Of a stretch of DNA of 64,000 bases, positions 1 through 64,000 are shown piece after piece. Every line of letters begins with the position of its first letter. The stretch's first letter is position 1. The stretch spans positions 220,038,001 through 220,102,000 of the forward strand of contig OZ024741.1 of the NCBI GenBank assembly GCA_964016885.1. The letters run 5' to 3'. A program made the position numbers and the translations under genes. Origin of the DNA: Eledone cirrhosa. Taxonomy: Eukaryota. Below the pieces are notes generated by a model that was given only the letters and a program-made list of their open reading frames with translations, had not been told where the DNA came from and ran no database searches.

Positions 1-140
1 CTCCATCTCACTCAACAAACATTAGGATATACCTAAGTATTTTACCAATTTAGTGTTTGGGGTGCTAACTAATCGATATTACGTGGATAGCTGGTTGTAT
101 TATTTTATATGAGACATTATTAAATAAATATCTCTTTCCT

Positions 141-264
141 TCCAGACGGCCGTTTCGTTATAAGATTTCTACAATTTGGGATAAATAATTTCCATGTTAT
201 GTAGAAACTTGTATATAATCCATAGTTTTATACACAAGCGGACTCTTATAAACTCATCACTGGA
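141..264 (-). ncRNA. Degenerate type I hammerhead ribozyme with long stem II insert (PLE end)
   Basis: Minus strand: TCCA-GTGATGA-GTTTATAAGA..~80 nt..TCTTATAAC-GAAA-CGGCCG-TC-TGGA. Stem I is TCCA/TGGA and stem III is palindromic; core C3 is replaced by G. Confidence 0.6.
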
Positions 265-300
265 TGCCCAAATAAAATCGATATAAGAATTACATCGACA

Positions 301-409
<109 letters not shown>

Positions 410-452
410 CTGTGTGTGTGTCTGTATGTGTGTGTGTGTGTATCTGTATATA

Positions 453-1152
453 TCTGATTTATCCAAATTATTGAGCCCTCTGCCACACATGTCGGATATT
501 GTTTATCGTGATTTCGTGGGCCGATATTCCGATTCTCGATTATTCTACTATATTTAGCTCTAGACCTTAGCTATTGACCAGTTAATTTTATTGATTATTT
601 TTTTTCGATCTTATTGACTGATGAATAGCTCCTGTTTATTTTAACACGTCTGTTGAGCACTCTGATTCGATATGTGATATTTTGTATTCTTACATAATTT
701 ACACATCACCGAATTCTTTCGCTAATATAGAGGTTATCTCCCTTGCTGAGTACCATGTGCGTTCTTGGCTATAGGTCTCCTCTTTATTGTCGGACGAAAA
801 CCCGCTGAGAAAGCTGTTCCGCGTCCACCCCTTCTCTAGAAGTCTTATATATTTTTTATGTGGGCTGATAGTGATTGGATTAAGGGCTAGATTTAACACC
901 CTTCAAGCGGGTCCGGGTGAGTTTTTTACATTCATTTAATTTATTAATTTATTGATATTTTATTTGAGTGACCCGAATCTTCCTGGTCATTCTTTTTCGG
1001 CTGCACGGGTGATTTTAGGCATGATCTCTATGTGTTGGTAATTTAACGATGGTTATAGCTCTGATTTATCCAAATTATTTAGCCCTCTGCCACACATGTC
1101 GGATATTGTTTATCGTGATTTCGTGGGCTGATATTCCGATTCTCGATTATTC

Positions 1153-1160
<8 letters not shown>
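453..1160. repeat. ~607-bp unit with ~100-bp terminal direct repeat, flanked by microsatellites
   Basis: TCTGATTTATCCAAATTATT...GATTATTCTACTATAT occurs at ~453-553 and ~1060-1160 with few mismatches. Confidence 0.75.
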
Positions 1161-1186
<26 letters not shown>

Positions 1187-1191
<5 letters not shown>

Positions 1192-3194
1192 AATCTTAGA
1201 CAGGAACAAAAACAGAGAGGCAGTACAAATATAAGTTTATTAGGCTCACGCTTTTGCGAGGGGGGTGGGGACGTTTCGGGCATAAGCCCTTCATCAGGAG
1301 AAAAGTGGGTAGGAAGAGAGTTCCGAGGGTGTGTGGGGGAGTAGTGGAAAGACATTAAAAAGGGGGGAGGGAGGTAAACGATTTTAGAAGTACAAATAAA
1401 AATAAAAAATGTGGATTCCGGAGGCTGAGTGTGTATATGTGGGGATACGCACGTGTGTGTTTGTGTTTATACGTGGTGTGGATGTAGGTGGCGTGGTTCG
1501 AAAAAAAATGTGAGTGTTTGTTCGTGGGTAAATTCCTAAAGTAGTTCCGTGGATTGTGCGATAAGATGTTGGATATTTCTCATGTTATAGAGTGGATAGC
1601 TGGACCGATGACCGGTGGTGTGGAATCCATTTGTGGGGGTGCGGAAGTGGGGAGATGTGGGGTGCGCGCTCAACAGGAAGTGGTCAGAGGTGAAGGGATA
1701 GCAGTAGAGGAGGATGGCAGATGATGAAATGGTCTGTATGTGGTGTGGACTGTGTGTCTGTGTGTGCGGAGGTGCGGTGGAGAGGGAAGAGAATGGGTAG
1801 GTGTGAAAGGTGGAGGGGGAAGGTGGTGATGTGGGGGGATGGGGTGTATATTAGTGGAGGTGTTAGGAGGATGTATGTGTGTGAAGGGGTGTAGGTGGAG
1901 CGGGGAGAGGGTGAGGGAGAGAAAAGGTGTTGGGGACGGAGGGGGGGGGGGGGGGGTTTAGTGTACTGGTGTGTGTGTGCGTGTTTGGATGAGTGTGTGT
2001 GTGATAGAGGGGGTGTTAGTGGGTGTTAGTATTACTGGTGGTGGGGAAAAGGTTGAATGCGGGTGTGTAAGTAGGGGTTAGTGGTGGTTGGGTGTATGGA
2101 GTGGATGTGTGGGTGAGGGTTAGTGGTGGTAGTAGGGTGTGTGGATAGTGTGAGTGCATGTCAGTATTATTACTTGTGGGGCGGGCCAAGGGAGTGAGGG
2201 CGGTGAAATGGAGGTGTGTGTTAGTGGGGGATGTGTGGGTCTGTAGGGTGAAGTAGGTGTGTTGTTCGACCGTGAGGCGGGTGGCGGGTGTTCCATGGCA
2301 TTGGAGCAGACCACAGACTCTGAGGTGGTAGGCGGAATGTCCAGGGGAGCCAAAGTGGCGGGCGATGGGGGAACTCCCGCCGAGTCGAATATCGCGAAGG
2401 TGTTCCGTGAAACGGTCCGCCAGGCGACGTCCAGTCTTTCCGACGTTGGTTTCGCTGAACTCCGTGCAGCGAAGTCCATAGACTAGGTTGGAGGAGGTGC
2501 AGCGGAAAGCGTGCCGGACAGAGAGAGAGTGGCCGTTGGGACCCTGGAAGGTGGTGGTGTTGGTGAAGTGGGGGCAGGTGTGGCAGCGAGGCCTGGGGCA
2601 GGGAAGAGAACCGGGGGTGGGGAGGGGGTTCGGACTGGAGGCGTCGGAAGAGTGGAGGATGTTGCGATGGAGGGTGGTAGGTAATGGGGAAGTGAAGACG
2701 GTGGGTAGGTGTGCGGTGGCGTGGGGTAAGAGCGGTGGATCGGTGGACAGCACGGGCGCGAGTGAGAGGGCGGTGCGGACGAGGGGGGAGGGGGTGGTAA
2801 CCACTCCGGATGAAATGGCTGATTAGGGAAAGGGCCTGGGACTCAAAGTCAGCATCTCGGATGCGGAGGCCGCGGATCCGGATGAGTTGGGAGTAGGGAA
2901 TAGAGTGTGTTGTGTGTGTAGCGTGGGAGGAGGTGAAGTCGAGGTAGGAGTGGGAGGGGTCGATGGCCACGGAGATGTCTAAGAAGTGGACGTGGGTTGT
3001 GGAGATAGAGATAGTGAAGTGGAGGGAGGGGTGAAAGGAGCAGAAGAAAGAAGTTGAGCTGTTCTCGGGTGAGAGTCGTGGCTCCGATACAGTCGTCGAT
3101 GTACCGGGCAAAGATTTGGGCCTCAACATGGCCAACGAAAAGGTTGGCATAGTTTGGGCCCATTCTTGTGCCCATGGCTACCCCCGTGACCTCT

Positions 3195-3197
<3 letters not shown>
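1187..3197 (-). mobile_element. Decayed, 5'-truncated Penelope-like element (Neptune-type RT + GIY-YIG)
   Basis: RT motifs GVAMGTRMGPNYANLF, RYIDD, HFLDI and SIPYSQLIRIR; Cys-rich linker PCPRPRCHTC; GIY-YIG region NLVYGLRC..VGKTGRRLADRFTEH..PIARHF. Frameshifts and internal deletions present; (TA)n on both sides. Confidence 0.9.
1270..1298 (-). ncRNA. Minimal hammerhead-like core in the PLE 3' end
   Basis: CTGATGA-A-GGGC-TTAT-GCCC-GAAA-CGTC on the minus strand; stem I pairing is not evident. Confidence 0.55.
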
Positions 3198-3259
<62 letters not shown>

Positions 3260-3262
<3 letters not shown>

Positions 3263-3439
3263 ACGAAGGAATTCTGGTAAGGAACCAGATGGACCATAAC
3301 GCACCAAAGTACTCAATACTTAGGGTAGTTGAGTGGGTAATAGGAACAAGTAATACCCCGACGGCAGAGCTCAAGCCGTTTAGACTCCAGAAATAGCCGC
3401 CGAAACGGCTTGAGCTCTGCCGTCGGGGTATTACTTGTT

Positions 3440-3443
<4 letters not shown>
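3260..3443. mobile_element. Asymmetric palindromic element, copy 1 (PLE-end-like, half hammerhead)
   Basis: Inverted arms ~3341-3381 and ~3403-3443 plus an ~80-bp unpaired extension; homologous to 26466, 31300 and 49859. Confidence 0.85.
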
Positions 3444-3500
<57 letters not shown>

Positions 3501-3592
3501 CAGCTTCACCACTAATTGATTTGACAGATGTCTTCAACCCATTGATACCAAATATTATTTGGTCAGTAGTTCGTGTGTCAGTATATAAATAA

Positions 3593-3687
<95 letters not shown>

Positions 3688-3859
3688 ATATATATTATAT
3701 ATAGAGGTTATAAACTCAAAATAGTCTTTTACAATTAAATAGTTCAAAGAAAGGAATATTTCCGAGCCGTGTAATACAAATGAATATACGATAGAGATGA
3801 ACACTGATACAAGTATACATGTGCTCGTATTGCAAATGACCAAGTTAGCTAGGTTGAAA

Positions 3860-3902
<43 letters not shown>

Positions 3903-3936
3903 TCAAAACAACCAAAACTATGTTGAATACATTTTA

Positions 3937-3985
3937 TTGCTGACAATCGTCTCTTCCAAACAGCCGTCTGGGGTCATCGGAGCAA
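3937..3985 (-). ncRNA. Degenerate minimal hammerhead (CCGAUGA core variant)
   Basis: TTGCT-CCGATGA-CCCCAGAC..GTTTGGAA-GAGA-CGATTG-TC-AGCAA overlapping AATAAA; related to the 49024 copy. Confidence 0.6.
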
Positions 3986-4179
3986 TGGCAAAGTTTAAAA
4001 ATATAATTAACCTCTATTCTACAGAACAATCATAAAGATATATTGATATTATTGTTGCTATCAGTAGTGTCAGATTACTGGTAATAAGGCGGTAAAAAAA
4101 ACAAAAAAAACTGATCTTTCGTGTTTATAACTATATATAGTTTATATATAAGTATAACTAATATTATTATTATTATTAT

Positions 4180-4562
4180 AGGGCGGTGGATTGGCAGTAT
4201 CGGTAGAGGGTCGGACGCCATGCTTTGACGTATAAAGTTACGGTCCTTGCCATTCTGAGTTCAAATCCCGCTGAGGTTAACTTTGCCCTTCATCCTTACG
4301 GGGTCGATAAAATAAAGTAACAGTAATGCACTGAGTAATTGCTGGCCTTGTGCCTAAAGTAGAAACAATTATTATTATTTTGAATTTGCAGTATCGGTAG
4401 AGGGTCGGACGCCAAGCATAGAGTTACGGCCCTTGCCATTCTGATTTCAACTCCCGCCGAGGTTAACTTTGCCTTTCATCCTTACGGTGTCGATAAAATA
4501 AATTACCAGTAATACACTGGGATAAATGCTGGCCTTGTGTGAAAAGGAGAAACAATTATTAT
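4180..4562 (+). mobile_element. Two tandem tRNA-derived SINEs (Meta-domain-like core)
   Basis: A-box-like TGGCAGTATCGG, B box GAGTTCAAATCC, core CTTTCATCCTTACGGGGTCGATAAAATAAAGTA and (ATT)n tail; the second copy is 5'-truncated. Confidence 0.85.
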
Positions 4563-4796
4563 ATATATATGCTTGTGTGTCTGTGTGTCTATATATGTAT
4601 GTTTGCATGCATGAATAAATACACTAAGCTTTAGATTTAGTAGAATGTACAACCACTGTTTGCACTATCCTATATTTTGGCTTCTAGTAATTACGGGGGA
4701 ATTGGTTGACTGAATGCTTTGCTTAATTGTTTTAATTATTTTTTAAAGGATGTTATTCTTTCTCTTAGATTTTAGGTATTTTTTGAAAGCAAAGCA

Positions 4797-4923
4797 TTGC
4801 CCCCCCCCCTAAAATACTACAGTGGGCCTTGCAATGCTACTGTGAGCTCTTGCAATGCTACCGTTGGCGCCCTGGGGCCTACTTGCCATTGGGCAACCTG
4901 GCAACCTGACCAGTCCGCCACTG
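4797..4923. mobile_element. Possible terminal fragment of a DNA transposon
   Basis: GC-rich island ending CCAGTCCGCCACTG, which resembles CAG-starting hAT-type TIRs; no partner TIR seen. Confidence 0.3.
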
Positions 4924-4954
<31 letters not shown>

Positions 4955-5084
4955 GAAGAACGTATTCTTTACTCAGTGTGTAAATATAACTTTCAAGAAA
5001 TTCACCTCTTCTCATTGTTTGTCCCCCTAAATATCGCCTGTGTTACAATAATATACCAGAAAAAGGAGGAGAAAACGGAGAAGA

Positions 5085-5111
5085 AAAGTAGGAGGAGGAG
5101 GGGGGGGGGAG

Positions 5112-5145
<34 letters not shown>

Positions 5146-5620
5146 AAGAAGAAGAAGAAGATGACGACGACGAAGAAGAAGAAGATGAAGAAGAAGAAGA
5201 AGAAAAAGAAGAAGATTATTCTCCAAACTATATGCCACATAATTTATGCAAAATGCCAGTAATTTTAAGTGAAAAGCAAGTCTTTTATATGTTCCCTAGT
5301 ACATTACTGGTAGGAAGAGCATGATGATGATGATGATGGTGATGATGATTATGATAGTGAGGAGGAGGAGGAGGAGACAAAACACATGAGAAAAGAAGAG
5401 AAGAAAAGAAGAGAAGAAGAAAAGAAGAGAAGAAGAAAAGAAGAGAAGAAGAAAAGAAGAAAAAGAAGCGAGGGAATGATGATGGTGATAAGGGGGGTGG
5501 GGAGATGTGGATGAGGGTGAGGGGGTGGATGAGGGTGAGTATGAAGAAGAAGGAGTGTGAATATGAGGATGAGAATCTGGATGAGGAGGGTGAAGATGAA
5601 GAGGAGAAAGTGAAAAAGAC
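5085..5620. repeat. Purine-rich trinucleotide low-complexity block ((GAA)n, (GAT)n, (GGA)n)
   Basis: Directly visible simple repeats. Confidence 0.9.
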
Positions 5621-6047
5621 GAAACTGATTGAACATCGACCGCATCGACCGCAAAAGTCTGGAAGAGTTATTCTCAATTGCTATTGTTACCTCCCTTTAC
5701 CTCTGACAAAAACAATGAAAGAACAGCAACAACAACATCAACATCGACAACAACAAAACTCTCGACCTGGTTGTATTGTTTATTTAAACAAAAGAGTTGT
5801 TGAACGAGTTCCACCATATTCTATTGATGTTATTTAGCTAAGCTGGGTCATGTAAAAGCTAGACAAGGGATATTCAGCTCTAAATTTAACTTACTAATAT
5901 ATATCCAACTATTATCTATTTGGATCAGATTTTATAGTAAATTATTGTTTCATGTCTTCATCGATATATCCTTCAATAACACATACATCGATAACAATAT
6001 TGGATGTTATGAGGGGTTCAATATCACCTCTTTCTCTCGCTCTCTTT

Positions 6048-6321
<274 letters not shown>

Positions 6322-6522
6322 GATAGAGTAAGACACGCTTCACATCGGCTCCGCTATTCCATCGGGATTTACCCTTACTATTGTAAGTACCGGATAAATT
6401 TTTCAGTGCAACACATTTGGAACACTAACCCCTGTTATTTAGGGAAACATTTTTGCATTTACCCCCTTTTTAGGGGGTAAAATAAATATCTATTTTTGCC
6501 GAAAAATTTCTTTCTTGGCAGC

Positions 6523-8318
6523 ATGGCGGAAAAGATGGCAGACATGTCTGCCATTAGCTCTGCCACGCCCCCCAAGTCTGAAGAACAAAAAATAATTACA
6601 ACAAAATTAGACATTGAAACAAACAAAGAAAATGAAAAAACAAATGTTAAGGAAAATGAGCAAACAGAAAACAAACAAACAGAAAATAATACAAATAACG
6701 ACAGGGCAACTTTCGCCCAGAAAACAAAACAATCCATTACATACACACCAATTGACCTAACTGCCGCCAGAGAAAAACTGGCCGAAGCAAAGAAACACAT
6801 TGTTTTGGGGGAGAACGGAATGTTTTCCATTAACTCCCCCCCAGAATTCAAGAAAGCCAGAGCAGAAAACACAGTTCTCTACAGAACTATACTGAACCAG
6901 ACAAGAAAGCCAGCACAGCCCAGCCAAATGGAAATAGAGTTAGTCCTAAAAGACTATATGAAGAATATTCTCTTCATACGAAAGGACCGACTCTATGGCA
7001 GCATTTCGGTCCTAACAAGAGACAAAGAAACGGCGGAGAAGCTTTCCCTAAGCCCACTCTCATCGACAACATATAGCTTCTATCCCTCCTACATGGGTAG
7101 AAGAACACAGAGAGTAAAAGTAAAAACAATGCTGCCCACAATGGACTTCTGGTGGGCTATTGCTGGCTTCATTGATATGGGCGAAGACACAATGCTGTCA
7201 ATGGGGAAGGCAACTGGAGATGCGTTCCTGGGAATGGGCCTCGACATACTAGTCCAAATGAGGCCCGAAAGAATAGCACAAATCCCGGATCGCATCTGGC
7301 TGGATGACCTTACCCCAATAGACATAATTGTAGAGGGGAGAAGACCAGCATGCTATTTATGCATGGAAAGGGGACACGTTAAGGCTAACTGCCCGAAACG
7401 TATCCCCCAAAAAGGACTATTGCCCACACCCACCACAAACAGTACACCAACACCACCCACCTCCAAAAATACACTAATACCACACACAGCAAACAAAATA
7501 CAGACACCACCAACCACAAACACAACACAAACATCACCACCACCAGCACCAAACACAAGCACGACACAAAAATCACCACCACCAACCACAACACAAACAT
7601 CACCACCACCATCACCAACCACAAGCACGACACAAACATTACCACCACCACCACAAAACCCATTCCAAACAAATAATAAAAAAAACAGTAACAAATCTAC
7701 CCCTCCCGCAAAAAAAAACAACCACACAACACGTCCCTCCCACCTAGCGCTGAAGAGTTTCCCCCAACTTCTGAAGAAGAAGGAGGAGAAGCCTTCAGAC
7801 AAGTTAAAAGAAAAACAAGAAAACACACACCCAGCACACCACAAATAACCCACACACAAACACCAACTCCAATCAAAAACACCCCACCCTCAACAAACAA
7901 AAATAAATCTGCGCCTCCCCTCTCCGAAACATTGACAGCATCACAAACAAAGACGTTGCAATACACATATATAAATAAAGAAAACAAAAAACTGGTTAAA
8001 TTAATAAACAATAACCCTATGGTGCAGACCGAAGGGCCAAACTTTATCTCAACAGAGAACTTCACCCATTTAAAAATGATAAAGGTCCCTCTGGACCTTT
8101 ATCGTTCCTTAAAAGAACAATTTAGACGGGACGTGAGCCCCCCCTGTTTAAAACCGTTGAATCGCGTCCTCTTGAAAGATTTCCCCATAACCGCCCCTCT
8201 CCCTGACACAACTCCAAATACCCCAACCCCACCACACACGTGTACCCCACACCACCACAAAACATCCCTCCACCCAACACACCTGATGCCATGGAAATTA
8301 CGCAACCCGGAGAGGTAA
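6523..8318 (+). pseudogene. LINE ORF1 (gag-like, CCHC knuckle), one probable frameshift
   Basis: CYLCMERGHVKANC (CX2CX4HX4C) followed by a Pro/Thr-rich region. A frameshift in the A-run near 7710-7718 would join the 6496-7848 ORF to the 7932-8318 frame. Confidence 0.8.
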
Positions 8319-8349
8319 GTGCTTTTCTTTCTTCACTTTCAACACCAAA

Positions 8350-11300
8350 ATAGATCAATTGAGAGTTGGCTGTTTGAACGCGCGTGGCCTGGGCTCAGCT
8401 TGGAAGCAAGCAAAGCTTCTAAGTGACCTCAGGTCACAAAGTATAGATGTGATGGTTGTTTGTGAGAGTCGGATCAGCAGCGTGAGACAGCTGGCGCCCG
8501 CCTTCGATGACTTTGAGATGCACGCATCTCTCTGTCAACCCGGAGGCGGGGGGGGGGGAGTTGCCGTACTGCTGGATAAACGTCTGACTCTCGACGTACA
8601 GATTGTTCACTCGGACCCGGGGGGTCGATTACTGGTGCTGGACGTCGGAGGCGGTGAAGGTGGGGCTTTCAGACTGGTCGGTCTTTATGCTCCCTTCGGG
8701 GCGGAAAGAGCCGACTTCTTCCAGCGTCTGGAGACTTTTCTAGGAACGTCGCGTTCCCTGCTTTTAGTGGGGGACTGGAATGGAATCCTAGATGCGCGTT
8801 GGGACTATGCAGGGGCATGTCCCGATAGAGGGGGGTGTAGCAGCCTCAAGGGGTTACTCGATCGATTCGACCTGGTCGATAGATTTCGACTAGATTGTCC
8901 AACTGCGCCAACCTGGACCTGGGCAAACCGCAGTGGACAATCTAGATCGTACCTAGATAGGTTTTTGGTTAGGAGTAAGGATAGGGACGTATTTAGTTGT
9001 CCAGAACTGATCATGGTTGGCTATTCAGATCACAAATTAGTGACCTGCGTGGTCAACCTTGATAGAACGCATAGACAGGGTCCCGGTTACTGGAAGATCA
9101 ACTTGTCCTTACCGACAAAGAAAGATTACAGAAACCGGATTAGTAGCTTAGTTAAGATGCGGTTGACGGGAGCGATCGTCAACAGTAGGTGGTGGGTATC
9201 TCTAAAGAGAGAGATTAGAGTAAGTTCGATAGGTTACAGTAAGGAACTAGCGGCGAATAGAAATAGGAAGGAAAGGGAGTTAACAGATAAACTAGAAGAG
9301 GCGATTAGGAGCGGAGACGTAGCCAGAGTGTTAGCGACGAGAACGGCATTGAGACAGTTCTTTGACGCGAAGCACGAAGGCTGCGTTGTCCGAAGTAAAA
9401 TACGTGCTTTAGGAAACGAGGGGACCAAAGCTGTGAGCTGGGCCCGCGTGACAGAAGCCAAGAGTGGGATTAAATCCACCATTCGGTCTTTGCGAGACCA
9501 GGATGGACGGGTGATCCTTGAACCTGAGCGAATGTGCGAGACCTTTCAAAGGCACTTTGCTCGACTGTTCGGAGGTGGCGGGGGCCGGACGGGGATGTGG
9601 ACTTCGGTCCATACCTCGACGGTCTACCGCGTCTTTCGAGCGGCGAAGCGGAGTGCTGCGAAAGGCCAATCACAGCCACTGAAATCGGGGAAGCGCTCAG
9701 CCAATGCAGCAGACGCAAATCTCCGGGTCTCGATGGTCTACCATACGAACTTTATTTAGCTATGCCGGTCTTGTTCTCCGAACTCCTCGAGGCTGTCTAT
9801 TGCAACTGGCAACAGAACGGGAGAATTCCCTGTTCTGTGACCAAGGGCGTGGTCACGCTAGTGAGGAAGGACGAGAGCAAGGGGGACGACTTAAGTAACT
9901 TTAGGCCCATAACTCTGCTGAATGCAGAGTTACAGATTTTGGCCAAGGTGTTGGCGAAGAGGTTGGCGCTTGTGGTGGGTGGTTTGGTGGGAGACGCGCA
10001 GACATGCGCTATCCCGTCCAGGTCCATTCACGACAACCTCCACCTCATGCGATACATCATAGAGAGGGTTGGCTACGAACCCGGCTTTGGTGGGGCCCTG
10101 ATCAACTTGGATCAATCTAAGGCGTTCGATAAGGTCGACCATGGTTACCTGGATGCGGTGCTAGCGGCGGCGGGCTTCGGACCCGTTTTCAGGGGCTGGA
10201 TTTCTGCCATGCACAGTGGCAACATCTACTCTAGGATTAAAGTAAACGGCTACCTCTCGGAGCCGTTTCAAATCACCCGATCCATCAGACAGGGGTGCCC
10301 CTCTCCTCCCTTCTGTACGTATTGACTCTCGAGCCACTGCTGCGGAAGTTGGAGTTGCTGCGGGGCATACCCCTGGAACCGGGATTGCACAAAGCGGTCT
10401 CGGCCTATGCCGACGACGTAACAGTAATGGTGGCGGACGCCTCGGAAATCGGGGCGATCGCCACCCTACTGGAGGAATACGAAAGGCTGACGGGGGCTAA
10501 GCTGAACCAGGACAAGTCAGTCGGTTTGCAACTCGGAACGTGGAGGAGCAAACCGATGCCGTTAGACGGTGTCGTCGGGCGGTGGACGGAGGGCCCTATG
10601 AAGCTGCTCGGGGTCTGGTTCGGACCGGACCTCCAGGTGGAGAAGAATTGTGGCAAGGTGACGAGCAGGGTGTTTGCGCTGACCAAGAAGTGGGCCAAGT
10701 GCAAACTATCACTGAAAGGTCGGGCGGAGGTGACGAACGCTTACATAGCGTCCGTCATCTACTACCGCCTGACCGTCGTGCCTTGCCCCAAGGAAAAGCT
10801 CACCATCATGGAACACATGCTCTTCCAGTTCCTCTGGAAGAAGCGGCCTCCCATGGTGAGGAGATCCATCTGCTGCCAGCACCCTTCGAAAGGAGGGCTG
10901 GGTATGCCGTGGCTGTTGATGCGTAGGCACGCATTGAGGCTACGGCATCTACAGGTATTCCTCAACGGTCAGCCGGTGTGGGCCTCGTTTGTGAGGCGAG
11001 CCTTCCCACAGCTCGTCTCGCTCACCGAACTGCAATCCTGGGTGAAGCAAAGACCGAGAAAACTGGGCAACTGGCACACCGAGTGTGCCCAGGCGCTCAC
11101 GGCTATCTGGCAAGCGGACCCGACTGTCAGTGGAGAATCCACCTCGACATTCTATAGAGGGTTGGTGGCTAGCAGGGGCGACGACACCCTTGGAGAGTCG
11201 CTAGGCATGGAGGAGGACGAACTGGCCAGCCTGTTCGGTAGAACTTTCGGCCCGGGACCCATGGACAACTTCCAGAGGTCCCTAGCCTGGCAGTGTTACC

Positions 11301-11788
11301 GGGGGGCTCTGCCCGTTCGAGAAAAGCTCTACAGACACGGGCGCCCGGGCAGGGATCCCGCGAAAAAGATCTGTCCCAGATGCGTGCGCGACGAGGAAAC
11401 CGTTGCGCATGCACTGGTACACTGCCCGGGCGTTGCCGATCTGTGGGGCTACGTCGAACGACTGCTGTCGCGTGTGGCGCCGATTCGATTAACCGCCGAG
11501 TCTGTGGTGAACATCAAGCCGCCTCCTCCCTTCAGAAATGAAGCAGAGGCGGTCTTTCTGTGCGTAATAGCCATGATGAAAGAGGTTGTGTGGTGGACGC
11601 GCCTGAAAGGTCTGAGGTCGGGTGACTTTCTCTCCGGCCATCACCTGGTTAACTTCTTCCGATACCACTTCGGAAGAAGAATCAGGATGGAGAGAGAAGT
11701 GCTTGGTCCCAGACAGTTTTATGAAAGGTGGGTGAAAGAAGCGAGAATGGCCCGTGTAAATGGGCCTTCTCTCTACATTGTTCCGTAG
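8350..11788 (+). pseudogene. LINE ORF2 (APE endonuclease, reverse transcriptase, zinc finger) with two frameshifts
   Basis: LNARGL, GDWN, SYLDRF, SDH; KSPGLDGLP, FRPITLLN, DQSKAFD, IRQGCPLS, AYADD; CPRC..ETVAHALVHC. Frame changes near 9580 and 10295. ATA-GAT-CAA-TTG at 8350 may be a mutated ATG start. Confidence 0.93.
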
Positions 11789-12273
11789 GTGAAGAAGTGA
11801 AGAGGAAAGGGGGAGCGCCTCCTCTCTGGGCTTCCCCCGCGAAAAGAGTTGCACACTTTTCGGGGGTATGTGCAATCCCCAACACGCCCCCTCCCTTTTG
11901 AGGACTTTTTATTGTTATATTATTATTGTTATTCCTTTTTTCTTTACTCGATTTATGTAAACTCCCCCACTGTGTAAATGTCCCCTTCTTTTGTGCCCTC
12001 GTGGCAAATAAATAGAAATTTATCTATCTGTCTATATATCTATCTATTTAACTATCTATCTAGACAGATGGGACATTACAAGACGTGACGGCGGGGGTTT
12101 TACATAAAAATCATATAACTTTAACATTAATAAATAACAATATAGCAGGATGGATAGATATAGATAGATAGATAGATAGATTGATAGATAGATAGATAGA
12201 TTGATAGATAGTTTCTTAAAAAGGTGGCGTAAATTTGAAGTTTCAGCTTAGTCTCTTTATTCGGCTGTATATA

Positions 12274-12401
<128 letters not shown>

Positions 12402-12479
12402 CATGGTCCAATGCATTAATGAGATATACGTCTTTATGGCTTGAAACCACAGGCAATGCGGCTTAAGATAAGATGTTAA

Positions 12480-12581
<102 letters not shown>

Positions 12582-12669
12582 CTGCCTCTCTCTGTATATA
12601 TACAGTATATATATATGGAGAAAGAGAGAGTGTGTGAGAAATAGAGAGGTTTGGTCCACTCAACACCAA

Positions 12670-13420
12670 ATATCGAGAAAAGTATCTGGAATCTGGTATA
12701 TCCGTGTAAGGTGATATCGACCTTAACCCTATAAAGCCTACGCAGCCTAACTATATGTGAATACAAAACGAGGTTTTGTTAGTACCATTACAGCTTCAGA
12801 AATCCGGCCGTTAGAAATGGAATGACATTATCCAGCCACTTATGGGACTGGCGCGAAAACAATAAGACCTTTAATTTGCTATGGAGTTTCTTGACGAAAG
12901 CCATCCCATACGTCGGGGGACTCCTTAAATGCAACATATGTACCGAGGAGACGATCCATATATTGTTAGCTAAGAAACAACTGCTCAACATAAAGCATGA
13001 ACTCGTCACATAATGCAAAACATTTACAAAACATACCTCAATATCAGACATCTGCACGACCCCGGAAAGGAAGATGATTAACAACTAAATATTCACGAAC
13101 GCACCCCCATATACACGCACAGACCCCACACGCGCGCGCAAGTCACACCAAATGATTATACTAGATAATTAGCACAGACACATCGGAACACCATTACCAA
13201 ACACCCACACTCATGTACAACAATCTATGTATACATCTATGTCGGAGCGAAAACTCTAATTCTACTTTCAAGCTGAGCCGGCTTGACTGTTCCATATGCA
13301 AATGATGCTAATCATCCCATCTACATAGGCGGAAAAACTATACATTTTCGCCTCTTTCCAACAGAAAGCAAGGCAGCGGAAGCATTGACCTGATGACGGC
13401 CTAAACCAGAACCGCGTTGG
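12670..13420 (+). mobile_element. Old Naiad-type PLE 3' fragment (GIY-YIG C-terminus, decayed hammerhead)
   Basis: TLSSHLWDWRENNKTFNLLW..AIPY..KCNICTEE..LLNIKHELVT; CTGATGACGGCCTAAACCAGAACCGCGTT at ~13390-13418. Confidence 0.75.
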
Positions 13421-13672
13421 CATCCATAGATTTACATTCACTGCATCCAATCGTAAACCCACCCCCACCCATCCTATCTACACATTTTACACATATACAT
13501 ATATCTGTATGTATATGCAGCGAATATGACCGTGAGAAGGAAAAAATGAAAAAAATGCGGTATTTCAAGTGCAAAACAGCTAACTTATTATGATTCACAC
13601 ACGTAACATGTATTGCGCTACCAAAGCTTTCAAGGCATAACCTAATACAGTTACAAACACTCATACACACAC

Positions 13673-13718
<46 letters not shown>

Positions 13719-14273
13719 ATTCAAAATATTAACAAAATAGATATTCTTGTGATCAAGTATATTTTATTATACATATTTCAGAGGTACTGAGTTAAGTTCA
13801 ACAGTACGTCCTCATCAGATGATGCATGACATACCCTGACATAGTAAATGGTTAAGATTCAGTCATGGTAGTGATTAACATATGACAATACTCAATATTT
13901 ATACACTAATATTGAGAACATGAGAAAAACATATCATACAAACAGTAGAGAAGGTGCGTGTAATACAGCTTAAAAAAATACATGGCATCAATATAACACT
14001 TAAACATTTTTTTTAAACTACTGAAGAAAGAGGAGGGAAAGGAAAGCATAGAGGAAGAAACAGCTGATGTGATAATATATTTAGTAGGTGGCTCGAAAAA
14101 CAAATGAAAAATGATTAATAACTCTGGAAAACCTTTTTTACTGTTGAGTGCCTCAATCTATTGTAAAACTCATTCTTTGATGTATTCATTGAAACTTGTT
14201 TAACTTTTAAATATATATAGCTCCCAGCAGGTTGAGCGCTTTTCTCTACAATAGATTGCATATTTAATAAATT

Positions 14274-16452
14274 ATGGAATTCTTAACCTTGCCGACATCC
14301 CTCAAGGATATACCTATACCATCTAATGAGGAATACATGAGGAAACTTATTGAACAAACAAACTCTTTTATAAGAAGAGTGAGATGGCGAGCATTTCATT
14401 TCGATAATAAAGAAGCTACAAGAAAAACCAACAGCAATTATTTCGAAACTATATTTAAATCCAGAAAGAATCCTCCATACAACAAACTCCTGGAGGATTT
14501 TGAAACTGAAATGCTTAGTATACTTAAGAAAATTAAATTCAGGAAAAACCCATATATAGGTCACCAATACCTTAGAATTTAAAAGAAAAAATCTCGGAAA
14601 TAAAAAAAGTTAATAAAATATTGGTAAAATCGGACAAAAATAATTTATATGGGATAAATAAAGAAGAATATAATGATTTGATTTTAAAAGAAGTAAGGAA
14701 AAATTATAAAAAAAGCCCCGGCTGAAGATCGTACAGACATCAATAATGATGCATATAAATTAATTGCAAAGTTAGGAATTGAAGGAAGAACCGATCCTCT
14801 TATACCTAGACAGCCGAGGATCAATTTTAAAGATCACAAAAGAAAATTCGAGGAAGACCTGCCAGTTAGACTGATTGCTACATCTAAATCGGATATTGCA
14901 GTAATCAGTAAAAATATTATTGATAGAATTCTACCTATTTTGAAATTGAGGTCTAAATTGAGCTTGTGGAAGGATACAAATGAAGTGATTGAATGGTATA
15001 AAAATATAGATGATAAGAAAAACCATAAATTCATCCAGATGGACATAAACTATTACTCTTCCATTACGCCTAACCTACTAAATAAGGCCTTATTATACGC
15101 TTACAAACATACAGATCTAACTACGGATGAAATTGATATCATATTAACTGCTAGAAGAACTCTAATTAACTTCAACAATGAGTATTGGACCCGCTCAGAT
15201 AGAAATAGAAACTTCGACATTACCATGGCATCATCTGACTCAGCGCAAGTCACGGATCTTCTGGGGATTTTCATCTTAAATATGATAAATAGAAAACGGT
15301 TTATATAGGGACGATATTTTATTTACGGTTGTTAAACACAACAATACAGAACTAAATAGGGTAAAGAAAAATATAATTGAATTCTTTAAAAATTACGACC
15401 TTAAACTAGAGGTAGAAAGTGGTACCAAAATAGTTAATTTCCTTGATGTTACCCTTAACTTAAACTCTGGTTTTTATTACCCTTTCCATAAGCCCAATGA
15501 AAACTTAAATTACGTTAGTTATTACTCTAATCACCCTAAATCTGTGAAAACGCAATTGTAAATAGTGTACAGAAACGCATAACTAGAATATCTGCCAATA
15601 AATCAATATTTGATGAAAAGGCAGGATATTACAAGGCAGGTTATAAAAATATTATAGAATATATAGACAATAATAATCCGAGTTTAATCCTGATAAAAAT
15701 AATGGCATATATAAACGAAATTCTAAAAATTCTAATAATTATAATTCAAACACTTGTACTGTGAATAAATCGGGGAAAAGAACCAGAACTAAATCAGTTA
15801 TATGGTCCCCCCCTGCTTCTGTAGCAGTAAGAACACCAATAGCTAATCTATTTTTTAAAGCTTTAGATAGTTCCTTCCCTAGTCAACATAAATACCACTC
15901 CATATTTAATAGACACACAATTAAACTGTCTTATTCTACAACTATGAATATGGCCCAAAACATCGCTAAACTAAATAGTATAATTCTAAACCAAAATCAA
16001 CATAATGCTATTAATAATAGTGTTAATATAAATAATAATAAATCGAAATGTAATTGTAGAAATAAACCAGATTGCCCTCTGCAAAATAAATCTGGTGTAT
16101 AAATGCACCGTAAAAATAAATAACAACACATACAACTACATAGGAGCAACTTCTTCGACATTTAAATCGAGATTTGCGAATCACAAATTTTAATAGAAAG
16201 TCTTCGACTTCTTTATCACAACTTATAGACAAAAATGTTAAATACTCGATCTTTTGGACGAAGCTTTGTAATAGTAAAATATATACGAACTCGTCTATAT
16301 CAACTAACTGCAACCTCTGCACAAAGGAGACCCTGTTAATAATTAATAATTATGAAAACTTAATTAACAAAAAAAGTGAATTATTCTCAATCTGCCTTCA
16401 TAAAGCTTTGTCTACATTCCAAGCCTCGCAAAAAGTCAGGAAAAAACACTAA
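14274..16452 (+). pseudogene. Naiad-type PLE polyprotein (RT + GIY-YIG), multiple frameshifts
   Basis: SLKDIPIPS..FIRRVRWRAF; LWKDTNEVIEWY..FIQMDI; FDITMASSDSAQ; LYRDD at ~15301; CNCRNKPDCPL; YIGAT; CNLCTKE..LINKKSE. Confidence 0.9.
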
Positions 16453-17542
16453 ACAATCAGGCCTTAATTTTTGACGTCTCTTATCAACTGTTGGGGTAAA
16501 AAGTCATAACGGTTTATAAAATGTTAATAATGCTTTATCTTCTAATCATTTATGATAGAATTAATATTAGAATGAAGGATACTCTTTTGATAACTTGTTT
16601 ACTTGATAAATATGCATACGTTATGATTTTTTTTAGATATTTATAATTTTGATTCAGATCTTTATTTATCTGTCTCTGTTTTAAATAAATAATTTGGATA
16701 TTTAACTTGTAAATTTACCGATTATAATTGAACTGTAGATCATTCATGCGTTTGCATATTTTACATATTTTACTCATTTTGGGTATGTTTTGGGGATTCA
16801 GAAAGTAAGATTTGCATTTATTTATGTTTTATATATATCTAGGTATAAATATAACAAACCATAATAGTCGACAAATATTGGTCTCTCTCTCCACTAAACT
16901 GGAAGTAAAACTACAATTATAGCATTACTAATAATGATTATAATTATTTATTTATTAAATGTATACCGTTTCATTAATACCTACAATAATATCTCTATAT
17001 AGTTGTACAAATATCTTTATCTAGTGTAATAACATACTCGTAGTTACATTTATAAATAATTTAGATACTCAAATGACTATATTGTTATAAGTGTTTGATA
17101 TTCCCTGGAAGTTCGAATTTATATAATGATTTTTACTTAATATAATATAATTTAATTTAATTTAATTTATTTTAATTAAATTTAGATTACCTTCGGCTTT
17201 TTCAAATATTTAGCACCTCTTTCTATCACATTCGCTAAAATATTTTAGACGTATCCTTTATCTACTATATTAAAACCCTATTACATTTATAATATTTTTT
17301 TTAATATTGGGCATTTTTAAGTTTCGCAAACAATTCATTATCTTTTATTTTTATATTTATTTATTTAGTATCTAGCCCCTATCATTAGGACTCATGTAGT
17401 TTTTGACTTATATGTTTATATCAACTAAATGAAAATAATTGATATAAAACATTAATATTTTAATAATATTTTTTAACTATATATATTTTTTTAACAATAT
17501 TTTCAGTAACTTATTTACTATATTGTATTATTGTATTATATA

Positions 17543-17712
17543 AGGGCGGTGGATTGGCAGTATCGGTAGAGGGTCGGACGCCATGCTTTGACGTATATGA
17601 GTTCAAATCCCGCCGAGGTTCACTTTGCCATTCATCCTTACGGGGTCGATAAAATAAAGTACCAGTAATGCACTGGGTAATTGCTGGCCTTGTGCCAAAC
17701 GTAGAAACAATT
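17543..17712 (+). mobile_element. tRNA-derived SINE inserted in the Naiad 3' UTR
   Basis: Same family as 4180; flanked by a TTATTGTATTATA duplication. Confidence 0.85.
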
Positions 17713-18559
17713 ATTGTATTATATTATATATATTTGAAAGGTATCACCTTAAAGCTTTAGACATTATAATCCTTGTATATATTTTGATCAACACATATAT
17801 ATAATTAAAAATTCAGACTTCTTTAAGTTTAGTTATAAGGCCGGTCGGTTGATCCTTTAGGCACTCAAACTATTTAACCATAAATTCTTTAATAATTATA
17901 ACTATAATTATTTTATAAATTATATTATATAAACTGTTGTCAATATTATAAATAATTTTGGTAAAGATTACCTACGTGAGGGTATAAAAGCATTATATAT
18001 TTTCTTTCTCGTGTTTCGTAAATCCTTTAAATTTGTTTTCATAAAATGTGAATTTTAGAAATTAAACTTCATAGTATAATTATAATATTAATACAAATAC
18101 CTATTAACTTTTAAAACCTAAAATATTACCCATTACTCTGAAATAACTTAAATTAAATATTTTGAATATTATCGGCCAACTAAATTAATTTGGATATATG
18201 TTGCATATATGGAAAATTGTCTATAAACTTGAATATAAATTACTCCCCTTTGTCTCTCTCTCTCTTTAATCATCTTTTTTCGAGCCACCTACTAAATATA
18301 TTATCACATCAGCTGTTTCTTCCGCTATGCTTTCCTTTCCCTCCTCTTTCTTCAGTAGTTTAAAAAAAAAATTTAACTGTTATATTGATGCCATGTATTT
18401 TTGGGGGCTGTATTACACGCACCCTCTCTATTGTTTGTATTATATGTTTTTCTCATGCTCTCAATATTAGGGTATAAATATTGAGTTTTGTCATATGTTA
18501 ATCACTACCATAACTGAATCTTAACCATCTACTATGTCAGGGTATGTCATGCATCATCT

Positions 18560-18626
18560 TATTTTATCTGATGACGACGTACTGTTGAACTTAACTCAGT
18601 AACTCTGAAATATGTATAATAAAATA
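18560..18626 (+). ncRNA. Minimal type I hammerhead ribozyme in the Naiad pLTR
   Basis: TATTTTAT-CTGATGA-[stem II ..TACTG/CAGTA..]-GAAA-TATGTA-TA-ATAAAATA with an 8-bp stem I; a partial inverted copy lies at ~13759-13820. Confidence 0.75.
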
Positions 18627-18780
18627 TACTTGATCACAAGAATATCTATTTTGTTAATATTTTGAATTAATATTAATAACACTGGAAAACCAAATCCTGT
18701 TGAGTGCTTCCAACCTATTGTAAAACTCATTCTTTGATGTATTCATTGAACCTTGTTTAACTTTTAAATATATATATATA

Positions 18781-19178
18781 TCTCACGGTTAATCATTTGC
18801 TTGTTTCTTTGTCCTGTGTCTTCCCACGATGGGATCTGTTCACCTATTCTTCTCTCCTTTTTTTCCTTTTTCGATTTCTTCCTCTCTCCTCACCACCTTT
18901 CCCCCTTTGTTATTCTTCCTCTTTTGCCTCGTTTTCCTTCCTTTTTCTCTCTCCCTTTCTCTTCTTTTCCTCCTGGCATTTTGATTAAGAAAAGGCCTCG
19001 GGCGCACCCGATCTCTTAAGATGTCCTGTAAATAAACGCCGAAACATCTGGATCGCAGATTTACAGCTGACGAAGGATTATTTCTTCTTTTCTCCTCTTG
19101 TTTCGACCTAACCACCATTCTAAATGTTTTTATTAACCACACAGCTTATTAACCACACAGCTCCTTTCGTTTCGTATC

Positions 19179-19180
<2 letters not shown>
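18781..19180 (+). mobile_element. Non-coding repeat family A (pyrimidine tract + permuted hammerhead)
   Basis: Homologous to 63760-64000 (+) and 63465-63660 (-); (TA)n on both sides; no credible ORF. Confidence 0.8.
19019..19076 (+). ncRNA. Non-circularly permuted hammerhead candidate (family A)
   Basis: AGATG-TC-CTGTAAAT-aaacgcc-GAAA-CATCT-ggatcgcag-ATTTACAG-CTGACGA-agg. Confidence 0.7.
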
Positions 19181-19258
<78 letters not shown>

Positions 19259-19327
19259 AGTGTGTGTGTGTGTATAAATATATATATATATTTAGAAATA
19301 AGAGGAAGGCACGAACGTGAGATATTT

Positions 19328-19389
19328 CCCATCATCAGTTGTCTGCTGGAGATCAAGGACATTTCTACGCATTAAAGGCATATATTGTT
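19328..19389 (-). ncRNA. Decayed permuted hammerhead candidate (family C)
   Basis: aacaatatatgcct-ttaatgcgta-GAAA-tgtccttgatctccagc-agacaa-CTGATGA-tggg; same spacing as families A and B, imperfect stems. Confidence 0.45.
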
Positions 19390-19669
19390 ATATTTTGAGA
19401 AGGTCATGCTGCCATTAAATACGCACACATCTGTTTGTTTTCCCTTCAACTCGCTATTAATTTCAGGTTGGTTTCTTTAATAACCTGATGGTTGTTTATT
19501 TATTGTGGAAGCTCTTTCGTCACACATTCTGTGACCTCCCCAGTGACTCATTTGTTATTTTGTGACCCTCCTCTGTTTCTACACACATTTTCAGATGATA
19601 AATCTTGCAAAACAAATACAAAAACAAAGTTCCAATTTTTATATTGTTGTTGTAAAAAATTGCTATTTT

Positions 19670-19753
<84 letters not shown>

Positions 19754-19756
19754 ATA

Positions 19757-19819
<63 letters not shown>

Positions 19820-19852
19820 ATACTTATATATATATATATATATATTGTTATA

Positions 19853-19887
<35 letters not shown>

Positions 19888-19890
19888 ATA

Positions 19891-19946
<56 letters not shown>

Positions 19947-19949
19947 TAT

Positions 19950-20472
19950 ATATGAATAAATTTATTCCTTCATCAGTGATCTTCCAGCCTTCATTGGTAT
20001 TTCATCGCTTTAAAGACCATATACCTCTGGTTGGTGCGAGCAACGGCTAAAGAAAGTCGTTGGGACACGTAAATAGGGGAAACGAGCGAGAGTGTAAACA
20101 AACAAAGATGGTAAAGCAACGAAAAGTGAGGAAGAAGGAGTCAAGTCCTTGAAATCGATGAACATAAGTTCTGTGAAATCGTAGACGAGAGAGAATAAAG
20201 ACCATCCAACCTGGTCGAAATGTGAGGGAGGAAAGAATTTCGCACAGGTCAAACGGGAGGAAGTGATGGAGAGGGAGTAGCAGAGGGTGAGTGAGTGAAA
20301 GTGTGAGGAAGAGGCTAACAGAGAGAGTGACTGGCAGAGGGGGTAAAAGGAAGTGAGAGATACAGAGAAAGGGGAAGCAGTAAGAAAGAAACAGACGGGT
20401 CACAGCGGAGGAAAATATATATATGAAAAATATGAAAACATGGCGTGCTGCGTGGCTGCAAATGGGTTACAT
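19950..20472 (-). mobile_element. Non-coding repeat family B, monomer 1
   Basis: Homologous along its length to 23436-24004; (TA)n flanks. Confidence 0.8.
19967..20025 (-). ncRNA. Non-circularly permuted hammerhead candidate (family B)
   Basis: GGTA-TA-TGGTCTT-taaagcgat-GAAA-TACC-aatgaaggctgg-AAGATCA-CTGATGA-agg. Confidence 0.7.
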
Positions 20473-20498
20473 ATATATATATATATATATATAGATAT

Positions 20499-20550
<52 letters not shown>

Positions 20551-20588
20551 ATATACACGGTTGTGTATGATTGTGTATAGAAGATTAT

Positions 20589-20854
20589 ATAAGAGGAATT
20601 CCAACTTTGTCTGATTTACTCGTTTTATTTACAATCCTTTAAAATTTATAATGGTATTATAATGAAATAGTATGATAGAATATTAAATTCTAAGTGTTAA
20701 TTGAACAAGTACTTTCATGCTTTCGCAATCTTCAGGTTCATAATATGTGGTGACAGTCGAGTTTGCAATTTTCAACTGTCATTATAATACCATTATAAAT
20801 TTTAAAGGATTGTAAATAAAACGAGTAAATCAGACAAAGTTGGAATTCCTCTTA

Positions 20855-20855
<1 letters not shown>
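20589..20855. mobile_element. Fold-back element with ~78-bp inverted arms
   Basis: 20589-20667 is the near-perfect reverse complement of 20779-20855. Confidence 0.85.
20702..20740 (-). ncRNA. Minimal type I hammerhead ribozyme
   Basis: TGAAC-CTGAAGA-TTGC-GAAA-GCAT-GAAA-GTAC-TT-GTTCA; 5-bp stem I, GNRA-capped stem II, palindromic stem III. Confidence 0.75.
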
Positions 20856-20890
<35 letters not shown>

Positions 20891-21421
20891 TGTGTGTGTG
20901 TGTGTGTGCGTGTGTGTGTGTGTATACATATATATGTATTATGTATGTATGTGTGTATGTATGTATTCATATATATATATATAATTTGCTAGTACAGTGA
21001 AATACCTTTGCTATCCAGTGGGCACGAGATGTGTGTGTGGGCACCACCACTAACATATTTTTACAGAAAATCCTTCATTGTTGGAATCATTTCCTTCTTA
21101 CATTCTAACAGCTTTAAAATCTTTTCTTATACTGCTGCCAGTTTCATTAGTTCTTCTCCTTCACAACTTCGTCATTCTTTCATTCTGGTGACACACCAAT
21201 TCCTTGTCTCTATCCATATTGGTTAAACTAACCTTCTATCATTGAAATTCTTTTACTCGGCTGGTTTTCTATATATTTTTATATCAAGTGTCTTTATTCA
21301 TTTTTCCTTTTTATTCTTGTTTTTATCATCTATTCTGTTGTATTCTGTTGTAATGTACGTATGATGTGAGCATGTGTGTTTATGGAATAGGCATATATAT
21401 TATATGTATGTATATATATAT

Positions 21422-21467
<46 letters not shown>

Positions 21468-21485
21468 GCATATATATATATATAC

Positions 21486-21587
<102 letters not shown>

Positions 21588-21623
21588 TATATACATATAT
21601 ACATATAATATATACATGTACAT

Positions 21624-21659
<36 letters not shown>

Positions 21660-21763
21660 GTGTGTGTGTTGTACGTCTGTCGGGGTAGGAGTTTACGTGT
21701 GTTTCTTGTGTATGTAATATAAATCATATTAAGTAGAAAGAAAAAGGAAGCGAGAAAGAAAGA

Positions 21764-21794
<31 letters not shown>

Positions 21795-22061
21795 CAAGAG
21801 ATGGGGGAAAGAGAGAGAGAGGGGAGAGAGAAGGAGAATGAGGTATATAAAGAAATGGAAGAGTGCGTATGAGAGTGAGAGAGCAATAGAGAAAGTTAAA
21901 AAGCTGGAATTATGTAGAAAATAAGTGCTAGAGAATGATGTATATATATATATATACCAGTGTATATAACGTGTCTATATAATTATCTCTGTATGTATTA
22001 ATTCCCCAGCCCCCACTTCTCTCTCTCTCTCTACCCCTCTTTCTCTTTATATGTATGTATG

Positions 22062-22156
<95 letters not shown>

Positions 22157-22203
22157 ATATATATATGTATGTATATACATATCTATATACATCGATATAC
22201 ATG

Positions 22204-22234
<31 letters not shown>

Positions 22235-22293
22235 GTATGTATATACATGTATATATATGTATGTATATAAATGTTTATGCATATATATACATG

Positions 22294-22339
<46 letters not shown>

Positions 22340-22456
22340 CATATATATATATACACAGCTACCATAAGACATATAGGTGTGAATATATATATATATAAAC
22401 ACACACACACATATAGCTATATATATATACATTTATATATATATATATATATATAT

Positions 22457-22501
<45 letters not shown>

Positions 22502-22582
22502 TGTATATATATTTATACACACACACGCACACACACGCACACACACACACACACACATACACACACACACACACACCACACA

Positions 22583-22650
<68 letters not shown>

Positions 22651-23435
22651 CCTCTCTTTCTCTATCTATGTACCTATCTATCTCCGATTGTAGAACAAAG
22701 TATTGTTGAAACAATACACTACTAATGCTCGAAAACAATGTTTATAATGCCACTATTACAAATAGCTTAACTAAATCGGATAGACAGATTTGCTTAGATA
22801 ACGCATCCCTGGCAGATAGTTCGATTTATCCGATTTCCTTAAGTCTTTAGTAAAAAATAAATATATGTTTATAAGCATTGTCTCTGTGGACAGTTTAAGA
22901 AAATACACAGTCGGTGGCGAAATCACAACACGAGATGGTAACTCCTCCGGTTCAGCTTTCTTCTATTTATAAACCTGTTGTATATAAAGACAAGATGTTT
23001 ACATCTATTTATACATATAGCTTTAGCTAGATTCTATAGATCCATTTCGTATCACGGTAGATAAACGAAACACTCTTATTGACCCTTCTGCCTTTTATCA
23101 ACCTTACACACAGAAGATCCGCATATATATATGTATATAACCGATGACCTTGACCAGCTCTCTTTTTCTGTTAGTATTTTCGATGCTCAAAGAGTGGGAT
23201 TGGTCGAGTGCAAGACCTTTCCCCCACTTAAAGCACAGGCATTGCTTGTTCAGGATCTGTTACAGGTTCGTGTGGCTGGCCGTAGCCTAAAAGTGCACCA
23301 TTTTCTGTAATCTGATAAGCGATTGCAATACTCTTAGCAGAGTTTACAGCCATCATATATATATATATGTCCAGAATTAGTCGTCGAAACGGCTTGAGCT
23401 CTGCCGTCGGGGTCCTGAACCTTTTCCTATATATA

Positions 23436-24004
23436 TGCAACCTTGCAGTATTCTTCTCCCCATATTTTTCATATATTTACCTAAACTGCGATTCTCTGTT
23501 TCTCTCTTTCTCTCTTACTGCTCCCTCGTTCTCTCTGTTTCTCTTACCTTCTTTCGTCCCCTCTGTCAGTTAACACTTTCTCTCGACTGACATCTTCCTC
23601 GCACTTCCACTCACTCACTCTCTGTTTCTCCCCTTCTCACTCCCTCCCCTTCGCTAGGAGTCGGATTTTCCTTCTTTCTCACATCCCATTCACAGTGAAA
23701 GGTCTGTTTGCTAAGCGCTCATGAATTCACCCAGTTTATGCTGATCGAATAACCATGTTGCTTGTTTTTCTTCCCATCTTCGGTTAGCCTTTCCTTCTTG
23801 TTGTTTACTTGTCTCACTCGCTTTACGCATTTCACTTGTCCCAATAACTTATTTTAGTTATTGCTCGCACCAATGTGAGGTATATGATTTTTAATGCGAT
23901 GAAATACCAATGATCGTTGGCAAATCACTGATGAGGGACTAATTTTATAATATGTAATCCACGTGCAACCTTGCAGTATTCTTCTCCCCATATTTTTCAT
24001 ATAT
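23436..24004 (+). mobile_element. Non-coding repeat family B, monomer 2 with ~40-bp terminal redundancy
   Basis: TGCAACCTTGCAGTATTCTTCTCCCCATATTTTTCATATAT at 23436 and 23964 (unit 528 bp). Confidence 0.82.
23879..23937 (+). ncRNA. Non-circularly permuted hammerhead candidate (family B)
   Basis: GGTA-TA-TGATTT-ttaatgcgat-GAAA-TACC-aatgatcgttggc-AAATCA-CTGATGA-ggg. Confidence 0.7.
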
Positions 24005-24265
24005 ATATATATATAGAGAGAGAGAGGGGGGGGCGGGCGGGGGAGATGACAAACCACAACAGAAACACAAACCCTCCATCTCAATTTTTTCTGATATATA
24101 TATTTAATGGTATAGTACTAGGAAAAACAAACGACTAGGCATAAAGTAGAGGTTAGAGGAGAAGAATTTATTAAAATCCATTCTTTATCCGTAAGCAATC
24201 TTCCTTGTTTACTTTGTTTGCACATTGATTGACGCAAATGAATTTTAACCTTACATATCTTCGTG

Positions 24266-24305
<40 letters not shown>

Positions 24306-24373
24306 GTAGCTAAGATGCTTCCATAGGCGGTATGCCGGTGGCGCACTCTATGCTCTTACAGAGCAGAGTATGG

Positions 24374-24693
24374 TATAATATAAAACGAAAAATCAGTGAT
24401 GCTTCTGCAATCATTTTATTGTGTGTTACAATTGTTTCGCCGGCGGACAGCTCGAGATACGATCATTGCATGGATCTTGTCTGACTCTGGATCTGCGGGC
24501 TCGTCGGACACATCAAATGCTTTCACAGAGTGAAAGAATTTGCTCCGAAATCATTTGACGTGTCCGAGGATCGCGCAGGTCCAGAGTCAGACAAGATCCA
24601 TGCAATGATCGTGTCTCGAGCTGTTCGCCGGCGAAACAATTGTGACACACAATAAATTGATTGCAGAAGCATCACTGATTTTTCGTTTTATAT

Positions 24694-24697
<4 letters not shown>
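24374..24697. mobile_element. Inverted pair of PLE-like 3' ends, each with a hammerhead
   Basis: ~145-bp inverted arms. Minus arm 24422-24512: TGTGT-CCGACGA-GCC..GGC-GAAA-CAATTG-TA-ACACA then AATAAA. The plus arm has G at the cleavage position. Confidence 0.8.
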
Positions 24698-24782
<85 letters not shown>

Positions 24783-25389
24783 ATGTGCGTGTGTGCGGTG
24801 TGCGTATGTAAATATACATATATTTATATATATGGAGTTTACTTCTATTGGTTTCCTAACTGTTTAAAATTAACAAATCACAGGCGGCAAATTGGCAAAA
24901 TCGTTAGAATATCGGATACTCGTTTCTTACAAAAATTCTCGGACAGGAAATGATGAAAAAGGGAGAAACAAAAACAGAAAAGGAAACGAAAAAATACCTC
25001 CGAAAATTTTTATTGAAGAATTTTGAAAATGGTGATTAAGTACTTTATTTTATCTTTCAGTGACTTTATTTTGTAATTTCGTAATTTTCGGGAATCATTT
25101 ATTTGGTTATTTTATTGTTTACTCTATTTAAAGGTCGAATAGAATACTTTGTGGTATATATTCCGATTGTCCGTGCTCTCAGTTCAAATCCGACCGAGGG
25201 CAGTTTAATCTATCTTCCTTTCGAGATCGATAATAAAATGTACGAGTCTAGAACTGGGATATATTCTAACGCTATAATTCATTCTCACTTCCTCTCTCTC
25301 TCTCTCTCTCTCTGTTTCTCTCTTTGTTTCCCCCCCCCCACCCCCACCCCACCCACACACACTCTCTCTGGAGTAAATTGACTAAGTTC

Positions 25390-26005
25390 AGACCTGGAAA
25401 TGTGCTGCCCTCCGCCATGTTTAAAATGCTGAAGATACGCTATATGTCACTACTGAGCCCCTACAAATCCATCAAGAGTTACGGGTTACCTGGAAATGTG
25501 ATGGGCTCCATCAGGTTTAAAATTCCTAGACACACTGTATATTACAACGGTGCCTCTATGATTCCATCAAGAGTTACAGGATACGGGCCCAAACGCCTGG
25601 AGATGTGATAGGCTCCACCAGGTTTAAGATGCCCGAGACAGACACTATATAACTGCGACGCCCCTAAGATTCCATCAAGAGTTACGGGTTACGCGTCCAT
25701 ACACCCGCACATGTGAGGGGCCCCGCCAGGTTTAAAATACCCGAGACACTCTATGTAACTATGGCACTCCTACGACTCCACCAAGAGCCATCTCTTAAGG
25801 GTGCATATATGTTGGGCTCTGCCAGATTTGAAATACCCGAGACACACTATGTTACAAGGGTGCTCCTACAACTCCATTAAGGGTTACTGGTTACAGGTGC
25901 ACACACCTGGAGATGTGATAGGCTCTGCCAGGTTTAATATACCCAAGACACACACTATGTAACTGTGACAGCCTTACAATTCCATCAAAATTTACAGCTT
26001 TCGGC
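25390..26005. repeat. Degenerate ~100-bp minisatellite, ~6 units
   Basis: Recurrent CCTGGARATGTG..CCAGGTTTAA..GACACAC..TCCATCAAGAGTTAC; one diverged unit at ~41340-41440. Confidence 0.75.
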
Positions 26006-26465
26006 TCCAAAACATAGAAAGCAAACTCAGTTGAAACGTTTAAAAATGCACCGATTCCGTAATGGTTATATTTTTCTGTTAAGTGAAGTAAGACGGGAGT
26101 AGTTCAGTATCGATTAAGGATAGGAATCGAGGCGTGAACATTTCAAGATATTCTACGATGAATGGTGTTATTCAATGAAGACATTAGATGAGGTTTCTTT
26201 TACATAGTTGTCGACACTTCTATAATATTGCTCGCTAAGTTGGTTATGTGGTTATAAATTGAATTATCATATTAGTCGCAGATACATCTGTATACGTATA
26301 GATAAATGCATGTGCATGTGTGTGCATGTGTGTATATATATATATATATATATACACATATAGGAAAATGTTCAAGACCCCAATGGCAGAACTCAAGCTT
26401 CGTTATATATATACACACACACACACATATATACATACATATACACACATATATATATATATATA

Positions 26466-26667
26466 TAGGACTAAGTAAGACCCCGACGGCTGAGCTCAAG
26501 CCGTTTCGACGGCTAATTCTGTACTAATTGAGTACAGAATTAGCCGTCGAAACGGCTTGAGCTCAGCCGTCGGGGTCTTACTTACTCCTATTACCCACTC
26601 TACTACCCTAAGTATTGAGTACTTTGGTGCGTTATGGTCCACCTGGTTCCTTACCACTTTTCCCTCG

Positions 26668-26671
<4 letters not shown>
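26466..26671. mobile_element. Asymmetric palindromic element, copy 2
   Basis: Arms around a GTACTAATTGAGTAC centre; long arm on the right; (TA)n flanks. Confidence 0.85.
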
Positions 26672-41111: not shown

Positions 41112-41262
41112 AGCGAATTGGCAGAGTCGTTAGAACGTCAGAAAGAAAGATTTGAGTTATTCAATTCGGCTCCCTGCTCCCTGAGTTCAACTGCCGCCGA
41201 GGTCAACTAGGCTTCTCATCCATCCGATGTAGATAAAACAAGTACCAGTCAAATACTGGGCT
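41112..41262 (+). mobile_element. Diverged tRNA-derived SINE
   Basis: TTGGCAGAGTCG..CTGAGTTCAACTGCCGCCGAGGTCAAC..GATAAAACAAGTACCAGT. Confidence 0.7.
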
Positions 41263-41680
41263 GATTCTTTTCTATATCTCTTTCTCACTTCCATTCCCTC
41301 ATTCTTTCTCTATCCTCTGGAAGGAATCTGTTGTATTCAGAGCTGGAGATGTGATGGCCTCGGCCGGGTTTTAAAAATGAATGCTGTATAAACGCTATAT
41401 ACCAATATGGGGTCCCAACGACTGCCTCGGGAGTTAAGGGACCCTATTAGCATATATATTTAGCTGTGGAAATAAGAGAAATAATACGCAGTACATGACA
41501 CCAGTGACGTCGGCTCCTCCAGGAGTTTCATGGTTAATGTATTTGTCAAGTTTCAAAGCATATTTATGTTTGTATGTACGAGTACATATGTATCTACATT
41601 GATAGATAGGTAAAATAGATATACATACCATCATACACACATAGATTCATACATATATACATACATACATACATACATAC

Positions 41681-42757
41681 ATGGTGGCTGCCAACTCGTT
41701 TTCGAGTACGGCCACTACTTTATATCCATGTAGGAGTACTCCTACCAATGCGCTGAACGAGTGTGACGTTTTAGTCCAGCCAGCAACTTGTAAACTCTGG
41801 TACAAACACTACACTTGTGACAATTATTGACACATAGTGCTAGGCCCATAGTACCATGTGACGACAAGTGCAGAGAGATCTCCAGATATAAAGCAATGCC
41901 TGTGCCGTGAAGCTTTTATAGTGAGCAAAGGCACTGCACAAAGCCAGTCCCACTCTCTTAACCAAGATGATATTTACCAAAAAGAAGAACAAGTCAACAT
42001 CATTGGATACCATCAGGGTTGCAGGTGTTATATCAGAGTTTTCCTTCTCCTAGAATTCTGCCTTGACAAAGGCTAAGGGGTCATACATACATACATACAT
42101 ACATACATACATACATACATACATACATACATACATACATACATACACAGATCATACAAACATACATAAATACATACATACATACAACATACAAACATTA
42201 CCTTCATACAACATACATACATGCATACATACAAATAAGATGGATGCCCTCTCGTTATCGAGTATGGTCATTGCATGATATACCATTATTAATAGTTATT
42301 AATTAATTCTATCGTGCAATGCCTGTGCGTTAAGATATTTTTTGAAGTGATGAAAGACTATGCACTGAGCCAATCCCACTCTCTAAGCGACAGTAGCTAT
42401 AACCCGAAAAGAAGAAAAGATCAACATCATCGGTAAGTACTGAGCCGCAGGTTTTATATCGGAGTTATCCCAGTTTCCTGAGTTACCTTCTCCTAGAAGA
42501 ATGCCCTGACAAAGGCTAGGGGTCCTTCACTCCCAGTACATGTGTATATACATATTTACACACTTTCGGATGGCCGTTGACTCTTATGAGTTGTTCCGCC
42601 CTTTGTCAGGCTTTATTTTTTGTCCTGCAGGGTGTCCAAAATCACCCTCCTTACCAAGTAAACTTGGTGGGGTTGCCGGTTTATTCACCGACGACCCGAC
42701 CATGCGACAGGTTGTACTGGGTTACATGTTACCAGTAGCACTCAAGAGTGACCCGAC
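41681..42757 (+). mobile_element. Pieces of non-coding interspersed repeat(s) separated by (CATA)n
   Basis: 41681-41953 matches 28289-28560. A CCTTCTCCTAGA..CCTTGACAAAGGCTA-like motif occurs twice. The GGTTACATGTTACCAGTAG end is shared with ~48100-48250. Confidence 0.65.
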
Positions 42758-42857
42758 ATACATACATATATACCTACTACATACATACGTACATGCATGC
42801 ATACATACATACATACATACATACATACATACATACATACATACATACATACATACA

Positions 42858-42887
<30 letters not shown>

Positions 42888-42889
<2 letters not shown>

Positions 42890-45800
42890 ATCATTCAACG
42901 CGATCAGTCGCATATTTTGGCGTGGGAGACTATTTATTAAATTTAAGATGAATACTATCTCCGACAGTAATGCCCCAACTACAGTCATGTTCTGAAGACA
43001 CCTTTTATTCGAATTCGTAGAGATATCCGACTAAATACATAATTCATTTTACAAGGATTTGCTACAAACATCATGGCTGAACACAACATCAACAACAAAA
43101 TTAAGGAAGTATCGAAGACAAACAACAAGAAAGGTAAACAAACTTTATTCAGTTGTAGCTACAGAAGAAACCGAAATTATAAATCGCATTTCTCTTGGAG
43201 TTGCGAACTTTATAATGATTTATTTAATTCTAATAAAATGGCAATAAACAATCCCTCCATTGGCTATAAGAACAGAATGAAGCTACACTGGGACGAAATG
43301 CACCCAGAGCTAAATTATTTCACAGCAAAACAATTACGCCAACAAGCGACGTTTGTTGAACGTAAAAATAAGATAAATATTATTAATTGTAAGTCCTCCA
43401 CCATAAACATGGGATCAACAACACGTGCTACAGGTCGCCATGCTACTAGACTTCCTAGCAACCAGGTCGAACAGCGCCTTCAAACAACTATGCCTGTAAC
43501 AAACTTGACACCACCTATACCATCTAAGTTTACCTCGAATGCTGGGGAAAACACTATCGATAATAATAATAATCGAAGAAATAATAATAATAATAATCGA
43601 AGAAATTTGACACCACGTGCACCATCCGAGTCTACCTCGACTGTTGTGGAAAATACTATCGATAATGACAATAATCAAAAGTATAAACAATTGAAAATTT
43701 CCCTCAACGAAATCTTCCAGAGAGAAATTAATTCATGTATATATATATATCTCTTGCTGAACGTGTTAAAACGACGATGTTTAATAAAAAAAAAAAAAAA
43801 AAAATAATGAAATATAACGTGTTATTGACGAAATAGGGGATGAATATTTACGACGGATAAAAACCCCATCATTTTGGCAAATCAACGCCTGTTTATATGC
43901 CTTAGCAACGACAGTGAAGCATTATCTTGGTGATAGCAGAGATATTAACAAGAACAGAACACCACCAAATATATATATATATAAGTCATATATAACTAAA
44001 ATAGAAAAAAAGTTTGCTGACCTACGAAAAACCATAGGATATGTGACAATGCTCCTTACATGCAAACAAACACAACAAAACCTCACTCCTAACCAACAAA
44101 GAGTGAAAAATAAAATAGAGACGATGTTTGGTAACAGTAGAACCAGAACTCTTCAATATAAGCTGATCACCCTCAAACAAGAATTGAGAGCTGTTAGCGA
44201 AAAACGCCGATACCTGAAGAAGGTAGATGTGAGAAAAGTGCTTAATAAAAGATTCAGACGAAACCAAACATCAGTCTATAGAGATATGAAGAACAAAATA
44301 ATAAGTGTCACTGAGCCCCCATCCCAGAAAGACATAGATTCCTTTTGGAGCAAAATATGGGGTGAAAAGAAGAATTTCAACCAAGATGTAGTGTGGCTAA
44401 GAGAAATCCGAAAGAACTATTGCTCCTTCACTACAACAAAAACATACGAAATAAGTGAGGGTACCCTTGAGACTGTGATAGAAAAACTCCAAGATAAGAA
44501 AACACCAGGAAGAGACATGATTGTCGGCTACTGGTACAAAAAACTGATATTCTATCGGAGGTATCTTACTGACCTCTACCAACAAGTTCTTAAGGGAGAT
44601 ACATTTATCCCAGAATGGTTGACATTAGCACAAACGTTACTGGTTCCCAAGAACAAAGACACCCACTTGGCAAAATACTACCAACCCAATGCATGCCAGA
44701 ACCTGATGTATAAGATACAGCCTGCCTGAACCTATTCCTCCAAGATCACTGTGAAAATAATAACATTATCACAGATGAACAAGCATCTGGAAAGAAAGGG
44801 GTTTGAGGATGTACTGAAAAACTCCTAATCAACAAAACTCCGATGTCGGAGGTGCGCAACTTAGGAGGAATATGGATACAGTCTGGCTGGACTACAGGAA
44901 AGCTTTCGATTCTGTTCCCCACTCTTGGATGATAGAGGCCCTCCAACTTGCTAAAGTCCCAAACATTAATGTCAGAGCCATAGAGAGGCTCTCTTCTTCT
45001 TGGGCTACTATCCTAAGGTTAAAGACAGAGAGGAAGGGCTCTATTTTCACTGATAAAATAAAATATCACAGGGGTATATTTCAGGGGCACAGTCCCTCTG
45101 TGATATTATTCATCTTGTCATTAAACCCCTTATCCTTTCTGCTCAAGAAATGTGAGGGATACATCATTGGCTCACAGGAGGACAGAAATACGAACCTTAC
45201 CCATAATTTCTTTGTGGACGATCTGAAACTCTATGCCAAGAACATGGACGGGATGAAGAAATATCTTGACCTGGTTACAACGTTCTCAAAGTATATAGGA
45301 CTGGAGTTTGGCCAAGTTAAATGCTCATACATGACTGTAAAGCGGGGAAAAACAACAACCCAATCTTGCAACATTGTCATGAATGGTCTAACTGTTTCAC
45401 CGATATCTGATGTGGACTGCTACAGATACCTGGGGATAGATGAGAACATATCCTATAATGGTATCTGTAATAAGGAACGCGTAACCAGGGAATACTACAC
45501 CCGATTAAGGAAGATTTGGTCATCGAAACTCTCTGCGCAAAACAAAACAGTTGCACCCAATGTGTTTGCTGTGCCTGTCCTAACACCAATGTTTGGAATA
45601 CTCAATTGGACAATAGACGAAATCCGAGCAGTTGATATTGGAACTTGAAAAATACTAAACAACACCGGAAACGTCCACATCAACAGTGACATAGACCGCC
45701 TTTACTTGTAAATTCCAATGAGAGAGTTTTGTGTCTATGTTAGAAACCGACTCTCTTTCTAATGGGAAAAAATTTGTGAAATTAGAAAACCAGAAGAACA

Positions 45801-47265
45801 TACATACATACATAATACATATATATATATACATACATACATAATACATACATACATAGATACATACATACATACATACATACATACATACATACATACA
45901 TACATACATACATACATACATACATACTTCCACATCAACATGACATAGACCCCTTTACTTGAAACGTAAGCAGGGAGGCAGAGGCCTAACATCAGTCCAG
46001 ACAACATTTGAATGTCGCATCATATCTCTCCGACAATATCTACTAACCTCGAAGCGTAGGAGCCCGCTTCTCGAGCAAGTCTATCTGCATGAAACAGATA
46101 AGGTCATGAGAGTTGGGAAGGAACTCCTCGAGAGATATTCCCTGTGTGATAATCAAAAACTCACACCCAGGGATGTCGCTCAGCAGTATCGCAGTGAATA
46201 CATGGATGAAAAACTGCATGCCTATCAGCAAAAAATCATGTATGGATATGTTGCCAGTAAGCTCCAGAGTGAGAGTAATATAGATAAGGAAAGTAGACTA
46301 TCTTGGACCAACAACCGCTATATTGGCTCCCACTTTGATGGATACGCTTTTGCAATCCAAGAACAGGAGATTAGCACGAAATACCTGATTCACAAAAGAG
46401 ATAGGGATGCAGGCAAAACACCTCGATGTGATAACAAGTGCAGACTCTGCAGAACTAACATCGAGGACATCACCCATGTCATCAGCAGCTGTCCAAAGAT
46501 GTCATCGCGGTACTATCTACCTAAGAGGCATGATGTAGTGGCCAAAACCGTGTACAATGCAGTTCGTAAAAAAGATAGCCCCGATCTTAAACACATTAAA
46601 AGCTACAACAATGTGGAAGACATCCTGGTACATAATATGAAAGAGTACTGGTGGAATGTTCCAGTAAAACCCCAATAAAATGCAGGCCTAACAGATCAGA
46701 TATTATGATATGGGACAGAGAGAAGAAAGCATGCTCAGTAGGGGAAATTAGCTGCCCAGTAGATGCCAATATAATATCAAAGATTAGTGAAAAGGAGAAT
46801 ATTTATGCAGAACGGATGAGAAATCTGCAGATACTCCATCCTGATTCCATCTTCAGATTTATGCCTGTGATTATTGGGGCACTGGGGTATGTTAGTAACT
46901 GCCTCAATACAAATCTTGAGAAGCTAGGCTTCACAGGAACACAAAGAACACAACTAGTTAGGAAATTACAAGTACAATCCATTAATGGAACAGTAAAAAA
47001 TGTAAAACATTCCAAAAAATGTGCAGCTAATAACTGCATATACACATGTACAGATACAAAGCATATACACATGCACACATACAACTCAAAACATACACAT
47101 CCACACATACAATAACATCCATATCTACACATGCATGCATGCATACATAATTTACCTAGTTGATGTTGTGTAAATTCCAATGAGAGAGTCTTGTGTCTAT
47201 GTTAGAAACCGACTCTCTTTCTATTGGGAAAAAAATTGTGAAATTAGAAAACCAGAAGAACATAC
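42888..47265 (+). mobile_element. Near full-length decayed R4/Dong-like non-LTR retrotransposon (RT + RLE)
   Basis: FWSKIW, PGRDMIVGYWYK, WLDYRKAFDSVPH, RGIFQG, FVDDLKLY, YRYLG, GGRGL, CRLC..HVISSC..RHD, NRSDIMI..EISCP; flanked by (CATA)n. Confidence 0.88.
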
Positions 47266-47376
47266 ATGCATAATACATACACATATACATACATACATAC
47301 ATACATACATACATACATACATACATACATACATACATACATACATACATACATACATACATACATAGATACATAC

Positions 47377-47772
47377 TTCCACATCAACATGACATAGACC
47401 GCCTTTACTTGAAACGTAAGCAGCGAGGCAGCGGCCTAACATCAGTCCAGACAACATTTGAATGTCGCATCATATCTCTCCTACAACATTTACTAACCTC
47501 GAAGCGTAGGAGCCCGCTTCTCGAGCAAGTCTATCTGCATGAAACAGATAAGATCATGAGATTTGGGAAGGAATCCTTGAGAGATATTCCCTGTGTGATA
47601 ATCAAAAACTCACACCCAATATAATAACATCCATATCTACACATTCATACATACATATCTACCTAGTTTATGTTGTGTAAATTCCAATGAGAGAGTATTG
47701 TGTCTATGTTAGAAACCGACTTTCTCTCTATTGGGAAAACATTGTGAAATTATAAAACCAGAAGAACATACA
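47377..47772 (+). mobile_element. Second, internally deleted copy of the R4-like 3' region
   Basis: 47377-47618 repeats 45928-46168, then jumps to the 3' terminus seen at 47110-47265. Confidence 0.85.
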
Positions 47773-48743
47773 TTAATGGCTGTATCTCAATTTCGAGTAA
47801 TGTCATCTATTGATAGTTAAACATGAGCATCATGGACCTGGCCTTTTAGTCCTGTTAGGGACTTGCTTATGACCATCCATCACAAAAAATGTCACATATC
47901 AAGTGATGCCTTGAAGCTTTTTTAAGCGATGAAAGGCTTTGCGTGGGGCCAATTCCAGTTTCTGAACATCAAATGCATTTACCCAAAAAGTAGAACTGGA
48001 TGCAAACGAAGTCGCAGGTTTTATATCAGAGTGACTTTCTCCCAGACAGATGTCTTAATGGAAAGTAGGAGTCTCTCACCCCAAACAGAAACCTACTTTA
48101 TTGGATGGACGTTGACTCCCTTTGATTCCTCCTCCCTATGACTGGTTTTGTTTTTTATCCCACTAGATGTCCACAATCCCGTTCCTCACCAAGCAAACTT
48201 GGTAGGTTGCCGGTTTACATGTTACCAGTAGTGCTGAAGAGCGAGCTGACATGAGATATATACAACACACACACACACACAATCAAACACACACCCACAT
48301 ACATATTTATAGATAGATAGAAAGATATAGATATAGATATAGATATATACATACAAACATATATACATATATACATACAGATATAGATATATACATACAA
48401 ACATATATACATGTACTTTCTTGATGACAAATAAAACAGCTCTTGTCCTATAGTAGCAATACATTCTACTAATGTGTTGAGTACGTTTTTTTTACACTGT
48501 GGGTACCGACTGAAAAACTCAAGAATTTACATATTCTATATATATACGTGTATGCATATATGAATACCTTATAGAAATAAGACACACGTGCATGCCCCCC
48601 GTGTAACTATTGCATACACTAACTACTTCAAACTATCCTCTTGCATCATCTTCGTAAACTGCCAATATTGTATTTTAACTTTAATCTTGTTTTCTTTTAA
48701 TATGACTTTAATCTTTGAATGTAAATTGCCATGCTAAAATATT

Positions 48744-48928
48744 ATAATTGTTTCTACTTTAGGCACAAGGCCAGAAATTACCCAGTGCATTACTGGAACT
48801 TTATTTTATCGACCCCGTAAGGATGAAATGCAAAGTTAACCTCGGCGGGATTTGAACTCAGATCGTAAAGGGACGTAACTATGCTGGAAAGCATGGCGTC
48901 CGACCCTCTACCGATACTGCCAATCCAC
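48744..48928 (-). mobile_element. tRNA-derived SINE (same family as 4180)
   Basis: Reverse complement of the family sequence. Confidence 0.85.
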
Positions 48929-49023
48929 GTTATGTCAACCCACTGTGCATCAATATATACATATGTTTCTGTATGTCTCTTGTGTTGGAAAGGAGGTCAT
49001 GTATGTAAACAATCATAGAAAAA

Positions 49024-49072
49024 TTGCTCCGAAGACTCCAAACCTCGGTTTGGAAGAAACAATTGTAAGCGA
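49024..49072 (+). ncRNA. Minimal type I hammerhead (CCGAAGA core variant)
   Basis: TTGCT-CCGAAGA-CTCCAAAC-CTCG-GTTTGGAA-GAAA-CAATTG-TA-AGCGA then ATAAA. Confidence 0.72.
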
Positions 49073-49126
49073 ATAAATGGTTTGAACAGAACTTTGATTC
49101 ATGTAATTTCTATATGAATATCTATC

Positions 49127-49225
<99 letters not shown>

Positions 49226-49248
49226 GCGTGTGTGTATGTGTGTGTGTA

Positions 49249-49359
<111 letters not shown>

Positions 49360-49615
49360 ATACATGTGTGTGTGTATGTGTGAGTATTCACACATAAATA
49401 GCCAGCTGCAACATGAGTGTCACGTTATGGTTTCTTTTATATCTGCATCACTGAGTTTGTCTTTTATCCTAGCGTAGTTATGTCCCCTTGTGGCCTTTGC
49501 TTGCAAACTGCGAACCTTCTAAATAGCTAGAATCTGATTATACCTCTGTCCCACCGCCTTATATATATATATATATAGTGAAAAATTGAACGGGAACAAA
49601 ACAGAGAGGCAGTAC

Positions 49616-49678
<63 letters not shown>

Positions 49679-49730
49679 CATATATGTACATACATGTACA
49701 TCTACACACACACACACACAAACACACAAT

Positions 49731-49778
<48 letters not shown>

Positions 49779-49825
49779 TATATGTACATACATGTATATC
49801 TACACACTCACACACACACACACAG

Positions 49826-49858
<33 letters not shown>

Positions 49859-49862
<4 letters not shown>

Positions 49863-50049
49863 AACGAGTAGGACCCCGACGGCTGAGCTCAAGCCGTTTC
49901 GACGGCTAATTCTGTCCAGAATTAGCCGTCGAAACGGCTTGAGCTCAGCCGTCGGGGTCCTACTCGTTCCTATTACCCACTCTACTACCCTAAGTATTGA
50001 GTACTTTGGTACGTTATGGTCCACCTGGTTCCTTACCACATTTCCTTCG

Positions 50050-50053
<4 letters not shown>
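49859..50053. mobile_element. Asymmetric palindromic element, copy 4
   Basis: Perfect ~56-bp arms around a CTG-TC-CAG centre; long arm on the right. Confidence 0.88.
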
Positions 50054-50112
<59 letters not shown>

Positions 50113-50369
50113 CTGTAATGTCTCTATATATATACAGAGAGAGAGAGAGAGAGGAAGAGAGAGAGAGAGGGGTGAGCTACACTAATACAGGCACGTGAAC
50201 GATGACTAAGATTATCAGTGGCTTGTACCCGTATCTTTTAGAAATAAATTGTAATTTCCTTTGGGTCAGCTTGGAATATATTTGTAGCTTGTAGGACGAA
50301 TAAGAGAGAGAGTTCTGTGAAATATGACAGAGGCATTGTCAGCTAGATGTGTCATCCAGCACACCTAAT

Positions 50370-51383
50370 CGATACAAACACACATATATATACACACACA
50401 CTCACACATATACACACACACACACATATATATACACACACAATCACATATATACACACACACACACACACACATATATATACACACACAATCACACATA
50501 TACACACACACACATATATATACACACACAATCACACATATACACACACACACATATATATACACACACAATCACACATATACACACACACATATATATA
50601 TACACACACAATCACACATATACACACACACACATATATATACACACACAATCACACATATACACACACACACACACATATATATACACACACAATCACA
50701 CATATACACACACACACATATATATACACACACAATCACACATATACACACACACATATATATACACACACAATCACACATATACACACACACACATATA
50801 TATACACACACACTCACACATATACACACACACATATATATATATACACACACAATCACACATATACACACACACACATACAGACACACACAGATATACA
50901 AACATACACACATACCCACACATACACACATGGACACACTCATATATACTCATGCACATACCTACACATATGCACACACAATCTCACATACACACATACA
51001 CACACAATCACACATATACACACACACATATATATACACAATTACACACACACATACAGACACACACAGATATACAAACATACACACATACCCACACATA
51101 CACACATGGACACACTCATATATACTCATGCACATACCTACACATATGCACACACAATCACACATACACACATATACACACACACATATATATACACAAT
51201 CACACACACACACACACACATACACAGACACACACATATATACACACATACACACATACCCACACATACACACATGGACACACTCATATATACACGTGCA
51301 CATACCTACACATATGCACACACAATCACACATACACACATACACACACAATCACACATATACACACACATATATGCACACAT

Positions 51384-51420
<37 letters not shown>

Positions 51421-51653
51421 ACACACACATACATACACACAGACATACACACATACATACATACATACACACACGTATACACACACAATCACACATATAC
51501 ACACACGCATATGCACACATACGCACACATATATAAATATATATATTATATACACACACATACATACACACAGACATACACACACACATACACACATACA
51601 TACACACACATATACACACACAATCACACATATATACACGCAAATGCACACAT

Positions 51654-51720
<67 letters not shown>

Positions 51721-52730
51721 TACATACACACAGACATACACACACACATACACACACATATACACACACAATCACACATATACACACAATCCCACATATA
51801 TACACACAATCACACATACACACACACACATATATATACACACATAATCACACATACACATACACACATATATACACACATATACATATACACACAACAC
51901 ACGCTTGCACATGTAGAAACACATACACACATACACAAACATACATAGACACACATACACCCACATACACACATATATACACACACACAAACACACATAT
52001 ACACATATACGCGCACTCACATATACACACAGACACACACAGTCACACACACTTATGCACAAACACACACACACACTTATATATATATTTATGTATGCAT
52101 GTGTTTGTATGGGTGCGTCTGTGTATGTGTCTGTGTGTGTCTGTGTATGTATGTATGTGTGTGTGCGTGCATGTATGTGGGTGTACGAATGTGTGTGTAT
52201 GTGTGTCTGTGTATGTGTCTGTGTTTGTATGTGTATGTAAATGTATGTGTGTGTGTTTGTATGTGTATGTATGTGTGTATGTATGTGTGTGTATGTATTT
52301 GTGTGTATGTATGTGTGAGTGTGTGTGTGTGTGTATGTGTCTACATGTATGTGTCTATATGTATGTATGTGTGTATGTATGTATGTATGTGTGTGTGTAT
52401 GTATGTGTCTGTATGTGTCTGTGCATGTATGTGTGTGTGTATATATGTGTGTGTATGTTTTTATGTCTGTGTGCGCGTGTGTCTGTATGTGTCTGTGCAT
52501 GTATGTGTGTGTGTATATATGTGTGTGTATGTTTTTATGTCTGTGTGCGCGTGAGTGTGTGTATGTATGTGTGTGTATGTATATGACTGTGTGTATGTAT
52601 ATGACTGTGTGTATGTATATGTCTGTGTGTGTATGTATGTATATGTATGTGTGTGTATGTGTGTGTATGTATACGTATATGTCTGTGTGTGTGTGTGTGT
52701 GTGTATGTGTGTGTGTATATGTATATGTCT
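50370..52730. repeat. Compound (CA)/(TA) microsatellite with ~30-bp and ~170-bp higher-order units; strand switch near 52080
   Basis: Recurrent CAATCACACATATACAC and ATGGACACACTCATATATAC; CA-rich changes to TG-rich. Confidence 0.9.
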
Positions 52731-52894
52731 ATTTACAAAGGTGTCTGATCAACAAAGTAATATACGTAGAAAGGTATTTGTTTATTTTGTGGTATAAAAT
52801 CGTAAAACTAATCGATAACCAATTGTTTCTAGAAGTGTGTAGAGTCTTGTACGTATTACTCATTTATAAGGTTCAGCAAGATTACAATCGAACT

Positions 52895-53895
52895 CTTCCT
52901 CTCCTTTCATCTATCTTCATCTAACATCTACCCAAGTGTTTCATCAAGATTATAAGTGATAAAACTACTTTCTTCTCTTCATCTCTCTTCATCTAACATC
53001 TACCCAATAGTATTCCTAAGATGACAGGCGATGAAACTAGTTTCACCTCGTCATCTCTCTTCATCTAACATCTACCCAATAGTATTCCTAAGATGACAGG
53101 CGATGAAACTACTTTCACCTCGTCATCTCTCTTCATCTAACATCTACCCAATTCTATCCCCAAGATGATAAGAGTTGAAACCAGTTTCATCTCTTCATCG
53201 CTCTCCATCTAACATCTACCCAACAATATCACCAAGATTATAGGCTATAAAACTAATTTCACCTCTTCATGTACCCAAGTGTACAGGCGATGAAACCAAT
53301 TTTAAATCTTCATCTATCTTCATCTAACATGTACCCAAGTGTATAGGCAATAGAACCAGTTTTAACTCTTCATCGATTTTCATCTAACATCTATCCAACA
53401 GTAACCCCAAGATAACAAGCGTTGAAACTAGTTTTACCTCTTCATCGCTCTTCGTCTAACATCTACCCAAGTGTATCACCAAGATGAAAGGCGATGAAAC
53501 TAATTTCACCTCTTCATCTAACATCTACCCAACAGTATCCTCAAGATGATAGGCTATGAAACATGTTTTAACTTTTCATCTATCTTTATCTAACATGTAC
53601 CCAAGTGTATCCCGAAAATGAGAGGTGATGAAACTAGTTTTAACCCTCAATCCATCTTTATCTAACATGTTCCCAAGAGTACAGGCGATGAAACCAATTT
53701 TACCTCTTCATCTATCTTCATTTAAGACGTACCCAAGTCTACCCCAAGGTGATGGGCGATGGAATCAGTTTTAACTCTTCATCTATCTTCATCTAACATG
53801 TTCCCAAGAGTAACCCCAAGATTATAAGTGATGAAACCAGTTTTAACTCTAACATGTAATCCCAAACATGATAGGCGTTGGAACGAGTTTTAACG
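52895..53895. repeat. Degenerate ~70-bp tandem repeat, ~15 units
   Basis: Recurrent TTCATCTAACATCTACCCAA..AAGATGA..GATGAAACTAGTTT. Confidence 0.85.
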
Positions 53896-54097
53896 GGAAC
53901 CCTGTGTACTATATATAGTCAGTAACACAATCCTCGCTCCTTCCTGCAGTTATATCCTGGATGTTCCGTTGTATCAAGTTAAGAAGAGTCGAGAATGTAT
54001 CTCTGTCTGCAGCGGATATCAATAAATAATAGAATTCGCCACCAACACTAATTATTAAATAAAGATACTAGAAATATAAATATTATATATGACATAT

Positions 54098-54347
54098 ATG
54101 GTTGGATAATATCCATGAGCTTGGCTGTTCTCGCTTGGGGATCAAGCCGGATCAGTTGGAGACGGTTGCTTCTGATAGGACCCACTGGACGGAATGTTTG
54201 AGGACTCTGCCCACACGCACCTCTCAGGAAGAAGTGGGCGAAGAAGAAGAAGAAGAAGAAGAAGAAGAAGAAGAAGAAGAAGAAGAAGAAGAAGAAGAAG
54301 AAGAAGAAGAAGAAGAAGAAGAAGAAGAAGAAGAAGAAGAAGAAGAA
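54098..54347 (+). mobile_element. RTE-like LINE 3' end with (GAA)n tail
   Basis: WLDNIHELG..RLGIKPDQLETVASDRTHW; a second copy lies at ~38555-38640. Confidence 0.65.
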
Positions 54348-54889
54348 TATGACATTTATGGTGTTGCTGTTACTGTTAGTATTTAACTTTTAGTTATTTT
54401 AGAAGTAATAATTTATTTCGAAAAACTCAAATATATTTTAGGATAAAATTTACATAAAAATAATAAAGAATTTAATATTTAGTCAAACAAAAAGGAAAAG
54501 AAAGTAGTATTGGAAAGAACTATAAATGCTATGAGAGGAAAAGGAGGGAAAGAGCAAAGATTATTAGGTAACGAAAGCAAAGAGGAAGGAAAGAGGGTGA
54601 AAGACTGTACACCTTGATCTAAAAGCCAGTGTGTGACCAGAACAGTCACACCTTTCATCCGATATTCAGCGAGGGGAACATAATGATGATTTATAGATAC
54701 AGTCCAACCATAACTAACCACACCTAGAAAACTCTATTCATGTAAGATGACACACATAGAATGTTTTTAATATAGAAGGAATGAAATATTTAGCAAATAG
54801 CAGAGAAAGCTTATATAGAAACATACATACACTGATAAACATATACATAGACGCATAAATATATACATACAGACTCATAAATATATACA

Positions 54890-55175
54890 TACGCTCATAA
54901 ATATATACATACACACTCATAAACAGATACACAAACTCATAAACAGATTCACACACTCATAAATAGATTCACACACTCATAAACAGATACACTCTCTCAA
55001 AACCATATACACACACTCATAAACATATGCACATACTATTAAACATATACACACCCTCATAAACATATATGCACCCTCATAAACACATACACACACCCAT
55101 AAATATATACACACACCCATAAATAGATACGCACACTCATAAACAGATACACACTCATAAACAGATACACACACG
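54890..55175. repeat. ~20-22-bp minisatellite (CACACTCATAAACAGATA-like)
   Basis: Directly visible. Confidence 0.8.
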
Positions 55176-55429
55176 TTCATGAGAAGCTAAGGCGTAGATT
55201 CATTCTTTGGAAAGTAGGGTTCCCTTGATGAGTATGAGGGGTATTTTCTCGTGATTGTGGGAGGAGATGGAGCATGGTGTAGGAGGAGACCAGAAATAGC
55301 GAGATGGTCAGTAGAGTGGCTGAGCCAGGTAAAGAGGCAGGTTATAGATTTCAGGACTTGTTATTGATATCAAAGTGATGTTCATGAAACCAATCACCCA
55401 AAAAGTGCCCCCTCCTGCTTATGTACACA

Positions 55430-55620
55430 GCATATGGAGACGTCTGGTGTCCATGGCCCTAGGACCACCTCCCTACTAACCACCATCGACACAGAGTTGG
55501 CTACACACATGTGTGAGCCTCACGAGCTGGAATATCTCTTCCAGCACGTGTCCCTCACCATCCTCCGGGGAAACGCATTCTCTATTCTATCCACCGGGGG
55601 CGTGGGGCGGAAGGCGCATG
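55430..55620 (+). mobile_element. CRE-like RLE 3' fragment
   Basis: ETSGVHGPRTTSLL..LFQHVSLTILRGNAFSILSTG, homologous to 32655-32830. Confidence 0.75.

Positions 55621-64000: not shown

Follow-up and report, generated by a model that had tools for sequence, protein, structure and literature searches.

A preliminary description of a 64,000-nt stretch of Eledone cirrhosa DNA (hereafter the window; positions are counted from its first letter) reported the core residues of a hammerhead ribozyme in permuted order at positions 19967 to 20025. This raises the question of whether the locus encodes a folded, self-cleaving RNA and what kind of element carries it. On the basis of comparative modelling, we propose that it is likely a self-cleaving permuted hammerhead, located at the 3' end of a non-coding repeat of ~520 bp, the repeat itself being likely a non-autonomous, retrozyme-like derivative of a Naiad Penelope-like element (PLE). 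We assign this reading a probability of about 0.75.

The permuted core in the window

On the minus strand, positions 20025 to 19967 read GGTA-UA, stem I (TGGTCTT), TAAA, GCGAT, GAAA, TACC, a linker, AAGATCA, CUGAUGA and AGG, exactly as first reported. The compensatory changes relative to the copy at 23879(+), whose stem I is TGATTT/AAATCA, are also real (a C-G to T-A double change and a G-U to A-U change). The claimed spacings hold for the copies at 19967, 23879, 19067 and 63518, with 16, 16, 15 and 15 nt, respectively, from the predicted cut to GAAA, and 23, 23, 22 and 24 nt from GAAA to CUGA.

We searched the window with a descriptor made of stems I and III and the core in the order cleavage site, GAAA, CUGAnGA (S-G-C), using 100 block-wise dinucleotide shuffles as a control. 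Exactly four sites were found, with residue H17 at 19025(+), 20020(-), 23884(+) and 63562(-), versus four in total in the 100 shuffles. In the E. cirrhosa genome (3.0 Gb), a G-then-C pattern yielded 16,276 matches versus 3 for its reversed control. As had been supposed, the permuted core is thus a motif class beyond chance, matched far more often than in the controls, which were shuffled sequence for the window and the reversed pattern for the genome. No Rfam model, including those for hammerheads, matched the 64-kb window at the gathering threshold, and at E ≤ 10 only microsatellite-driven miRNA matches and weak C/D snoRNA matches were obtained. Rfam is without a model for the permuted motif.

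The carrier of the 19967 copy, family B, had been described as unrelated to family A. Direct alignments between B1 (a subfamily of B) and A monomers are never longer than 16 nt; intermediates bridge them, a B-like locus (L131) and an A-type locus (L136) aligning with 70% identity over 200 nt (E = 2e-18). The two families are therefore distant kin, and the motif recurs by descent. In addition, the motif reaches ~45 nt further 5' than first noted, to position 20066. Its predicted parts, together with the other copies in the window, are the following:

19952-20470 (-): family B1 element, one non-coding monomer of ~519 bp between AT-dinucleotide microsatellite tracts; dispersed and tandem copies 96-97% identical; longest ATG ORF 52 aa
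19965-20066 (-): whole predicted permuted hammerhead (six-helix model)
20063-20066 (-): 5' strand of helix Y, GUCC; 86% paired, five two-sided cells at one pair
20041-20062 (-): hairpin Z, 7 bp, with one A.C mismatch in this copy; two-sided change in 4 of 7 pairs
20036-20039 (-): 5' strand of stem II, UCGC, upstream of the cleavage site; pairs 41-76 to 44-73 formed in 21-23 of 23 copies
20029-20034 (-): 5' strand of helix X (stem I-II interaction); 94% paired, 5 of 6 pairs with two-sided change
20020-20025 (-): stem III strand GGUA, U16.1 (20021) and H17 = A (20020); cut predicted at 20020/20019 by analogy with hammerheads
20013-20019 (-): stem I strand after the predicted cut; two-sided change in 5 of 7 pairs
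20004-20008 (-): 3' strand of stem II, GCGA, and U11.1 (covariation model)
19996-20003 (-): GAAA core and stem III partner UACC (invariant core; pairing)
19984-19989 (-): 3' strand of helix X, with one A.C mismatch in subfamily B1 (per-sequence parse)
19970-19983 (-): stem I partner and CUGAUGA core (19976-19970; core pattern)
19965-19969 (-): A10.1, which pairs with U11.1, and 3' strand of helix Y; GGAA here, GGAC in sister copies (copy comparison)
23437-24000 (+): family B2 element, 70% identical to B1 by alignment, with a 36-bp terminal direct repeat resembling a pseudo-LTR
23838-23939 (+): predicted permuted hammerhead of B2, predicted cut after 23884; the sole window copy passing the strict six-helix descriptor
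19290-19380 (-): third B-type copy, its 5' part missing up to about the predicted cut (copy comparison)
18968-19077 (+): family A copy with the same six-helix layout and a GUC triplet, predicted cut after 19025 (descriptor, parse)
63506-63621 (-): second family A copy, GUC triplet, predicted cut after 63562 (descriptor, parse)

Architecture and covariation of the fold

From 5' to 3', the ~100-nt fold runs Y-Z-II-X-III-cut-I-II'-GAAA-III'-X'-I'-CUGAUGA-Y' and comprises six helices. Its core follows the non-circular order of type SGC or, rotated, CSG. Something had been thought to replace stem II; stem II itself is present, its strand before GAAA pairing with a strand displaced to ~15 nt upstream of the cut, a location that was found by comparing subfamilies. 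The CG-containing linker noted before GAAA does exist, and is not a mere linker, as it forms stem II with this upstream strand; similarly, the NGG noted after CUGAYGA is present, its role in the model being that of the 3' strand of an extra helix, Y. The displaced strand is followed by the 5' strand of helix X, whose partner lies just 5' of the stem I partner, like the I-II interaction helix of SGC, and is preceded by hairpin Z and strand Y, which pairs with GGAC-like bases after CUGAnGA.

The model was assessed on 23 B-type copies, which were hand-picked to span subfamilies and are the same sequences from which it was derived. In these, 88.3% of cells were paired, with two-sided changes in 20 of 36 pairs, including 3 of 5 in stem III and 1 of 5 in Y (X, stem I and Z as listed above). 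There were 87 two-sided cells versus 24 in shuffles, a value reached by none of 500 shuffles, and slid controls were 30-48% paired; as the copies are related and stem from few subfamily lineages, these counts represent few events. Central stem II pairs were near-invariant within B and varied between families only.

A canonical stem II, formed with the strand after CUGAnGA, was rejected: 36% of its cells were paired, with only 0-3 of the 23 copies pairing at three of its five positions, and it fails past the first pair. That first pair is made canonically in B (A9-N10.1 with N11.1) in 17 of the 23 copies, with four pair types, which places the strand exchange one pair out, in a four-way junction. 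In family A (18 copies), the upstream strand supplies G10.1 (G-C in all 18) and no canonical stem II pair is formed; 94% of cells were paired under the model, with X left out for its variable register. Family C (14 old copies) was 83% paired, its covariation not exceeding that of shuffles.

The residues CUGA-GA and GAAA were invariant in alignments A1 to A3, while N7 varied. Cut triplets were AUA, AUC, GUC, GUU and GUA, and H17 was never G in the 11 parsed representatives, a non-G residue being demanded by the parser. This per-sequence parser recovered the helices in 11 of 16 representatives, each family having helix sequences of its own; the other five, decayed copies of families C, G, H and E, were left unparsed at stems I/III.

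The 19967 copy is among the weakest: X and Z each contain an A.C mismatch, Y has a mismatch private to this copy, and the strict descriptor (levels 2-3), which one of the four window copies passes, rejects it. When upstream sequence was shuffled, its parser score was reached by 5 of 60 shuffles, and that of the 23879 copy by none of 60. MFE folding gave z scores of -0.2 to -2.3 but cannot draw pseudoknots, and was counted neither for nor against the model.

Comparison with known hammerheads

As in hammerheads, stems I, II and III abut the core and covary. Canonical types I, II and III have the cyclic order C-G-S and no core pseudoknot, whereas the order here is S-G-C. This cyclic order, the complete set of core residues, the short stem I-to-II linker (often UUAA) and the additional helix (X) that connects stems I and II at their far sides are shared with types SGC (HRIMA-1) and CSG, which cleave in vitro at 0.004-0.19 per min according to the accessible parts of Eckert et al. 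(2023; PMC10085705). In those types, block C is intact and stem II combines the strand directly after CUGAnGA with the strand before GAAA. Here, by contrast, the former strand sits ~95 nt upstream, with Y and hairpin Z inserted at the joint; B retains one canonical 10.1-11.1 pair, and A and the Naiads retain none. In the text accessible to us, the CUGAnGA-stem II joint is assumed to be uninterruptible; the activity of SGC/CSG permutations is thus not automatically transferable, since a split block C breaks their contiguity rule. The same text places SGC only in metatranscriptomes and CSG in two unique soil-DNA sequences, neither being recorded there in genomes of known organisms.

Canonical-order hammerheads at PLE ends also have their core at the element end and allow irregularity between positions 9 and 10.1; they lack stem III and act as dimers, whereas the full stem III found here makes the structure complete as a monomer. 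Other hammerhead designs are described in PMC544870 and PMC11300833, whose accessible parts contain no test of an insertion at A9. A literature search, with little reach into subscription papers, retrieved no link of permuted hammerheads to PLEs and no description of a split block. The S-G-C order is already published (PMC10085705), and the split-block topology and the Naiad link are new as far as searched.

Copies in the genome and carrier element

Three further patterns were searched in the E. cirrhosa genome. A pattern spanning the cut site and GAAA gave 8,970 matches (control, 0), nine of which were spaced ~740 bp apart in one tandem run; an A-type pattern gave 1,189 (control, 0); and a looser pattern gave 241 (control, 15) and revealed further families, the G-then-C core being present in at least seven.

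The motif lies near the 3' end of the B1 monomer. Among 40 full-length matches scored out of 3,698 candidates, the window copy itself apart, identity to that copy was 96-97%. B1 copies occurred singly, head-to-tail with up to four full units in 3.3-kb loci, or with inverted, 5'-truncated partners. Unit lengths were mostly 470-790 bp, the longest ORF being 52 aa, and 3' ends ran into (TA)n either 15-19 nt (13/40) or 55-74 nt (14/40) past the core. Internal 129-bp duplications were common in B1 elements (e.g., L012 and L013), giving units of 630-680 bp. At one locus (L060:2-1050), the C-terminal GIY-YIG ORF of a Neptune-like PLE was followed by a canonical-order hammerhead-like core, and a B copy was inserted in the adjacent (TA)n. 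Of the 23 variable positions listed for contigs of one sample (two public runs), none fell within 19963-20027, a weak hint from sequence comparison that the ribozyme region may be the most conserved part of the element.

Non-coding tandem units with a putative ribozyme, (TA)n targets, and truncated and inverted copies are the features of a non-autonomous PLE derivative or non-LTR retrozyme. One proposal for non-LTR retrozymes is that they derive from PLEs and are non-autonomous (Cervera and de la Pena 2020, PMC7229834; Li et al., bioRxiv 10.64898/2026.07.22.740005; both in their accessible parts). According to the same texts, metazoan non-LTR retrozymes are likewise non-coding, low-GC and head-to-tail, with one hammerhead per unit. 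Known retrozymes differ in having type I hammerheads and units of 170-400 nt (same sources), rather than a permuted putative ribozyme in units of 470-790 bp.

Probable link to Naiad Penelope-like elements

The accessible parts of Craig et al. (2021; PMC8557442) and its supplement describe Naiads as being without a canonical hammerhead, ten being tagged 'HHR_core' and eight 'HHR_half_core', the only tag of Naiad_Ovul. They give (TA)n targets, partial tandems, pseudo-LTRs and inverted 5'-truncated copies as hallmarks of PLEs and Naiads, and all of these are shared by the elements studied here, as is the split fold at the 3' end when read by eye. Unlike Naiads, families A and B encode no protein.

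In the part of the supplement read by eye, the split six-helix form was recognized in at least 10 of 54 Naiad consensi and type CSG with an intact block C in at least 7 of 54, i.e., permuted forms in at least 17 of 54 among those seen. Split-form 3' ends were those of Naiad_Obim, Naiad_Ovul, Naiad_Amil, _Aacu and _Anas (names taken from the header that follows), and of five more records that file order places among ctenophores, hydrozoans and box jellyfish, one of which has a stem I of 2 bp only; the layout is common to all of these ends, and their helix sequences are unrelated. The likeness of the motif studied here to the Octopus Naiad ends is suggestive of a cephalopod host. The CSG form was found in seven records, two of them identified by header as Naiad-2 and -3_Nbra; these ends, from nematodes and one other source, match Eckert CSG-1/2 segment for segment. 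Four segments with CUGAnGA fit neither form in this by-eye parse. In the accessible File S2, canonical PLEs have ordinary-order cores, as does the Neptune-like PLE end in L060. Three Naiad records, Octopus by file order, carry CUGAAGA near the 5' end; the strand that comes next is complementary to sequence further upstream, and the two may belong to a second structured RNA.

Public metagenome contigs (2 of 64 parts scanned) contained a family close to the Acropora Naiad end. Stems I and III were present in 6 of 120 pattern matches there, versus 0 of 120 in viral contigs. One coral-Naiad-like contig (L206) parses into all six helices, with sequences different from those of A and B. In a second metagenome family (L246:1-90 and L303), an S-G-C core with perfect stems I and III is ended by contig edges.

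In the fetched loci, no Naiad ORF (N-terminal GIY-YIG, CxC motif, C-terminal RT) was present upstream of the motif, and A and B monomers were non-coding. No autonomous Naiad was found in the E. cirrhosa genome by ORF scans of motif loci, or in twelve 7-8 kb stretches together with tblastn using PLE RT; two Octopus-Naiad motif searches gave 0 matches each, and a DNA search with family E gave 3 matches and no partner.

Truncation edge at the predicted cut

Were the RNA cleaved, a reverse transcriptase that started at its 3' end would be expected to reach the cleaved end in some cases and stop there. Among the 12 copies of the coral-Naiad-like family, seven have their 5' end 1-9 nt beyond the predicted cut (8-16 nt upstream of GAAA, with the cut at 17), no copy starts in the next 33 nt (18-50 nt upstream of GAAA), and five extend further. 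This set was reduced from 13 rows to 12 by dropping L197, a chance match in an activated-sludge contig, and six of the seven truncated copies come from one assembly. In the E. cirrhosa genome, 8 of 98 B copies start in the cut-side window (~3-fold over background, Poisson p ~0.01), a count that includes two fold-back pairs, which are not independent, and 5 of 36 A copies do so (~6-fold, p ~0.002). Family C exhibited no excess near the cut (1/19). These edges suggest that cleavage by a PLE ribozyme in vivo has left its mark in the genome. The alternative, stalling of the RT at helices, predicts no edge at the predicted scissile bond.

Proposed mechanism and alternative explanations

In the proposed mechanism, stems I to III of the folded RNA would surround the CUGAnGA/GAAA core and helix X would hold stems I and II together, like its counterpart in SGC/CSG, with Y and hairpin Z inserted where CUGAnGA normally enters stem II and Y closing the 5' and 3' ends. 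The cut is predicted after AUA (20020). It would separate Y, Z, II and X from the catalytic core, and the two products would stay joined by four helices, a situation that might promote re-ligation. When transcription reads through tandem copies, cleavage would yield RNAs of unit length, which might then be circularised, as described for retrozymes in the accessible part of PMC7229834. The Naiad endonuclease/RT would nick (TA)n, and cDNA synthesis would begin ~17 or ~60 nt beyond the core, where the sequence is AU-rich; such priming would generate monomers, partial tandems, inverted copies and copies ending at the cut 5' end. For PAc, another PLE, the accessible part of PMC11167929 reports priming from internal sites, and hammerhead cleavage that is protein-assisted and dispensable for TPRT/insertion in vitro.

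Three other explanations were weighed. The fold might be hammerhead-derived, with catalysis lost in the short elements, and serve as an RNA signal for internal initiation by the Naiad RT, truncations resulting from RT stalling. The fixed distances at which 3' ends lie past the core fit such a signal, as do the weak, mismatched B1 helices and the in vitro insertion of PAc hammerhead mutants. We consider it unlikely, as the catalytic residues are invariant across diverged families while N7 varies, and the truncation edge of the coral-like copies is sharp, lying 1 nt beyond the predicted scissile bond. Alternatively, the ribozyme could be active and the short elements be mobilised by a different retroelement, whether a canonical PLE or a LINE, or amplify on their own as RNA circles, the Naiad match reflecting origin only. 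This agrees with the failure to find an autonomous Naiad in the genome, with the Poseidon/Neptune-like RT/EN fragments in motif loci, and with the description of cephalopod Naiads as old remnants (PMC8557442, accessible part), whereas B1 copies are 96% identical. Nevertheless, (TA)n targeting, the tandem and inverted anatomy and the ribozyme type all fit Naiads, and the ends of the Neptune-like element in L060 and of the canonical PLEs seen in File S2 have ordinary-order cores, which makes another mobiliser quite improbable.

A C/D-box snoRNA-like or chance motif, passively amplified inside a repeat, is very improbable. C/D snoRNA models of Rfam do match both B copies, at E values of 1.1-3.5 and 20-25 bits versus gathering thresholds of 65-85, and copy number, however high, requires no function. 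Against this, the box-C-like letters before GAAA are lost in families A and C, six helices covary, and the layout recurs with other sequences in coral-like, octopus and jellyfish-order Naiad ends, which largely refutes it.

Implications and other observations in the window

It appears probable that Naiads of ctenophores, cnidarians, nematodes, arthropods and molluscs use permuted hammerheads, CSG in some lineages and the six-helix, split-core form in others. If they do, rare metagenomic oddities would be among the most abundant ribozymes of invertebrate genomes, and a whole class of permuted-ribozyme retrozymes would be invisible to Rfam and existing descriptors. This would offer a possible answer to the stated puzzle that Naiads alone among animal PLEs are seemingly without hammerheads. 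Non-circular permutations would move from a few hundred orphan metagenomic sequences to animal genomes, with tens of thousands of copies and a biological context. The topology would itself be new for a hammerhead, in that the backbone would leave the core immediately behind A9 or 10.1, an arrangement taken to be impossible in current searches, and the truncation edge would record PLE ribozyme cleavage in vivo, something RNA-seq had not shown for PAc. The orphan soil-DNA CSG-1/2 agree with nematode Naiad 3' ends in segment order and in their short AA-rich linker, as far as the accessible parts of both sources go, and the Eckert soil-DNA ribozymes may thus be Naiad ends from soil animals.

Other structures were observed in the window. 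Two canonical-order minimal cores of the canonical-PLE kind (CUGAUGA, an extra A, a 4-bp stem II, GAAA and a palindromic ACGU) are located at 31839(-) and 1297(-), with no evident stem I. A 62-72-bp tandem repeat occupies 52906-53850; within its unit, a stretch of GCGAUGAAAC is similar to the family B G block, and a pattern scan of the repeat found no CUGAnGA. Two frameshifted LINE-type elements, unrelated to the motif, lie at 6481-11788(+) (endonuclease, RT, zf-RVT) and 43043-46678(+) (RT). Finally, a 59-bp satellite at 56804-59991 comprises 54 copies that are 98% identical.
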